Shown: positions 1 to 64,000 of the stretch, piece after piece | Position numbering within the stretch: the first letter of the stretch is position 1 | Layout of the letters: each line of letters starts with the position of its first letter | Virus record (IMG/VR): IMGVR_UViG_2740891848_000001 | Coordinates: 1 to 64,000 of that record | From: a virus | Taxonomy: Duplodnaviria; Caudoviricetes | Reading direction: 5' to 3' (one strand) | Length of the DNA: 64,000 nucleotides | Made by a program: the position numbers and the translations under genes | Notes under the pieces: model-generated | The model's database searches: none | Told to the model about the DNA's origin: nothing | What the model saw: only the letters and a program-made list of their open reading frames with translations

Positions 1-288
1 TCAGAGATCCTCGACCGTCGAGCCTTCGACTTTGCCGTCGATGATGTCCGCGCCGTACTGACTCGCGCTGCGTTTCGCGACGCCGAAATCGGAGAACGTG
101 GACGGCAGCACGAGACGAAATACGCGGCTGGCCTTCGAGCCGCTGATGGCGCCCGGCCGGCAGACGCGTACCGCAACGTCGTAACCTTCGGCATGACGCT
201 TGTGACCGTCGAACTTGTCGAACTGCCGCGAAAACACCAGCGGATGAACTTCGAAGTCCTTATAAAGGGCAGGATAAAGTTGGGCCAT
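1..288 (-). CDS. hypothetical protein, probably host chromosome side of the prophage junction
   Basis: Complete 95-aa ORF with stop at 1-3; lies outside the predicted att site; no recognisable motif. Confidence 0.55.
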   Translation of the reverse strand: MAQLYPALYKDFEVHPLVFSRQFDKFDGHKRHAEGYDVAVRVCRPGAISGSKASRVFRLVLPSTFSDFGVAKRSASQYGADIIDGKVEGSTVEDL

Positions 289-539
289 GATGAATCCCCG
301 ATAAGCGTCAATGTGATCCCACTATACGCCGCGGCATGACCGGATCGGGCTTTTATTTTTCCCGGCCGTCGAGGCAATTTTCACCGTCGCTCGTCTCGCG
401 CGATAAGATGCGGGTCTATCGGAATCAGCCCGATCCTGCCAATCCGAATTCGGGTCGCCAGACGGGCAGTTAACGCAAAATAAAGCAGAAACGAGGGGAC
501 AACTCCCCACCAAGCCTTGCCCAGCAAGAACGTGAGAAC

Positions 540-665
540 TTCATGAAAATCGCCACCTGGAACGTGAATACAGGGTTTTTGGCGATTCGCAACGTTTCAT
601 GAAAACCGATAAAATCCCCGCCCAGCAAGGATTTACGGTTCATAGTGTTTCATGACGTTTCACTA
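540..665. repeat. putative att core and integrase arm-type sites
   Basis: Inverted repeat AATCGCCA (548-555)/TGGCGATT (580-587); direct repeats TTCATGAAAA (540, 596) and GTTTCA (594, 647, 657). Confidence 0.55.
543..602 (+). pseudogene. xth: 5' remnant of exodeoxyribonuclease III gene interrupted by prophage (att junction)
   Basis: ATGAAAATCGCCACCTGGAACGTGAAT encodes MKIATWNVN, the conserved ExoIII N-terminus, preceded by GAGA; sequence then diverges and stops after 19 codons. Confidence 0.7.
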
Positions 666-680
666 TACCGCGTGATTTTC

Positions 681-729
681 TGGTAGCCAGCATGGTAGCT
701 AGACCGCTTATAATCGCCTCTAGCTACCA
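681..729. repeat. TGGTAGC repeats and 11-bp inverted repeat upstream of integrase (arm-type or regulatory sites)
   Basis: TGGTAGC at 681 and 693; TGGTAGCTAGA (693-703) is the reverse complement of TCTAGCTACCA (719-729). Confidence 0.55.
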
Positions 730-745
730 CCACAGAAAATCAAAA

Positions 746-2020
746 ATGCCACGCATCTTTCACGCTCTGGACGATGTCCAGATTCGCCATTGGATTGCCA
801 AAGGCGAGCCGGTTGCCAAGGCTGACGGCGACGGTCTGACCTTCACGCTCTCATCAAACGCTACCGCTACCTGGGTGCTGCGCTACAGCCGCGGCAAACG
901 TCGCCGCGAACTCACGCTCGGCAACTACCCGGATCTGACCCTGGCCGCAGCGCGCAAGGCCGCTCGTGCGCACCGCGTTGCTATCGACAATGGTGAAGAC
1001 CCTGCGGCCGACAAAAAGGTGGAGAAGGCGCGCACGGCCGAGGCGATCACCGTCAACCAGCTGTGCGACGACTACGTCGAGAAGCAACTGGAAGGACTCG
1101 CTGCCGTCACCGTCTACTACCGCACTTGGGACATCGACAATATCGTGCGCCCTGGCCTCGGATCGCTGGAGGTCCGCAAGGTCACGCCGTCCGATATCGT
1201 CTACATCATTGAAAACTCCAAGCGCTCGTGGACGGTATGCAAACGGATGCTCACGACGATGACGCAGCTCTTCGACCATGCGGCCGGTAGGAAAGTCATT
1301 CAGACCAATCCCACCTTCGGCATCAAGCTGAAGTCGCTCCTCGGCAAGCGCCCCCCAGTCCGCAAACGTCTCATGCTCAGTGAGGGGGAACTGCGCAAGC
1401 TGCTTCCCAACATCGACGAAACGATCGGCCGCGAGAATGGGCTGATGCTGCGCATCCTTCTTGCAACTTGTGTGCGGACGAACGAACTCGTCATGGCAAA
1501 GAAGGAATACATCGACCTGAAGCGCGGCAGCTGGTGGGTCTACGACGAGACGGTCAAGACACGCAACGGTTTCCTGGTCCCTCTGGTCCCCGTCATCGTC
1601 GGCTGGATGAAGGAGCTGATCACCCTTTCCGGCGACTCGGACTGGCTGCTACCCGTACGCAGCGGGAAGCGCCGCAATAGGCTTGGCGAGACCCACATCG
1701 GCAACACGACACTGTGGGCTGCGATTACGCGAGCGTTCGAGGCCAACAAGCTGGAGATGCGTCGGTTCACGCCGCACGACACCCGCAGCACGGCGAAGAG
1801 CCATATGCGTGACATGGGCATCTCGAACGAGATCAGCGAGATCGCGTTGAACCACAAGCTGAAGGGGATGGAAGGGATCTACGATGTGCGGGAAGAGATC
1901 CCGGAGCGTCGGCGGGCGCTGGAGTTGTGGGCAGCGTTCATCGCTGACTGCTGCGACGGGCGCGAGCCACAGACAGAACGCCCGTCGAACGTCGTCCCGA
2001 TGATGAGGAAGGTGGGATGA
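746..2020 (+). CDS. int: tyrosine recombinase/integrase with N-terminal arm-binding domain (P4-like/IntA type)
   Basis: N-terminal DGDGLTF...WVLRY...LTLGNYPDLTLAAAR arm-binding signature; catalytic R (CVRTNE), HDTR, LNH and Y (IYD); ATG at 746 chosen over 692. Confidence 0.95.
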   Translation: MPRIFHALDDVQIRHWIAKGEPVAKADGDGLTFTLSSNATATWVLRYSRGKRRRELTLGNYPDLTLAAARKAARAHRVAIDNGEDPAADKKVEKARTAEAITVNQLCDDYVEKQLEGLAAVTVYYRTWDIDNIVRPGLGSLEVRKVTPSDIVYIIENSKRSWTVCKRMLTTMTQLFDHAAGRKVIQTNPTFGIKLKSLLGKRPPVRKRLMLSEGELRKLLPNIDETIGRENGLMLRILLATCVRTNELVMAKKEYIDLKRGSWWVYDETVKTRNGFLVPLVPVIVGWMKELITLSGDSDWLLPVRSGKRRNRLGETHIGNTTLWAAITRAFEANKLEMRRFTPHDTRSTAKSHMRDMGISNEISEIALNHKLKGMEGIYDVREEIPERRRALELWAAFIADCCDGREPQTERPSNVVPMMRKVG

Positions 2021-2026
2021 ACGCGG

Positions 2027-2638
2027 TTACCACGGGTGTGTGAGACCGTGCTGTAGCTGTATGTGTGACGCCATCCCAGCGTCCGTTCCCTGGGCGAGAC
2101 CGCTAAAAAATTTCGCTGTTTCTCGAAGTACTTGGCACGTCAGGCGAGTCGTACCTTGCGAGTCTTGATTCCATGAGTACGCCGGCATGGTGAAACCGTG
2201 AGCGAAGCTATGTCGCACCTTGAACACTTGGTTTAGACGTTCACGGACGTGCAGTGCTGAGCCAGTGACGGCCCCTCTCAATCGGACACTCGACCAGTGA
2301 GGCCAAGGATCAAAACCGGTGTACTCCAAGCAAAAGTTTCTGGTGTTTTCGCTATTTGGCGTGTTCAATTTCTCTCTTGCCGCAACCATTCGGTCTCGTG
2401 CTATTGCATGCATTGCATGATAGCTCTGATCTAGTGGTTTTGCGGTAGCGACGTAATAATCCTCGGCCAGTGCTTTGACGTAGGCGTCCCAAGCCGCAGT
2501 TTGTGCCGCCAGCGCCGCGTGCAAAAATACAGATTTGGCAGATTGGTCCGCCTTTTTGTTCATCTTCGCCGCGTGCTCGACAAGGTGCTCAGCCTTATCT
2601 CTCAGCGCAACAAATCGGTTAAAAGCGCTTGACGGCAT
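2027..2638 (-). CDS. HEPN-domain protein (RiboL-PSP-HEPN-like), predicted endoribonuclease
   Basis: Helical 203-aa protein with Rx4H motif RHSFAH; start is 2 nt after the stop of the ParA-like gene. Confidence 0.75.
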   Translation of the reverse strand: MPSSAFNRFVALRDKAEHLVEHAAKMNKKADQSAKSVFLHAALAAQTAAWDAYVKALAEDYYVATAKPLDQSYHAMHAIARDRMVAAREKLNTPNSENTRNFCLEYTGFDPWPHWSSVRLRGAVTGSALHVRERLNQVFKVRHSFAHGFTMPAYSWNQDSQGTTRLTCQVLRETAKFFSGLAQGTDAGMASHIQLQHGLTHPW

Positions 2639-2640
2639 TT

Positions 2641-3678
2641 TTAAAACCGATTCACGAGCTTCGCCAACGCGGTTTTATAGTTTCGAAGCGGCTCGGGATT
2701 TACCTGCACACGCGTCCCATTGATGACCTTGGGGCCGGCCTTCATCCTATGCAGCGGCGTGCCGGTCAGAGCCGAAACGATTGATGCACTATGATAATCC
2801 GGAATGTCCACAAAGCGCTCATCGACCTCCACTTGAGGCGACGCAAACAAGGTTCTATGCTTCTTCGCCAATCTACCGATCGTCTCGCGAATGCCGATGT
2901 TCGCGGCCTCGAATGCTTTACTCGGAACCCCGTCAAACAGCGTGACGCGATTTGAAATAAACGTGTGGAGCTTGGGAAGGTCTATACCCTCCTCCCTCGC
3001 ACGTTTATAAAAACTAAGTCTCGCAAAACTAGCTATATACTCGTCACCTTGGCCATACAACAACGCAATGATATTTTCCATTCCGCGACGGGAACTCTCG
3101 TCGGCTGTAAACGGAACAACTAGGTACTCAGATGCGGCAATCGCCAGTTGCGTATAGACGGCGAAACTTGGATTGCAGTCGAAAAAGAAGACTGTCTCGT
3201 TCTCTCTGGACTCGCGCAACTCATCCTTCAAATCCTTAATCCAGTAGATCACCTTCTTCCACGAGTCGATGGGTACTGAGAGTTGTGAAGTCTGACGCAC
3301 GGCTTCGCCCAGCACCTCGACCAGGTTGTCGCCGCATACAAGAAAGAGATTTTTAGGGATCTTATCGTTCCATTTTGAAGCTTGGACAGCGTATTTAGCT
3401 GAATCACGTATCTGCATAAACGGGGAGTTGAGCCGCTTCTCCAAATACCCCCCGACACTAATCCGCTCCGTTCCCCCGAGCAACTTCCTCAGTGCAGCGC
3501 CGCCCGATAGCTGACCACCAAGTAACGTTTCCGAAACGTTAGCTTGCGGGCAGAGATCGATGACGAACACGTCGATGTCTGGATGCAAGTGAGCGTACTC
3601 ACAGGCACCGATGAAGCAAAGATAGCTTTTCCCAACGCCACCCTTGTTGTTCCAAAAAGCATAAGACGACATTGACAT
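2641..3678 (-). CDS. ParA/MinD-family ATPase
   Basis: Deviant Walker A NNKGGVGKS, IDLCPQANVS and FFDCNPS motifs; start set at ATG 3678 after AAGG. Confidence 0.85.
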   Translation of the reverse strand: MSMSSYAFWNNKGGVGKSYLCFIGACEYAHLHPDIDVFVIDLCPQANVSETLLGGQLSGGAALRKLLGGTERISVGGYLEKRLNSPFMQIRDSAKYAVQASKWNDKIPKNLFLVCGDNLVEVLGEAVRQTSQLSVPIDSWKKVIYWIKDLKDELRESRENETVFFFDCNPSFAVYTQLAIAASEYLVVPFTADESSRRGMENIIALLYGQGDEYIASFARLSFYKRAREEGIDLPKLHTFISNRVTLFDGVPSKAFEAANIGIRETIGRLAKKHRTLFASPQVEVDERFVDIPDYHSASIVSALTGTPLHRMKAGPKVINGTRVQVNPEPLRNYKTALAKLVNRF

Positions 3679-3909
3679 CCTTATCGTTGTAGACGGACAC
3701 CGCCCGGGGCGTGTATCCGCGCGTGAGGGCACATTACTAGAAACAAAAGCTTTGGACAATGACCGCTAGGTGACTCTCATTTGAAGAGTCCGCGGTGACG
3801 GCGACGTCGAACCCGACACTCCGACCACGATCGGCCACATCGAGGGTCGATTGTTGGCGACGCCCGATGCATCCAACATCATCATTGGCCGACGCATTCC
3901 CCCTGAACA

Positions 3910-5085
3910 TCAGTCCTTCTCAATCCAGTTCCCTTGCTCATCGTAATTCTGCGATCCAGAATACCCGAACGCATTCCAAACCATGTCAAACGCCGGTCTC
4001 AACGACTCGAAGGCCGGCACAGTCGGATCGGTCAAAACAATCTCCGGCAGCAAGATGATATTTCGATCTGGTAATCGAGGAAAGAAACCGAAGCCGTCAT
4101 TGGGGACTATGAATCTGTATCCCGTAAGGTCAATGAACGACAGGTACACATAGAAGGGTGCAGAGACATCCATCTGTCCGAGAAGCCCGAGATATCGCTG
4201 AACGGCGTTCCACGCGTGTTGCTCATAATACCTGCTGTGGATGTCCTTCTTCGTCTCACCGCCCGCAAAGACCTCGACGGCCTCGACAATACCGGCGCGA
4301 AATATTTGCGTGTAAGCATGGGACTTTCCCTCGGCATCGGGGTTCGTGTAGTCCACGATACCTTCAAGATTGATCGTCGAGTTTTGAAATTGCGTACGTC
4401 CAAGGGGGTGAAACTGCCTCAGTTGTTCGCTATAGAATCGCATATCTATCTGGTTCCGCCCGGCGAAGGCCGAGAGAGGGATGATATGCACGGCCATCTT
4501 GCATCCGACGTGGATCGGAACCGGGGTGCGGTACTCAAGAATTCGCCCCACGCGATCATTGCGGAAGTCCTCGATTCTCTGGGCAATGGCATCCGACAGG
4601 GCGAATGCCACCCTCAACTCGGCGACGTCCATCTCGAATTTACCCGACGAGTGTCGAGCATAGAATGGACCGCTGTCCCGGACCGTCACGCGGTGAGGAG
4701 CCGCCCAACTCTTAGCCACCCGCACTAGCAGCACTTCCCCGCCTGGCACCGGTATCAGTTTCAACTCCAACTTCGGCAGACGCGGTTCGATCCCGGATCG
4801 GATCATGCTTTCCAGCCGCAATTTCAGCTGGTCGGCGATTACCACCCCGATCCCCGGGATGGCGACCGGAATACCGTCACGGGCATCAATCCCATAAAGA
4901 AGATCTCCACCGTCAGTGTTGGCAAAGGAGGCAACTGCGGCCAAAAATGCGTGCTTAGCCTTATCGCTATTGTCCGGCAAGCCGCGCTTGTACTCCAACG
5001 CCTTACTCTCAGACACGCCGTTGTCGCGCAGTGTCAGAAGGTCGTCGTAGCTGATCAGGTCAAACGGCGTGGGAATCATCGACAC
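3910..5085 (-). CDS. AlbA_2 (Schlafen-like) domain protein
   Basis: N-terminal ESKALEYK...VASFANTDGGDLLYGI and APH...FYARHSSG motifs typical of AlbA_2; uncharacterised C-terminal domain. Confidence 0.85.
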   Translation of the reverse strand: MSMIPTPFDLISYDDLLTLRDNGVSESKALEYKRGLPDNSDKAKHAFLAAVASFANTDGGDLLYGIDARDGIPVAIPGIGVVIADQLKLRLESMIRSGIEPRLPKLELKLIPVPGGEVLLVRVAKSWAAPHRVTVRDSGPFYARHSSGKFEMDVAELRVAFALSDAIAQRIEDFRNDRVGRILEYRTPVPIHVGCKMAVHIIPLSAFAGRNQIDMRFYSEQLRQFHPLGRTQFQNSTINLEGIVDYTNPDAEGKSHAYTQIFRAGIVEAVEVFAGGETKKDIHSRYYEQHAWNAVQRYLGLLGQMDVSAPFYVYLSFIDLTGYRFIVPNDGFGFFPRLPDRNIILLPEIVLTDPTVPAFESLRPAFDMVWNAFGYSGSQNYDEQGNWIEKD

Positions 5086-5098
5086 ATGCCCCTAGGTA

Positions 5099-5127
5099 TG
5101 CGGTGAGGTTAAGTTTACCTCACCGCA
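5099..5127. terminator. stem-loop between the phage leftward operon and the AlbA_2 gene
   Basis: TGCGGTGAGGT/ACCTCACCGCA perfect inverted repeat; no clear U-tract. Confidence 0.45.
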
Positions 5128-5176
5128 CCGCGCATGGTCGGCCTGGTTCAAACGGCGACCTGCGGACGCCGCATTT

Positions 5177-5479
5177 CTAATACCCCCGACAGGTATATGA
5201 CAATCGTCGCCGCAACCACCGCGCCTTCCTCGCGATCAGCGCCCTTCGCTGCTGCCGGCGCACGAGCCACAGCGTGACCGGGATCCCGAGTGGGCTGGTG
5301 ACCAGCAGCAGCACGCTGGCCACCCACACGAGGATCCACGCGAATAGCTCCCGTAAATGCTCACCGACCTCGCGCCACTCGACGTAGAAGATCCAGTTGG
5401 TCAGGAACGACCTGAGCAGGATTTTTAGCGGGTCGCGCAAAGGTGGCATCTCTGGATACCGATCGTCCCAATAGCTCAT
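5177..5479 (-). CDS. hypothetical membrane protein
   Basis: 100 aa with hydrophobic stretch LFAWILVWVASVLLLVTSPLGIPV; 4-nt overlap with upstream gene. Confidence 0.6.
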   Translation of the reverse strand: MSYWDDRYPEMPPLRDPLKILLRSFLTNWIFYVEWREVGEHLRELFAWILVWVASVLLLVTSPLGIPVTLWLVRRQQRRALIARKARWLRRRLSYTCRGY

Positions 5480-5817
5480 GCTTTGACCTCCAGCACGTCC
5501 ACCACCTCGGGTTCGAACTCAAAGGGTTCGTACCGAACGAGCTTGATGCCCCACGAACCGTCGAGCGGCGGGAAGCCCTCAACCTGTCCGTGATTGAACT
5601 GGCCCTCGGGGTCCATGTGCTCGACGCTCTGCTGCATGAACTCAGCACAGAGCAACTTCAACACCGCGTCGAGGACCGTGCAACGGTAGAGTCGATCTTC
5701 CGGGTTCGACCAGAAGTTGTTCAGTTCGTGCAGCTTCTCCTCGGTCAGGATGGCATGGTCGATCTCGACGACCATGTCGTAGCCATCGGCGTAGGTGAGT
5801 TGGTGTTGCTTCTTCAT
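5476..5817 (-). CDS. phage hypothetical protein
   Basis: 113 aa, coupled by ATGA overlaps on both sides. Confidence 0.65.
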   Translation of the reverse strand: MKKQHQLTYADGYDMVVEIDHAILTEEKLHELNNFWSNPEDRLYRCTVLDAVLKLLCAEFMQQSVEHMDPEGQFNHGQVEGFPPLDGSWGIKLVRYEPFEFEPEVVDVLEVKA

Positions 5818-6056
5818 GACTTCTTCTCCGAGACCTTCTTCTGACGGATCGCCTCCAGCAGCGCTCGCTCTTTCGTCTTGTCACGCTTCGGCAGCGCGGC
5901 CCATGCGAGGTAGTTCTGGCCGACTTCGCCGCTCCATGTGCCTGTGATCGCGATGCCGCCGATCGTCAGCAGCAGCGTCTTCGCCCCGATATGCTCGGGC
6001 TTCTCGTACACCCACTCGACGACTGAAGCCGACACGTATCCTTTTCCAAGGGTCAT
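5814..6056 (-). CDS. phage hypothetical protein
   Basis: 80 aa, coupled overlaps; WAALPK ending resembles small conserved phage proteins. Confidence 0.6.
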   Translation of the reverse strand: MTLGKGYVSASVVEWVYEKPEHIGAKTLLLTIGGIAITGTWSGEVGQNYLAWAALPKRDKTKERALLEAIRQKKVSEKKS

Positions 6057-6316
6057 CGAAGCACTCCCGCAGCAATCGACACCGGCACTGCGGATTCTTC
6101 AGCACGCATCTCCTGCCAGCGTGTCAGCGTGTCGATGGCTTCCTGGATGTCCTTGTCGATGCTCTTGCCAGCTCCGCGCCCGCCTGCAACCAGCAGCTTC
6201 TTGATCGCGTGGCCGAGTGCCTGGTCGGTCACGTTGAACAGCTGCAACATCCGGTAGACATCAACCTGATCGTAGGGGCAGTCTTTGAAGTAATGACTAT
6301 GCTTGCGGGTCATCAC
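6053..6316 (-). CDS. conserved phage hypothetical protein (DUF3310-like)
   Basis: HY...GHAIKKLL..G.RG.K...KDIQEAI pattern. Confidence 0.6.
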   Translation of the reverse strand: MMTRKHSHYFKDCPYDQVDVYRMLQLFNVTDQALGHAIKKLLVAGGRGAGKSIDKDIQEAIDTLTRWQEMRAEESAVPVSIAAGVLR

Positions 6317-7284
6317 GCCTCCACACGCGGGTATTCCTGCTGGTTCTCCATCGCAGCCTCAACCTGCATGCGCAGCGCGTCCTTCTGCGTGCGCGACAGC
6401 GGCTGGCGGAAGAACTTGATCAGCTCTTCGTTCGTCAAGTCACGGCGCAGGCGCGGCCCCGTGTACTTCGGCAGCGATGCCTCGACATCCTGACGGTGCT
6501 GACGCCAGCCGCGCAGGTTACCGAAGCGCTGCTTCGCATCGACTGCCGGCGTTGCCTGGTGTTCGGTCGGCGAGGCGTGGATCGGCTGAGCGCCGACGAG
6601 CTTGCTGTAGCGCTCCCGCTCCTTCTCGATCGACGGGTTGCCGTCGAACGGGGTGTAGCTGATACGGGCGCAGCGCGCGACCGACAGCTGGATCTGGTCT
6701 TGGAGTGGCAGCGTGTGACGTTCTTCGGTGAGAACATACGGGAGATGCCACTGGCCACCGGTGAGGACTTTCGGGACACTCAGTTCGATGGCGACCATGA
6801 TCTCGATTGCCAGGTCGCGCATCGTCGGATCTGCGTCTGGGTGGCAGCGCAGAAGATCGAAGTTGTCCCAGTCCGTGCCGCTGATTGCCGCGTCAACGTA
6901 CTGGTGCGCTTCGGTCACACGGTTGGCAATCTGCTTGTGCGCGCCGAGCTTCATCATGCCCCAGCTGATCGCTGCGGAGGCCTTGGCGTGAGCACGCCAC
7001 AGCGCTTGCACGCCGAACAGACGCCAACCCGACAGCGGTGCTCCTGCCTGCATACCCGCCTGGTTGCTGCCCCACTCGGTCGGACAAGCCGGGTCGCTCC
7101 AGATTTGCTTGAGCATGGTTTTGACCGGCTTCGCACGCGAAGAACCTGCGTTCTTCGACAGCGCGCGATGAGTGTTCATCTCGGCCAATACGATGCGAGG
7201 GTAACGGACTTGAACGGTGGTGAAGCGAACGCCCGCGAGCGAGATCGAATCTTCGATCACCTTGGCCAGAATAGTAGGTTTCAT
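6313..7284 (-). CDS. thyX: flavin-dependent thymidylate synthase-like protein (phage ThyX type)
   Basis: NTHRALSKNAGSSRA matches the ThyX RHRx7S-type motif; HKQIANR, SVARCARISY and HASPTEHQA motifs. Confidence 0.75.
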   Translation of the reverse strand: MKPTILAKVIEDSISLAGVRFTTVQVRYPRIVLAEMNTHRALSKNAGSSRAKPVKTMLKQIWSDPACPTEWGSNQAGMQAGAPLSGWRLFGVQALWRAHAKASAAISWGMMKLGAHKQIANRVTEAHQYVDAAISGTDWDNFDLLRCHPDADPTMRDLAIEIMVAIELSVPKVLTGGQWHLPYVLTEERHTLPLQDQIQLSVARCARISYTPFDGNPSIEKERERYSKLVGAQPIHASPTEHQATPAVDAKQRFGNLRGWRQHRQDVEASLPKYTGPRLRRDLTNEELIKFFRQPLSRTQKDALRMQVEAAMENQQEYPRVEA

Positions 7285-7328
7285 CTTCGGTTCAGGGCCG
7301 GTGGTGGACGGCCCCTCCTGTTTATCGT

Positions 7329-7904
7329 TTAGGAGTTGCGTGCGTCCAGACCGCCCTTGTCTGCTCTTGCTTCAGCAGCGACGTTCGAGTAGGCATCGGG
7401 GAAGCGTTCGCGGAGCTTGGCGATGTTTTCCTCCATGATCTCTTCGATCGAGAAGGCAAGTGCATCACATGCGTGTGCTACCGCACAAACGATGTTGAGC
7501 AGCCCGCGCATAATGGACTCTCTCGACGACGCATGACCCAAGTTCGGAAGACCGAAGGCGATGAACCCGGTCTCGATGGACAAGCGGAAAGAAACCAGCT
7601 TCAGCTTCTCCGTGAGCGAATGGCTGTCGAAGTCGTCGAACAGAAATTGATACTCCGGGATGGTGTAGTTCAACGCGTCACACGCGATTGCAACGTACCA
7701 GAGTGTGTCGCCCAGTTCTTCGCGCATGTTTTTGATGAACTCAGGGCTGATCGCCTTACCGTAGATCGCAACCCTTTTCACTGTGGTGGTGAACTCGCCT
7801 CCTTCGGTGGCCAGACCGAGGATGGCGTGCTCAAGGCGCAGAGAAGCCGTGGCCAACGGCTTCTCTGTGCGGAGAGCGAGCGGAACATATTGCTGGAAGT
7901 TCAT
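7329..7904 (-). CDS. MazG-like nucleotide pyrophosphohydrolase with a degenerate internal duplication
   Basis: GLATEGGEF...EELGDTLWY MazG motif; ACDAL repeated; C-terminal NIAKLRERFPD. Confidence 0.8.
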   Translation of the reverse strand: MNFQQYVPLALRTEKPLATASLRLEHAILGLATEGGEFTTTVKRVAIYGKAISPEFIKNMREELGDTLWYVAIACDALNYTIPEYQFLFDDFDSHSLTEKLKLVSFRLSIETGFIAFGLPNLGHASSRESIMRGLLNIVCAVAHACDALAFSIEEIMEENIAKLRERFPDAYSNVAAEARADKGGLDARNS

Positions 7905-7927
7905 GGTCTATCTGTAGTGGTGGTGAA

Positions 7928-8275
7928 TCAATAAGTCTCGGGCGGCGCTGTGAACCACAGCCGGCGCGCGACGACTTCCTCAACGGGGAAGGCATACTGG
8001 ATTAGGTAGCCTTCATCCATCTTCTGCATAAGCGTCAACTCCCCCTTGTCGTGCTTGATCTTGGAGATTGCCAACCGTCCAAGATCCGTATCGGGCCAAC
8101 GACGCTCGGCGCGGTTGCGTCGAGCGATGATGTGGGAGTAGTGCTTCGGGTCTCCCCAGCCCGCGAGCGGTAGCTCGCGCATCACTTCAGCAACACGCTC
8201 CACGGTGGTGTCGAGGAGCGTAGCGATGTCGGGTGGGGTGTAGTTCTGATTCAGTAGAGTCTTGATGTTTTCCAT
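7928..8275 (-). CDS. phage hypothetical protein with possible N-terminal HTH
   Basis: 115 aa; PPDIATLLDTTVERV resembles an HTH. Confidence 0.6.
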   Translation of the reverse strand: MENIKTLLNQNYTPPDIATLLDTTVERVAEVMRELPLAGWGDPKHYSHIIARRNRAERRWPDTDLGRLAISKIKHDKGELTLMQKMDEGYLIQYAFPVEEVVARRLWFTAPPETY

Positions 8276-8285
8276 ATCGCTCAGT

Positions 8286-10313
8286 TCATGCAGCTTCCTT
8301 TAGGGGTAGCGTGAAAATGTGATCCGCGATCGGCCGCTTGTGCGTCACGACGATCACCTGTTTGACGGTCTCCTTCAAACGCTGAAGGCACTCGGCGGTG
8401 TAGCGTGCGCGCTCGTCGTCCATCGACTCGTCGAACTCGTCAGCCATGAACACGGAGAACACGCCGTTGGTTAGAACTTGCCCGAGGCCGATGCGCAGCG
8501 CGAGGTTCGCTACGGCCTTACCCGATCCGGACAGCGTCGTTGCCTGCTGACCATCCACGGTGATGTTGAAATCGTCGTCGACCACGATCGAGCTGCGCGC
8601 TCCACCCGTCATCTGACTGAGCAGGAGCGACGCGACCTTGTTCAGCGACGGCACCAGGAAGGACTTGATGACGACCTTCGCCTCAGCGATCGCGGCCTTC
8701 GCCTTCGACCAGTCCTCGGACTGCTCAAGCAGCCCTTCCATCTTCAGCTTGTCCTCAGCGTAGACCCGCGCAGAAGCCTCATACACGCCTTGCGCCTGCT
8801 CGTAGGTACGCGAGGCTACCAGGCACTCCTCCAGAGCCTTCAGGCGGGCCTCCACAGGCTCCAGCTCGGCAATGCGTGCCTCACGCTCTTTCAACTGGGC
8901 GAAGAACGCCTCGTAGGAGGCAACCTGCGCGCCGTACGCCAGCAGCGCGCCCTCATATTTCTGACGGGCGGCGATGCGCTCGGACTGATCCGGGTTGGCT
9001 CCGACGAGCTGGTCCACCTCACAGATCTGGTCGTTCGCCGCACCGATCTCACCCTCCTTCGCGTTGATCTCGTCGGTCTTGGCCTGGAGTGCACGCCCCA
9101 GCTCCTGTTTCTCCGCGGCGATCAGCGCCTCCAGCTCGGGGATCGAGTGCTCCAGCGTGGCCTTCTGAGCGACGTTGCTGTTCAGCCGCCGCTGTGCCAT
9201 GAGCTGGTCGCGCGTCATGGTCGGGGTCGGCGTCTCAACGACATCGGCGTATGCTTCCAGCGCGGCCTTGGCCAGCGGCCAGTGGTGGTCACAGCTCGGG
9301 CAGACGTGCTCGCCCTGCCCCAGCAGCTTCTGCTTTGCCACCCAGCGGTCGTGCATGGCCCACTGCGCCTCGACGGCGGCGACCTCGTCGTGCGTCATCG
9401 TCGGCAGGACGAGCGCGGCGAGCTGCGTGCAACAGCTGGCCAGCTGCTTAGCGTTGAACGACTCGCCGTTCAGCTGGCCGTGGGTCTTCAGCAGCTCGGA
9501 CTCGAGTTGCGTTTTCTCACGTCGCAGCGCGTCAACCTTCTGGCCAGCCAGTCGGCGAGCGTCAAGCAGCTGGGCGCGGATATCCTGAAGGCTCTGCAAC
9601 GTCAGGACCGTCTCAGCAATCTCGCAGACAGGTGCGACAGGTTCGGCCGGCTTGTTGGCGACCATTCCGCGCAGCTGGTTCAGCTCAGTGGCATGCACTA
9701 CGGCTTCCTGACGCTTCAGCTCCAGCGTCGAGCTGCTTTCGTAGTTCTCCGGGACTGGCGGCGCCGTAGGCTCGCGCAGGACGCTGGAGATGCCCTCGGC
9801 TTGGCGCACGAACTTCAGCGCCTGATCACCGCAGTGCTTGATCAGATCGTCCAGCACTGACAGACCGATGGTCTGGTCGACGATGCGCTTACGCTCAGTC
9901 GGCTTCGCATCCGTCAGCGCTTCGACCGCGCCCTGCATCACGGCGTTGGCCATAGTGAAGACGGTGTAGTCGTAGCCGAAGATCTCCTTCATCTTCAGGT
10001 TGACCGGCTTCGTGCCGACCGCCACGTCGCGCTCGCTACCATCCAGCAGCTCGACCAGCTTCGCGTTGCGGATCGTACGGTTGACGCGGTAGCGCCGCCC
10101 CTTCACTTCGAACGTCTGCTCGACATCGAGCTTCTTGTAGTCCTCGGCCGCGCCGCGCAGCGCCACGCTACCCCACAGCGCAAAAAGGATCATTTCCAGC
10201 GTCACGGACTTGCCAGACTCGTTCTTTCCTGTGATGGCCGTCTGGCCAGCCTGAAAATTGAAGACCGAGTGCGGATGGCGGTAGCCGTTCTTGATGATCA
10301 GTTTTTCCAGCAT
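8286..10313 (-). CDS. SbcC/Rad50-like SMC ATPase
   Basis: Walker A GKNESGKS, long coiled coil with CPSC zinc hook, signature LSGSG, Walker B FMADE. Confidence 0.92.
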   Translation of the reverse strand: MLEKLIIKNGYRHPHSVFNFQAGQTAITGKNESGKSVTLEMILFALWGSVALRGAAEDYKKLDVEQTFEVKGRRYRVNRTIRNAKLVELLDGSERDVAVGTKPVNLKMKEIFGYDYTVFTMANAVMQGAVEALTDAKPTERKRIVDQTIGLSVLDDLIKHCGDQALKFVRQAEGISSVLREPTAPPVPENYESSSTLELKRQEAVVHATELNQLRGMVANKPAEPVAPVCEIAETVLTLQSLQDIRAQLLDARRLAGQKVDALRREKTQLESELLKTHGQLNGESFNAKQLASCCTQLAALVLPTMTHDEVAAVEAQWAMHDRWVAKQKLLGQGEHVCPSCDHHWPLAKAALEAYADVVETPTPTMTRDQLMAQRRLNSNVAQKATLEHSIPELEALIAAEKQELGRALQAKTDEINAKEGEIGAANDQICEVDQLVGANPDQSERIAARQKYEGALLAYGAQVASYEAFFAQLKEREARIAELEPVEARLKALEECLVASRTYEQAQGVYEASARVYAEDKLKMEGLLEQSEDWSKAKAAIAEAKVVIKSFLVPSLNKVASLLLSQMTGGARSSIVVDDDFNITVDGQQATTLSGSGKAVANLALRIGLGQVLTNGVFSVFMADEFDESMDDERARYTAECLQRLKETVKQVIVVTHKRPIADHIFTLPLKEAA

Positions 10314-10323
10314 GTCGTTCCCC

Positions 10324-11337
10324 TTATACCGTCGCGTTGCGCTTTTCGAGGTACATCGTCAGAAGGCCGCTCGACGTTTCCGGCGAGACTTCATGCTTGG
10401 TGAAGCACCGGGCCAGAATGTCCTGCATGTCGAACGACTCGGTCTGCATGGTGATGTCCACGAACTCCTCCCCGTTGTCGGCGATCGGCTTCTTTGTGAC
10501 TGCCCACGCGTCGATCTCGAAGTCGATCTCTTCACCCGGCTTCAGCAGCACGCGCACCGCCTTGTCGTGGAACTGGTCGGGCGTCGTGGCCAACGCGGCG
10601 CGCAGCTCGTCGAGCGTGAGCGTGACGTAGCGACCGTCATCGTCGTTCTCGCCGTGGGCATACGGCTGCATTGAACCGGGGAAGATGACGCGGACCCCGT
10701 TGACCATGTCGTCGAACGGACGATGGTCGTGGCCGCTCACAACCAGCTTGGTGAAGGGGCGCAGCTCGAACAGTGGCACGGCGTTGTGCGGGTTCTCTTC
10801 GAACGTCACACGATCCCAGTGGCCGACCACGAGGTCGAACTCCTTGAAGCCGTCAGCGCCAAGGTCACGCGCCATCTCGTTCGAATTGCGGAACGGATGC
10901 CACGGGCACACACCGAGGCGGAAGACGCCGTGTTCGATGACCTCGGTGTTGTCCAGCGAGATGACGATGTTCTGGATGCCAAGCAACAGCTGGTGCAGAA
11001 GATCGTAGGAACTCGCTTTATCGGCGTCGCGCGAAGCGTCATGGTTGCCACGGACCAGCACGAAGATGGTGTCGGGGCGCGCGAGAGCGGCTTGACGGTA
11101 CGCCATCGCCCCTTCGAGGACGATCTCGGGTGGCACCACGTAGGTGTCGAAGATGTCGCCGAGGCAAATGTTCACATCGACAGGCGCGTTCAGCTCTTCC
11201 ACGAACTGAGCAGCGATGCTGGCCTCGCGTTCACCCTGGCGGTGAAGCGGGACACCGGTCCGGAAAGCGCGACCACGATGCACGTCTCCGATAAAGCCGA
11301 CCTTCAGGCCGGCAATTTCCATAATCTTCATGATCAC
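10324..11337 (-). CDS. SbcD/Mre11-like metallophosphoesterase nuclease
   Basis: GDVH, LGDIFD, GNHD, GHW and GHDH motifs; adjacent to the SbcC-like gene. Confidence 0.9.
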   Translation of the reverse strand: MIMKIMEIAGLKVGFIGDVHRGRAFRTGVPLHRQGEREASIAAQFVEELNAPVDVNICLGDIFDTYVVPPEIVLEGAMAYRQAALARPDTIFVLVRGNHDASRDADKASSYDLLHQLLLGIQNIVISLDNTEVIEHGVFRLGVCPWHPFRNSNEMARDLGADGFKEFDLVVGHWDRVTFEENPHNAVPLFELRPFTKLVVSGHDHRPFDDMVNGVRVIFPGSMQPYAHGENDDDGRYVTLTLDELRAALATTPDQFHDKAVRVLLKPGEEIDFEIDAWAVTKKPIADNGEEFVDITMQTESFDMQDILARCFTKHEVSPETSSGLLTMYLEKRNATV

Positions 11338-11424
11338 GACCTTGTGAGAATCTTGCTGAGGACGAAGATCACCGCAGCGGTGATGACCGCTGCGAGGATG
11401 ACTTCGATCGACTTGCGGATTCGA

Positions 11425-12036
11425 TCAGACTGCGGCATCGACGACATCCCCTGCGGTGTGCAGAGATGGATGCTTGGTCGAATGCTCGCGAACGGCGAAG
11501 AGCACCTTGATCTGGTGGAACACGTCGAACAGTGCGCTGTGTGCCGGCCCCTCGAACGGGATCAGACGTTCGAACTCGGGCGGCTGCTGCGGCCAGTAAC
11601 GTCCGCGAATCCACGAGTTCATGTCGTTCGTTTGGCGGAAGTGGAAGGGGTTCTGTACTTCGAACTGCTTGCAGTAGCTTTCGATGAACGGGTATTCGAA
11701 GTGCGACGGCTTCGCCCATAGGCGCAGCGTGTCGTTGTACGGGTCCGTGCCGACGCGTGCCCACGTCACGAAGTCCTGCATGACCTTCGCAGGGTTCTCG
11801 CTACGTTGCATGATGCTGGTCAGGATATCTCGCTTGTCCTTGAGCCACCAGCTGCGCGTCTCTTCGTCGAAGTAGCGCTTCGGCGGCATGATCAGGCAGC
11901 GATCGAAGGTTTCAGGATGGATCTCGCCGGATGCGAGGTCGAAGCGAACGGCGGCGATCTGGATGATCGCGTTCTCGTCAGAGCGAGTGCCGGTCGTTTC
12001 CAAGTCGACCATGAAGTCGAGGCATTTGATTGTCAT
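11425..12036 (-). CDS. DEDD-family 3'-5' exonuclease
   Basis: MVDLETTG...IIQIAAVRFD and HSALFD motifs. Confidence 0.85.
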   Translation of the reverse strand: MTIKCLDFMVDLETTGTRSDENAIIQIAAVRFDLASGEIHPETFDRCLIMPPKRYFDEETRSWWLKDKRDILTSIMQRSENPAKVMQDFVTWARVGTDPYNDTLRLWAKPSHFEYPFIESYCKQFEVQNPFHFRQTNDMNSWIRGRYWPQQPPEFERLIPFEGPAHSALFDVFHQIKVLFAVREHSTKHPSLHTAGDVVDAAV

Positions 12037-12481
12037 GTTGGTTGGCCAGAAGTTGTGAAAACAGCACATGGGAAGAGATACGGTGGTGGTCGATCTCTGC
12101 CCACTTCATCGACTTTGTGGTGTGGTCGATGATGTGCGACGCGTGGACTGCGTACCAGATACCTACCGACTCGCGTCGGAGGAAGAAGTAGTAATCCCCG
12201 CCTGCTGCTACTGCCTTGCGTGCTGCGCGCCACTGGTTCGTGGCAATCATGCTGAAGGGAAAGGACGGCTCTTTTACCGTGCTCTTCACTTCGGCGTAGA
12301 ACATGCGTTTATCCCAGGTGACGACAAAGTCAGCTGGTTGGGCATCCTTGATTGCTCGATTGAGGCCAGTGGCGCCGCGCACATGCGCCGTGTCGGTAAG
12401 CCGCTCTACTGCTGCGCGCTTGCCGAAAGGCGCAAAGAAAGAGGCGAACTCTTCCTCTGCATCCTTCCAGACTTGCTTCAT
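11978..12481 (-). CDS. RecU-like Holliday junction resolvase (PD-(D/E)XK nuclease)
   Basis: PADFVV...YAEVKS catalytic pattern; C-terminus overlaps the next gene by 59 nt. Confidence 0.7.
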   Translation of the reverse strand: MKQVWKDAEEEFASFFAPFGKRAAVERLTDTAHVRGATGLNRAIKDAQPADFVVTWDKRMFYAEVKSTVKEPSFPFSMIATNQWRAARKAVAAGGDYYFFLRRESVGIWYAVHASHIIDHTTKSMKWAEIDHHRISSHVLFSQLLANQHDNQMPRLHGRLGNDRHSL

Positions 12482-12564
12482 TTTCTCTTTGACTACGTGG
12501 TGGTGGTGTGCTGCGATTATAGCTAGATAAAACCTTCAAAGTACGCCTAACTAGCTGATAGTTC

Positions 12565-13902
12565 TCACACTACTTTGTCTGTTCGGAACCGCACGAACAC
12601 TGGGTTTCGCAGCGAGCCTTCTGAAGTCTTCTCCATATACTCGCATTCGAGAATCCAACCCATCATCTCCTCGCGCTTCGCCCAGAACTCGTGCCGTTCT
12701 GCGTCCGTATAGCCACCGCCTACGTCGACGCGGAAGGGACTACCGTCTTCGAGCGCGCCCTCGATCGTGAAGCCACCGAGCGCATGCTCATACTTGCCCT
12801 TCTTCTTGCCGTTATACGCCGCGACGATGCGGCCCTCGGCCGTGTCGAGAGGCTTGCCCTTCAGCCAGAACGGTGAGCGGTCCCAGACGTACGGCGCGTT
12901 GAGATCCTTCAACATGAAACCCTCGAAGCCCTGCGCCAGCGCGATGTCGAAGAACGTCTTTGTTTCCTCACGGCTGTTGACGATCTGCTTGTAGCTCGGA
13001 CGAAGGCGCCCTGTCCATTCCAGGCCATCCGGCCCCTCCTCTGCACAGATCTTCTCTAGTGCGATGTCGAGCGCGGAGCTGCGCTCGAACTGCGGCCGCA
13101 GACAAACCTGCTGGTCCCACTCCACCATCGTGAGGAAGTCGTATGCATAGAAGCGAAGTTGCGAGCGATCCGCGCCCTCCTTCTTAGCCTTCATAGTGGC
13201 CGAGAAGGAGGGATGCTTCTTCGTCGGGTCCACAACGTGGATCATCGCTTCGCCGTCGAGGACCATTGCTTGGTTACCTACCAGCGCTTCGCGAAGCGCT
13301 TGCATCTCCGCGTCGAACAGGCCGCCGATCCAGTACGTCTGGTCAAGGCCTTCACGGGAGTATCCGACGACCGGCTGGCCGGGGTGGATGAAGACCGTGA
13401 CGCGCTGGCCGTCCATCTTGAACTCGATTTGCGCCGGGAAGGTCGGAGTGTGATCGCCGATCTTCTCGGCCAACATCACGTCGAACACCGGGATCAGCTT
13501 CGGGAACACCTTGTTGATCTCCGTCGCACCGATGCCGACGCGCAGGTTCTTGCGCAGCACGCAGGCCAGGTTCTCCTGGGTCTCCTGGTCGTACTTCATG
13601 AGCACACTCAAGATTGCGGCCTTCGCGGCGTTTCCCGTCAGATGGCGGGTGGAGAGCGACAGCAGCAATTGAATGAACTCCTCGCCTTGGTCCACGTTGT
13701 AGGCTGAGTAATGATCCGGCATATCGAAATCTTTCACACCATAGGTGACGAACGGCGACAGCGCGGCGACCAGCATCTTCTTCGCAAACTCGTCTTCGTT
13801 AGCGCCCAGCTTGGTGAGAGCTTCGATCTTGTCGTTCTTCTTGGTTGTCGCGCGGCATTCAGCCATGAGGCGATTGAAACGGTACATATTGTCTTGATCC
13901 AT
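12565..13902 (-). CDS. ATP-dependent DNA ligase
   Basis: EFKMDGQR adenylation motif, LDGE, EGFMLK and C-terminal OB fold (GGGYTD, LRNPVF); alternative start at 13887. Confidence 0.93.
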   Translation of the reverse strand: MDQDNMYRFNRLMAECRATTKKNDKIEALTKLGANEDEFAKKMLVAALSPFVTYGVKDFDMPDHYSAYNVDQGEEFIQLLLSLSTRHLTGNAAKAAILSVLMKYDQETQENLACVLRKNLRVGIGATEINKVFPKLIPVFDVMLAEKIGDHTPTFPAQIEFKMDGQRVTVFIHPGQPVVGYSREGLDQTYWIGGLFDAEMQALREALVGNQAMVLDGEAMIHVVDPTKKHPSFSATMKAKKEGADRSQLRFYAYDFLTMVEWDQQVCLRPQFERSSALDIALEKICAEEGPDGLEWTGRLRPSYKQIVNSREETKTFFDIALAQGFEGFMLKDLNAPYVWDRSPFWLKGKPLDTAEGRIVAAYNGKKKGKYEHALGGFTIEGALEDGSPFRVDVGGGYTDAERHEFWAKREEMMGWILECEYMEKTSEGSLRNPVFVRFRTDKVV

Positions 13903-13914
13903 TGTGGTGGTGAT

Positions 13915-14313
13915 TCAGTCCGACGAGACGGACGACGACGAGTCGCTGCTGCTCGAACAGTCGCTACTCGTCGACCAGCTGCTGCCGTTGTCGTACGACG
14001 CGATGTGGTGGCTCGTGTCGTACGATGTGTGGTGCGATGAACTGTGGCTGGGCGCGCACTCGTACGTGCTGCGCGACGGCTCACTCACCGGCTGGTAGAT
14101 CGGGTTCAGTGGGCTGATGGGACTCAGCGGATTGAGCGGGCCGTTCATATCGCTGCTGTCGTCGCGCGTCGTGCTGCTCGACGGGCGCAACGCATTCGAG
14201 CGTGCCAGGCCTCCCGACACCGAGTACGATCGAGCGCATGTTTCGGTGGCCGGCGCAGGCTTAGCGATCGGCTCTGGGACTTCTTTCTTACGTAGCCAGC
14301 CGAATAACCTCAT
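13915..14313 (-). CDS. hypothetical protein with PLNPLSP repeat and Ser/Asp-rich tail
   Basis: 132 aa; ATGA overlap with polymerase stop; low-complexity C-terminus. Confidence 0.6.
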   Translation of the reverse strand: MRLFGWLRKKEVPEPIAKPAPATETCARSYSVSGGLARSNALRPSSSTTRDDSSDMNGPLNPLSPISPLNPIYQPVSEPSRSTYECAPSHSSSHHTSYDTSHHIASYDNGSSWSTSSDCSSSSDSSSSVSSD

Positions 14314-17030
14314 GCTGTTGCCTCCTCTTCTTGCTGTGTTTCGACGGGCACACCGTCGAGGATGTAGTTGAGAATTGCGAAGCGTTCTTCACGCGTGGCA
14401 CGCTTGCCGTAGCGGTCTTCAGAAATGCAAGGCAGACCCTTCTGCATTTCCATCAATTCAACCTGGCCAGCTGGGCACTTCTCCTTGTTCCACGGCTGCA
14501 TGGTTTTGCCGATAGCCAGCGACGAGTCGAGCTTCAGGTTCTTCATCAAGCCAGCGTCTTCGATCATCACTTCGTAGAACATGTCGCAGAAGTCCAGCAC
14601 CTGCGAACGCGGTACGCTGTAGATCAGTTCGTCGTGAATCAGCAGATAGAAGCGCGCGCGGAAGGCTTCGGCTGCAATCCGCTTTTTCATCCGGATCATT
14701 GCCCGCTTCGAGAGAGAGCCACCCATTCCCTGCACCTTCGCGTTGACACACTGGTTGCCGGCGCGGCGGTTGATCTTCTTGATGACCGCGTCACCAAAGG
14801 CTGCGATCGCCGGATCTCCATACGAAGCAAACTTCTGCTTCATGATGTTGATCCACTCGTACGTAGCCTCGAAGCGGTCACGACGGTGGTGATCTGGCAG
14901 CTCGACGTAACCCTTCTCGCGAGCTTCCTCGATCGTGCTGACGCGCCACTCTTCCGCCACGGGGAACGTCGCGCGGTACTTGTCGACCATCTCCCACATG
15001 AAGTCACTGGTCCAGCCTAGCGCCTCGCCGGTCGTGCCCAGCGCACCGGAATACCAGTAGCCGAAGTTCGCCGGCTTACCGATGTCTGTACGAAGTTGTT
15101 TCTTGTCCGGACGGCTCTCGTACTCTTCGTCGCTCAGGCCCATCAGACCAGTCACGGCGGCTTTGTGGAGATCGTCGTGCGGCCGCTGGCCATACGCCTT
15201 GCGGAAGGCTGGGTCATTCGAGTAGTCCCCGATAATCACCAGCTCGACCGCCGACCAGTCGGCCGACACGAGGACATGCTCTTCGCCCTCGGCGTCGTCG
15301 TCGTCGGCCTCGAAGAAGCCGCGGACATACACCGCCTCGCCGAACTTGCTGAGCTGCTGGCCGTTCGGGTTCTGGCACGAGCTTCGGCGCGTGGCGAGCA
15401 TGGAACTGAGCTGCGGATACACGCGGCCAGTGTCCGGATCTACCAGGCACAGGTAAGGCGTCAGATAGAGCTTTACGCGTTGGGAGATAGATGCCATCTC
15501 CTTGTAGCAGCGGAACATGGTCATGCCCGCTTCGTACTGCGTGATCAGCTCCTGCAACGCCGGCAGCGTCTTCGCGGACAGCTTCAGATCAGCGCTGACC
15601 TCGTCCGTCTTCACGTCGATGCAGCCCTTCAGGATCTCGTCGTTGTAGCGCTTGATCCAGCGGCGCTCCAGCTCGTCGCGGCAGTCGCCGTCGCTTTGCG
15701 TCTTGCCATCGGCCTGCATGTACGAGCCGCGCAGCAAGTCATAGATGACCGTCCGCATCGGCATGTAGTGGACCAGGTTCACGCCGCTCGACTCTTTCAC
15801 GCCTCGCTCGATGGCCCACGCGTTCGACACCGGGCCGCGCGTCTGCATGCACTGCTCGAAGTCGTCGTCGCTATCCGGCTGGTTGGCCCACTTCGCAATT
15901 TGCGTGCGGTACTTCTTCCAGCCTTCAGATCCCTTGACCGGGTCGAAGTACCATTTGTCGTACTTGACCAGCTTCTCGTGTGGCTCGTCGGGGAACGGCA
16001 GAAGATCACGGATCGCAGCCTTCAGCGTGCGCAGGCAGCGCGCTTCGTTCGAGCGCTCCTGGTCACGTCGATCAAGAACCGCTTTACCGTTCAGCTTGAT
16101 GCCGTGTTGCCACGCCTGCGATGCCTCATAGACGAAAGGCATCTCCTGTTCCATGTACGTGTTGAAGACCGGAGGGTTCGTGGCCATGATGAAGGCCATC
16201 ACGCGGTGGAACAGCTGGACGCACCAGTACGCATCATCAACGCCGTACTCGAAGGTCTCTTCGCCCGTGAGCTGGCCCATATGCGCCCTGCCCCGCAGCG
16301 TCTCGTCGAACGTCGCCATCTTGTAGCCGAACCAGCTGTGGACGGCGCGCTTCAGGTCGTAGCCGATCTTGATCGAAGCGACGTAGCCGTTGTAACTGTG
16401 CGCCGCATCCGACTCCTTCGCGATGACCTTGTAGAGCAGATCCTCCTGGTCCGCATTCATGGTCTGGCCAGGCTCATACCCTGCGAACGCGCGCGACACA
16501 GCCGGCAGCAGGCGCTCGATGCCCCCGACGCCAGGCTCGCGGAATTTGTCGATGAAGTACGTGTCGGGCGAGTACGCCGTGACGCACAGCTGCAACGTGC
16601 AGATGACGCGCGTACCGAGATCGAAGCCCAGCGACTTGGCCATCATTGCCCACTCGAAGCTTGCGTTGTGAATCAGCCAGTACGCGTCAGGCTTTTTCGC
16701 TTCGAGCAGCTTCATCGCTTCTTCCCAAGGCACGCGGTTCTCGATGTCGGCGTGCGCGAGGTTGATGTAGTACCCGTGGTGGTTTTCATCCGGGTAGATG
16801 GAGAATCCTGTTACGGTCGTGCGGTTCAAGTCGAAGACAAGTTTGGTGTTGCCACCCTTCTTGCCTTCGTCGTTGATCTTCATGAGACGGTTCAGACCTT
16901 CGTGCCTTTCAGAGTCTTCCGTCTCGATGTCGAACCCGATGAACCCCTTGGCCGCAACTTCCCCCGAGATGCGCGGAGCCAGCTCGGCCCAGTTGCGCGC
17001 ATCAACGAGAACTTTGCGATCGGATTCCAT
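14310..17030 (-). CDS. family A DNA polymerase with 3'-5' exonuclease domain
   Basis: Exo motifs FDIETE, HNASFE, YGVDDA; polymerase motifs ADWSAVEL (A), GKPANFGYWY (B), IHDEL (C). Confidence 0.95.
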   Translation of the reverse strand: MESDRKVLVDARNWAELAPRISGEVAAKGFIGFDIETEDSERHEGLNRLMKINDEGKKGGNTKLVFDLNRTTVTGFSIYPDENHHGYYINLAHADIENRVPWEEAMKLLEAKKPDAYWLIHNASFEWAMMAKSLGFDLGTRVICTLQLCVTAYSPDTYFIDKFREPGVGGIERLLPAVSRAFAGYEPGQTMNADQEDLLYKVIAKESDAAHSYNGYVASIKIGYDLKRAVHSWFGYKMATFDETLRGRAHMGQLTGEETFEYGVDDAYWCVQLFHRVMAFIMATNPPVFNTYMEQEMPFVYEASQAWQHGIKLNGKAVLDRRDQERSNEARCLRTLKAAIRDLLPFPDEPHEKLVKYDKWYFDPVKGSEGWKKYRTQIAKWANQPDSDDDFEQCMQTRGPVSNAWAIERGVKESSGVNLVHYMPMRTVIYDLLRGSYMQADGKTQSDGDCRDELERRWIKRYNDEILKGCIDVKTDEVSADLKLSAKTLPALQELITQYEAGMTMFRCYKEMASISQRVKLYLTPYLCLVDPDTGRVYPQLSSMLATRRSSCQNPNGQQLSKFGEAVYVRGFFEADDDDAEGEEHVLVSADWSAVELVIIGDYSNDPAFRKAYGQRPHDDLHKAAVTGLMGLSDEEYESRPDKKQLRTDIGKPANFGYWYSGALGTTGEALGWTSDFMWEMVDKYRATFPVAEEWRVSTIEEAREKGYVELPDHHRRDRFEATYEWINIMKQKFASYGDPAIAAFGDAVIKKINRRAGNQCVNAKVQGMGGSLSKRAMIRMKKRIAAEAFRARFYLLIHDELIYSVPRSQVLDFCDMFYEVMIEDAGLMKNLKLDSSLAIGKTMQPWNKEKCPAGQVELMEMQKGLPCISEDRYGKRATREERFAILNYILDGVPVETQQEEEATA

Positions 17031-17032
17031 TG

Positions 17033-17212
17033 TTACTCCGTCGCAGCCAGTTCCGCACCGACGAGAGCCACAGCCATCATGCCGTGGCCACCGTAGCGGG
17101 ACATCGTGGCCTTGATGTCATTAGCAGCTGCGAGGATCTGGTCGCGGTCTTGCTGCGGCATCTTCTCGATCTCGTCCTTGACGGCGAGGTACGTCAAACG
17201 TTCTGGTGTCAT
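17033..17212 (-). CDS. small hypothetical protein (59 aa, not in ORF track)
   Basis: MTPERLTYLAVKDEIEK...AATE; fills the gap between exonuclease and polymerase; preceded by CACCACCAC and GGATCAA motifs. Confidence 0.65.
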   Translation of the reverse strand: MTPERLTYLAVKDEIEKMPQQDRDQILAAANDIKATMSRYGGHGMMAVALVGAELAATE

Positions 17213-17236
17213 AGTCTTGATCCGTGGTGGTGGTGT

Positions 17237-18013
17237 TCACAGCAGGAAGTCTTTGAGGACTTCGTTCAGCACGCGGTCGTCGCGTTGGCCGACGACCAGG
17301 TTCTTCAGGAGATCTTCGTGGGGCATCTCGTAGAAGCCAGTGATCTCCCACATGGCCTTGAGAACCGCCTCGTTCTCCTTGACCCAAGCGCCCGTCTTCT
17401 TGCCGAGATTGAAGGAGCCAGCTTCGCTATCCCAGCAGGGCTTGTAGCCCTCGGCGAAGTACGCGAGCCAGCGCTCGCGGTCACAGTGTTCCCAGGCTGC
17501 GGGGCCGAAGCCTGGGATGCCGGTGATCTTGTCCGACTTATCCCCGACCAGCGTCTTCATGAGGCGCACTTCGGTCCACGCGGTGTTGTCGTAGTGGACG
17601 ATGTCCCGCCCCATGATGTGGGTGTGTACGCCGTCGCAGGACGCGAGAAAGTCGCCGTCAGTGGAGTGGATGTTTATGCGATCAACTAGCGGTCGATAGT
17701 GTTTGGCCAGCTGCGTGATCACGTCATCTGCTTCCCAACCCGCGATCTCCAGCGACATGCAGCGCGTGAAGCGCAACACTTGCTTGAACAAATCCATCGT
17801 TTTGTAGAAGGCGTCCGGTGGCGGCACTCTGCCGACCTTGTAGCCGGGGTAGATCTTGCGACGGCGGTCTTTCGAACCGTGGCCGTCCCATACCCAGATG
17901 ATGGTGTCGAACATGGGAAGCATGTTCATCTCATAGAGAACGTCGCGGATCGTGCCGTTCGTCTCGAATTTGACGCGGAACTGATTGTTCCCGTCGATCA
18001 GGTGAAGTGACAT
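17237..18013 (-). CDS. 5'-3' exonuclease / RNase H-like flap nuclease
   Basis: LIDGNN, WDG...RRKIYPGYK, EADDVI, STDGD and GDKSDKITGIPGFG motifs. Confidence 0.92.
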   Translation of the reverse strand: MSLHLIDGNNQFRVKFETNGTIRDVLYEMNMLPMFDTIIWVWDGHGSKDRRRKIYPGYKVGRVPPPDAFYKTMDLFKQVLRFTRCMSLEIAGWEADDVITQLAKHYRPLVDRINIHSTDGDFLASCDGVHTHIMGRDIVHYDNTAWTEVRLMKTLVGDKSDKITGIPGFGPAAWEHCDRERWLAYFAEGYKPCWDSEAGSFNLGKKTGAWVKENEAVLKAMWEITGFYEMPHEDLLKNLVVGQRDDRVLNEVLKDFLL

Positions 18014-18084
18014 GTGGACCTCGCAGGGACGTAGAAAAAGCCGCGGACTCTCTCGAGTTCGCGGCTTCCGATGACGCTAGGCCG

Positions 18085-18828
18085 CTAAGCCGTCGCGCCT
18101 TCTTCCTGCTCCACTTCGACGTATTCGCCGAGCGACGCCCAACACATCACGCCCCAGGCGTTACCCGCCTTGTTCGTCATGCGCTTCGACGTGACCTTCA
18201 CATGCACTTGCGCGCCGATCAGGCCTTCCTGCATCACCTTCTGGTAGAAGTCCTGCCATTCGCGCCAGTTGGTGGTCGAGGTCGCGTAGCCCACGCGCTG
18301 ACCAGCCTTCGCCAGCACCGTTCCGTCCGGTGCCTTGACATCGTTGATCAGAACCATCGGCACATCGACGGAGCGGTACGGCTTCGCCTTGTTGTCGATG
18401 TTCGCAGCCTTGGTGACTGCTTCGTTCCACGAGATGCCCTTGTCCGACTGCACGCCGTCATACGTCGACCAGTATTGCGCCGGGTTCCCGGCTTTGATCG
18501 ACATCTTCGGCGCGAAACCGATACCTTCGGTCACGTCGATGTAGGCTTCGAATTCCGTGATCAGCTTGTCGCCAGCCGTACCAATCACGAGACCGTATTC
18601 CTTGACCTTCGCCCAGACATCGACGTTCATCGCGCCGGTCATGAGCTGGTCCATCGACAGCTTCTGGCCTGCGCCAGCAACCGGACCTACTGCGGTGGTG
18701 CCGGCTGCTGCCGGGACTACTGCGCCGCCTGCTGCTGCAACGCTCGCGGGGGACGAGGTTGCTGCCGCTGCGATTGCGCCCGCGTTAGCTTGTGCGCGGG
18801 CAATTGCTTCTTGAATCGGATCAGCCAT
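18085..18828 (-). CDS. putative single-stranded DNA-binding protein
   Basis: Position in the replication module, acidic C-terminal tail (EVEQEEGATA), GGAG RBS before ATG 18828. Confidence 0.55.
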   Translation of the reverse strand: MADPIQEAIARAQANAGAIAAAATSSPASVAAAGGAVVPAAAGTTAVGPVAGAGQKLSMDQLMTGAMNVDVWAKVKEYGLVIGTAGDKLITEFEAYIDVTEGIGFAPKMSIKAGNPAQYWSTYDGVQSDKGISWNEAVTKAANIDNKAKPYRSVDVPMVLINDVKAPDGTVLAKAGQRVGYATSTTNWREWQDFYQKVMQEGLIGAQVHVKVTSKRMTNKAGNAWGVMCWASLGEYVEVEQEEGATA

Positions 18829-19045
18829 TGTAAAAGCTCCAGTTTCATTAGCCAGGTTTCTGTTTCGTACTGCCCTCGCTGCTAAGGTGGTGGACTCAGC
18901 GGCGAGTTCGAAGATCATACGTTCGACCTTCTAACTATTCAATCGCATCTATATGCTAGTTGCGACTGATAGATCCGCTTATGTGTAGCTACGCACATTC
19001 GTTTGTTGACGCTTCCAGAACAGCACTTGCAAGTAACCGCTATTC

Positions 19046-20488
19046 CTAAGCTAAGTCGGTCATAGAGATCTTGCGAGCGTAGGCCTTGCTCTTATCGAAC
19101 ATTTCTTTCTGGTCCTGCCTGCGCTGCTCCGAGAGTCTGAAGATCTCTTTGGTCGGGTCAACCTTGTTTGCTTCTGTCGACTTCTGCTCGATGATCTGCA
19201 TGATTCGCTGGTCGATCGAGTCGCGGTACTCCAGCACGTAGATCAAAAGTGCCGTCTCGCGCTTGCCGCGAATACCACGGCGATACGCCTGCACGAATGA
19301 ATCGTCCATGTAGTTAAGAGAGCAGAAGACCATCACCTTTAGATGGTTCCAGTTGAAGCCGACGCCTGCGGTGTCCGCAGATGCAACCACGCAGTCGAGT
19401 AAGCCAGCTCGGAACGCATGGTCGATTGCTGCACGACGCGATGACGACACCGTGCCGTTGATCAGTCCCGTGCGCAGGCCCATTGACTTGGCCAATTCAA
19501 CAATGCGTTCCTGCTCCGGAATCAGACACGCAAAGATCGCGATAGGCTCACCCGACTGCACGGCGTCGGCCAAGTGGATCTTCAGCCGCTCGTCCTTGCC
19601 CGTAGACTCGCCCTTCGCTATTCCGAAGGTCTCAGGATGCGACATGATCTGACGACAGCGCATGGCATTGACTGCTGGCGTCGCGCCCTCCAGAAACTCG
19701 TCTTCCAGCTCGACGAGCGCTTCCTCTTCCATCTCCTCATAGGCCGTCCGCTGCTTCGGCGACATGTCGCACAGTTCGGTGACGATCACCTTGGCCTCGG
19801 GACCATGAACTTCCGTGAAGGTGTGGCGCACCGCGATGCGAGCGAGCACCGCAGACAACTTCTCGTGGTTCGTCCAGCCGACCGTTTCGCCGTTCGCGCC
19901 TTGGAGGCGGTGGTAGCCGAGGAAGCCACCGAATGAGCCATAGAAGCGCGGCTCGATGACTTCGATCGTGGCGTACGCGCTTCCCAGGTTGCCTTTGATG
20001 ATCGTGCCGGTCATGCCGAGGTAATACGCGATCTGCCGCATGGACATAATCCAGTTGGTGGTGCGCTTCGCGTTGTAGCCCGCGTAGCCCAAGTGCAGCT
20101 CATCGACGACAACAGCGTTCAACTCAGGCTGGTAGCTCCTCACGGCCTGCCAGTTATCCGACCACTGTTGGAAACCCATGATGAAGACCTTGGCTTCGCG
20201 GTTCTGCATCTGTCGCTCACGCCGCTTGCGATCACCGTCCACGATCTGGACATCCTTGCTGTTGAAGCGAGTGAACTCCAGAATCTCGTCCCGGTTCTTG
20301 CGCAGCAGCGACATCGGCATGACAAACGCCGTCTTCACGCCACAGTTGTGCCAGAGGTAGTCCATGTACACGACCGCGCTGCCAGTCTTCTGGCATGCGG
20401 GGTCACTGAGATTCAGGCAGCGCTTCGTTGCGATATAGAACGCGAGATCAGCAATCTGGTGTTCGCGTAGTGCTTTCTTCTCAACCAT
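19046..20488 (-). CDS. superfamily 2 (SNF2/DEAD-like) helicase
   Basis: VVDELH, MTGT, GFN and QAYRRGIR motifs; motif I reads DPACQKT. Confidence 0.88.
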   Translation of the reverse strand: MVEKKALREHQIADLAFYIATKRCLNLSDPACQKTGSAVVYMDYLWHNCGVKTAFVMPMSLLRKNRDEILEFTRFNSKDVQIVDGDRKRRERQMQNREAKVFIMGFQQWSDNWQAVRSYQPELNAVVVDELHLGYAGYNAKRTTNWIMSMRQIAYYLGMTGTIIKGNLGSAYATIEVIEPRFYGSFGGFLGYHRLQGANGETVGWTNHEKLSAVLARIAVRHTFTEVHGPEAKVIVTELCDMSPKQRTAYEEMEEEALVELEDEFLEGATPAVNAMRCRQIMSHPETFGIAKGESTGKDERLKIHLADAVQSGEPIAIFACLIPEQERIVELAKSMGLRTGLINGTVSSSRRAAIDHAFRAGLLDCVVASADTAGVGFNWNHLKVMVFCSLNYMDDSFVQAYRRGIRGKRETALLIYVLEYRDSIDQRIMQIIEQKSTEANKVDPTKEIFRLSEQRRQDQKEMFDKSKAYARKISMTDLA

Positions 20489-20873
20489 CCTTGGTCTCCA
20501 GCTGGACCGAGGATGCCTCGTGATCGGGCCACTGGCTGTTGATCACCTCCATGTCACCGGTGCCTGCGGTCGACACGTCCGACCACTGCACTTCGATTCG
20601 CATGTCGTGCTCGACTCCGTATTCTGTGCCGTATTCGTAGAAGCACATCCGGCCAGCCATTGCGACGATGAAGAACTCGTCTTCTTCAGTGTCCTTCTCA
20701 GGCCATTTGGCATTGACCAACTCCTTCGCCTCGTCGCACATCTGGCCGAACTTGCCCTCTTCTTCGCTGGCTGGATACTGAAGGGCCGCAGTCTGGCAGT
20801 TGTCCTGCAACAGCTCCCAGTTCTTGCCCCAGCGGTGAAGCACCGCGTGATAGATAAATGCAAGAGTCCTCAT
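20481..20873 (-). CDS. phage hypothetical protein
   Basis: 130-aa acidic ORF with coupled overlaps. Confidence 0.6.
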   Translation of the reverse strand: MRTLAFIYHAVLHRWGKNWELLQDNCQTAALQYPASEEEGKFGQMCDEAKELVNAKWPEKDTEEDEFFIVAMAGRMCFYEYGTEYGVEHDMRIEVQWSDVSTAGTGDMEVINSQWPDHEASSVQLETKDG

Positions 20874-21226
20874 GTCAGCAATCCTTTGACGTTGGTGAAG
20901 TAGCTAGCCATCTGATGCAACAAGCGCATTTGTTCCGCCGACAGGTGACGCTTCGTCAGCTCATGGCCGAGCTGGTAGATCGCTTTCAGCATGTAGTCGT
21001 TTGTGTAGTGCGGGCCGAAGCTGTACAGACGCACGTTCACACCAACGCGGTAGTAGGCCGGAACGTTGTTGTTCCAGATCATCTTCAGTGTGTTGAACAG
21101 ATGCCGCGTTACCATCTTCGTAGGCTCATGGTTTTCGCCGTGCCGGTCGCGCCAGCGGAACGTCAAATCAACCGCCGTTAGCCGCTCGATATGCGTGCGG
21201 ACAGTAAGTGAAGTTTCGTTGCTCAT
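20870..21226 (-). CDS. phage hypothetical protein
   Basis: 118 aa, coupled overlaps. Confidence 0.65.
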   Translation of the reverse strand: MSNETSLTVRTHIERLTAVDLTFRWRDRHGENHEPTKMVTRHLFNTLKMIWNNNVPAYYRVGVNVRLYSFGPHYTNDYMLKAIYQLGHELTKRHLSAEQMRLLHQMASYFTNVKGLLT

Positions 21227-21525
21227 GGTTTTAACTCCCTACCGAGATGCACTTCCGCGCGGTGGAAGATGATTACGCGCGATGAAAGGTGTGCCATGTC
21301 GCGACGCTCGCCGGTCGCGATGTTGACGAGGAACAGATGCCGTTGCTCGTCGTACAGCCCGTGGCTCATACCGGGGCGCGCGGCTCGCTTATCGGCGTCA
21401 GGCAAGACGCAAACCAGATAGCTCGCGCCCTCGCTGAGCATGTTGCAATCCACGAGTTGCACAACGTCGCCGGGATTCGCGTGGCACAGTTTGGTGAAAT
21501 CGCGCTCTTCAGTGAGGACTCTCAT
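21223..21525 (-). CDS. phage hypothetical protein
   Basis: Start reassigned to ATG 21525, overlapping the upstream stop (ATGA). Confidence 0.6.
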   Translation of the reverse strand: MRVLTEERDFTKLCHANPGDVVQLVDCNMLSEGASYLVCVLPDADKRAARPGMSHGLYDEQRHLFLVNIATGERRDMAHLSSRVIIFHRAEVHLGRELKP

Positions 21526-22241
21526 GCTGCTTTCCCCCGCGCCACTGGCAAATCCGACAGTGGATCTTCGCGCCGCGCGTGCCGCTTCAGCACGGTCATG
21601 CCGAGCGCTTCCAGCGGCAGGCATACGATGTGCCCTTCCTCGCCCGCCAGGAGCGCTGTTTTCAGGCGCGCGGCGGGCTTGCTGACAATGAGGTCCGCCG
21701 TACCCGTCACGATTACGCGGCGGGCGCTGTAGCGGCTCTGCTCGATCACAGAGTCAATCAGCTTCTGGTGCTTCGGCGTGGCCCCAGTGAGGACCAGCGG
21801 TTGGACGTTCGTGCGGTCCAACTCGGCCGACAGCTCTGACTGGTTGAAGTACCAGATGCGGCGCACGACCGGAGTGAGTGGGCTGCTCATGCGCGAGAGA
21901 GTCAGCAGCGTCAGGTTCAGCTCGTCGTTCGTGTCCTCCATCACGTACACACCGGCCTCGTGCTCCAGCTTCGGGATCGGCAGCATGGCTTGCACGAGCG
22001 GGTCACGGGCGAGCGCCTGAAACTGCTTCCAGTGGATGACATCCGGCACCGGGGCGCCAGTCGGGAATAGGTGGTTGCACATCATCCGTTTCGACGGAAT
22101 GACCAGGAACGGCGACGGCGCGCGCATCGACAGGAAGTTCTGCGCGCCGCGCGCCTGATGCAAATAGGCGATGCCTTCCGGGGTCCAATGCAGCCCGTAC
22201 ATCGCCACTTCGATTTTGTTGTTCTGTACTTCGGTGTTCAT
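21522..22241 (-). CDS. phage hypothetical protein
   Basis: 239 aa, coupled overlaps. Confidence 0.65.
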   Translation of the reverse strand: MNTEVQNNKIEVAMYGLHWTPEGIAYLHQARGAQNFLSMRAPSPFLVIPSKRMMCNHLFPTGAPVPDVIHWKQFQALARDPLVQAMLPIPKLEHEAGVYVMEDTNDELNLTLLTLSRMSSPLTPVVRRIWYFNQSELSAELDRTNVQPLVLTGATPKHQKLIDSVIEQSRYSARRVIVTGTADLIVSKPAARLKTALLAGEEGHIVCLPLEALGMTVLKRHARREDPLSDLPVARGKAA

Positions 22242-22639
22242 AGCTTGACCAGTTCGTTGATCGGCTTCTTCGTGTACGTGGCGAGATCCATGAGGTCCGT
22301 GAGCGTCACGTCATGTCGACCATGTTCGACAGCTATCACCTTGTGCGCGGTCCAGCCCAGACGATCCGCGGCTTCGCGGCGGGTCTGCTTGAGTTCGAGG
22401 GCGCGGAAGGTGGCCAGGGTTTCGCCGAGCTTTTCATGCACGCGCGAGAGTGACTTGCGCAGGCGCTTCGGCTGATCGGGGGTCTCTTGCTTCTTGCGGC
22501 TTCCCGCCTTCACACCTTTCGCGCGCACGATCGCCCTGATCGAAGGAACCGACAGGGCGAAGTCGCGAGCAAGTTGTGAAGCGGGAGTGCCAGACGCGTA
22601 GAGATCCGCGATCTGTTGATCGCGTTCCTCCTTGCACAT
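22238..22639 (-). CDS. double HTH transcriptional regulator (N-terminal HTH plus XRE-like domain)
   Basis: PASQLARDFALSVPSIRAI and TRREAADRLGWTAHKVIAVEHGRHDVTLTDL. Confidence 0.8.
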   Translation of the reverse strand: MCKEERDQQIADLYASGTPASQLARDFALSVPSIRAIVRAKGVKAGSRKKQETPDQPKRLRKSLSRVHEKLGETLATFRALELKQTRREAADRLGWTAHKVIAVEHGRHDVTLTDLMDLATYTKKPINELVKL

Positions 22640-22646
22640 GGGAGGC

Positions 22647-22874
22647 TCAGACTTTCTGGAACGGGAACGTCTGGGGGTTCTTCTTGATCAGACGGCTGAA
22701 GGTGCTGCCGAACGATTCCGAAGAAGTCAGCTGGTCGAGGGTGGCCTGATCGACGTTGCTGTACTGGTACTCGTCGCCGTTCTTAACGAAGACGATGTTC
22801 AGTTTCTGCTTTGCCGAGTCGTAGGCGAATGCGGAGATCTGTGACGAAGTCACAGATGTGTAGCCAGGTTTCAT
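22647..22874 (-). CDS. KTSC-domain protein (predicted nucleic-acid binding)
   Basis: VTSSQISAFAYD...LNIVF.KNG.EYQY.NV...S.GS.F pattern; start at ATG 22874. Confidence 0.85.
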   Translation of the reverse strand: MKPGYTSVTSSQISAFAYDSAKQKLNIVFVKNGDEYQYSNVDQATLDQLTSSESFGSTFSRLIKKNPQTFPFQKV

Positions 22875-22950
22875 GTTTCGATCCATTAGATGAAGTGAAG
22901 AACAACATGGCCGGCGGTGGTGGGCGCCGGCCATGCTGCTTGATGCGGTA

Positions 22951-23172
22951 CTACGTGGTCCTGCCGTGTGCTGCTTTCCAGACAATCCAGAAACCGTGGA
23001 CCGTCGCGTTCAGATAGCCATCGTCTTTCGGATCACGCTCAAGACTGTAGCCTTCGAGAATTTCCAGCTTCTCGAACACGTCTCGGCGCAGCCATCCATA
23101 GCGGCGCTTTTCGTACTTCTTGCGAATCGGGACGGGGAACGGGCTGGCGCGCTGTTGCTGCGCCGCGGTCAT
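22951..23172 (-). CDS. phage hypothetical protein
   Basis: 73 aa; YLNATVHGFWIVWKAA resembles a common small phage protein. Confidence 0.55.
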   Translation of the reverse strand: MTAAQQQRASPFPVPIRKKYEKRRYGWLRRDVFEKLEILEGYSLERDPKDDGYLNATVHGFWIVWKAAHGRTT

Positions 23173-23453
23173 GACTTCACCTTCGTGCGACGCAGGCGAT
23201 CACGTAGACCTTTGAGCCGGTTGCGCTGCTCCTTGGTCAACGCGTTGGAATCAAGCAGGTTCTTCGCCGCCCGGTTCCACGTCTCGCGCGTGATGGCTGA
23301 GGGGTTCTCGTCGTGCGCGTCCTCAATGGCGAACACTTCCTTGTTGGTCAGCAGGCTCGTGCCTGCAATCATCAGCGCCTCGACCGCCTTGCTAGGGTCA
23401 ATGCGCCGTGCAGCCGGGGCTGCTGTGGTGGTGGCTTGTTTGTCGTCCATCAT
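23169..23453 (-). CDS. phage hypothetical protein
   Basis: 94 aa, coupled overlaps. Confidence 0.55.
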   Translation of the reverse strand: MMDDKQATTTAAPAARRIDPSKAVEALMIAGTSLLTNKEVFAIEDAHDENPSAITRETWNRAAKNLLDSNALTKEQRNRLKGLRDRLRRTKVKS

Positions 23454-23643
23454 TCGCTATTGAATATGCCGACGATGGCTGGATCGTCGGTCCACTGCCC
23501 GAACCAATGGCCAGGGTCCAGGCGGGAATTGATGATGTTCTGCTGTTTACGCCGACCGAAAATTGAGCCATTTGTAGGGGTCGCGCCGACTGAAAACTGA
23601 GCCGGGTAATCAACCTATCCTGCTAGTTTTTCAGGCAGGGTGT

Positions 23644-25182
23644 TTGGGGATGATCCCGATGACGATGATTGGCAAAGTGCGGCGGATGTTCCACCGCCAG
23701 AACAAATCGGTACGCGAGATAGCGCGTCTCACAAGCCTGTCGCGCAACACGATTAGCAAATACCTGAGCATGGAGATTCAGGAAGAACCGAAGTATCAGC
23801 GGCGCTCGCAGTCGACCCGGCTGACACCGTTTCACGAGGCGCTGGTGCAGGCGCTCAGCGTGGACGCAAGGCGGCCGAAGAAAGAGCGGCGCACCGCCTG
23901 GATGCTGTTCCAGGAGGTCAAGGCGAACGGCTACGATGGCTGCTATTCGCGGGTGACCGATTTCATCCGGAGCTGGCGGCAAGGCGAAGGCCAAGCGGTT
24001 TCGAAGTCGGCGTTTGTGCCGCTGCAATTCGAGCTGGGCGAAGCGTTCCAGTTTGATTGGTCCGAGGAAGGACTGGTTGTCGGCGGCATTTACCGCAAGC
24101 TGCAGGTGTCGCACATGAAGCTGTGCGCGTCGCGGGCATTCTGGCTCGTGGCCTACCCAAGCCAGGGTCACGAGATGCTGTTCGACGCCCATACGCGCTC
24201 GTTCACGGCCTTCGGCGGGGTGGCCCGTCGTGGCATCTACGACAACATGAAGACGGCGGTCGACAAGGTTCACAAAGGCAAGGGCCGCACAGTCAATCCG
24301 CGTTTCGCAGTGATGTGTTCGCATTACCTGTTCGATCCGGACTTCTGCAATGTCGCCAGTGGCTGGGAGAAAGGGGTCGTCGAGAAGAATGTGCAGGACA
24401 GCCGCCGGCGTATCTGGATCGAAGCGCGCGAGCAGCGATTCGGCAGTTTCGCCGATCTGAATGCATGGCTGGCGAGCCGGTGCCGGTCGTTGTGGGAGCA
24501 GGTGAAGCACCCGGACTATCGGGACCTGAGCGTTGCCGACGTGTTCGAGCAGGAGCGCGCGCATCTGATGCCGATGCCAACACCGTTTGACGGTTACGTT
24601 GAACGCGCGGCCCGGGTGTCGTCTACCTGCCTTGTGGTGATCGGGCGCAACCGCTACTCGGTACCCTGCGAATTTGCAGGCCAGATGCTCAGCACGCGGC
24701 TCTATCCGGGTCGCGTCGTGGTGGTGGGCGATGACGCGGTGGTGGCCGAACATGACCGTCTGGCCGACGAAGGTCTGGTGCGCTACGACTGGCAGCATTA
24801 CATCCCGCTGATCCAGCGCAAGCCCGGCGCCCTGCGCAATGGCGCGCCGTTCCTGGATATGCCCGAGCCGCTGCAGCGCCTGCGTCGGGCGTTACTACGC
24901 GAGCCAGGTGGTGACCGGGTAATGGCTAAGGTTCTGGCGCTGGTACCCGAAAGCGGTCTGGATGCCATAGTGATTGCAGTCGAACTTGCATTGGAGCAGG
25001 CGCCGCCCTCCGGGCGCGTGAGCATCGAGCATGTGGTGAATGTGCTGTCGCGCATGCGCAGCGTGGAGATGCCGCCGAAGATCGATACGGCGCTACAGTT
25101 GACGACACCGCCGCTTGCCGACACATCGCGATACGACGGGCTGCGCCCAGTGCTCCAACAGCCGGAGGCCGGTCATGCTTGA
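23644..25182 (+). CDS. istA: IS21 transposase
   Basis: N-terminal HTH; QFDW, YDNMK and KGVVE DDE motifs. Confidence 0.95.
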
Positions 25183-25975
25183 CCTAATCGTCGAACTCAA
25201 GCAGTTGCGGCTGCATGGCATGGCTGCCGGTTGGGCCGAACTACTCGAACAGGGTAACGTCGAGGTGGCGTCTTCGCAGTGGTTGCTTGAACGGCTACTG
25301 CAGGCCGAGAGTACTGATCGTGCCGTGCGTTCGGTCAGCCACCAGATGAACGCGGCGAAGTTCCCGGTGCATCGCGATCTGGCCGGCTTCGAGTTCGACG
25401 GTTCGCCGGTCGATCGCCAGCTCGTCATGCAACTAGCCGGCATGACGTTCACCGAGAGTGCACACAACCTGGTTCTGGTCGGCGGCCCCGGCTCGGGCAA
25501 AACGCATCTGGCGACCGCCATTGGCGTATCGGGGATCATGCACCACGGCAAGCGAGTGCGCTTCTACTCGACCGTGGATCTGGCCAACGCGCTGGAGCAG
25601 GAGAAGGCGCAGGGTCGCGCCGGGCGGATCGCGGCGAGCCTGCTGCGTCTTGACCTGGTCATTCTGGACGAACTTGGGTATCTGCCCTTCAGCCAGGCCG
25701 GCGGGGCACTGCTGTTCCATCTGTTGAGCCGCCTGTACGAGCACACGAGCGTTGCGGTCACGACGAATCTGGACTTCGCCGAATGGTCGAGCGTGTTCGG
25801 CGACGCGAAGATGACCACAGCGTTGTTGGACCGGCTAACGCACCACTGCCACATCGTGGAGACCGGCAACGAGAGTCACCGTTTCCGGCATAGCAGCGCC
25901 AGTGCAAAGAAGCGCATCCGGTCGCGTGAAGCGGCGCGAAAAGCCGACGCCGCAAGTGCTTCTGAGCTCGAATGA
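25175..25975 (+). CDS. istB: IS21 helper ATPase
   Basis: Walker A GGPGSGKT, Walker B ILDELG, AxxDRLxH motif; overlaps istA stop. Confidence 0.95.
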
Positions 25976-26248
25976 TCGGCGCTCGCCGCGCCGGGGAATC
26001 TGCTACGGGCTACGCCCTTCACAGCTTCCCCGGCGCAACCCATCCTCATACGCAGGAGGACAAACAACTCGAAAACCCATAGACTTATCCACAACCGGTC
26101 CTGCTTTAGACCGGTCTCCACCCTGGCTCAGAATTCAATCGGCGCGGTGGCTCAAAATTCGCTCGGCGCGGACAGGCCTGCACCATTGCGGCGGCGACAA
26201 GCGCCGTACGGATCACTTCGGGGTCACGCAACAACATTCAGTGTCTCC

Positions 26249-26276
26249 AAAAGAAAAGCCGCCTTGCGGCGGCTTT
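26249..26276 (-). terminator. intrinsic terminator after the lipoprotein gene
   Basis: AAAGCCGCC-TTGC-GGCGGCTTT stem with U-tract on the minus strand. Confidence 0.75.
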
Positions 26277-26293
26277 GTCGGATGTGAGGATCT

Positions 26294-26704
26294 TCACTCT
26301 ACAGCTGGCTGTAGGTGGATCGCGTCGTCCATTGAAATTCGGTAGAGCTTCACGCGCGCCGGGATTCGCACAGTGACAGTCGAGTCTGCGCCGCCGAGCG
26401 CGCGCAGAGAGTTCATGCCTGCCGTTACGATGTGCTCGCCTTCGGGGAGGTACATCGTCAAGGCCTGCCGTTGTTCGATAGTGGCCACCTTTTCGCCGTC
26501 AACCCAGACGGCAAGCGTTGCACCACCCTTCCCGAAGCCTGCGTCCCGAACGACCATGAGGCTTTGCGCCCCCTCGTGCGGCTGGGTGAGGTTCTTCGAG
26601 AGAATCTGTTCTTGTGGAACGGGCGTTGTCTGGCTAAGCGGTACGACAGAGGTGGTACAGCCCGCGAGCGCGAGCAAAGAAGCGAGAAGGATAGTTCTTG
26701 TCAT
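26294..26704 (-). CDS. lipoprotein
   Basis: Signal peptide with lipobox LAGC (MTRTILLASLLALAGC). Confidence 0.8.
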   Translation of the reverse strand: MTRTILLASLLALAGCTTSVVPLSQTTPVPQEQILSKNLTQPHEGAQSLMVVRDAGFGKGGATLAVWVDGEKVATIEQRQALTMYLPEGEHIVTAGMNSLRALGGADSTVTVRIPARVKLYRISMDDAIHLQPAVE

Positions 26705-26753
26705 AGTGGCCTCCGGCAAAAGAGGCCACATCTTACGACATCCTGTTAGCAGC

Positions 26754-27335
26754 TTACTGATAGAAGAAGATGTGCCCGTTCTCTTCCTGGAAGCCGTTGT
26801 GGCGCAGATCCCCGCTCCAGTAGTGTTCCCAGTCGATGTAGGAGAACATCGGGTGATCCTCTTTGATCATGCCCACGTCGACCGCCCAGTCTTCGGCGAA
26901 GTCTTTTGTGCTGTCCCATTTACCACGGTAGGCATCGCGGAACTGGGCGACCGTCACATCCGTCAGATCGCTGCCAGTCACCTGATTGACGAAAATCATA
27001 AAGGCTTCGATCTCGTCGTCGCTGCTCAACTCACTGAGCTGCTCCTCGATCGACGCTATCTCGGACATAGATGTGTATTCGCCGATCAGGCCGCTCGGGT
27101 AGCCTTCGTGATCGTGGATCGCGAACTCCTCTGAGCTGGGGACCATCGTGCCGGAGTCCTCCGGCCATTCAACTTCGACGTTCGGGAATCTACTGGTGAT
27201 CAGAACCTTCTCGCGGATCTCGTTCATGAGTTCTTCTTCGTCCATGTCTTCGGTGTCGATCCAGGCACCGTGGAGCACGCCGTTGTTGTACGAAGCGAGA
27301 CAGGCCACATAAATTCGACGGGTGGTAATAGTCAT
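26754..27335 (-). CDS. ardA: antirestriction protein ArdA (DNA mimic)
   Basis: RIYVACLASYNNGVLHGAWID N-terminus, EEFAIHDHE, very acidic, C-terminal YIDWE..W motif. Confidence 0.9.
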   Translation of the reverse strand: MTITTRRIYVACLASYNNGVLHGAWIDTEDMDEEELMNEIREKVLITSRFPNVEVEWPEDSGTMVPSSEEFAIHDHEGYPSGLIGEYTSMSEIASIEEQLSELSSDDEIEAFMIFVNQVTGSDLTDVTVAQFRDAYRGKWDSTKDFAEDWAVDVGMIKEDHPMFSYIDWEHYWSGDLRHNGFQEENGHIFFYQ

Positions 27336-27373
27336 GATGTGGTGGTGATGATTTGTTAAGGACGAACGCATAG

Positions 27374-27440
27374 AGCGCGGGGCCAGCCGCGTTCACTACA
27401 CGTTTTGAATGGGCGAAAAAACAGCGCGGGGCCAGCCGCG
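27374..27440 (-). repeat. two identical 18-bp repeats forming GC hairpins with loop CUGGCC
   Basis: AGCGCGGGGCCAGCCGCG at 27374-27391 and 27423-27440; related copy at 38633-38650. Confidence 0.8.
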
Positions 27441-27468
27441 CTGTGGAATTGGGTGCTGCGGGTGTTGC

Positions 27469-27696
27469 TTAGGCGCGAGCCATGTGCTCGCTTGCTTGGT
27501 GCTTCGCTGCCTGTTCATCCGCCGCAACTTGAGCAGCGAGACGGCGTTCGCGGTTCTTGAGAGCCACGACTCGCGCTTCCCAGTGCTCCTTCGAGGCCTC
27601 CGCATCGAGCCGTTCGAGCTGGCACTGCTTCAGTTGCGCCTTCGCCTCGCTTTGAGGGTTCTTAATAGGAAGAAAACTGGCCAGATAGTTCAGCAT
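27469..27696 (-). CDS. phage hypothetical coiled-coil protein
   Basis: ORF with AAGGA before ATG 27696. Confidence 0.55.
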   Translation of the reverse strand: MLNYLASFLPIKNPQSEAKAQLKQCQLERLDAEASKEHWEARVVALKNRERRLAAQVAADEQAAKHQASEHMARA

Positions 27697-27768
27697 GATT
27701 GATCCTTTCATCTTGTGGTGGTGGTTGGTACTACGGGTGAAACTGACTTACACAGTGAAGCGTGGGGA

Positions 27769-27984
27769 TTAAAACCCCGCGTTATTGATTGACTTAATCT
27801 CGAAGCCGCATTCGCGCATCCAATCGAGCGCGACGTTGGCCCAGTCGCCGGTCCCCAGCTCCCAGCCGAACAACTCTTCCAGCTTCTCGATGGGCGTCAT
27901 AGCCAAGATCGCGCGATCCTGGCTCATGTCGGTTTCGTCGAGGTTGCGTCTTTGACGCAGTGTCTGCAAAAGGTCCAGTCTCAT
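27769..27984 (-). CDS. phage hypothetical protein
   Basis: 71 aa, overlaps the toxin stop. Confidence 0.55.
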   Translation of the reverse strand: MRLDLLQTLRQRRNLDETDMSQDRAILAMTPIEKLEELFGWELGTGDWANVALDWMRECGFEIKSINNAGF

Positions 27985-28265
27985 TGCCTCTCCTCTGCGG
28001 CGTCATAAACTTCGCCCCCTTGTCGTTTGCCGACCGCAATGACCACAACGGTGATGATCTCGTCCTTCACCTGATAGACGAGCCGGTAGCCTCGGGTGCT
28101 GAGCTTGATCTTGTAGCAGTCTTTCATCCCGTGCAGCCTTGATGCTGGAACCTTCGGGTGTTCCAACCTCTCGGCGAGCTTCTTCGAGAACTGCTTCCGC
28201 GTGTCCGGATCGAGTTTGCGCCACTCTTTCTCGGCGTCGCGCAGGAACATCAGCTTATATGTCAT
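27981..28265 (-). CDS. relE: RelE/StbE-family toxin
   Basis: MTYKLMF...KEWRKLD...CYKIKL...GYRLVYQV...V.VIAVGKR. Confidence 0.9.
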   Translation of the reverse strand: MTYKLMFLRDAEKEWRKLDPDTRKQFSKKLAERLEHPKVPASRLHGMKDCYKIKLSTRGYRLVYQVKDEIITVVVIAVGKRQGGEVYDAAEERQ

Positions 28266-28500
28266 CCAGCTTGACCTCCACGGTCGGCTGACCCTCGCGC
28301 TGCCGCACGACCTCGGCCAGCTCGTAGTCTTCGAGTCGATCGAGCAATGCCTCATACATCTCGGCCGGCAGCAGGTAGGCCACCGGCTTGTTGCGGTTGA
28401 GGATGGCGACCGCGCCACCCTCTGCGTTCTCTAGCACGGCTGTCGGGTTGAGCTTCAGCTCCGAAATGCCGACCGAGACGCGAGCAAGAATGGCTTCCAT
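28255..28500 (-). CDS. Phd/StbD-type antitoxin
   Basis: ISELKLNP...VAILNRNKPVAYLLP motif; overlaps the toxin start. Confidence 0.88.
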   Translation of the reverse strand: MEAILARVSVGISELKLNPTAVLENAEGGAVAILNRNKPVAYLLPAEMYEALLDRLEDYELAEVVRQREGQPTVEVKLDDI

Positions 28501-28534
28501 GATGTGCCCCTTAAAAGATCATCTAAAAGACCTA

Positions 28535-28563
28535 ATACTAGATCTCTTAAATGGCCACGTCAA
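28535..28563 (-). promoter_or_regulatory. sigma70 promoter of the toxin-antitoxin operon
   Basis: TTGACG-17 nt-TAGTAT on the minus strand, with AAAAGATC/AAAAGACC operator-like repeats nearby. Confidence 0.7.
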
Positions 28564-29249
28564 CTTTGATAAACCAGCTTGTCGTCGCCCAGATACAGGT
28601 CGCGCGACCCGGCGTTCTTGCTGGCCTCGGTCAGCGCGTCGCGGATCTCCTTCGGCAGCTCGCGGCGATCCCAGTATCCGCAGCCGTGGCCGGCGCGCGT
28701 GAGCCAGAAGTCGTGACCGGCGCGCTCGGCCGTGTAGCCGTTGATCTGCATCGCGGCGTGCAGCTGCGGTTCGGCGAAGTCGCAGAAGTCCTTGCAGTCC
28801 TCACGGAACTGGGCTTTCGTCTGCTCGGCCAGCTCGTACTGGTCCAGCTCGACGCTCTTCTCCCCGCCCGTCTCCTTATCGTGGATGGTGTCCGTGCTCG
28901 ACCAGAGCGCGGCTTCCTCGTAGCCCTGGACGAAGTCCTCGAACCACAGCTCGCGAGGGGTCTCGACGATGTCCACATTCGGGTACTCACCGCGGACGAT
29001 TTCCAAGACCTCCCAGCGATCCTTGGCACGCAGGAAGAACTCCACGTCGCCCTCGGATTCAACAGCCCGCCACAGCGGCTCTCCTGCGCCCCAATACGCG
29101 CCTCCCGCGTCGTAGTCGCCGTCGACGAACGGTAGATGCTGGACGACCAGCTTGATCGGTGCGTCCTGGTCGTCGGCATGCGTGTCGCGGCGACCCATCG
29201 GTGCTCCGCGTGCGCTGCCCACTTCGGCCAGTTTCATGCTAGTCGTCAT
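28560..29249 (-). CDS. phage early hypothetical protein
   Basis: Conserved-looking GAYWG and GHDFWLTRAGHGCGYWDR motifs. Confidence 0.7.
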   Translation of the reverse strand: MTTSMKLAEVGSARGAPMGRRDTHADDQDAPIKLVVQHLPFVDGDYDAGGAYWGAGEPLWRAVESEGDVEFFLRAKDRWEVLEIVRGEYPNVDIVETPRELWFEDFVQGYEEAALWSSTDTIHDKETGGEKSVELDQYELAEQTKAQFREDCKDFCDFAEPQLHAAMQINGYTAERAGHDFWLTRAGHGCGYWDRRELPKEIRDALTEASKNAGSRDLYLGDDKLVYQS

Positions 29250-29568
29250 GTCGTGCCTCCCGGATCGAGTTCGACTCGGCGAGATCTCCCCAGCAGCCAA
29301 CCGTCATCGACAGGCCATGGAAGAGGATCGTGGTCGCGTAGGTATCGCCGGCATTGCAGTAGTACACGTCACAGCCTGTGCGGCGGTTCACGCCCAGGAA
29401 CTCGACGCCGTGTGTTTCAATCAGGCGGTCGATCTGGCTACGGGCTTCGCTGCGCCGTTGAACGGTCTTCCAAACCTCGCGCACTTTGGCAGCGATCTCG
29501 GGCGTCACGTCCTTGATTTCTTGCAGCCGCTTCGACGAAGCAGCGCGACGTTCAGAGAGCTGTACCAT
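29239..29568 (-). CDS. phage early hypothetical protein
   Basis: 109 aa; YCNAGDTYATTI motif. Confidence 0.65.
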   Translation of the reverse strand: MVQLSERRAASSKRLQEIKDVTPEIAAKVREVWKTVQRRSEARSQIDRLIETHGVEFLGVNRRTGCDVYYCNAGDTYATTILFHGLSMTVGCWGDLAESNSIREARHDD

Positions 29569-29858
29569 TACTCTTCGTCCTCATCCTCGACGGGCACCAG
29601 GCGTTTGCCGGCGAAGTGGTCGTCGAGTGTCGCCTTGACCTCCTTCGCCGCATCGCGCCATGCGAGCGCATTGATGAAACCGTTGTTGCCGATCTGCTCT
29701 ACGGCCTGTTCGTCGGTTAGCGCGGCGACGACATCGGCGTGCTTTGCCAACGCATCCATGATGAAGAGCTGGACAATCGGTCCGCTCTTCGAGAATTCCA
29801 TCAACTCGGCGATCGTCTCAGCGTTCGTCGCGTTACGCATTTGTTGTTTCTTGGCCAT
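29568..29858 (-). CDS. phage early hypothetical protein
   Basis: 96 aa; preceded by CTCACCACCACAGA. Confidence 0.65.
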   Translation of the reverse strand: MAKKQQMRNATNAETIAELMEFSKSGPIVQLFIMDALAKHADVVAALTDEQAVEQIGNNGFINALAWRDAAKEVKATLDDHFAGKRLVPVEDEDEE

Positions 29859-29903
29859 GATTTACTCTGTGGTGGTGAGTGAATAACGTGCAGCTCTGCA
29901 CTT

Positions 29904-30131
29904 TTAAAACAGTTGAATCTCCGCGCCGTGCAGCTTGTGGATCAGGCACTGCTGGGTGGCCCACTCCTCGGTTTCTTCGAGAGTTTCGATGCAGCGAGTG
30001 CGCGTCTCACGGCAGTAGTCGCGAACGACACCATCGTCATTGCGGATCTTGAAGATCACCTGCCAGTTGGCGTTCTTCTTCCACTCGGACTTCAGGTCTT
30101 CTTCGTCGAAGCGGCGTGTGATTTCAGGCAT
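29904..30131 (-). CDS. phage early hypothetical protein
   Basis: GAGGAG RBS before ATG 30131. Confidence 0.6.
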   Translation of the reverse strand: MPEITRRFDEEDLKSEWKKNANWQVIFKIRNDDGVVRDYCRETRTRCIETLEETEEWATQQCLIHKLHGAEIQLF

Positions 30132-30375
30132 GTGTTCGCTCCTCAATTGAAACGGTGAGACATTCGTCGTATTTGCCGCCGAGGTACGTGACAGCTCGTC
30201 CGCGTATGTACTTCGTACGGACACGCCACCAGCGGCTGTTCCACAGCACGACGAGGTAACCATCGTCTTGATCGTGTTCTGGCGGCACGCGGCGCACTCG
30301 AACAGACTGCGTGCAGAAGCTGTCGAAGGAAGTGCCGTCGAGCGTGCGGCACTTCGTGTGAACGTAGGCCTTCAC
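30124..30375 (-). CDS. phage early hypothetical protein
   Basis: 83 aa, coupled overlaps. Confidence 0.6.
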   Translation of the reverse strand: MKAYVHTKCRTLDGTSFDSFCTQSVRVRRVPPEHDQDDGYLVVLWNSRWWRVRTKYIRGRAVTYLGGKYDECLTVSIEERTHA

Positions 30376-30884
30376 TTTTCGTGCTCCCCGTTGAGCACCG
30401 CCCGCGAACGGTTCAGCAGCTCACGAGCCTCACTGTTCTTGGGTTCATCGCCGTCATAGATGTGCGTCGGGATGACATCCTCCCACTCGTCACACATTTC
30501 CTTCAGCGCCTTTTCGAGTTTCCAGATGCGGTAGCGCAGCTGCTCGTTCTTAGCGTCTTCGCATTCGAGCGTGTCCCGCACTTGCTCAGCGTCTTTGATC
30601 TCAAGGAACTCGTCCGAATAGACGCCCCCTCCGCGTAGGCGGCTAACGCGGTAGCGCGTCATCGCACCCTCCCGTTTCAGTGTCTCGATCACGAACGGGT
30701 GAGCATTTGCCAACGGGCGTACGAGCGAGGACTGAAACTTGCGCTCGCGGTCGTGCAACTCGATGATGTACTTCGCATCTTCTATGTTCAGGCCGGATGC
30801 GAGTGTCACATCGGTGTCGACAGCAACGATGCGGCTGTTGTCCCCACGCTCGATGTAGGTCCATTGTTGTTCTTGGCGGCTCAT
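30372..30884 (-). CDS. phage early hypothetical protein
   Basis: 170 aa, GGAGGAG RBS. Confidence 0.65.
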   Translation of the reverse strand: MSRQEQQWTYIERGDNSRIVAVDTDVTLASGLNIEDAKYIIELHDRERKFQSSLVRPLANAHPFVIETLKREGAMTRYRVSRLRGGGVYSDEFLEIKDAEQVRDTLECEDAKNEQLRYRIWKLEKALKEMCDEWEDVIPTHIYDGDEPKNSEARELLNRSRAVLNGEHEK

Positions 30885-30885
30885 G

Positions 30886-31206
30886 TCACTCCTCCTTCAA
30901 GATAAAGCCGCAGTAGGCGGTGTCGCCGACGACAATGGCAGGGTGTGCATAGCCGTCTTCTTTGCTGGTGGTTGCTTCGAGCGTCTGATCGGACCAACGC
31001 TTCCAGTCCGTCAACTGCTGGGATATCTCGTACGACTCCTGGTCGACGAACTCAACGGTGACCGTGTGTTTCAGCTCGAAGTGGTGGATGCCGTTGATCT
31101 CGAACGACTTGCCTGCTGCGGCCTCGCTGATCTTCTCTTCTTCATCAGGCGACAGCAGCCCGGTCGGATACGGGAACGGGTAGCCGTTGGTCAGGATCAG
31201 GCGCAT
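30886..31206 (-). CDS. phage early hypothetical protein
   Basis: Start reassigned to ATG 31206 (MRLILTNGY). Confidence 0.55.
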   Translation of the reverse strand: MRLILTNGYPFPYPTGLLSPDEEEKISEAAAGKSFEINGIHHFELKHTVTVEFVDQESYEISQQLTDWKRWSDQTLEATTSKEDGYAHPAIVVGDTAYCGFILKEE

Positions 31207-31634
31207 GCTTCCACCTTCGTTGCGATGTAGAACGGCGTTGTCAGATCGTTCGGCGCAACGAAGGCAGTCGGGATCGCACCCGACAGATACAGCTGCCCCT
31301 TCTTCGGGCAACGCATCGGCAGCTCGTCCCATTGCGCTATGCCACCGCCTTCTGCGTGTACAGGCCTCGTGCTGATCGCTGGCCCGTTCTCGGTTTTGCG
31401 CGCGTGGCAGGCGTCAAGCGACTTCTGATACGCGGCCTGATCGAAATACTGCACACCCGTCAAGTGCGCCAGCTGGTGGACGATCATCTGCACCGCGGGA
31501 TCGCAGTTGATCTCGTCGGTCCCCTTGCCTTCATGCCGGCACTGCGCAATTGCGTTAACCAGCGCGGTGGAGATTGCAATCGGGTTGCACGCGCCTTGCT
31601 GAATCGCGGCGGCTTCGCGGAATCGGTTGTACAT
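31197..31634 (-). CDS. phage early hypothetical protein
   Basis: Start at ATG 31634 (MYNRFREA), 2 nt after the upstream stop. Confidence 0.6.
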   Translation of the reverse strand: MYNRFREAAAIQQGACNPIAISTALVNAIAQCRHEGKGTDEINCDPAVQMIVHQLAHLTGVQYFDQAAYQKSLDACHARKTENGPAISTRPVHAEGGGIAQWDELPMRCPKKGQLYLSGAIPTAFVAPNDLTTPFYIATKVEACA

Positions 31635-31636
31635 GG

Positions 31637-32434
31637 TTAGTTCTTCGCTTTGTAGCGGTTCATTGCATTGATGAACCACGGTTTGAAAGGCTCGTTTACC
31701 GCGTCGAGGTTTTCGTGGGCGCGCGCAAAGTCCGGGTTTGCCGACATGTAGTGGAATCGGAGACCTTGAGGCCAACTCGCCTGGTAGACGAGGTAGTAGG
31801 AGATGTTCCCGACCAGCTCGTTGGCGACGATCTCGAAGCGCTTGCGCTTATACGTTTTGCGAATCGCTTCGTGGTGCGTCCACTCGTGCATCTCGCAGTG
31901 GCTGTTCTTCTCTTCATCCCGCAGCCAAACCCAAGCCTCGACGAAGCAGCCGTCTTCGCCGCGCGAGACACGAGCGTTGTCATTGATCTCGATGTCGTCG
32001 TCGGAACCCTTGGCGTACAGGTCGCGAGCGCGGTGGATCTCGTCGATCGTCGCTGGTTCTGGTTCAGGCTGCTGAATGCCGCCGTGTTCGTTCGCGTCGA
32101 ACGATTCGACGCGGCCGAGGTCGGTGATGATCGCCAGCATGTTCTCCTTGCGGAGCAGTAGGCCGTCGATCCGATAGCCCTGCTCTTCGATCATCAGCAG
32201 CGCTTTCTTGAGTGCCATCGTTGACGGCTCCAGCTGCGGCTGGGCGATGTAGGCGAGCGTGTTGCACTCCGGGCAGCGACCGGCTGGAGATGGGTGACCA
32301 GGGGTCAGGTTGCAGTCGTCGATTTCCTTCAGCTCGCTGAACGGCCCGACCCATGTGCAGTCGTCGCAATAGCAGGAGACGTTCGGATCAGGCTTGTCGA
32401 TCTCGACCCGATAATCATATGGTGGGTGGCTCAT
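31637..32434 (-). CDS. phage early protein with N-terminal zinc ribbon
   Basis: CDDC...GRCPEC; preceded by GGATCAA. Confidence 0.7.
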   Translation of the reverse strand: MSHPPYDYRVEIDKPDPNVSCYCDDCTWVGPFSELKEIDDCNLTPGHPSPAGRCPECNTLAYIAQPQLEPSTMALKKALLMIEEQGYRIDGLLLRKENMLAIITDLGRVESFDANEHGGIQQPEPEPATIDEIHRARDLYAKGSDDDIEINDNARVSRGEDGCFVEAWVWLRDEEKNSHCEMHEWTHHEAIRKTYKRKRFEIVANELVGNISYYLVYQASWPQGLRFHYMSANPDFARAHENLDAVNEPFKPWFINAMNRYKAKN

Positions 32435-32703
32435 CCGTTGATCCTCAAGTTGTCGCGGGCGAAGTCTTCCGCTTCGCTAACGTCACTGTTCCAGTGGGCG
32501 ATCATGTCGTAGATGCAGACCTTGTAGCCCTTCTTAAGCTCAAGTTCTGCGCAACGGTCGCGCTCACCCTCGGAGCTATAGACGTAGACGCCCTTGCCGC
32601 CGTTGTTAGCGTTCATCCACTCCAAGGCGTAGAACGTGCGTCGCTCGTCGCTCGTGATGTCGATGGTGTTGAGGCGCGGGATGTTTGGGTGGTTAAGGCC
32701 CAT
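32431..32703 (-). CDS. phage early hypothetical protein
   Basis: Start ATG 32703 overlaps the upstream stop (TAATG); GAGGAG RBS. Confidence 0.6.
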   Translation of the reverse strand: MGLNHPNIPRLNTIDITSDERRTFYALEWMNANNGGKGVYVYSSEGERDRCAELELKKGYKVCIYDMIAHWNSDVSEAEDFARDNLRING

Positions 32704-32939
32704 TACGCAGGCTCCTCGACAAGTGCAGGTCTGCACGATTCGACGTACTCGCTGGTGTGGAAGATGGTCTCAACGCGCTGCATGCCGGCGACGAAGTGTT
32801 CCTTCTGCACGTAACCCGTGCCGCCTTCGTTGGCCAGCTGCTTGGCGTGGGCGATCGCGTTCTTCGACGAGTTGAATGGGCGCGTTCGATATGCGCCCGA
32901 CTTCGTCGTGATTCGGGTGCGATAGATCGGCTTGCTCAC
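32703..32939 (-). CDS. phage early hypothetical protein
   Basis: Likely GTG start at 32939 (MSKPIYRTRITTK). Confidence 0.5.
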   Translation of the reverse strand: MSKPIYRTRITTKSGAYRTRPFNSSKNAIAHAKQLANEGGTGYVQKEHFVAGMQRVETIFHTSEYVESCRPALVEEPA

Positions 32940-32984
32940 AATTTTTGTCCTATAACTTGGAGATCGAACCTTCAAGGAACGATC

Positions 32985-33167
32985 ATGTGGATCTGTATTC
33001 GCTGCCATAGGGAAATCGAGTTCCCGGCCAATCAACCTGAGATTGATAGCTTCGGCGTCTATGTCTTGTGCCCGCATTGCGGCCGACGGAACACGCTCAC
33101 CAACGTTGGCAAGCGCGGTCGAATTGCTTTGGCCCAAGCGCCGGAAAGAAAAGCGAAGCGTCAGTGA
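32985..33167 (+). CDS. small zinc-ribbon protein on the opposite strand (moron-like)
   Basis: MWICIRC...LCPHC; AAGGA RBS; TATAAC at 32951; locally AT-rich. Confidence 0.6.
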   Translation: MWICIRCHREIEFPANQPEIDSFGVYVLCPHCGRRNTLTNVGKRGRIALAQAPERKAKRQ

Positions 33168-33805
33168 GTGAGGGTGTCGCGCTGTGCCCAATAAGCCGCC
33201 TCTGCGCGTTCCTTCTTCAGCGTGTCAAGCGCTTCGTTGACCAGCTGCTCGACGATCTCTTCCAGATACCCGTCATCACTGTCTTCGACGCCGCCGAGGC
33301 AATCGGTGTAACCGTCCTCGTGAGCACGCTTGCTACCCTCTTCGTCCGACAATCGCGTGATCTCGACGATCTGCCAGTGCCAGCGGTTTTCACACCAGCC
33401 GCGCATGTGCTCGAAGTCGCGACGCACGGATTCAGCAGTGACCTCGCCTTTCGTGAGCGGCTTCCACGGGCCAGGCAGCTCCTGCAAGATGTGTCGGTTG
33501 CCGGGGCCAGGTTGTGCGACCTTCGTACGCCGCAGACGCTGGAGCAGTTCCGCCTTGTACTCGTCGCTCAAGCCCCAACCTTCTTTCTTCGCCTTCTTCA
33601 TCGTTTCGGCAAAGTCGTAGAAGCGTTTGCTACCGCGATCAGAGCTGAGCGTCCACTCGCCGGGATGCTTGTCACGTCGCGTCCAATCACTGACGATGCC
33701 GTGGCAGTCATGCTCTTCCCACGGTGCGCCCCTGTCGGTGTCTTGCGTGAAGTTCACACGAAAGCGAAAGCCTTCACGCTCGATGATGTCGCCGTCGAAG
33801 ATCAT
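33161..33805 (-). CDS. phage early hypothetical protein
   Basis: 214 aa; PWEEHDCHG and GWCENRWHW motifs. Confidence 0.7.
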   Translation of the reverse strand: MIFDGDIIEREGFRFRVNFTQDTDRGAPWEEHDCHGIVSDWTRRDKHPGEWTLSSDRGSKRFYDFAETMKKAKKEGWGLSDEYKAELLQRLRRTKVAQPGPGNRHILQELPGPWKPLTKGEVTAESVRRDFEHMRGWCENRWHWQIVEITRLSDEEGSKRAHEDGYTDCLGGVEDSDDGYLEEIVEQLVNEALDTLKKERAEAAYWAQRDTLTH

Positions 33806-34173
33806 TGCTCGATCTCCTCTTCTTCATCTTCATCATCCGGAAACTGCACGCCGAGTTTCTTGGCCAGCTCGGTTGCTTTCTCGCGGATCTCGATCGTGCC
33901 GAGCGGCGCCGAGAGATTGTTGAACTCGCCATTGCGGCTGTAGCAGTCGATCAGCTCGGCGAGGAAGTCGGCGACGCCGCCAATCAAGTCCTCGTCGCTC
34001 ACAGCCTCGATGTCCGCGATCTTGGCCGTCAGCTGCGCACGATCCTCGTCGGTGTAGTGCTGACGCTCGTCGCTTTCCATACGAGACAGGTCATCGCGCA
34101 ACGTGGCCAGCAGTTCGCTTTCCACGTAAGCCTTAACCGCTGCGGGGTTGGCAAAGAATTCCAGTGCCATCAT
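33802..34173 (-). CDS. acidic phage early protein
   Basis: 123 aa, very Asp/Glu-rich; coupled overlaps. Confidence 0.65.
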   Translation of the reverse strand: MMALEFFANPAAVKAYVESELLATLRDDLSRMESDERQHYTDEDRAQLTAKIADIEAVSDEDLIGGVADFLAELIDCYSRNGEFNNLSAPLGTIEIREKATELAKKLGVQFPDDEDEEEEIEQ

Positions 34174-34382
34174 TACCTCCGATAGATTTCACGGCGCGCA
34201 GCTTTCCGAGCAGCATTGCCGCTCATGCCTTGCGCCTTGTACTTGTCGATCGTTTGTCGGCGCTCACGGCGTTCCTCGACATCCGGGATTGCTGTGTCGC
34301 GAGTGAGTTCGTCAATCAGCCGCAATGCCGAGGCAAGCTGCTGTTCGAGTCGCGTGATGCGAAGCTCGTGGTCATCAGGCAT
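34173..34382 (-). CDS. phage early hypothetical protein
   Basis: 69 aa, coupled overlaps. Confidence 0.55.
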   Translation of the reverse strand: MPDDHELRITRLEQQLASALRLIDELTRDTAIPDVEERRERRQTIDKYKAQGMSGNAARKAARREIYRR

Positions 34383-34662
34383 TGGACGTGTCCTCTGCGT
34401 ATGCCGACTCGATGCGCTCGTTTGTGTGCGAGCAGATCATGTCGCCGTCCTCCCAGTTGATGTCCATCGCGATCACGTACCAGCCGCTGTGCTTGTCGCG
34501 GTTGATGATTGCGTCTCGAATCAAGGCGGCGTTTTCCTGTGCTGCTTTGAACGACAGCGGTTCACAGTCGTTGCAGAGGAAGTAATATGGGTAGCCACCG
34601 GGCCATGCGTACGGCCCGATGTCCAGCGCCTTGTTAAAGTCAAAGACGTGGCGGATGTTCAT
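34375..34662 (-). CDS. phage early hypothetical protein
   Basis: YAWPGGYP...DCEPL...CSH...IESAY pattern; start ATG 34662 after GGAGAAGG. Confidence 0.65.
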   Translation of the reverse strand: MNIRHVFDFNKALDIGPYAWPGGYPYYFLCNDCEPLSFKAAQENAALIRDAIINRDKHSGWYVIAMDINWEDGDMICSHTNERIESAYAEDTSNA

Positions 34663-34777
34663 GTTGACCTTCTCCAGTAGGTCCAACGGTAGCCACGCTG
34701 CACGCGGTGGTGCAGCACGTTCGAGAACCCGCCGCAAGCGTAGAACTCGCGGCGAGTGATCCGTGTGTAGCCAGCCA

Positions 34778-35074
34778 TTAGAGGAACGGGTAGATGATCG
34801 AACCTTCAAACTGCACGTCGATCGAGATCTTTGCGTTGTAGTCACGGCGAACGGCCCAAATGGTGGCGCCGGTTTCCTTCTCGAAGTCGCGCAGCATGGA
34901 CTCGAACTTCAAGGCAAGCAGTTGCGCTGCCGTCTTGATCTCGCGACCGTGGTACGGGGGTGGCGGCGGTACGTCTTTTACGAGGGAGAGCGTGGGAGCC
35001 GCTGCGCTCTGTTCGAGCGTTTCAGCGAGAACTTCAACTGCGGGTTGGCCAGCTTCGACGGTGGTGGTCGTCAT
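34778..35074 (-). CDS. phage early hypothetical protein
   Basis: 98 aa; preceded by GAGGATCAAATC. Confidence 0.6.
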   Translation of the reverse strand: MTTTTVEAGQPAVEVLAETLEQSAAAPTLSLVKDVPPPPPYHGREIKTAAQLLALKFESMLRDFEKETGATIWAVRRDYNAKISIDVQFEGSIIYPFL

Positions 35075-35122
35075 GATTTGATCCTCAAAATGTGCAATGT
35101 CTGCACGTTGTGGTGGTGGGTG

Positions 35123-35407
35123 TTACTCGAGTCCGTACTTCAGCTTGTTCATGGCCCAACCGGCATAGCCAATGTCGGTGTTGCCAATCGCGACCTGTTC
35201 GCGCCATTGCTCCTTCGGGTACAGCTTCTCGACCAGGGTGCGCGCTGTCCTGATCGTGTTGTCAACTTCCTGAACGGCAGCTTCAGCGGCCGACACTAAC
35301 TGACGCTTCTCGTGCGCGTCGGTGAAGATGTCGTTCGCGAGAGCGTCACTCAGTTCATCCGATGCGACGAGCAGGTCATGCAACATCATCTTCAGTTCTT
35401 TGCTCAT
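35123..35407 (-). CDS. phage early hypothetical protein
   Basis: 94 aa, GGAG RBS. Confidence 0.6.
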   Translation of the reverse strand: MSKELKMMLHDLLVASDELSDALANDIFTDAHEKRQLVSAAEAAVQEVDNTIRTARTLVEKLYPKEQWREQVAIGNTDIGYAGWAMNKLKYGLE

Positions 35408-35751
35408 TGCTTGGTCTCCTTGCGCAGCTTTGATGCTTTACGTGCGCGCTTGGCTTTAGCTGCCTGAATGCGCAGATGATCCTGTTCAGTGAATTCCTTC
35501 ACGGGCGCCGGTTTGGCCACGGCTTCGCGGCGGGTCGGGTAGATCGGGAAAGTTAGGTCGTGGCGTGTGAGCGATTGCAGGCGTGTGAGCTGTGCCATGC
35601 GGCTGTAATCGCCGCCTCCGATCACTACGACGCGCTCAGTGTCAGCAGGCCGCTCAAACTTGACATCAATGCCGTTCAGCTTCAGATCCTCAGCGATGCC
35701 TTCGAACGTCAGCTCGTCGTCAGTGAAAATGGCGATTCGTGTCTCGCTCAT
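35404..35751 (-). CDS. phage early hypothetical protein
   Basis: 115 aa, coupled overlaps. Confidence 0.6.
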   Translation of the reverse strand: MSETRIAIFTDDELTFEGIAEDLKLNGIDVKFERPADTERVVVIGGGDYSRMAQLTRLQSLTRHDLTFPIYPTRREAVAKPAPVKEFTEQDHLRIQAAKAKRARKASKLRKETKQ

Positions 35752-36014
35752 GCAGGCACCGCCTCAGTGATTGCGTATGTGTAGCGCGCCGAGCCGAGCT
35801 TGCCGTCCATTGTGATGACGATGCCGCACTGCGCGGAGAGACGGTTGATGAAGTCTTCGAAGCTGTGGAAGTTCCGCGTATCGACGTTCTCGACCATCAT
35901 CTCTTCGAGCACGACATGAATCGCGGGGCCAGCGTAGGAAACTCTCTTCTTCATGTCAGCGAGCATGTCGCCGAAGAAGTGGAAGTATCCGATCGGGTTC
36001 GTGGTGGTGGACAC
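35748..36014 (-). CDS. phage early hypothetical protein
   Basis: GTG start preceded by AAGGATCAAAACTC. Confidence 0.55.
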   Translation of the reverse strand: MSTTTNPIGYFHFFGDMLADMKKRVSYAGPAIHVVLEEMMVENVDTRNFHSFEDFINRLSAQCGIVITMDGKLGSARYTYAITEAVPA

Positions 36015-36049
36015 GAGTTTTGATCCTTGTAGAACGTGCAGTTCTGCAC

Positions 36050-36361
36050 TTAGTGATGTGTGATTCGCAATACGGGCGTGACCGGGTCGTTCGCAGCTGG
36101 AGCTTCAAACTTCTTCCAGCGCTCAACCTTCGGCATCGGACAGCGGCGCTGCACGACACGCACAATCCGCTCAGCTACTTCACGCTCAGCAGGGGTGAGC
36201 TTGTCGAAACCCTTGCCGGTGCGTACATCGCACATGGCAAGTGGATAGCTCGTCGGTAACGCGTAAAACGCTTGGTACAAGACGATGATTTCCACATCCA
36301 TCATCTCGGCTTCAGTCATTCCAATCACGCTCACTACGACCTTCGGGTTGGGGTTCGCCAT
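36050..36361 (-). CDS. phage early hypothetical protein
   Basis: About 103 aa, GAGG RBS. Confidence 0.55.
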   Translation of the reverse strand: MANPNPKVVVSVIGMTEAEMMDVEIIVLYQAFYALPTSYPLAMCDVRTGKGFDKLTPAEREVAERIVRVVQRRCPMPKVERWKKFEAPAANDPVTPVLRITHH

Positions 36362-36386
36362 GCTCACCTCTCAGTTGTGTTCTTGG

Positions 36387-36590
36387 CTACGAGCTGCGAC
36401 GGACGACTATCTTGTCGTCATACTTGTCGTGCTCGATTAGCGTTGTTCGCACGTATTGAGCCGTGCAGTTGCGGTTGTAGAAGACGGTGTCGATCTTTTC
36501 GACACCGAGAAACACGTCCCAACTGATATGTGCAGTCTCTGCACTTATCGGTTGGCGACGTACCAGTTCGAGACTTGCGCGGAGCATCAT
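36387..36590 (-). CDS. phage early hypothetical protein
   Basis: 67 aa; VFY...VRTTLIEHD.YD pattern. Confidence 0.55.
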   Translation of the reverse strand: MMLRASLELVRRQPISAETAHISWDVFLGVEKIDTVFYNRNCTAQYVRTTLIEHDKYDDKIVVRRSS

Positions 36591-36817
36591 TCGACGTTCA
36601 CTCCATTGACTTCGACGAGATCAAAATCGCCGTCATAGCTTGCTTCGGCCAGTAGCGGCTTGTCATCAAGCATGCCGAAGTTCGCATCCGCACACTCCAG
36701 AACGTCGCGCAGTTTCGCGGCGCCCTCTTCGGGAGTAGCCGCGGTCACTCGCATCGACGCCATCAGTTTCACGTCGAAAAGGTATTCGTTCAGTTGGGCC
36801 ATCGTTGCCTCACGCAA
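36587..36817 (-). CDS. phage early hypothetical protein
   Basis: 76 aa; EYLFDVKL motif. Confidence 0.55.
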   Translation of the reverse strand: MREATMAQLNEYLFDVKLMASMRVTAATPEEGAAKLRDVLECADANFGMLDDKPLLAEASYDGDFDLVEVNGVNVE

Positions 36818-37106
36818 AAAGCGGTTCGAGCGGCATGTGCATCGACATGTCGCTGAACTGCTTCAGATGACTCATGAGAACTCGCGGGTTCTGGCGGTTG
36901 GCCAGCATCGTGCGCAGCACGTTGTCGATGATGGCGAGCGCTGCCTGGTCAGTCACCGCGCCGTGCTCAGCTGCATAGAGCTTGAGCATCAATGCGCGCA
37001 GACGCGCCGGGATCGCGGTGTTGACTTCGTGCGCCGCGCATTCAGCCATCGTCTTGAATTCGAGGCCGTCGCAGGAGCGGTAGCGTTTTAGTTCACGCAT
37101 GATCAT
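36810..37106 (-). CDS. phage early hypothetical protein
   Basis: 98 aa; Y.SCDG..F.T...C..HE resembles the next gene (paralogue-like N-terminus). Confidence 0.55.
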   Translation of the reverse strand: MIMRELKRYRSCDGLEFKTMAECAAHEVNTAIPARLRALMLKLYAAEHGAVTDQAALAIIDNVLRTMLANRQNPRVLMSHLKQFSDMSMHMPLEPLFA

Positions 37107-37461
37107 CCTCGTTCAGTCGACGCTCGATCACAGCCTGAAGCGGCGTAACGCCCTTCTCAGCCAGGATGCGTTGAGCAGTCCCACGGTTGGCACGCTCACG
37201 ATCGAAGTCGCTCACCACTTCCGCGTTTTCAAGGAAGTCCGACAGGATGCCGATGACGTTCTGGGCGTCGCCGAGGATGGCATCAGCGATGCGTTGTGCG
37301 TCGTGATCGCTCAGATCGCTGATGCACTTTTCCTTGACCAGCTTCGCGAGTTGGTGGGGGATCGCGTAGGTGTATTCGTGGCGAATTGCCGCTTCGTGGT
37401 CGTCATGCCTCTGACCATCGCGCGTCTCATAGCGCTTGATGACCTTCAGGTGCTTGTTCAT
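37093..37461 (-). CDS. phage early hypothetical protein
   Basis: 122 aa; YETRDG..H.D...A..HE; preceded by GGATCAAGACTA. Confidence 0.6.
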   Translation of the reverse strand: MNKHLKVIKRYETRDGQRHDDHEAAIRHEYTYAIPHQLAKLVKEKCISDLSDHDAQRIADAILGDAQNVIGILSDFLENAEVVSDFDRERANRGTAQRILAEKGVTPLQAVIERRLNEDDHA

Positions 37462-37571
37462 TAGTCTTGATCCAGAGATTGGAGTTGTTCTTGAAGACGC
37501 AGCGGGTCAACCGGCAGTTCTTGCGAACGCAGGTATTCGCTGACCGTCTCGGCCAGAAAGTCAAAGCTCAT
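37461..37571 (-). CDS. small hypothetical protein (36 aa, not in ORF track)
   Basis: MSFDFLAETVSEYLRSQ...; TAATG overlap with next gene; preceded by TCACCACCACA. Confidence 0.45.
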   Translation of the reverse strand: MSFDFLAETVSEYLRSQELPVDPLRLQEQLQSLDQD

Positions 37572-37613
37572 GTGATTTATGTGGTGGTGATTAAGTGCAG
37601 AGCTGCACTATTC

Positions 37614-38006
37614 CTACAGCGCGATAGGCATCGACATCACGTTGTCGAACACGTCGTGCAGATAGTCCTTGATCGCGTTGCGATCGCGGCCTGTGATCTT
37701 GATGACATAGCCGTATTCGAGCGATGGCGTGACGATGACCTTGTGCTCAGTCCAGCCGTCATACATCCCCACGGAGTTCATGTGGTGATAGTCGGCTTGA
37801 AACACGAGTTTGTTGCTCTTGCATTCGTCGTCGAGCAGCTTCACGCCGCTGTCGATTCCGGAGCCGCTGGGCAGCAGCTTGAGCATGGCGTCGAGGCGTT
37901 CTTCGTGACGAGGAACCCATGACTTGTGCGACTCAGTCGCTGAGGATGACTTACAACGCTCGATGGTTGCCAATTGCTGTGCAATGGCTTGATAAAGCGG
38001 CTTCAT
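37614..38006 (-). CDS. phage early hypothetical protein
   Basis: LPSGSGIDSG and YHHMN..G.YDGWT motifs; start ATG 38006. Confidence 0.7.
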   Translation of the reverse strand: MKPLYQAIAQQLATIERCKSSSATESHKSWVPRHEERLDAMLKLLPSGSGIDSGVKLLDDECKSNKLVFQADYHHMNSVGMYDGWTEHKVIVTPSLEYGYVIKITGRDRNAIKDYLHDVFDNVMSMPIAL

Positions 38007-38171
38007 AACGTGTTTCCGTGGTGGTGGAAGTTTTGATCCTAGAAGCCTCATGGCGGGCCTCCGGGGACTACAGTGCTACGCTGGTATTGCCCAACCCCCA
38101 CAAGCCTGCGGTGAGGGCTGTCATGCGGTCTGCGGCCAGGTGCAGACCTGCACATTCTGTTGCGTTTGCTG

Positions 38172-38594
38172 CTACAGCACAGCGAGACCGACGATCACTA
38201 CTGCGCAGAGGGCCAGCCCTGCGAAGATGATGCGGTCCCACCTGGCTTGCGCCTTCTGCTCGGCCGGCGTCAGTTGCACGACGACGCGGTGCGAGACGGA
38301 GTAGGAGCGCAGGCGTCCTTCAAGCGTCGGATCGAAGAGGCCCGGAGCCGGAGCTGGAGCAGGAGCGCGGAGTGCGCGGACTGCTTCAGGAGCTGGAGCC
38401 GGAGCACTGCCTTTAGCTGAGGCAGAGAACGCTACGTCGATCTGCTCGATGGATGCGAGCCATTGAGTCTTCTCGAAATATACGGTCGCACAGGGCGCAA
38501 CAGCTGCCAGTGGCGTTGGAGCTGTAGCGCGTTTCGTGTGACTGCGCACATTCGAGGAGTGCAAGGATAGCGGAAAAACGTTGGAAGTTTTCAT
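38172..38594 (-). CDS. hypothetical protein with AP repeats and C-terminal membrane anchor
   Basis: APAPAP runs; hydrophobic end IIFAGLALCAVVIVGLAVL. Confidence 0.6.
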   Translation of the reverse strand: MKTSNVFPLSLHSSNVRSHTKRATAPTPLAAVAPCATVYFEKTQWLASIEQIDVAFSASAKGSAPAPAPEAVRALRAPAPAPAPGLFDPTLEGRLRSYSVSHRVVVQLTPAEQKAQARWDRIIFAGLALCAVVIVGLAVL

Positions 38595-38605
38595 GTGTGG
38601 TGGTG

Positions 38606-39091
38606 AACTATCAGATAGTTGTGAGATTCGACCGCGCGGGCCAGCGCGCTGGGGTCAAAAACGGTGTGCGAATAGACTTTCGATTTTTACTTCTTAAGGA
38701 CACTTATCTCTATCTGATAATTGACGTCCTCACTCGTGGATCGACTTTGAAAGTCTATTCAACACCCCCTTCTCTTTTCTTGGGGGAAAGGGAAGGAAGA
38801 AAAAGAAGAAGAAGTAGGAAGCTAAGAGATTGATTTGAAGGGCGAAAAACGCCGCTTTCAGAACTATCTGATAGTTTGCGCACGGCGCGATGTTTTGCCC
38901 GTGGTCTGACACAACGAGCTTGTGGTCTCCAAGTGGGTTATCACTGGGGCTGGAGCGCAACGGCGACTTATCCACAACTGCGGAGCCTCCCGGTTACGCG
39001 TTGGACACTCAACCCATAGGTGGAACAACGCTACCCCTCCACCGCACGCGACATCCACACGCTTCACTCGCCGCGCCAACTATCAGATAGT
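38606..39091. repeat. cluster of AACTATC-W-GATAGTT palindromes
   Basis: Sites at 38606, 38862, 39078, variant at 38710; related sites at 12549 and 44849. Confidence 0.75.
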
Positions 39092-39105
39092 GCAGATCTG
39101 CACCT

Positions 39106-39546
39106 TCAACGCCGCGCACGCAACGGAGCGATTTCGTCCCGCACGCGCCCACCCCACTTCTCGGCCAGCGCTCCCAAAGCCATGCGAACGCCGTCCTTAC
39201 GCCACACGTCAGCGCGCTGCCGCTCCTGCTCCTGGCGCTCTGCGACCTGTACGCGCTTGCGGGTCAGCTTCCGCTCCACATGCGTGCTGTAGCGGCGTGG
39301 CTCGGGAGCCGGAGCGGTAGCGGGCGACCATTCGGAATACCGCGCCCACTGCGGCAACTCGTCCAGCTCCATGTCGCCGGCATCCACGCACGCCCGGAGT
39401 GACGCCAACGTGGCCAGGCGCTCGGCGCGCTCGCCGTGTTGCTGATCGAAGTCGACATGCACGGTATAGGCTTTAGCCGCATCAACCCCGGCCGTGATCG
39501 CTTTTGAGTAATTCGAGATGGTTGGATCGAGATAACGCATGGTCAT
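39106..39546 (-). CDS. phage early hypothetical protein
   Basis: 146 aa; an operator palindrome lies 13 nt upstream of the ATG. Confidence 0.55.
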   Translation of the reverse strand: MTMRYLDPTISNYSKAITAGVDAAKAYTVHVDFDQQHGERAERLATLASLRACVDAGDMELDELPQWARYSEWSPATAPAPEPRRYSTHVERKLTRKRVQVAERQEQERQRADVWRKDGVRMALGALAEKWGGRVRDEIAPLRARR

Positions 39547-39767
39547 TTACCTGAAAAGGTGCAGAACTGCACTTTGTCCGGAATCAAATCGGCGCGGCCT
39601 ATAAGGAGAGCCAGGCATGGCTAGTCAACCACGACAGCAGGACGCTACAGCGGCCCAATCAGGCGCAATGGCGTGCTGATGCGGTTGACTCGCAATCCGG
39701 CGCGGAAAACGCGCCCTTTATACATACAGCGAAACACAACCAGCGCTTTCGCGCCGGTCGATGCTGC

Positions 39768-40469
39768 TTAAGCCTTCAGGAGTTCCGGCGTAGCCGCCAG
39801 TTCAGCCAGTTCCGCATACATGGCCCGCGCATATTCGCGCCGTTGTCCTTCGGACAACATCTTGAGCATGGCGCGCGTCTGAAACACGAGATCGGAAACC
39901 GTGCCAAGCATCGCGCTCACCGATTCAACCGGGTCCGCGTTATCGGCTTGCTGCGGCTTGCTTACTTCTGGCTCGCTAGGCGTGCGTGGCGTGGCTTGCT
40001 TGGGCTTCTTTTCCGCTGTCGGTTTGCTGAAACCGAATTCAACAAAAAGCGCGTCCGTGCTATGACACTTAAGACCAAAGAGCCAAGCCTTAACTACTGC
40101 GGTTGCGTCCTTATCATCGTCCGCATTCAACACGTCAAGCATGTTGAGACCCTTTGCGGCCGCTTGCTTGCAGATACCAACAGCCTTTTCAACATAGCGC
40201 TTAGCCGTGCCCATGCAAGCATCCGAAAGCGTGGCGCGCGCTACTTCGTCCAATGCTTCCCACGCTTTCGCGCCTTCGCGCTGCGCCGCCAGCTCAAATG
40301 CGACCGGGCGAACGTTGTTAGCGGCAAAGCCACGCTCTGCAAACGAACCTTGGCGCAAGTAGACCGCGACCAATGCAGCATAAGCGCCGCCGACAACAGA
40401 TTTTTCAGCGGAAACAATCGCCTTAACTGCGAACTTGATTTGTTCAAGCGTCGGAGTGTTGATAGACAT
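39768..40469 (-). CDS. first gene of the early leftward operon, hypothetical
   Basis: GGAG RBS before ATG 40469 (MSINTPTLEQ); two operators upstream; lower GC than neighbours. Confidence 0.65.
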   Translation of the reverse strand: MSINTPTLEQIKFAVKAIVSAEKSVVGGAYAALVAVYLRQGSFAERGFAANNVRPVAFELAAQREGAKAWEALDEVARATLSDACMGTAKRYVEKAVGICKQAAAKGLNMLDVLNADDDKDATAVVKAWLFGLKCHSTDALFVEFGFSKPTAEKKPKQATPRTPSEPEVSKPQQADNADPVESVSAMLGTVSDLVFQTRAMLKMLSEGQRREYARAMYAELAELAATPELLKA

Positions 40470-40662
40470 TGTAGAAACTCCAGTAATAAGCGCTTCATTG
40501 CGCCGATTAAGCCAGTATGAAAAGTGCAGCTCTGCACTTTCCTTCTCTTTGTCAAAAGTGCAGACGCTGCACTTTTGAACATTGCGGGCGCACGAATGCC
40601 GACCCGCAGCAGACCCATAGGTGGTGGTGGTCTGCTTCGCTCTCCCGTCAGGGATTAGTAAC

Positions 40663-40759
40663 ACTATACCTAGATATTATTGTGAGGGGAAGTGGCTGGA
40701 TGCCGATTACGCCAAACCCATTAATTCTAAAATTTCAGATTTTCCAACCTAGGTATAGT
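40663..40759. promoter_or_regulatory. divergent promoter pair with mirrored CTAGGTATAGT elements
   Basis: ACTATACCTAG (40663-40673) and CTAGGTATAGT (40749-40759) are exact reverse complements, each containing a TATAGT -10; AT-rich spacer. Confidence 0.6.
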
Positions 40760-40797
40760 ATTATTTAAAATATTCACCACAGATTCAGGAGCGGCAC

Positions 40798-41361
40798 TTG
40801 GCCAAAGAGAAGTTCACTAGGGAACAGTTCACTGTCGAGCTTGCGAAAGAGTGGTTTTCGTATGATACGAACGCAGGACTTGTTATCCGCATCAAGAATC
40901 CGACGCGTGGGCCTAAGACGGCCGGCACACGCGCTGGAGCGCTCCACAAGCCCAGTGGGATGCGCCAGGTCATCTTCCAAGGCGTGAGCGTCTACGAGCA
41001 GCAGCTGGTCTGGGCGCTAGTCACCGGCGAGTGGCCCGCAGGCAAGCTAAAGTTTAAGGACGGAGATCCGTTAAACACCCGTTTTGACAATCTATGCGCG
41101 GCGGCGAACACCGCGGAGAGTTACGAAGCATTACATTCTGGCACTGAGTTGGGGCAGACACCTCTCTCGGGAGTAGTTCCTACCTCAAGCGGGAAATTTA
41201 AGGCTCAAATTTTTCGCGAGTGGATGATCTATCTAGGAACGTTTGAGACACCGGAGTTAGCTAGTGAAGCATACTTGCGGGCCAAGTCAGTCCTTCACTC
41301 TCCCCTGAACAGGGCCAAGTCGACACACGAACTCTTGGAAGAGCTATCAGAGTCTCCTTAA
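40798..41361 (+). CDS. HNH-AP2 homing-endonuclease-like protein with degenerate HNH active site
   Basis: W.LVTGEWP...DGDPLN.RFDNL HNH-like frame and SGV...GKFKAQI...IYLGTFET.E.A.EAY AP2 domain; AGGAG RBS, TTG start. Confidence 0.75.
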   Translation: MAKEKFTREQFTVELAKEWFSYDTNAGLVIRIKNPTRGPKTAGTRAGALHKPSGMRQVIFQGVSVYEQQLVWALVTGEWPAGKLKFKDGDPLNTRFDNLCAAANTAESYEALHSGTELGQTPLSGVVPTSSGKFKAQIFREWMIYLGTFETPELASEAYLRAKSVLHSPLNRAKSTHELLEELSESP

Positions 41362-41416
41362 GAGTTCCTGATGCACCTTAGTATCATCTTGAATCACAAA
41401 TTTGCAACTTGAAAGC

Positions 41417-41445
41417 TTGCAAAGGACTTTGGAGATGTTTATAGT
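41417..41445 (+). promoter_or_regulatory. sigma70 promoter of the putative sRNA
   Basis: TTGCAA (41417-41422), 17-nt spacer, TATAGT (41440-41445). Confidence 0.75.
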
Positions 41446-41450
41446 TCGGT

Positions 41451-41615
41451 CTCAAGTGCTGCGTGATCTGTGGTGGTGAGCGCAGCAGCTGAGACGCCAG
41501 TCTCAGTCATGACTTAGGGGTGGCCAGCTCCGAAGTCGACCGTCCTAGACGGTAGTTTTGATCCATTGTAGAAGCTCAAAAAGCCCATCCGATTAGCTAT
41601 CGAATGGGCTTTTTC
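41451..41615 (+). ncRNA. putative multi-hairpin phage small RNA complementary to start-associated motifs
   Basis: No ORF; promoter upstream and terminator downstream; hairpins 41457-41487, 41489-41506, 41511-41537, 41539-41553 and a weak one at 41554-41577; loops match repeated mRNA-leader motifs. Confidence 0.7.
41578..41615. terminator. bidirectional intrinsic terminator
   Basis: A6-GCCCAT-C-CGAT/ATCG-A-ATGGGC-T5. Confidence 0.85.
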
Positions 41616-41708
41616 CTTTTCAACCTACGAATTGTCATTCAAGTGTGCGAACTGCTGTGTTTACATACAGTAGTCAGTAGTCGTTCTCTTTGTTGAACAC
41701 TTGAACGT

Positions 41709-44228
41709 CTAGGCGGTGACGGGCTGCTCTCCAGAATGGTCCTTCGTCGTACTCGACGCACTCCCCGCTCCCACAAGTGTGAGGTTCTTGTACTCGACGG
41801 ACTGCCCGCCCATCGGAGTGTGTTCGATCGTAAGTTTGAATCCGAACTCGGTAGCCAATTCCCTCATCTTTGCTCTGAACTGAGTCGATCCAACAGGCCG
41901 CGCAGACCCCGGCCCGACGCAGAAGGACCAATATGCCTGATAGAGCTTCGTTTCCGTGACGGATGTGGGGGTCGAAGTCTTCGACCCAGCGGACTCCGCT
42001 TCTTGGAGAGCGTGAATCCGCACCTTCCCGCTCTCCATGAGAAAAAAACGTACGCTGTTGTTCAGGTTCGCTACCTCACGCATGATTTGCGTATGCGAAG
42101 CGGGAATCGTGAACTCGTTTAGCGTCTTCAACCGTCCCATCGACTGTACCGCCCACGCAACGATGGCCTCACGCTCCTCAACCACGATCGCGTCACCGAG
42201 ATCGAGCCGGCGCTCGGATGCTTTCACTGGCCGATTGAACTGGAACACGAGCCAGCGACGATTGAAACCCTCTGACGTGTCTTCCGTACGTGGGTAGTGG
42301 TTCGATGCAAACCAGTGCGTGCAGATAGGATTGAAGCGAAAAATCTGACCTCCTTTCATCTGGCCCGACATCTCAGCCCCGTCGATGATGTCCTTGAACT
42401 TCTGACCATCGACAGTCTTCTTTTCCGACAGCTCGCCAGCCACGTTGATGATCTTCTCAAACATCTGCGTGGGCAAAAACTTGTCACTCCACTCGTTAGG
42501 CGGCACCGCCGAACGAGCGGAGTCTGGTACGAGAGCTTGTGCGATCTTCAAAAGCTGCGATTTCCCAGACTTAGGGGCGCCTTGGAGCAAAACCGCACGT
42601 TGATAACGCGGCCCCAAACCAAAAAGCGTGACTGCCAGCGCTTCCTGAATAGCATCCACTTTTTGGAGATAATCGTCGTCCTCACCCCAGCTTTTGTGAA
42701 GAAAGTCGAAAAACATCGACGATTTACCTGCCGCCTCAGGCAAATAACGGAACGGCAACGTATATGTCATGCCGTAACCGAGGTCGTGGGGCAGCAATTT
42801 GAGGTCTTCCGTGAGAAAACCATTGGCGAAATTGACGCCCTTCACGTCGACCGTCTTAATCCCTTGGGTCATGAGCATTTTCATGACCTGAAAGACGCCG
42901 CGAATGTCGTTGAATTTCTTGCACGCCGCTAGATGGCCATAGTCCGAGCTGATCTTCGACATAATGTACGTGTCGTCCACCTTCTCCCAGTGTGAGCCTG
43001 CCCACTTCCACACGAAGCCGTTGTGAGAGCGAACTTGGAACAGCTGCTCCAGATCCTTGATCACCGCGCGAGCGATCTCAGACTGGTCCTGGCCCTTGAT
43101 GTCACCCATGCGCAACTCTTTGATGCGCGCTTTCAAACTCGAGACCTTCACGCCGAGACCCGAGGTCATCGCGATGAACTCAAGCAGGCGGTCCTCTTCG
43201 AGCTTATTCAGCCCGGTGGTCGTGGCCACCTTCTGCAATGCCTTGTCCACCGACGAAGAACGACCCGGCGATTCCTTCGGAAAACGCTCGAACTCGTCGA
43301 TCAGAAACTGCTTCAGATCCTCAAACGACCACTCCTCCTGGTCCTTCGTAATCTCCAAACCCCAGGCTTCCTTCTCCTCGCCAGTCATGCCCTCGTCCCA
43401 GCCGGTCGGCAGCACCTTCTGCTTTTCGAACACGTCCCGTTGCAGGAACTTGATCATGTTGCGGACGTGCTTGTCTACGTCGATCGGGTCGCCCGCAACG
43501 TTCTCGACGAAGTCGGCCGCGTACGCCTGAAGCATGCCGATCGCTTCCTTCAGGCTACGGTCACCGCGAATCACCGCGTACGCGAAGAGGCCCGCACGCT
43601 CGGTCAGCGACGTGTCGCGCGAGCCGGCCGACGCATAGTCAATCACGCGCGTCCAACCGGAGTGCGACAGCTCGACGCCGGCCTCGGTGAGCGCGGCCCG
43701 CAGAAGCGCCTCAATGTTCTCGTCGAGAGGCACCAGATTCTTGTGAACGTCGACGAGGTCACAGCTCGCCTGGTAAGGGAGTTGCGTATCCGGGTGAATC
43801 GACGGAGGCAGCACCGACTGCGTGCGTGCGGAAAGCATTTCACAGATTGTCTCGCCGCTCGTGTTCTTGATCCGGAAAGTCTTCACGCCAGAGTAGCGGA
43901 ACGCGAGCATCGCGCCCTTCTTGCCGATACGGCGCCACGGAGAAGGCGGCAGCAGTTGCTCGATCACGTTCATCAACCGGATGTCTTCCGTGTCGATGTC
44001 CATCATGACGATGCCAGACTGCGGGCCGAGCACGATACCGATGTTCGAATCACGGCACTGCTCGATCCAACTGGCTTGTTGCTCCGGTTCCACCGGATGA
44101 TCGAAGTAACGCGACCAGTCGTTCGGGATCGGCTTCTTTTCGCGCGGATAAAGCGGGATGACCGGGAGACCCGCCGCGTAGTAGCGCGGCGCGGTCTGGG
44201 CAAAGATGGGTTGGCGTTCGGTCTTCAT
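41709..44228 (-). CDS. bifunctional primase-polymerase / D5-like SF3 helicase
   Basis: N-terminal prim-pol (VIPL.P..K.P, NIGIVLG, MDID); C-terminal GAPKSGKS Walker A and RRWLVFQF. Confidence 0.9.
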   Translation of the reverse strand: MKTERQPIFAQTAPRYYAAGLPVIPLYPREKKPIPNDWSRYFDHPVEPEQQASWIEQCRDSNIGIVLGPQSGIVMMDIDTEDIRLMNVIEQLLPPSPWRRIGKKGAMLAFRYSGVKTFRIKNTSGETICEMLSARTQSVLPPSIHPDTQLPYQASCDLVDVHKNLVPLDENIEALLRAALTEAGVELSHSGWTRVIDYASAGSRDTSLTERAGLFAYAVIRGDRSLKEAIGMLQAYAADFVENVAGDPIDVDKHVRNMIKFLQRDVFEKQKVLPTGWDEGMTGEEKEAWGLEITKDQEEWSFEDLKQFLIDEFERFPKESPGRSSSVDKALQKVATTTGLNKLEEDRLLEFIAMTSGLGVKVSSLKARIKELRMGDIKGQDQSEIARAVIKDLEQLFQVRSHNGFVWKWAGSHWEKVDDTYIMSKISSDYGHLAACKKFNDIRGVFQVMKMLMTQGIKTVDVKGVNFANGFLTEDLKLLPHDLGYGMTYTLPFRYLPEAAGKSSMFFDFLHKSWGEDDDYLQKVDAIQEALAVTLFGLGPRYQRAVLLQGAPKSGKSQLLKIAQALVPDSARSAVPPNEWSDKFLPTQMFEKIINVAGELSEKKTVDGQKFKDIIDGAEMSGQMKGGQIFRFNPICTHWFASNHYPRTEDTSEGFNRRWLVFQFNRPVKASERRLDLGDAIVVEEREAIVAWAVQSMGRLKTLNEFTIPASHTQIMREVANLNNSVRFFLMESGKVRIHALQEAESAGSKTSTPTSVTETKLYQAYWSFCVGPGSARPVGSTQFRAKMRELATEFGFKLTIEHTPMGGQSVEYKNLTLVGAGSASSTTKDHSGEQPVTA

Positions 44229-44782
44229 GCGTTCTCTTCTGTGGTGGTGTCAGTCGCGTCATCGTCAGCTGCTGCTGAACGGGCCAGGACGCTCCTAAGT
44301 CGATCCATAACGTCCGTACGCTGGTCAGGCGATAGGACTTCTTCCATGATCGTGAGTACGGTGTCCTGGAAGTCTTTGATCTGCTTGACTCCAAGCGCGC
44401 GCTCACGAGCATTAACAAGGCGTTCCAACAAACTGGTCGCGGTGCGGAAATACGCCATCCGCTCCGTTTGATCTGATGCCGCTATGCCCTTGCCGTAGTT
44501 CTTCAGCTCCGTAAAGACGCTGTGAAGGTCACTAGCAAGCGTGCTGTCAATTTCATCCTCGGAAACTGGGGTTGATGGAGGCTTTTGATCCTCTGTCGGC
44601 TTGTTCATCACTTGCCAACCCTGTCGGAATGAGACGACTTCATTGACGAACTGCTTCGTCTTCGGGTCGTACGGACATTCTGTGTCATTGAGGTATTCGC
44701 GGTCCTCGATAGTCAGCGTGACAGCAGTGTGCAACGCCCATCCAACGAGGGCATCAATGTAGGGGTAGTGGCGTTCGCTCAT
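44225..44782 (-). CDS. hypothetical protein, possible terminase small subunit
   Basis: Helical protein adjacent but divergent to the large terminase; ATG 44782 preceded by ATGGATCAATC. Confidence 0.4.
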   Translation of the reverse strand: MSERHYPYIDALVGWALHTAVTLTIEDREYLNDTECPYDPKTKQFVNEVVSFRQGWQVMNKPTEDQKPPSTPVSEDEIDSTLASDLHSVFTELKNYGKGIAASDQTERMAYFRTATSLLERLVNARERALGVKQIKDFQDTVLTIMEEVLSPDQRTDVMDRLRSVLARSAAADDDATDTTTEENA

Positions 44783-44956
44783 GATTGATCCATTGAAGAA
44801 GTGCGAGAATATTCGGTTCCGCACATAAGGAAAATGAAAATCAGCGGCACTATCAGATAAAAACGCACAACTATCGTCTGATTGCGAACATACATTTTTT
44901 CTTTGTGTTGTGTCGAAGCCTCACTGAGAATAGCGCCTGATCCAAAGGTCTCCTCA

Positions 44957-46732
44957 GTGAATAACCAGTACCTCCAAACCCTCCTCGATCGCGCGGCGAA
45001 TCGCTGGTCAACCGACCGGGCGACGATGACCTATGGGGATTGGATGTGTGAGAACACGCATCTTCGCGACCAGAAATTCAGCTTCAAGCGTTACCCGTTT
45101 CAGAAGCAGATCGCCGACGATATGAGTCAGTCGCTGGACTGCATCAAGCCCTCGCAGGTTGGCCTGACGGAGCTTCAGATCCGCAAGGTGCTGGCCTTCA
45201 TCGCGCGCACGCGGGGCGTGAAGGTCATCTACACGCTGCCCGACGAGAAGATGATGGAGCGGATCGCCACGGGCCGGATTCGCCCGATCGTGGACGAAGA
45301 GAAGGTGTTCAACCTGGAGTCGATCGGGGGTGGCAAGCCGACGCGCACGAAGGAAATCATCCAGGTCGGCAAGAGCTTCATGTACGTCGCCGCAGCCGGC
45401 GAAGGCGCGGCGACCTCGATCGACGCGGACATGGTCGTCAACGACGAAGTGGACTTGACCGACCAGGCGATCCTGGCCCTGTTCTCGTCGCGTCTGCAAG
45501 GCTCGGACTATCGCATCGCGCACCGCTTCTCGACGCCCACGCACACCGACTTCGGTATCGACCAGACGTTCAAGATCACCGACCAGCATGAGTACATGCT
45601 GAAGTGCTCGCACTGCAACCATTGGCAGGTTCCGGACTTCGACAAGAAGTTCGTGCATCTCCCCGGCCTGGGAGACAAGGAGTTCGAGGAGATCGACCAG
45701 TCGATGCTCGACGCCGGCACGATCGACCTCAGCCTCGCGTCAATCCGATGCGAGCACTGCGGCGGGTTGCTCAATCTCGGCGACCACGCGCGGCGCGAGT
45801 GGGTCGCCAAGTATCCGAACCGCAAAGACCGGCGCGGCTACCGCGTCCGTCCGTTCTCAACCGAGCGGCTGGATGTCCGATACATCATCAACCAGCTCTT
45901 CGATTACAAGCGGCTGAACTTTATCCGCGGCTGGTACAACACCGTGCTCGGCCGCTCGCACACGGGTGGCGACCAGCGCCTGTCCGAAGCCGACATCCAG
46001 AAGGCCTTCACGGGCGACGCGCTCAAACGCCCTCCCCTTGTCGGCCTGCCGGCCTGGATCGGTATCGACGTGGGTCAGACCTGTCACATCGTGGTCGGCC
46101 AAGGCTATGACGTGAACTCGATCCACGTCCGCGAGTTCCTGACCGTGCCGGTCGGGCGCCTGATCGAAGAGTTGCAGCGCATCTGCGCGGAATACCGCGT
46201 CATCGCGGGATCCTGCGACCGCCACCCGTACACGCCGACTGCCGAGGCCGCACGTGACGTGACCTACGGCCGGGTGCTCCCGAACGAATACCGTGGCCAG
46301 AAGGAAGTGAACCTGATCAAAGACGCGGCTGGCGAAGTCCTCTACATGCAGTCCAACCGGACGATGTTGCTGGACGAAGTCGCGCGCGTCGTGCGCCTGG
46401 GCCGCATCAAGTTCTCTGGATACGGCACCCAGCAGGCCGTGATCGCCGAGCACCTGAAAGACATGGTTCGCAACGAGGAACCAGAGAAAGAAGCCGAGTG
46501 GCAGAAGTTGAACGGCAACGACCACTACTTCCACGCGCTCGGCTTCCTGTTGAGTGCAGTGAAACTGCACACGACCAACGCTTCGTCGCTGTTCAACACC
46601 GAATCTCGAAGCGTCATCGCCATCGCGGGCGCGGACATCGGCTTTAATCAGTCGGTCGGCCTAGCCCAGTCCAAACACACTACGAAGACCCACCTCTATG
46701 GCCAAGGCTCCGGCAACATCATCCACTTCTAA
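44957..46732 (+). CDS. terL: terminase large subunit (lambda gpA-like)
   Basis: KPSQVGLTE Walker A, NDEVD Walker B, FSTP, CxxC zinc ribbon, GIDVG and NDHYFH nuclease motifs; likely GTG start at 44957. Confidence 0.9.
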   Translation: MNNQYLQTLLDRAANRWSTDRATMTYGDWMCENTHLRDQKFSFKRYPFQKQIADDMSQSLDCIKPSQVGLTELQIRKVLAFIARTRGVKVIYTLPDEKMMERIATGRIRPIVDEEKVFNLESIGGGKPTRTKEIIQVGKSFMYVAAAGEGAATSIDADMVVNDEVDLTDQAILALFSSRLQGSDYRIAHRFSTPTHTDFGIDQTFKITDQHEYMLKCSHCNHWQVPDFDKKFVHLPGLGDKEFEEIDQSMLDAGTIDLSLASIRCEHCGGLLNLGDHARREWVAKYPNRKDRRGYRVRPFSTERLDVRYIINQLFDYKRLNFIRGWYNTVLGRSHTGGDQRLSEADIQKAFTGDALKRPPLVGLPAWIGIDVGQTCHIVVGQGYDVNSIHVREFLTVPVGRLIEELQRICAEYRVIAGSCDRHPYTPTAEAARDVTYGRVLPNEYRGQKEVNLIKDAAGEVLYMQSNRTMLLDEVARVVRLGRIKFSGYGTQQAVIAEHLKDMVRNEEPEKEAEWQKLNGNDHYFHALGFLLSAVKLHTTNASSLFNTESRSVIAIAGADIGFNQSVGLAQSKHTTKTHLYGQGSGNIIHF

Positions 46733-48296
46733 GGGCGTCGGTGGAGCTATCGGCTCCGCTCTTGCGGTCCTCCTGCCTCGAAGCAAGGCGGGCGGCAAGG
46801 GCACGTCGATGCCGGGGACGTTCAACCCGGCCTCGCCACAGCAGATCCTGACGCTGCCCACTTATCGCGAGCACCTGACTGACATCTTCACGTCGCGAAC
46901 TGCGAACGACTCGCGCGCGCTAATCAAGACCCTATTCGTGCAGGATCCGGACGTGTCGGCCGCAGTTAACGCGTACCTGACCGTGGCCAACACGGAGATG
47001 GTGGCGGTCGTCAAGGACGTGAATAAGCAGATCGACCGCGACGGCCAGAAGATCCTGAACGCGGTCATGGAAGCCTACGACACGCGCTTCGACTATACGA
47101 AGGGTTTCGACTTCCGCCCCTCGTGGAAGGAGTTGGCCGAGAATTTCCGATACATGCTTCTCGCCACTGGCTCCCTGCCGATCGAACTGGTGCTGTCGAA
47201 GACCTTCGCGCCGCAGGAGTTCCGGATGATCGACCCGCAGACGCTGAACTGGAAGGAAACCCAGCCTGGCGTCAAGCAACCGATCCAGAAGACCAGCGAT
47301 GGCAAGCAAATCCAGCTCGACATCCCAACCTTCTTCGTCAAGTTCTTCAGACGTGACCCGACGAGCCTCTACACGTACTCGCCGTTCGTCTCGACCATCA
47401 ACACCGTCGCCGCGCGCCAACAGGTCATCAACGACCTGTATCGCATCATGCAGCTGACCGGCTACCCGCGCATGGAAGTGAAGGTGGTCGAAGAAGTCGT
47501 CACGAAGAACGCGCCGCTCGATGTCAAGGCTGATCCGGTTAAGCTGAAGACCTACGTCCAGCAGGTGCTCGGCGGTATCAGCCAGAGCATTGCCAACATC
47601 CGCCCCGACCAGGCGTTCGTCCACACCGACGCGTCCGAGATCAAGATGATCAACGACAAGAACCCCGGTATGGCGCTCGACATCTCGAAGATCATCGACA
47701 CGCTCAACTCGCAGAACCAGGCGGGGCTGCGGATCATGGGCACGATCATCGGTCGAGGCAATGCCGGCGTGAACACGGCGTCGGTGGAAGCGCGCATTTT
47801 CAGCATGATCGCTGAAGAGCTGAACCAGCCGATCGCCGACATCTTCTCCGACATGCTCACACTGGCCATTCGCCTGCAAGGCTCGATGTCGAGCGTTGAA
47901 GTGAAGTTCCGCCCGGTAGAGCTTCGTCCGCTCACCGAACTCGAACCACAGTTGACAATGCGCGCCGCTCGACTGAAGGCCGACCTGTCGCTCGGGATCA
48001 TCGACGACGACGAGTACCACCTTGAGATGTACGGTCGCATCCGTCCGGACTCCGCACCTATCCTCACCGGCACCAACTTCATGCCTGGCACGAACGTCCA
48101 GGTGTTGACCGCACAGGACACGCTTGATCAGCCGAACACCACCGGCAACACCGACCAGACGAACTCGAACAGCAAGACGAACAAGAGCGATCCGAACAGC
48201 AGCGCGAAGAAGGTTTCGCCGAACTCTGACCCACTCGGAAAGAGTCTCGCGCCGAAGGGCGGCAGCGCAGCAGTCGGCAATAACGTAAGACCTTGA
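46698..48296 (+). CDS. portal protein
   Basis: 532 aa directly after terL; DPDVSAAVNAY N-terminal pattern. Confidence 0.75.
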   Translation: MAKAPATSSTSKGVGGAIGSALAVLLPRSKAGGKGTSMPGTFNPASPQQILTLPTYREHLTDIFTSRTANDSRALIKTLFVQDPDVSAAVNAYLTVANTEMVAVVKDVNKQIDRDGQKILNAVMEAYDTRFDYTKGFDFRPSWKELAENFRYMLLATGSLPIELVLSKTFAPQEFRMIDPQTLNWKETQPGVKQPIQKTSDGKQIQLDIPTFFVKFFRRDPTSLYTYSPFVSTINTVAARQQVINDLYRIMQLTGYPRMEVKVVEEVVTKNAPLDVKADPVKLKTYVQQVLGGISQSIANIRPDQAFVHTDASEIKMINDKNPGMALDISKIIDTLNSQNQAGLRIMGTIIGRGNAGVNTASVEARIFSMIAEELNQPIADIFSDMLTLAIRLQGSMSSVEVKFRPVELRPLTELEPQLTMRAARLKADLSLGIIDDDEYHLEMYGRIRPDSAPILTGTNFMPGTNVQVLTAQDTLDQPNTTGNTDQTNSNSKTNKSDPNSSAKKVSPNSDPLGKSLAPKGGSAAVGNNVRP

Positions 48297-48378
48297 AGAA
48301 AATCTTTGACTCCTAAATAGCCCGTCGAAATAATACGGGCTACTTTCACCGGGCAGTCATTTACGCACCACACTGGTT

Positions 48379-49509
48379 ATGCCGAAGAGCGTTCCAATCA
48401 CACCGCGGATTCAAAACCTGATCACCCAGAACAACGGTGGTGAGGCAGTCGACTACGGCAACATCGTGGTCTTCGAAGCGTCGGTGCTGAACACTCGCCC
48501 GCTGACGAAACCCGGCTCGATCTTCGATCAAGGCCGAGTCTCGGATGACACGCTCAAGCAGATGGCGACGTACCTGAACAGCGGGGGTTTCGTGCCGCTC
48601 CAGACGTTGCATCCCAATGGCGACGAGCTGCCGCTCGGCCGCTTCTTCTACGGTGAAGTCCTGCCGTCTACGCTCGGCGATGGGTCGAGCGAGCTGGTCT
48701 GCCTCTTCTACCTGCCGCGCACCGACGAGAACGTTCCGAAGCTGGACAACGGGATCATCGACGAGGTCAGCGTCGGCTTCGTCGGCCAACAGCTGCTCTG
48801 CTCGCAGTGCGGCTGGGACTATCGCAGTCCGGACGCGTCGCTGCTCAACTTCTTCGACCGCGTCTGCGCAAACGAGCACACGCTCGGCGACGATGGCACG
48901 TATCTCAAGATCAACGGTCTCGACCGCTGGACGGAAACGTCGCTCGTGTCGAAGGGCGCCGCACACAACGCAAAGATCATGGGCCGCACTAAACAGCGGC
49001 TCGGCCAGGAGCAGTACGAACGCCTGGCAGCTTCGGGTATCGCCCCCGAGCAAATTTTGTTGACCGCCACCACAACCGATACCCGGAGTAAGAAAACGAT
49101 GGACAAGGAAATGATCGAGATGGTCAATCAGCTCGCTGAGCTGAAGGCTGATGCCAAGCATCACACCATCGCACTGACGGCCAAGGACGGCGAGATCGCC
49201 ACCCTCAAGGCTTCGGTCGAAGCAAAGGGCGCTGAAATCGCGAAGCTGAAGGAAGGCACGGAGCTGAAGGAAGCGACGACCAAGCTGACGGCAGCTGAAG
49301 CGCAAGTCACGGAGCTGACGGCTTCGAAAACGACTGTCGAAACCGAGCTGGCTGAAGTCAAGGCAAAGCTCGCAACGGCGGAAACGCAGATCGCTACCCT
49401 GCAAGCGGGCGCCGGTAACGGCGGTCGTTCGCAAGGCGCTGGCGCAGGCAACTCGGCCGGCAATGCTTCGACCGCCGCTTCGGCGTTCAAAGCAGCACCG
49501 CGTCGCTAA
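48379..49509 (+). CDS. prohead protease / scaffold
   Basis: LQTLH, EVSVG and ETSLVSKGA protease-like motifs; C-terminal Ala/Glu/Lys coiled coil. Confidence 0.75.
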   Translation: MPKSVPITPRIQNLITQNNGGEAVDYGNIVVFEASVLNTRPLTKPGSIFDQGRVSDDTLKQMATYLNSGGFVPLQTLHPNGDELPLGRFFYGEVLPSTLGDGSSELVCLFYLPRTDENVPKLDNGIIDEVSVGFVGQQLLCSQCGWDYRSPDASLLNFFDRVCANEHTLGDDGTYLKINGLDRWTETSLVSKGAAHNAKIMGRTKQRLGQEQYERLAASGIAPEQILLTATTTDTRSKKTMDKEMIEMVNQLAELKADAKHHTIALTAKDGEIATLKASVEAKGAEIAKLKEGTELKEATTKLTAAEAQVTELTASKTTVETELAEVKAKLATAETQIATLQAGAGNGGRSQGAGAGNSAGNASTAASAFKAAPRR

Positions 49510-49533
49510 ACACTCGTAACCCGAGAGGAAAAA

Positions 49534-49941
49534 ATGAGCAACGTAATCGGTAATGGCGTATCGCTTCGTGGGATGTACCACGACGACTTCCAATACCCGT
49601 TCCTGCTCGCCGCTGGCATCACCAAGGCCGATGAAGGTAAGGCTGTCACTGTCGATACGAGTGCAGTGAACACGGTGAAGTTGGCAGGCGACGGCGATCG
49701 GATCATTGGGCGTCTGGAAGTGGTTGAAGTCCGCGTCCAGGAGGGCATCAACATCGGCACCGTGTCGATCATGGGCGGTCTGGACTTCCCGGCGAAAGCG
49801 GGCTATGTCCCGGCAGCTGGCGACAACCTGGTTGGCGCAGCAGGCGGATTGGTCAATAAGGCAGGCGCGGGCGTGAGCACCGGCTGGATCTTCTTGGGCG
49901 AACTCAGCCCGACCGGCAACCCAGTCCTGGTCAAGCTGTAA
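49534..49941 (+). CDS. head decoration / cement protein
   Basis: 135-aa Gly/Val-rich protein between scaffold and capsid. Confidence 0.65.
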   Translation: MSNVIGNGVSLRGMYHDDFQYPFLLAAGITKADEGKAVTVDTSAVNTVKLAGDGDRIIGRLEVVEVRVQEGINIGTVSIMGGLDFPAKAGYVPAAGDNLVGAAGGLVNKAGAGVSTGWIFLGELSPTGNPVLVKL

Positions 49942-50059
49942 AGCTGCCGGCCCTGTCCACCACCAGGGCTGTCAGTGACCGAAACGTAAGAAGAAGCTGC
50001 TGGACCCGTCCACCACCGGGGCCAGCAGTGGTTGAACCCAACACCACAATGGATCAAAC

Positions 50060-51247
50060 ATGGCCGATCTGATCGACATCGAACGCCGCTCCCCTGCGGA
50101 AGTATTGGCCGGACTCCGTCCGGACGAAGCCAGCGACCAAGGTCGCTCCATCAACGCTGGCCAGCAGCTCGTGCGCCGCGCCGCAGATGCAGGCTTGAAC
50201 CTGCGTGACTACCTCACGCTGGCGATCGACCCGCGCCGCGCCGACGACGCAGCTCGCTACGAAGGCCTGAATGGCTACGAAGCCGCCCTGTCGTTCCTGA
50301 ACCTGCCGGTTCGCCAAGACCTCGAAAACGGCGTGCTCCTGCAAGCCGCGAGCGAGACGTTCCAGACGTACCCCGGCACTCGCGCGATGTTCCCGGAAGT
50401 CATGGACGATGTGCTGCGCTGGCGCAACCGTCAAGACCAACTGGAATCGGTCGCTCCGATCCTCGCGCAATCGCGCACGATCAGCGGCACCGAGCTGATC
50501 TCGACGTTCGTCGACGACGACAGCGCCGAGCGCGGTACGTACTCGGTCGGTGAATTCGGCCGCGTGCCGGTTCGCACGATCCGAACGTCGCAAAGCACGG
50601 TAGGCATGTTCAAGCACGGCTCCGGTTACCGTACCTCGTACGAGTTCAACCGTCGCGCGTCGCTCGACATCATGACCCCGTTCGCATCGCGCGTCGGTCG
50701 CGAACTGGAAATCTCGAAGGTGCGTGCAGCGACGAGCATCCTGATCAACGGCGACGGCGTGAATGGCGCAGCCCCAGTGGTCAAGGTCAGCGACTTCGGC
50801 GGCGACAAGGCGAAGGAGTTCTCGACCAACTACAAGGCGCTCGCCAAGTGGTTGATGGCTCGCGCCAAGGCTGGTTACCCTATCGACACGATCCTGGGCA
50901 ACTACGACATGTTCGTGGAGCTGCTGTTCATGTTCCAGCCGGTGCTGAACCTCGGCAACGCGACGGACATCGCCGAGCTGGTCAAGGTCGGCACGCCGAA
51001 GATCAACACCAGCCTGCCGATCCTGAACCAATCGGTGAACTTCGCGCTGTCCTCGACGGTTCCGGAAGGCCAACTGATCGGCTTCACGAAGGGCGAAACG
51101 CTGGAAGAGCTGGTCGAAGCAGGTTCGACGATTTCGGAAAACGAGCGCTCGATCATCAACCAGTCGATCACGTACGTCCGTACCGAAAACACCGGCTACA
51201 AGCTGGCGTTCGGCGACACGCGCCAAGTGCTCGACACCGCTAACTAA
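50060..51247 (+). CDS. major capsid protein
   Basis: 395 aa, strong codon bias, position, followed by a strong terminator. Confidence 0.85.
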   Translation: MADLIDIERRSPAEVLAGLRPDEASDQGRSINAGQQLVRRAADAGLNLRDYLTLAIDPRRADDAARYEGLNGYEAALSFLNLPVRQDLENGVLLQAASETFQTYPGTRAMFPEVMDDVLRWRNRQDQLESVAPILAQSRTISGTELISTFVDDDSAERGTYSVGEFGRVPVRTIRTSQSTVGMFKHGSGYRTSYEFNRRASLDIMTPFASRVGRELEISKVRAATSILINGDGVNGAAPVVKVSDFGGDKAKEFSTNYKALAKWLMARAKAGYPIDTILGNYDMFVELLFMFQPVLNLGNATDIAELVKVGTPKINTSLPILNQSVNFALSSTVPEGQLIGFTKGETLEELVEAGSTISENERSIINQSITYVRTENTGYKLAFGDTRQVLDTAN

Positions 51248-51265
51248 AGCGGCTCGGGTTGAAGG

Positions 51266-51297
51266 AAAAGGCCCGCCCTCACGGGCGGGCCTTTTTT
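51266..51297 (+). terminator. intrinsic terminator after capsid gene
   Basis: AAAAGGCCCGCCC-TCAC-GGGCGGGCCTTTTTT. Confidence 0.9.
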
Positions 51298-51320
51298 CAT
51301 TGAACTGACCACCACACATC

Positions 51321-51653
51321 ATGCAAAAAATCATCGCCCACACCACCGGCAAGTTTCAGCTGATCGACCAGCTGAGCGGCGACCTGATCTCCGCGCACCG
51401 CCCCTCCGTGATCTCGAAGACCCCCTTCGTGACTGCACGACTTGGTCTCGACCAAGTCGTGATCGTCGCGGAAGTAAAGCCCGAGGCGACGGATGAAGAG
51501 TTCGCCAAGCACTGGAAGGAGGCCAACGGCGACATGGATCTCGCGGTCGAATCGTTCCTGTCGAAGTTCGGCCTCGACGCAGACGGCGAGCCGGAAACCC
51601 CGCGTACGACCGCGCGCGGCGGCAGGAAGCAAACCTCCGCTGCCACCGAATAA
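51321..51653 (+). CDS. virion morphogenesis hypothetical protein
   Basis: 110 aa after capsid; preceded by ACCACCACA. Confidence 0.65.
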   Translation: MQKIIAHTTGKFQLIDQLSGDLISAHRPSVISKTPFVTARLGLDQVVIVAEVKPEATDEEFAKHWKEANGDMDLAVESFLSKFGLDADGEPETPRTTARGGRKQTSAATE

Positions 51654-51662
51654 GGACGCGCG

Positions 51663-52388
51663 ATGCTGAAATGGTTCCAGGCTGGTGAAGACCTCACCTT
51701 TGACATCGAGCTAATCGTCGGCGGCGTCCCCGCGCAGGCCGACGCCGGCACGACCACGGTCACCGTACGCGACCAGAGCGGGCAAGTTCTCGCCGGCCTG
51801 GACCATAAGCCGATCACCGTGCCGGGGACGACTGCGTCGATCCCCGTGCCGGCCGGCGCCAACCAGATTGCGGCGGGCAGCGATACCGAGACCCGGTACG
51901 TGACCCTGTCGTACATCTCAGGCGGTCAGAGCCGCCAGCAGACCACCGCCTATGGTCTGCACCCTTTCCTCCCCATCGAAGCCTCTGAGGACGCTGTGCG
52001 CAGCCTGCTCGGGGTCGCTTCGGACGAGCTGCCTGACGACGACATCGAGCTGGTCCCCGCTTACTACGACCTGGTAACCGACAACGGTGACGCGTTCAAG
52101 AACGCGTTCACCACCGGCAACCGGCAACGACAGCAGGCGAACCGGGCAGTCGCGCTGCGGGCGGCGCTCGACGCCCTGCCTTCGTTGCAGCTGCGCGTCT
52201 TTCAGGCGCGCACGAGCGAGAACAACTCTTTCGGTCGCTTCCAGACGGTTGACTTCCAGCAGCTACGGGCTGACCTCACGGACCAGCTCGCCGCGGCTTT
52301 GAAAAATTCCGTCCCCGCGACGACTGCGGCTTCAACGCCGACGCTGTTCGTGGTGTCCACGCCAACTGACCCTGTGACGAACACATAA
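51663..52388 (+). CDS. putative head-tail adaptor
   Basis: 241 aa; position in the neck module. Confidence 0.55.
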   Translation: MLKWFQAGEDLTFDIELIVGGVPAQADAGTTTVTVRDQSGQVLAGLDHKPITVPGTTASIPVPAGANQIAAGSDTETRYVTLSYISGGQSRQQTTAYGLHPFLPIEASEDAVRSLLGVASDELPDDDIELVPAYYDLVTDNGDAFKNAFTTGNRQRQQANRAVALRAALDALPSLQLRVFQARTSENNSFGRFQTVDFQQLRADLTDQLAAALKNSVPATTAASTPTLFVVSTPTDPVTNT

Positions 52389-52903
52389 TGTCCACGCTCC
52401 CGTCCCTCACGCGTGTCCTCGTCAACCTGACGCGCGGCAACTCCAAGATCTGGGGCGTAGTGAACCTGCCGAAAGGCAGCGCTACCGGCGCCCTCGACTT
52501 CAGCCCCGTCGCGAAGATGCTGCTGACGCGGCGCGGTTCGGTCGCGCAGCCCGGCGACACGGTCCTCGACCTCGGCGAGCGGTACGTGCTCGGCTACTTC
52601 AGCTCCGGCGTGAACGATAGCCTCTTCCGAATGTTCCGCACGCCATTCACCGGAACCGTCACGCGCATGTTGACCGGAAAAGACCCCGTGACTCAGCTCG
52701 AACGCACCGGTCGGCCGACCTCGGTCGGGCTTTGCTCCTACGACATGCATACGAGCGGAGTCGCCGCCGACTTTGGTGACCACAAGCGGACCCGCTATCG
52801 TCTGATCACCGGCTTCGAGCTGGAGATCAACGACCTCATCGGTCAGCTGAAGGTGACCAACGTGCGTCGCGAGCAAGGAATCACCGTCGCTGAGGCCGAG
52901 TAA
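52388..52903 (+). CDS. putative head closure / neck protein
   Basis: 171 aa, TAATG coupling. Confidence 0.5.
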   Translation: MSTLPSLTRVLVNLTRGNSKIWGVVNLPKGSATGALDFSPVAKMLLTRRGSVAQPGDTVLDLGERYVLGYFSSGVNDSLFRMFRTPFTGTVTRMLTGKDPVTQLERTGRPTSVGLCSYDMHTSGVAADFGDHKRTRYRLITGFELEINDLIGQLKVTNVRREQGITVAEAE

Positions 52904-53754
52904 TGCCCGCGCTCGATAAAACTTGGTCCGAGCTGGAAGCCTACGTCGAGAAGGTTTTCTTCTCGCAACTCACTGAGAAGACCGCCGGTTACGCAGACGA
53001 CCTTGCGTTGCAGATCGAGAAAGACATCAACCGCGCGCTCAACACGTTCTTCAAAGACCTGGCCGGGATTATCCAGCCAGGTCTGACTGCGATTCCTGAC
53101 GAACTGTCGACCTATTCAAACATGTCGTGGCCCGAGCTGAGCGAGCGGTACTACTACTGGAAGAACCCCGCGAACAAGGGTCGACTGAACGAGAGTAGCG
53201 ACTTCTTCATGCTGAGTGAGTTGCCGCGCATCAAGCGCAACTCGACGAAGTCAAAGCAGCAATGGCGACAAAAGCGCGTGAGGACCGTAGCTGATCTGCG
53301 CGCGAATCCCAGCCTCAGAATGCGGCTCGCGAAGCTGGCCAACCCTAGCGCCTACTACGGCGCGGTGGTGGTGATGATTGAATCGCACACGAAAATCAAC
53401 CGAGGTGGTCGACGCCAATACAAGGCCGGCACGTTCAGACAAGGCATGAACGTGGGTGGGCAGACGATCAAGAGCGCGAGTGACTACGTGACGATCGCAG
53501 TCAACTGGCTCCCAGCGATCAGCGGACTCGACCCGGATCAGCGCGGTGTCACCGAAAACCCACAACCACGCAACGGCGCGCAGAGTCTCCAGCAGTTACC
53601 CGCTGACGTGAAAGCGAAGCTGTTGAACCACGAACACAACGCGCATGGGACGGCGTATCGTCCGCTGCTCGGCCCCTACATGCTCTGGTATCAGGACAAC
53701 GTGATCCGAAGGATCGTCAAGTCCGCGATAGCACCTTTTGGACCAACAATATGA
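52903..53754 (+). CDS. putative neck / tail completion protein
   Basis: 283 aa, coupled; C-terminal YRPLLGP resembles the HK97 gp10-like RP motif. Confidence 0.5.
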   Translation: MPALDKTWSELEAYVEKVFFSQLTEKTAGYADDLALQIEKDINRALNTFFKDLAGIIQPGLTAIPDELSTYSNMSWPELSERYYYWKNPANKGRLNESSDFFMLSELPRIKRNSTKSKQQWRQKRVRTVADLRANPSLRMRLAKLANPSAYYGAVVVMIESHTKINRGGRRQYKAGTFRQGMNVGGQTIKSASDYVTIAVNWLPAISGLDPDQRGVTENPQPRNGAQSLQQLPADVKAKLLNHEHNAHGTAYRPLLGPYMLWYQDNVIRRIVKSAIAPFGPTI

Positions 53755-54212
53755 TCACGAACAACGCCTATGGCGATCATCTCTCCAGCCTGCTGAAATT
53801 CTGTGGGGACTTTGCGAACGAGATCAACGTTCTGGACGACGACCCGTTTCAGGTCTGCTATTTCGACGCGTACGAGGACTATGAATCTCTACCGAAGGGC
53901 TCATTGATTGGCGTCGCAGGCTACACGATCGGAATCAATGAACATCTCGCACACGTCACCCTCATGATTGGCCTCGCAACCGAGAACGATGCGAATGAGT
54001 TCCGCCTGACTGATGCAATGGGGAAGTTGCTGACGCGCCTGCTTCCGACGAAGCGCATTGACGTGGTCGATTCGATAACGGGTGTGAAGCTGGGTCAGAT
54101 GACAATTGAAGACGGCATTCGAACGATGCCGTCGAGTGGGGCAATGGGACGATCCATGAAGTACATCGCTTTCACGGCGTCTTCCGATGTTACCGTTGAC
54201 CTGAGTTCGTAA
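53751..54212 (+). CDS. putative tail terminator protein
   Basis: 153 aa immediately before the tail tube gene. Confidence 0.5.
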   Translation: MITNNAYGDHLSSLLKFCGDFANEINVLDDDPFQVCYFDAYEDYESLPKGSLIGVAGYTIGINEHLAHVTLMIGLATENDANEFRLTDAMGKLLTRLLPTKRIDVVDSITGVKLGQMTIEDGIRTMPSSGAMGRSMKYIAFTASSDVTVDLSS

Positions 54213-54384
54213 TCGAGCGGATCAACTCCGCGTCTGCTTTAGTGCCCGCATCGAGTCCAGCTTCAATGAGTGTGATCAGCTCCGCGTTCTTGGTGCGACG
54301 ATTGATCTTCGCACGTGCCTTTACCTGTTCATGTATGTCCGGTGGCAATCGCAACGTCGATGGCACCATGTCTTGAACGTCCAT
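54190..54384 (-). CDS. Arc/Mnt-family ribbon-helix-helix regulator
   Basis: TLRLPPDIHEQVKARAKINRRTKNAELITLIE matches the Arc pattern LRLP......A..N.RS.N.E. Confidence 0.8.
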   Translation of the reverse strand: MDVQDMVPSTLRLPPDIHEQVKARAKINRRTKNAELITLIEAGLDAGTKADAELIRSITNSGQR

Positions 54385-54478
54385 TCTGGTTCTCCTTTAA
54401 ACCAATAAAAACCTTTGATTCGTGACGGTAGCACACGTAGCATCCGTGCTACCAGAATTTTCAACCGGAGAACTAACG

Positions 54479-55270
54479 ATGGCTGGTGAAGCAAAGTCTA
54501 ATAAGTTCATGCTTGGCGCGGCCACCGTGATGATCGGTCCGCAGAAAGAGCTGTTCAACCTGAACCCTGAAGAGCACTCGATCGGTCTCGTCAAGAACTT
54601 CTCGATCAGCGGCCAGCCGGCGTACACCGAGCTGACGCAGGGCGTAAAAAACTCCGTCGTGTACTCGGTGATGACCGGCAACCCAGTCACCGCGACGATG
54701 GAAGTCTACGAGCACACGTCGAAGAACCTGGCCTACGGCCTCGGTTTGGACGGGTCGACGATGGACCCGATCGCCACCAAGACGAGCACGAACGCTGACG
54801 TACCGGCAAACGTCGCGGGCACGAAGCTGATTCCGGTGGCCTCGATCACCGATCTCGCAGTGGGCGACTGGTTCCAGGCTGTGGTGCAGGGTTCGAGCGA
54901 CAAGCTGCTCGTCGCGCGGATCAAGGAACTCGATGCGCAGGGCAAGACGATCACGATCGCCGACGAACAGAGCTTCGATTACGCCCTCCCCAATGGCACG
55001 GTGGTGCAGAAGGTGAACGTGGTCGGTATCGGCTCGAAGTCGGATCAGCCGTTCCTGTCGGCGAAGATCGTCGGCAACCTCGCTGACGGCACGCCGGTCG
55101 CGCTGCTCATCCCGAAGATCCGTATCACGGGCGGCTTCACGCTGGCGTTCAAGACGGACTCGTTCGGCAACCTGCCGTATAAGTTCCAGCCGTACGACCT
55201 AGTTAACACCGACCCGTTCTACGACACGTTCCTGCCGTTCGGTCAGGCGATGCTGGCGGCTGCAAACTAA
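54479..55270 (+). CDS. major tail (tube) protein
   Basis: 263 aa, GGAG RBS, strong codon bias, followed by a terminator and chaperone genes. Confidence 0.75.
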   Translation: MAGEAKSNKFMLGAATVMIGPQKELFNLNPEEHSIGLVKNFSISGQPAYTELTQGVKNSVVYSVMTGNPVTATMEVYEHTSKNLAYGLGLDGSTMDPIATKTSTNADVPANVAGTKLIPVASITDLAVGDWFQAVVQGSSDKLLVARIKELDAQGKTITIADEQSFDYALPNGTVVQKVNVVGIGSKSDQPFLSAKIVGNLADGTPVALLIPKIRITGGFTLAFKTDSFGNLPYKFQPYDLVNTDPFYDTFLPFGQAMLAAAN

Positions 55271-55307
55271 AGGTTCTTTTCAGCACTAAAAAGTTCCTTG
55301 CTGCACC

Positions 55308-55340
55308 AAGCCACACGACTGTAAAGTCGTGTGGCTTTTT
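55308..55340 (+). terminator. intrinsic terminator after tail tube gene
   Basis: AAGCCACACGAC-TGTAAA-GTCGTGTGGCTTTTT. Confidence 0.85.
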
Positions 55341-55358
55341 CATTGGATCACCACCACC

Positions 55359-55796
55359 ATGACCACCACCATTCAAAAACGCCAAGCGCCTGACCCGCGC
55401 TTCAAAGTCAAGGTCAACGGCGAAGAGCGTACACTTTTCATGTCGTTCGGCTTGCTCAACGAGATCTGTCGCGCGATCGGCGGTCTCGAAGCCGCCATCC
55501 AGATCCCGGTCGACAACGAACTGCGCGACTATAGCCTGCTGGCTGTGCTCTCGACGCGTGACGCAGAAGGGCACGTCGCGGAAGGCGGCGCTATCAACCT
55601 GCGCACTCTCGACATCGCAATCGACGATGTCGAAGAACTGCTGGCGTGGATCACCGATCACGTCACTGATTTTTTTCTGCGGACGATGGAGAGAGTCGTC
55701 ACGGGTCAGAGAAAGAACGAAGAGCGGTTCCTGGCTCTCGCGAAAAACAAAAAGCCGGAAGACTCACAGCCTACACCGACTGGTTCCGCGGCCTAA
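55359..55796 (+). CDS. tail assembly chaperone (gpG-like)
   Basis: Between tail tube and tape measure; contains slippery runs. Confidence 0.75.
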   Translation: MTTTIQKRQAPDPRFKVKVNGEERTLFMSFGLLNEICRAIGGLEAAIQIPVDNELRDYSLLAVLSTRDAEGHVAEGGAINLRTLDIAIDDVEELLAWITDHVTDFFLRTMERVVTGQRKNEERFLALAKNKKPEDSQPTPTGSAA

Positions 55797-56083
55797 GCTT
55801 CCTGGAGGGGCTGTGCTGGTCGTTCGACGTGGTCCCCTCCGAAGCCACGGGAATTATCTGGAAGTACACCCGCGAGGACATTAAAATTCGCACACGGCTG
55901 CGTTTGGGTGAAGCTCAAGCGCAGCACATGCAGGAATATCAGACGTTCGCTACCCTTCTCTCCGGAGTCCTCGGCACGAAAGAGGATGATTCAAGTCCCG
56001 AATCGGACGCTTCATCCTCAGGAGTACCTAGTAACTTCGCGGATGCGCAGCGTCAACTCGCAGCAGTCTTCGGGAAATCATAG
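55748..56083 (+). CDS. tail assembly chaperone extension (gpT-like, reached by -1 frameshift)
   Basis: -1 frame is open from at least 55670 to the stop at 56083. Confidence 0.65.
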   Translation, partial: QKAGRLTAYTDWFRGLSFLEGLCWSFDVVPSEATGIIWKYTREDIKIRTRLRLGEAQAQHMQEYQTFATLLSGVLGTKEDDSSPESDASSSGVPSNFADAQRQLAAVFGKS

Positions 56084-56085
56084 GC

Positions 56086-59000
56086 ATGGCCAATCAAGAG
56101 CAGGTTAAGAACTTTGAAGTGGGCCTTGGCCCCACCGAAGATACCCTTCGGCAGTTTTCACAGCTGAAGGATGTGTTGGGTGTTATCTATAATCAGTTGA
56201 CCAAGGTGAAGGCCGCTGCCGCTGAGATCCAGATCGGCGGCGTCGGCGCGCGCGGACCCAACGACCCTGCTCTTTCCCAACAGCTCGCTGCCTTGCAGGC
56301 CGAGCTGCGCACGCTCCTCGGCTCCGTCCGCTCGGGTGGCCCGAACGCCCAACTGAACTCTGCCATAATCTCTGGCCAGCAGCAGCAGAAGCAATTCTCT
56401 GACGGACGCCTCGACCTCGAAAGCGCGCGTGTCGCGAATGCCCAGGCTGAGCGCCGTGTGATGCTCGCGAAGCAGGAAAACATCGCTGCTGAAGCGAAGC
56501 GCCAGTATGCCGCCGAAGAGATCGGCATGACACGCGAGATCGAGCAGGTAACACTGCGCGTCGCCGCCGCGCAGCGTTCGCTCACGCAGGCCAGACTCGA
56601 GGAGGACCGAGTAGCGGAAGCCACATCGAAGCGCACCATCCGCGACTCGCAGCAACGCCTGCAACAGATCCGCGATGAGTTGGAGCTACGCGAGCGCGGC
56701 GCGAAGGTGCGGCTCGGTAACACGCTCGATGCGGGAGGTGATGCCTCGGCAGCGCAAACCCAGCTGAAAGCTGTGCAGGACGCCCGAGCAGCGCTGTCTG
56801 GGTCCATCCGTAACGCGGCCGGCGCGATCCGACTGGCTGAAGGCGAGGCCAACCGTGCGCTCACCCAGCGAACGGCGCCGGTCAACACCGCCCAAAATGC
56901 GGCTGTCCGCGAGGATCGCCGCCGCGACTATGAGAAGGAGCTGGCCGCGGCCGATGTCGGCCCACCGGTCGACCTCTACTACAAGGAGCTTCAGCGCCAA
57001 TCCAAGGCTCGTGAAGCTGCCGCCGCGCAGGCTCGCAAGGAAGAGCAGGCTGCGTTCGACCGCACGCAAAACCTGATTCGACCGGCACAGTACGAAGACG
57101 TGAAACGTCAGCAGGAAGCCGAGCGTCTAGCCGCCCAGATCGGCCCGCCTGTTGACCTTTTCTACAAAGAGCTTCAACGCAAGGTCGCCCAACTCGAAGC
57201 TGCCTCGCAGAAAGCCGCACGCGAAGCGCAGGCCATCTTCAATCGGCAGCAGAGCCTGATCCGGCCCGCGCAGTTGGAGGACCAGAGACGCCAGGCTGAA
57301 GCCGAACAGTTGGCTGCTCAGATCGGCCCACCCATCGAACTCTTCTACAAAGAGCTTCAGAAGCGCAACGCCGAGATGCAACGGACGATTGCCAAGGCCG
57401 AGGAAGAGCGCAAGAAGCAGGAAGAAGCGTTCAACCGCGCAGGCGCGAAGATCGGCCCCGACCGTGCGACCCTCCTCCGTTTGCGCGACCAGCAGATGGC
57501 CAAGGAGCAGCAGCAGCAGGAATCGAACTCCGACACCCGCCAGCGCCGGCATGACCTGACGCTCGGCGATGGGGGCGCTTCCATCGCCATGACTCAGGCC
57601 GCGCTGACCACGAACTACTTCGTGACGCAGGGCATCGTCAACGCTTTCAAGTCGGCCATCCAGTTCACGGTCGAGTATGAGGAAGCGCTTGCGCACCTGA
57701 AGACCATCGCGGGTGCTACCGAAGGTCAGATGTCCTCGCTGGAAGGCACCATCGAGGGCGTCTCGAACATTACGCGCTACGGTGCGGTTGATCTGACGAA
57801 AGCAGCCGCAGCCCTGTCGGAGACTGGCGTCACGGTCGGCCAGATGGGTGTCGCGCTCAAGGGCGTCGCCGACCTAGCTACCGCAACTGGCGAAGACTTC
57901 AATAAGACGGTAGACACCGTCACGGGGGCACTCGGCGCGTTCAAGCTGTCGGCGACCGACACGGTCGACATCACGAACATGATCGCCCAAGCGGTCAATT
58001 CGTCACGCTTGACGATGGACAAGCTGAAAACGTCTATCGAAACGGCGGGCGAAACCGCAAGCGAAGCGGGTGTCTCGTTCAAGGAAATGCTGGCCGCCAA
58101 CGTGGCCATCACGAATACCGGCACGGCCTCGGGTGCCACCCTCGGTGGTGGCTTGCGCTCGCTGCTGACCGACCTCGAAAAGCCGAGTGACAAGTTCAAG
58201 GCTACGCTCGAACGCGTCGGCCTGACCGAAGACGACATCAACGTCAAGACGCAAGGGCTGTATGGCGCGATGTCGAACCTGCATGACGCTGGCTTCGATG
58301 CAGCAGACGCCATGCAGTCGTTCGACGCCCGCGCCGCGTCAGCGTATACCGCCCTCTCGGGCAACCTGAAGGCATTCGCGGAATTCGAAACCGGCCTGAA
58401 CTCCACTGACGCCGCCGCGCGCGCCAACGCCGACCAGATGAAGACGCTCGGCGCGCAATACGACCGCTTCAAGAACCAGACGAGCCTGCTGGTGGGCGAA
58501 GGCTTCAAACCCCTGCTCGACGGCTTCAAGGAGGTCGTGTCGATCACGGCCGACGCCGAGACCGGCATCCGGAACATGAGCGGCGTCGTAGAAACCGCTG
58601 GCACGGTCTTAGGTGGCACCGCCATTGCCTTGGGCACGCAGTACGTAGGCAAGCTCGGGGGCGGTCTCGTCGGCCTCGCTACGGGAGGTTTCGCGGCTGC
58701 TGAGGGCATGGCAGCAATCGGCGCGTCCCTCGGTCTATGGGTGGGCGTCGCTGCTGCTGCCGCCGCTGGTGTCGCGTATCTGATCAATCGGCTCGGTGAC
58801 TCGAAGAAAGCTTTCGAGGAACAAATGACCGCCGTCAACACAGCCAAGGACACGCTCACCGAATCCAAGCAAGCCTACGACAGCGTCGGCACGACAATCG
58901 AAACGTTGACCAGCAAGATGGATGCGCTTAACAAGCATCCGGAGATGTTGAAGCGCGAGATCGACGATGTCGGCAAGCAGTTTGAAAAGTACGGCGAACA

Positions 59001-62000
59001 GTTGGACAAGAGTGTCATCCAAAAGACTGAAGACCTAATCACGGTCCTCAAAAAGCTGCACGATCAGCTCGGCCAGAAGTACGAACTGAACACTGTGATG
59101 CTCGGCCAGCAGCTCGATCTGATGACGGTGCAAGCCCAGCAGAAGGTTCAGGAAACGAACTCGCAGTTCGGTCGCAACGCCTTCAATGGCCCGATGAACG
59201 CGATCGACCGGGTGCGCCCTGCTCGATCTGGGGAATACGTCGAAGGCACAGTCGGGGGGCTACTGGAAAGCGACTCACAGTTCAACATTTTGCCGAACGG
59301 TCGGCGTTCGAAAGGCTTTGCTGACCTCGGCACCGGCCTGACTTCGGACAACATCGACTCCTTCGTCAAGCTCCTCGGTGACGTGGGGGTTAAGGATCTC
59401 GACAAGATCACGGCTGGCTTCAAGGCCGCGCTCAACCCCAACGCAACGGCAGATGTCGGAAACGACCCCGAGAAGGCGCAGGCCTACCTGAACTTGCTCG
59501 CCCAAGCCAACACAGGCCTGACCGCTGCCCAGATCAACCTCGGGCAGCAGCGCAATGCGGTTGGCACCGACGACGCCACCAAGCAGCGCATCGACGCACT
59601 GGTGCAGATCTTCGGCAATGCAGCGAACGAGCTGAAGAAGTCCGTCGAGGCAGGGCAGACACTTGCCGGAAACCTGAGCCAGAAGAAAGTCACAGCCGCT
59701 GATGTCGCCAACATCCAGTACGAGAACAGCAACCCCGGCGCGCTGGCTCGACGCGCGGGTGTCGAACAGGTCATCCAGCGCTCCGTTGCGATGCGTACTA
59801 CTGGTCTCAGCAGCAACCGGGGTATCGACGACATCTGGGCTGCGCAGATCCAGGCTGAGAGCCGTGGGCAGCAGTTCGACGCCAACGGCAACGTCCTGAC
59901 CTCCAGCAAAGGCGCAATGGGCGTCGCTCAAGTCCGTCTTCCGACTGGTCCAGAAGCCGCCCGCTTGGCCAACGAGAAGTGGGACGAGAACAAGTTCCGC
60001 AATGACGCCTCGTACAACGAGAAGCTGGGCAAGGCATACATGTCGCATATGCTCGACCTGTATGGCGGCAACAACACGCTGGCACTGGCGGCGTACAACT
60101 GGGGGCAAGGCAACGTCAACAACCTGCTCGCGCAGAAGAACAAAGACGGAACGACAAACGACTTCCGGATTTTGTCGAACAACCTGACCGAGACCGACTT
60201 CATCGACAAGCTGCCGAAGGAGACGCGCAACTATATCGCGCGTATCGGTGGTAGCGGCGCTGGCAACCTTGGTCGCTTCGATCGTCTGAACAGCAGCATT
60301 GAGGTCGCCTCGCAGGTCAGGGACTTGAACGACCTGGTCCAGAGCCTGACCGCGCAGCGCGACGCCAGCAAGGGCAACGCTCCGGAGACGGCCTCCGTCG
60401 AGAAACAGCTGGTCGCCGCGAAGAACGAGCTGGCAGCGTGGGAAAAACGCTTCGACGACGCGCGTGTGTCGGCCGCGCCGGCATTAAAGAAGGCATCGTC
60501 TGCCGACGAAGCGGCGCTGAACGCGCACATCAAGGCGCTGAACGGCCAGATCGGCAATTCCCGAGACATCGACGAGGTCAAGGCGATCAACGACCAGGCC
60601 GACAAGACTATCGAGGCGGTGTACGGCCGGAAGATAGACACGTTGCGTTCGATCAGCCCTCGGGTCAAGACCGCAGACGGTACGCTCGACTATACCTCTG
60701 AGGTTCGCCAGCAGATCGAATCGCTCCAGAACGAGCGCGACGAGAAGATCAAGGCTCAGGACGAAGCCGTCAAGAAGCACATCGAGTCGATCAAGGACGC
60801 GCTGGACAAGGCTGAGCTGAAGAAGAACCTCGAAGCCGAGGCTCAGCAGTTCAAGGACGAGATGTCGGACCTGAAGAACCGACAAGCTGCGGAGTCTACG
60901 ACGCACAGCATCTCGCTGAAGCAGGCCGAGCAGCCGTTGAAGAACGATCAGGCTCAAGCGTCATACATGTCCGATCCCCGCTACTCGGCGCGTTTCAGCC
61001 AGGTGCAACGCACCGCCCTGTCGTTCCAGACAGCAGCCGACACCGACCTGAAAGATCAAGCCACTCTGGCCGAAGACCGCCGTCACCAACTGCAACTTCA
61101 GGCTGAAGAGGAGCAGGCACGTTCCGCGTTCTCACGCACTGGCTCCAAGCTGACGGATCGTCAGGACGCGCTGGCCAAATCGAGCGACGACAAAGAGCAA
61201 GCTCGTATTCAGCAGCAAATCAACCAGTTGCTTGACGAGCAACGCTCGCAGGAAGAAAAGGTTACCGCAGCGTCCGACAAGCGCAAGAAGAACGCCGAAA
61301 CTATCCTGGAGCTGGAAGAGAAGATCAAGTCCAAGAACGCTCAGCCTATGAGCCTGATGGACGGCATCAACGCCGCGAACTCGAACTTCATGCAACAGCA
61401 TGACCTGATGGCCAACGCAATCGACGGCTACAACAGCATGCTCGGCACGGCCCAAAACTCGTTCGCGCAGTTTTTCGACAGCATCGCAACCGGCTCACGA
61501 ACGGCCGGCCAGGCGATCGGCGACTTCGCACGCTCGTTCCTGAAGGCAATGTTGCAGATCCTCGAACAGCAGGCCGCGCTTGCTGCCGTGAAAGCGATCA
61601 TCTCTGCGTTCGGAGGAGCCTTTGGCAGCTCGGGACAGGCTGCTGGCACCACCTCTGGTACGAACGCCTATGGCTTCACCATGCCGGCCGGCTCGATCCA
61701 AGGCGGCTCGGTCAGCACAACCGGCCTGGTTACCCGCAGCGGCGGCATCTCGCGCTTCATTGGTGGCGGCTCGGTCCCTGGCTCGATCACGACCCGCGAC
61801 TCGGTCAACGCGTTCCTTCGCCCCGGCGAATACGTGATGAACAAGGACGCCACCGACATGGTCGGCACGGACTTCCTCGACGGCCTGAACTCGAAGGGCA
61901 ACCGGATGATCTCGAAGAGCACACCGGCTCCATTGCCGAAACGGGATACGAAGCCTTCGTTCACGAACGTCTGGGTCGTCGCTCCGGATCAGAAGCCGCA

Positions 62001-62097
62001 AATGGGGCCGAGCGACGTGGTTGCGATTATGAGCGACGACATCATGCGCGGCGGAACGACGAAACAACTGATCAAGCAAGTGGCAATGGGTGCTTAA
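56086..62097 (+). CDS. tape measure protein with lytic transglycosylase domain
   Basis: 2003 aa, Ala/Gln-rich; TP901-like core; SLT motifs ESRG...SSKGAMGVAQ, YNWGQGNV and ETRNYI near 59830-60250. Confidence 0.92.
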   Translation: MANQEQVKNFEVGLGPTEDTLRQFSQLKDVLGVIYNQLTKVKAAAAEIQIGGVGARGPNDPALSQQLAALQAELRTLLGSVRSGGPNAQLNSAIISGQQQQKQFSDGRLDLESARVANAQAERRVMLAKQENIAAEAKRQYAAEEIGMTREIEQVTLRVAAAQRSLTQARLEEDRVAEATSKRTIRDSQQRLQQIRDELELRERGAKVRLGNTLDAGGDASAAQTQLKAVQDARAALSGSIRNAAGAIRLAEGEANRALTQRTAPVNTAQNAAVREDRRRDYEKELAAADVGPPVDLYYKELQRQSKAREAAAAQARKEEQAAFDRTQNLIRPAQYEDVKRQQEAERLAAQIGPPVDLFYKELQRKVAQLEAASQKAAREAQAIFNRQQSLIRPAQLEDQRRQAEAEQLAAQIGPPIELFYKELQKRNAEMQRTIAKAEEERKKQEEAFNRAGAKIGPDRATLLRLRDQQMAKEQQQQESNSDTRQRRHDLTLGDGGASIAMTQAALTTNYFVTQGIVNAFKSAIQFTVEYEEALAHLKTIAGATEGQMSSLEGTIEGVSNITRYGAVDLTKAAAALSETGVTVGQMGVALKGVADLATATGEDFNKTVDTVTGALGAFKLSATDTVDITNMIAQAVNSSRLTMDKLKTSIETAGETASEAGVSFKEMLAANVAITNTGTASGATLGGGLRSLLTDLEKPSDKFKATLERVGLTEDDINVKTQGLYGAMSNLHDAGFDAADAMQSFDARAASAYTALSGNLKAFAEFETGLNSTDAAARANADQMKTLGAQYDRFKNQTSLLVGEGFKPLLDGFKEVVSITADAETGIRNMSGVVETAGTVLGGTAIALGTQYVGKLGGGLVGLATGGFAAAEGMAAIGASLGLWVGVAAAAAAGVAYLINRLGDSKKAFEEQMTAVNTAKDTLTESKQAYDSVGTTIETLTSKMDALNKHPEMLKREIDDVGKQFEKYGEQLDKSVIQKTEDLITVLKKLHDQLGQKYELNTVMLGQQLDLMTVQAQQKVQETNSQFGRNAFNGPMNAIDRVRPARSGEYVEGTVGGLLESDSQFNILPNGRRSKGFADLGTGLTSDNIDSFVKLLGDVGVKDLDKITAGFKAALNPNATADVGNDPEKAQAYLNLLAQANTGLTAAQINLGQQRNAVGTDDATKQRIDALVQIFGNAANELKKSVEAGQTLAGNLSQKKVTAADVANIQYENSNPGALARRAGVEQVIQRSVAMRTTGLSSNRGIDDIWAAQIQAESRGQQFDANGNVLTSSKGAMGVAQVRLPTGPEAARLANEKWDENKFRNDASYNEKLGKAYMSHMLDLYGGNNTLALAAYNWGQGNVNNLLAQKNKDGTTNDFRILSNNLTETDFIDKLPKETRNYIARIGGSGAGNLGRFDRLNSSIEVASQVRDLNDLVQSLTAQRDASKGNAPETASVEKQLVAAKNELAAWEKRFDDARVSAAPALKKASSADEAALNAHIKALNGQIGNSRDIDEVKAINDQADKTIEAVYGRKIDTLRSISPRVKTADGTLDYTSEVRQQIESLQNERDEKIKAQDEAVKKHIESIKDALDKAELKKNLEAEAQQFKDEMSDLKNRQAAESTTHSISLKQAEQPLKNDQAQASYMSDPRYSARFSQVQRTALSFQTAADTDLKDQATLAEDRRHQLQLQAEEEQARSAFSRTGSKLTDRQDALAKSSDDKEQARIQQQINQLLDEQRSQEEKVTAASDKRKKNAETILELEEKIKSKNAQPMSLMDGINAANSNFMQQHDLMANAIDGYNSMLGTAQNSFAQFFDSIATGSRTAGQAIGDFARSFLKAMLQILEQQAALAAVKAIISAFGGAFGSSGQAAGTTSGTNAYGFTMPAGSIQGGSVSTTGLVTRSGGISRFIGGGSVPGSITTRDSVNAFLRPGEYVMNKDATDMVGTDFLDGLNSKGNRMISKSTPAPLPKRDTKPSFTNVWVVAPDQKPQMGPSDVVAIMSDDIMRGGTTKQLIKQVAMGA

Positions 62098-62492
62098 TGA
62101 CCGCGACACTACCTACCTTTGACTTCCCGAACCACATGGTTCGGGAAACCTACCCAGATCCGGGGACAACCATCCAACTGGGGAACTCGTATCGCTTTGC
62201 GACGCCACCAACGGCTCCGGATCAGCGTGTCTTCACGTTGAGCTTCCAGTCAATGTGGCGCGGCATCAAAGCGGACGGCACGATTGACACCACCACCTTC
62301 TCGGAGAACAACGCAGGTCGTCTCCTGGTGTTTTACGAAGCCCACAAGCTACACAAGACCTTCCAGTACCAACACAACTGGTTGGGTCTGCTCAACGTTC
62401 GCTTCGACAAGCCGCTTGATCTGCCTAACCCGATTAAGGGCGGCGACGGCTGGACCGAAGACTTCTCAGTCGAATTCATCGAGATGCCATGA
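62097..62492 (+). CDS. distal tail protein (lambda gpM-like)
   Basis: 131 aa directly after the tape measure. Confidence 0.65.
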   Translation: MTATLPTFDFPNHMVRETYPDPGTTIQLGNSYRFATPPTAPDQRVFTLSFQSMWRGIKADGTIDTTTFSENNAGRLLVFYEAHKLHKTFQYQHNWLGLLNVRFDKPLDLPNPIKGGDGWTEDFSVEFIEMP

Positions 62493-62983
62493 TTGAGAAC
62501 CTTCCAGCCACCCATGTAGCAGAGGCCTATGAACTTGACGCCGACGCGAAGATTGATCTGTTCAAGATCTCTTTGAATCAGCTATCGGGGAGCACCATTG
62601 TCTGTATGACAGCGAAGAAAGACGTTGCGTGGCAAGGGATGACCTTTGAGTCGATCCCTATCTCGCTCTCCGGCGAAGGCGTCAATACGACCGGAGAGTG
62701 GAAACGCCCTAAGCTCTCTATCGCCAACCCTGACGGAGTGTGGTCATCCTTCGTTATGCAAGGAAAGATGGATGGTGCGCAGATCACGCGCTACCGCGTC
62801 TCGCTGACCGACCTGAACAGCAATGCAGGTATCTATCAATTGAACACCTGGCGTGTGTCGAAGCCTTTGCAGCTGGACAAGAGGCTTGCGGTCTTCGAGC
62901 TGCGCTCTCCACTCGACGGTCAACAGTTCTTGCTGCCCGGTCGTGCCTTCTATCCCCCGGAGTACCCACATGTCTCTCTATGA
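62489..62983 (+). CDS. minor tail protein (lambda gpL-like)
   Basis: W.G..F..IPI..SG...RPKLSIAN...FEL.SPLD...LPGR pattern. Confidence 0.75.
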   Translation: MIENLPATHVAEAYELDADAKIDLFKISLNQLSGSTIVCMTAKKDVAWQGMTFESIPISLSGEGVNTTGEWKRPKLSIANPDGVWSSFVMQGKMDGAQITRYRVSLTDLNSNAGIYQLNTWRVSKPLQLDKRLAVFELRSPLDGQQFLLPGRAFYPPEYPHVSL

Positions 62984-63488
62984 CAAGTTCACGAAGGGCT
63001 ACGAGGACATCCCGTATGTGGTCGGCAAAGACGACTGCTACGGACTCGTGCGCCGCTGGATGAAAGACAAATTCGACCTGAACTTGACGAACTACGCACG
63101 CCCCTTCGGATTTGACGACTTGGGCCTGAACCTGTTGACGGATTACTTCAACCGGGAAGGTTTTCAGATCGTCAGTGTCCCGTTCAACAAACTGGAGATC
63201 GGTGATCTGTTGCTGATGCGACTGGCCAATCGGAGCGGCTTTCCAAACCACATCGGCATTTATGTCGGGAACGGTTACCTGCTCCATCACTTGTTCACCT
63301 ACAAGTCGAAGGCTGACCCACTGACGAAGCAGTGGACATCGCGAGTGATCGACGTGATTCGCCATCCTGATGTCACAGACAAGAACAAAGAGCTGGTCGA
63401 GAAAGTAGACCTGATGAACTTCCTTCCCCCGCACTTGAAGGCGCGCTATGAACGAATTGCTGCTGGCACATTGGAACCCACACGTTGA
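62970..63488 (+). CDS. NlpC/P60 tail assembly protein (gpK C-terminal-like)
   Basis: DCYGLVR and NHIGIYVGNGYLLHH motifs. Confidence 0.85.
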   Translation: MSLYDKFTKGYEDIPYVVGKDDCYGLVRRWMKDKFDLNLTNYARPFGFDDLGLNLLTDYFNREGFQIVSVPFNKLEIGDLLLMRLANRSGFPNHIGIYVGNGYLLHHLFTYKSKADPLTKQWTSRVIDVIRHPDVTDKNKELVEKVDLMNFLPPHLKARYERIAAGTLEPTR

Positions 63489-63807
63489 GCGCTGTGGTTT
63501 CGTCCTGAAAGACGGGTCTGTCGTGGAGTGTCCCAACGTCCACAACAACCCCGAGAAATTCTTTGAAATCAGCGAGGAGTCCATCGGACAATACCGGGAC
63601 CGCGTGGTAGCCACATGGCACACGCACCCCGTGACCGGGCCGAACCTATCGGCTGAGGACTACAGAGCATTTCAGGCCTACCCTGACTGGTTCCACTACA
63701 TCGTCAGTGAACACGAGGTCTGGTGCTTTTACGTCCGTAACAAGGCGGTGATTCTCGTCGATGAAAACGATCTATCTGCATGGCTCCCTGAAGGAGCGAC
63801 ACCCTGA
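63448..63807 (+). CDS. JAB/MPN-domain tail assembly protein (gpK N-terminal-like)
   Basis: ERCG, WHTHP...LSAED JAMM motif. Confidence 0.85.
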   Translation: MNELLLAHWNPHVERCGFVLKDGSVVECPNVHNNPEKFFEISEESIGQYRDRVVATWHTHPVTGPNLSAEDYRAFQAYPDWFHYIVSEHEVWCFYVRNKAVILVDENDLSAWLPEGATP

Positions 63808-64000
63808 TCCGATCCGCGTTCACGCGCAGACCGTTGCCGAGGCGCTAAGCGCCCTTCGGCAACTCCCTGGCTTTGATGTCGAGAACCCGGTCCCGGTCAA
63901 GGTCAAAGGGTTCGACTGCCGCGATGCATTGTTTTCACCGACCGATGAAACCGAGTTGCACGTCTACCCACCTCTCTCGGGCGGCGGCGGCAACGGTGGG
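63761..64000 (+). CDS. tail assembly protein I (lambda gpI-like, ubiquitin fold), truncated by window end
   Basis: MKTIYLHGSL...TVAEAL..L...HVYPPLSGGGG. Confidence 0.75.
   Translation, partial: MKTIYLHGSLKERHPDPIRVHAQTVAEALSALRQLPGFDVENPVPVKVKGFDCRDALFSPTDETELHVYPPLSGGGGNGG

Follow-up and report, generated by a model that had tools for sequence, protein, structure and literature searches.

A conserved small RNA gene of a soil prophage and its complementarity to motifs at the start codons of many phage genes

The c4 RNAs of the phages P1 and P7 and the CI RNA of P4 are small structured phage RNAs that give immunity. Each has two exposed segments for pairing in trans, directed at two short complementary sites of phage mRNA, and one of these sites covers a ribosome-binding site. 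These RNAs measure about 77–79 nt, are processed from the very transcript that they control, and act at one or two loci. A second kind of precedent is GcvB of the enterobacteria. In yifK and dppA the sequences that it targets include translation enhancers of the ACA type, and GcvB represses by antagonising these (PMC3879156). Such ACA-type elements are able to support initiation without a Shine-Dalgarno (SD) sequence (PMC3879156).

A third precedent consists of a motif only. In cluster K mycobacteriophages an asymmetric motif called SAS stands a few nucleotides before the starts of 11–19 genes per genome; it is shared by the subclusters and almost missing from the host genome (PMC3203893). Pope et al. 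did not settle whether SAS is bound by an RNA or by a protein of the phage (PMC3203893), and the trans factor was still open in 2025 (PMC12699233). Finally, according to passages of a 2025 review of phage sRNAs, VpdS of VP882 and PreS of lambda bind to Hfq or depend on it, Hfq aids the maturation of 24B_1 of Phi24B, and VpdS and 24B_1 also affect phage gene expression (PMC12197685). In these same passages nothing comparable to the RNA presented here is described (PMC12197685).

The RNA was seen in a window of 64,000 nt, which is the whole stretch of DNA analysed; the window derives from an 81.8-kb IMG/VR provirus record, a soil prophage. The locus (41417–41615, + strand) is preceded by an HNH-type endonuclease gene (40798–41361, +; Pfam HNH_3) and is convergent with a Prim-Pol/DUF5906 primase gene (41709–44228, −). 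A consensus scan finds a sigma70-type promoter on the + strand (41417–41445), with the −35 element TTGCAA at 41417–41422, a spacer of 17 nt and the −10 element TATAGT at 41440–41445. TTGAGA-like direct repeats flank this promoter. Between 41362 and 41603 not a single open reading frame of 30 or more amino acids is found. The fold, the absence of reading frames and the recurrence of the same fold in 12 of 12 homologues lead to the prediction of a small RNA of about 165 nt (41451–41615, +), both ends of which are predicted: the −10 element sets the 5′ end and the U-run of the terminator the 3′ end.

When folded, 41451–41615 reaches a minimum free energy (MFE) of −68.8 kcal/mol (z = −5.05); none of 200 shuffled sequences was as stable. 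The MFE architecture comprises four consecutive hairpins, H1 to H4, a weak H5, which is missing from the centroid structure, and a strong terminator, all on the + strand. H1 (41457–41487) has an 8-bp stem, in which three pairs show compensatory changes and every cell of the alignment is paired. Its loop is the 16-mer GAUCUGUGGUGGUGAG (41465–41480), here called seed A, which is antisense to motif A, (U)CACCACCAC(A). The following hairpin, H2 (41488–41507), varies among phages in sequence and length; its sequences are unrelated from lineage to lineage, yet form a perfect hairpin in every homologue, which suggests that H2 is a spacer. H3 (41511–41537) exposes the conserved loop (G)GUGGCCAGC at 41519–41528, of which GUGGCCAGC is invariant, while the base before it is G in 11 of the 12 homologues and A in L009; its inner stem covaries. 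H4 (41539–41553) has compensatory changes in four of its five pairs. Then comes seed B (41555–41569), GUUUUGAUCC(AUUGU), which is single-stranded or weakly paired, is unpaired in the centroid structure, and is antisense to GGAUCAAAAC. The intrinsic terminator (41578–41614) consists of an interrupted stem of 15 pairs, seven of them with compensatory changes, and U5. It is bidirectional, common to this element and the convergent primase operon, and its sequence matches its own reverse complement. A helix joining the 5′ end to the UUUUGA segment, which shows up in some of the MFE folds, is not conserved and was discarded.

Conservation was examined starting from the primase. A search of IMG/VR with the primase protein led to 16 loci, and homologues of the RNA were found in 12 contigs, at 11 of these 16 primase loci and, by a pattern scan, in L035/L009. 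All 12 lie at the same place, downstream of the primase, and in the same orientation. Every carrier is a phage about 80 kb in size, present as a provirus or as a genome with terminal repeats, and Burkholderia paludis MSh1 harbours one of them as a prophage. In the alignment of the 12, the 16-mer GATCTGTGGTGGTGAG of the H1 loop and GTGGCCAGC of the H3 loop are invariant, and the segment after H4 is nearly so, reading GTTT(T/C)GATC(C/A) in the DNA and hence GUUU(U/C)GAUC(C/A) in seed B. The loops stay fixed while the stems change freely. RNAalifold reports compensatory double changes in 17 of 34 pairs, a covariation that none of 500 shuffles matched, and 94.6% of the cells are paired, as opposed to 37–53% when the 3′ partners are slid by one to three columns. 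In the promoter TTG of the −35 element and TAnAnT of the −10 element are invariant and the spacer is variable. Two features typical of trans-acting sRNAs, a promoter of their own and Rho-independent termination with a U tail, are predicted here and conserved in the 12 homologues. The element is a genuine gene for a non-coding RNA, both conserved and structured. A preliminary description of the locus, made from the letters of the window, had already listed the promoter, some 165 nt devoid of reading frames, a series of hairpins and the intrinsic terminator, and had proposed stem covariation as a check. All of this was borne out, with H5 being the one weak member of the series.

The same description had not recognised the RNA as a member of a described family, and neither did we. 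At gathering thresholds Rfam 15 produced no match anywhere in the window, and a permissive search of 41300–41750 remained at chance level, with E values of at least 1.4 and 13–19 bits against cut-offs of 49–70; the models without a match include those of the C4 antisense RNA, GcvB, tmRNA and 6S RNA. ARAGORN, too, finds nothing at 41.4–41.6 kb. Its only call in the window is a tRNA-Gly-like sequence at 31259–31352. Nor did blastn match the locus to any of 50,697 phage records. With a covariance model (R1), no homologue was found in the whole genomes of the related phages JWF, 2-1 and Lumi or, even with the filters switched off, in their primase regions, and among 151 sampled genomes of the family of B. 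paludis the sole carrier was B. paludis, the other 150 being without the RNA. The RNA family is rare. Of the exact-pattern matches, 9 of the 20 in viral contigs, 2 of the 3 in genome contigs and each of the 33 in metagenome contigs were due to chance, inside unrelated sequence. Sequencing runs that contain DNA of the locus are soil, rhizosphere and bog metagenomes.

What could such an RNA pair with? Reverse complements of its 10-mers accumulate in this genome for two segments only, the H1 loop and the segment that follows H4. The word CACCACCA occurs 31 times in the genome, where about 2.5 copies are expected; almost every copy has the orientation of the genes around it, and some 20 of the copies lie 2–19 nt ahead of the start of a long reading frame. 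For seven RNA-bearing genomes genes were roughly called with a codon-usage ORF picker made for this analysis. In these seven phages CACCACC is enriched 15.6-fold at −40 to +40 of the starts compared with gene interiors (134 matches, p ~ 1e-107), and its complement GGTGGTG is not enriched around the starts. Likewise, GGATC[AG]A is enriched 2.9-fold at the starts (p ~ 1e-9), mostly at −20 to −1, and its complement is not. Motif B, as we call GGAUC(A/G)A, ends at the SD position, 2–6 nt ahead of the start codon. The spacing of motif A is broad and bimodal; it either abuts the start (−1 to 2) or lies 9–16 nt upstream.

Motif A or B is present on 20–29 genes per genome (22–31%), and in this phage on 27 of the 90 called genes, at most 32 nt upstream of a candidate start. 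These genes comprise the integrase, ArdA, MazG, DNA ligase, the primase, the HNH gene, the putative capsid, tail genes and also a small reading frame before a family-A polymerase. Many of the sites are intercistronic. Duplex energies calculated with the loops only point to modest enrichment in the case of seeds A and B, whereas the H3 loop yields none. Those of the whole RNA are uninformative, a random window yielding −45.8 kcal/mol, and a control with the reversed seed is useless for seed A, since GUGGUGGUG is the same when read backwards. The preliminary description had claimed pairing at more than 20 starts, which agrees with our count, and three antisense relations. Two of these stand, that of the H1 loop with CACCACC and that with GGAUC(A/G)A. 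The third, between the H3 loop and CUGGCC, is at best marginal: around starts CTGGCCA is enriched only 1.6-fold (p = 0.025), CTGGCC, a common Leu-Ala codon pair, is not enriched at all, and the duplex energies show nothing. It also went too far in extending the control to most of the genome, as the motifs belong to less than a third of the genes. The data support that the H1 loop and the 3′ single-stranded segment are complementary to start motifs of a large share of the phage genes.

A few targets may illustrate the pattern. The primase leader has CACCACCAC at 44241–44249 (−), 12 nt before the ATG at 44228; the motif is there in six of the seven RNA-bearing phages, and JWF has GGAG instead. 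The leader of MazG, identified as such, is built alike, with CACCACCAC at 7917–7925 (−), again 12 nt before the ATG (7904), and GAGG at this place in the JWF orthologue. The identified anti-restriction gene ardA has CACCACCAC at 27339–27347 (−), 4 nt before an in-frame ATG. Both motifs occur together in CACCACCACAAUGGAUCAA (13893–13912, −) at the start of the DNA ligase gene, which was identified by domain search, and they are fused, B before A, in GGAUCACCACCACC (55345–55360, +), directly before the ATG of a reading frame of 145 amino acids. The longest exact match to seed A is CUCACCACCACAGA with 14 nt (29866–29879, −), 9 nt before the ATG of a 96-aa reading frame. An exact match of 13 nt to seed B, ACAAUGGAUCAAA (50046–50058, +), ends 1 nt before the ATG at 50060 of a 395-aa reading frame. 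The latter is the putative major capsid gene, a name that comes from the label in the preliminary description and from gene order, the reading frame itself having no match in Pfam. Both of these long matches had been reported before and proved exact. A supposed match of 19 in 20 nt with one gap at 36016–36034 has to be replaced: around a GTG start at 36001–36026 (−) there is GGAUCAAAACU, which matches the 3′ segment exactly over 11 nt (36016–36026), and then a separate site, CCACCACCAC.

If the RNA pairs with these leaders, a change in a seed should be followed by its targets. In the phage G006 seed B reads GUUUCGAUCC, in six other phages it reads GUUUUGAUC. Near the starts of G006, GGATCGA is found six times, four times as GGATCGAAAC, and GGATCAA once; in the six other phages together GGATCAA is found 33 times and GGATCGA five times. 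The association (Fisher p = 3.5e-4) refers to seed B alone, seed A being invariant, to the one lineage of G006 and to rough gene calls. The switch is visible in orthologous leaders, that of the capsid included. At the base 5′ of GGAUC, inspected by eye, the extended pairing of seed B does not co-vary. That the change of one small gene is matched in many dispersed leaders is what base pairing in trans predicts and is hard to fit to a protein site or to chance. The pairing of the RNA with two start-associated motifs is strongly supported. The co-conservation of loops and leader motifs that had been suggested as a further check is seen in G006, whose own leaders follow its seed B. A conserved accessible seed and distant targets that co-evolve with it, as expected of a trans-acting sRNA, are both found, given the seed conservation, the enrichment at starts on the sense strand and the G006 variant.

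These data also bear on the view that the complementarity is incidental. The motifs would then be protein-binding or DNA-level signals, such as operators or signals for replication or packaging, and the hairpins would amount to no more than a 3′ untranslated stretch of the HNH gene together with the shared terminator, or to an RNA that sequesters a protein. Admittedly, convergent HNH and primase genes need a terminator anyway, and the direct repeats around the promoter could be protein sites. The motifs, however, are strictly confined to the sense strand, with their complements unenriched; the seed B change in G006 is matched in at least six separate leaders; a promoter with invariant TTG and TAnAnT elements intervenes between the stop codon of the HNH gene and H1; and the stem covariation implies that the element works as a folded single strand. 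Also, the loops all differ from each other, unlike those of a sponge with a repeated protein-binding motif. We therefore regard this view as very improbable.

The motifs go with the RNA. In JWF, 2-1 and Lumi, which lack the RNA, CACCACCAC is matched 3–6 times, as compared with 14–30 times in the RNA-bearing phages; JWF and Lumi show no enrichment of motif B and a weak one of CACCACC. In the 8.6-Mb genome of B. paludis, 13 of 30 sites of the type CACCACCAC-N0-15-ATG fall into the 80-kb prophage (p ~ 4e-19), and the 17 sites outside compare with 10 in a backwards control. Because of this concentration in the prophage, the motif is not a translation signal of the host. Among RNA-bearing phages orthologous leaders retain the motif. 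In JWF, inspection by eye reveals an SD-like 4-mer (GGAG, GAGG or AGGA) at the place of the motif in about 7 of 13 leaders, including those of the primase, MazG, the capsid, thyX, the gene at 51321 and a gene of the endolysin region beyond the window. SD-like words are present in 23% of the motif leaders and in 51% of the others (p ~ 3e-11), which leaves 77% of the motif leaders without such a word.

A single gene, at 28560–29300 (−), is present in all RNA-bearing phages yet absent from both JWF and Lumi. As a candidate for a partner protein it has no Pfam family, belongs to PHROG 1915, which is of unknown function, and finds no informative match in the Atlas. The upstream HNH-AP2 protein was also considered as a dedicated repressor partner and dismissed: its catalytic His residues are lost in this phage and its nearest relative alone and are intact in five other RNA-bearing phages.

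The leaders themselves are open. Motif A is fully unpaired in the local MFE structure at 51 of 114 sites, compared with 54 of 625 controls, and lies in a hairpin loop at 36 of 114 sites, compared with 28 of 625 controls, although C/A-rich words are unpaired in part through composition alone. This accessibility would suit a loop-loop first contact with the H1 loop, and composition explains part of it. To open −20 to +15 costs about 9 kcal/mol in the motif leaders and about 13 kcal/mol in SD-bearing or other leaders (p ~ 1e-12). Being intrinsically open, the motif leaders offer no inhibitory structure that the RNA might undo. Moreover, the motif sites fall inside the footprint of the 30S subunit. 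These two facts, together with the GcvB precedent, make the evidence lean to repression, and we consider it rather probable that the gene encodes a trans-acting antisense RNA that represses translation phage-wide at SD-less initiation regions of the phage.

The identical pairing could also have the opposite sign. The RNA would then be a phage-specific activator or adaptor of translation, which recruits or positions the 30S subunit on SD-less leaders, either by a trans helix that replaces the SD/anti-SD helix or by another part of the RNA, e.g., the H3 loop, that touches the ribosome. The motifs indeed stand at the SD place, most of their leaders are devoid of an SD-like word, about half of the inspected JWF leaders have one at the same orthologous position, essential genes are among the targets, and motif B has the spacing of an SD sequence. 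The invariant H3 loop, for which no mRNA target was found, could serve the other contact. In addition, leader motifs such as GGAUCACCACCACC at 55345–55360 resemble the 3′ tail of 16S rRNA, which we take to be GGAUCACCUCC. The spacing of motif A, in contrast, is unlike that of an SD helix, the leaders are already open, and the alignment of the RNA, when inspected by eye, contains no conserved accessible segment of the GGAGG type. To our knowledge, all well-studied sRNAs that pair inside −20 to +5 repress. So does GcvB, the nearest precedent (PMC3879156). On balance, activation appears unlikely. The most far-reaching version of it, in which the RNA is the trans half of a private initiation code, the phage having exchanged the SD sequence of about a quarter of its genes, among them primase, ligase and putative capsid, for words unreadable by the host ribosome alone, and acts as a diffusible anti-SD surrogate with the H3 loop possibly as ribosome contact, we hold to be decidedly doubtful.

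Some features speak against repression. The conserved H3 loop, for which target enrichment is not convincing, is a part of the molecule that repression does not explain. Early and late genes alike are among the targets, a poor fit to a simple early shut-off. The loss of SD sequences in essential genes (primase, ligase and putative capsid) could equally mean that motif and RNA are needed as a pair for translation.

The pairing might, finally, be real and have its main effect elsewhere: the RNA would mask loading sites of Rho or entry sites of RNase E and thereby control the elongation or stability of transcripts across operons, or it would guide the processing of polycistronic transcripts at gene boundaries. 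A C-rich, G-poor and unstructured composition is that of rut sites, and CACCACCAC has precisely this composition; intercistronic sites are common, and P1 c4 and P4 CI ultimately act via premature termination. Yet it is start codons, and neither 3′ ends nor the beginnings of operons, to which the positions are tied; motif B, at SD distance, overlaps a GGA core; and effects on Rho or decay could simply result from blocked translation. As the main effect this is improbable. Rho-loading or decay effects may nevertheless accompany either sign of regulation.

Repression, the reading that we prefer, might work as follows. The RNA would be transcribed from its own sigma70-type promoter and end at the intrinsic terminator. 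Its scaffold of four hairpins would present two seeds, the G/U-rich H1 loop GAUCUGUGGUGGUGAG and the 3′ single-stranded GUUUUGAUCC. Seed A would pair with (U)CACCACCAC(A), the motif A that is often displayed in a hairpin loop and stands in the 20 nt or so ahead of the starts, and seed B with motif B, GGAUC(A/G)A(AAC), at the SD position. The SD-less and unusually unstructured leaders are probably translated via an open C/A-rich initiation region of the enhancer type. The bound RNA would cover the landing site of the 30S subunit and switch translation off; decay of the mRNA possibly follows. The outcome would be a phage-wide post-transcriptional silencer with a threshold: leaky transcripts of the prophage would be kept silent and a superinfecting relative would be blocked, until a surge of lytic transcription titrates the RNA out. 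The role would be one in lysogeny or immunity, and the RNA may depend on Hfq.

How does the RNA compare with the known systems? With c4 and CI it shares the use of two exposed segments for pairing. Unlike them, it has about 165 nt, its own promoter, 20–29 dispersed targets per genome and no match in Rfam. Nor is it cut out of the leader of a controlled operon whose targets follow further down the transcript; it and the primase operon converge, and its targets are scattered on both strands across 80 kb. As in GcvB, an exposed G/U-rich seed faces C/A-rich elements at or upstream of many ribosome-binding sites (PMC3879156), the targets are multiple, and an intrinsic terminator forms the end. The differences are equally clear. 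There is no relation in sequence or in Rfam, the RNA comes from a phage and has the genome of that phage as its regulon, a fixed target word of 9–10 nt replaces the SD sequence instead of sitting beside it, and a second, unrelated seed covers the motif at the SD position.

The motifs resemble SAS in being short, in having a single orientation and in standing close to starts; they are analogous to it in placement, not in sequence. The SAS consensus of 13 nt, GGGATAGGAGCCC, 3–7 nt before starts, is not what is found here. It contains a strong SD sequence and is confined to non-structural genes, whereas the present motifs are without SD, also precede structural genes, and come with a complementary RNA and with co-variation. 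Like VpdS, PreS and 24B_1, the RNA would be a phage-encoded post-transcriptional regulator (PMC12197685). In the passages of the review that concern them, the best-defined targets of these three are few host or phage genes, and none is described with a dedicated motif in a quarter of the phage's initiation regions.

Computation gives good support to the gene and to its pairing with two start-associated motifs; the sign of the regulation and its biological role are inferences. Phage regulatory RNAs described so far act at one or a few loci. Here the regulon appears to be written into 20–29 initiation regions of the phage's own genes, and with motifs before about a quarter of the genes, translation in a large part of the genome is probably under the control of a single small RNA. 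It is also a candidate answer to the kind of question that SAS has raised, namely which trans factor reads start-associated motifs. Should repression be correct, a temperate phage would have a natural, threshold-dependent and genome-wide post-transcriptional control; should activation be correct, it would possess a natural orthogonal system of translation initiation.

The small RNA gene has a constant neighbour. Directly 5' of it lies an HNH endonuclease gene (40798-41361, plus strand), and the two genes are always linked. The encoded HNH proteins differ. In the present phage and its closest relative, the catalytic histidines are gone (HH replaced by QQ, HR by KF); in five other phages bearing the RNA, the HH..HRD..NN signature is intact. 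The promoter of the RNA gene is flanked and overlapped by two to five direct repeats resembling (C/G)TTGAG(A/T), which are found at 41360-41445 of the window and in the equivalent region of the loci L005, L008, L013 and L015. A regulator of the RNA gene may bind to these repeats.

Motif A is the C/A-rich word complementary to the loop of the first hairpin. In G003, the genome of L009, the gene orthologous to the window gene 27469-27711 has a leader with about 16 CAC repeats in a row (48 nt; G003:C1:69464-69511, minus strand). This array is an expanded motif A, to which more than one RNA molecule could bind. In two late-region leaders, a conserved word, TAAAATT(T)CGG, is seen about 20 nt 5' of motif A (G000 68480-68530 and 72470-72520, beyond the window, and the orthologous leaders). 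The word looks like a -10 element; if it is one, motif A would be situated within a very short 5' untranslated region.

A further word, the palindrome-like TATCTGATAG / CTATCAGATA, recurs between the divergent primase and terminase operons (44835-44850) and is also present 5' of the 38594 gene (38610-38620), as well as in relatives. It ranks among the most over-represented 8-mers of several of them, which suggests that it serves as an operator.

The minus-strand early region is interrupted by an IS21-family element (23644-25975, plus strand), which comprises IstA (23644-25182, plus strand), with a Mu-transposase C-terminal domain, and IstB (25115-25975, plus strand; E = 4.5e-87). Because all six related phages compared lack a counterpart, the element is, on this comparison, a recent insertion in this prophage copy. 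Within the early region, ARAGORN also predicts a tRNA-Gly(GCC) (31259-31352, minus strand), which overlaps the ORF 30886-31332 and is of unusual length (94 nt).

The integrase is adjoined by three cargo genes (2027-5085), all on the minus strand: a HEPN RiboL-PSP gene (2027-2638), a ParA-like AAA_31 ATPase gene (2641-3759) and a Schlafen/AlbA_2 gene (3910-5085). A comparison confined to the last of the three revealed no counterpart of it in the relatives. Together, the three genes may constitute a prophage-borne defence island.

A search for proteins that accompany the RNA leads to a single gene (28560-29300, minus strand). It is the only one that is present in all six compared RNA-bearing phages, yet absent from JWF and Lumi, two relatives without the RNA. 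Its 246-residue product belongs to PHROG 1915, a group of unknown function, for which a clue to family or fold was sought and none obtained; the protein is a candidate partner of the RNA or a candidate lysogeny factor. JWF, an Achromobacter phage, has an HNH gene at the equivalent position; the next 100 nt or so contain two hairpins and a terminator (L042, the JWF locus, 6110-6290, minus strand). This stretch may encode a small RNA of an unrelated kind, or it may be just a 3' untranslated region.
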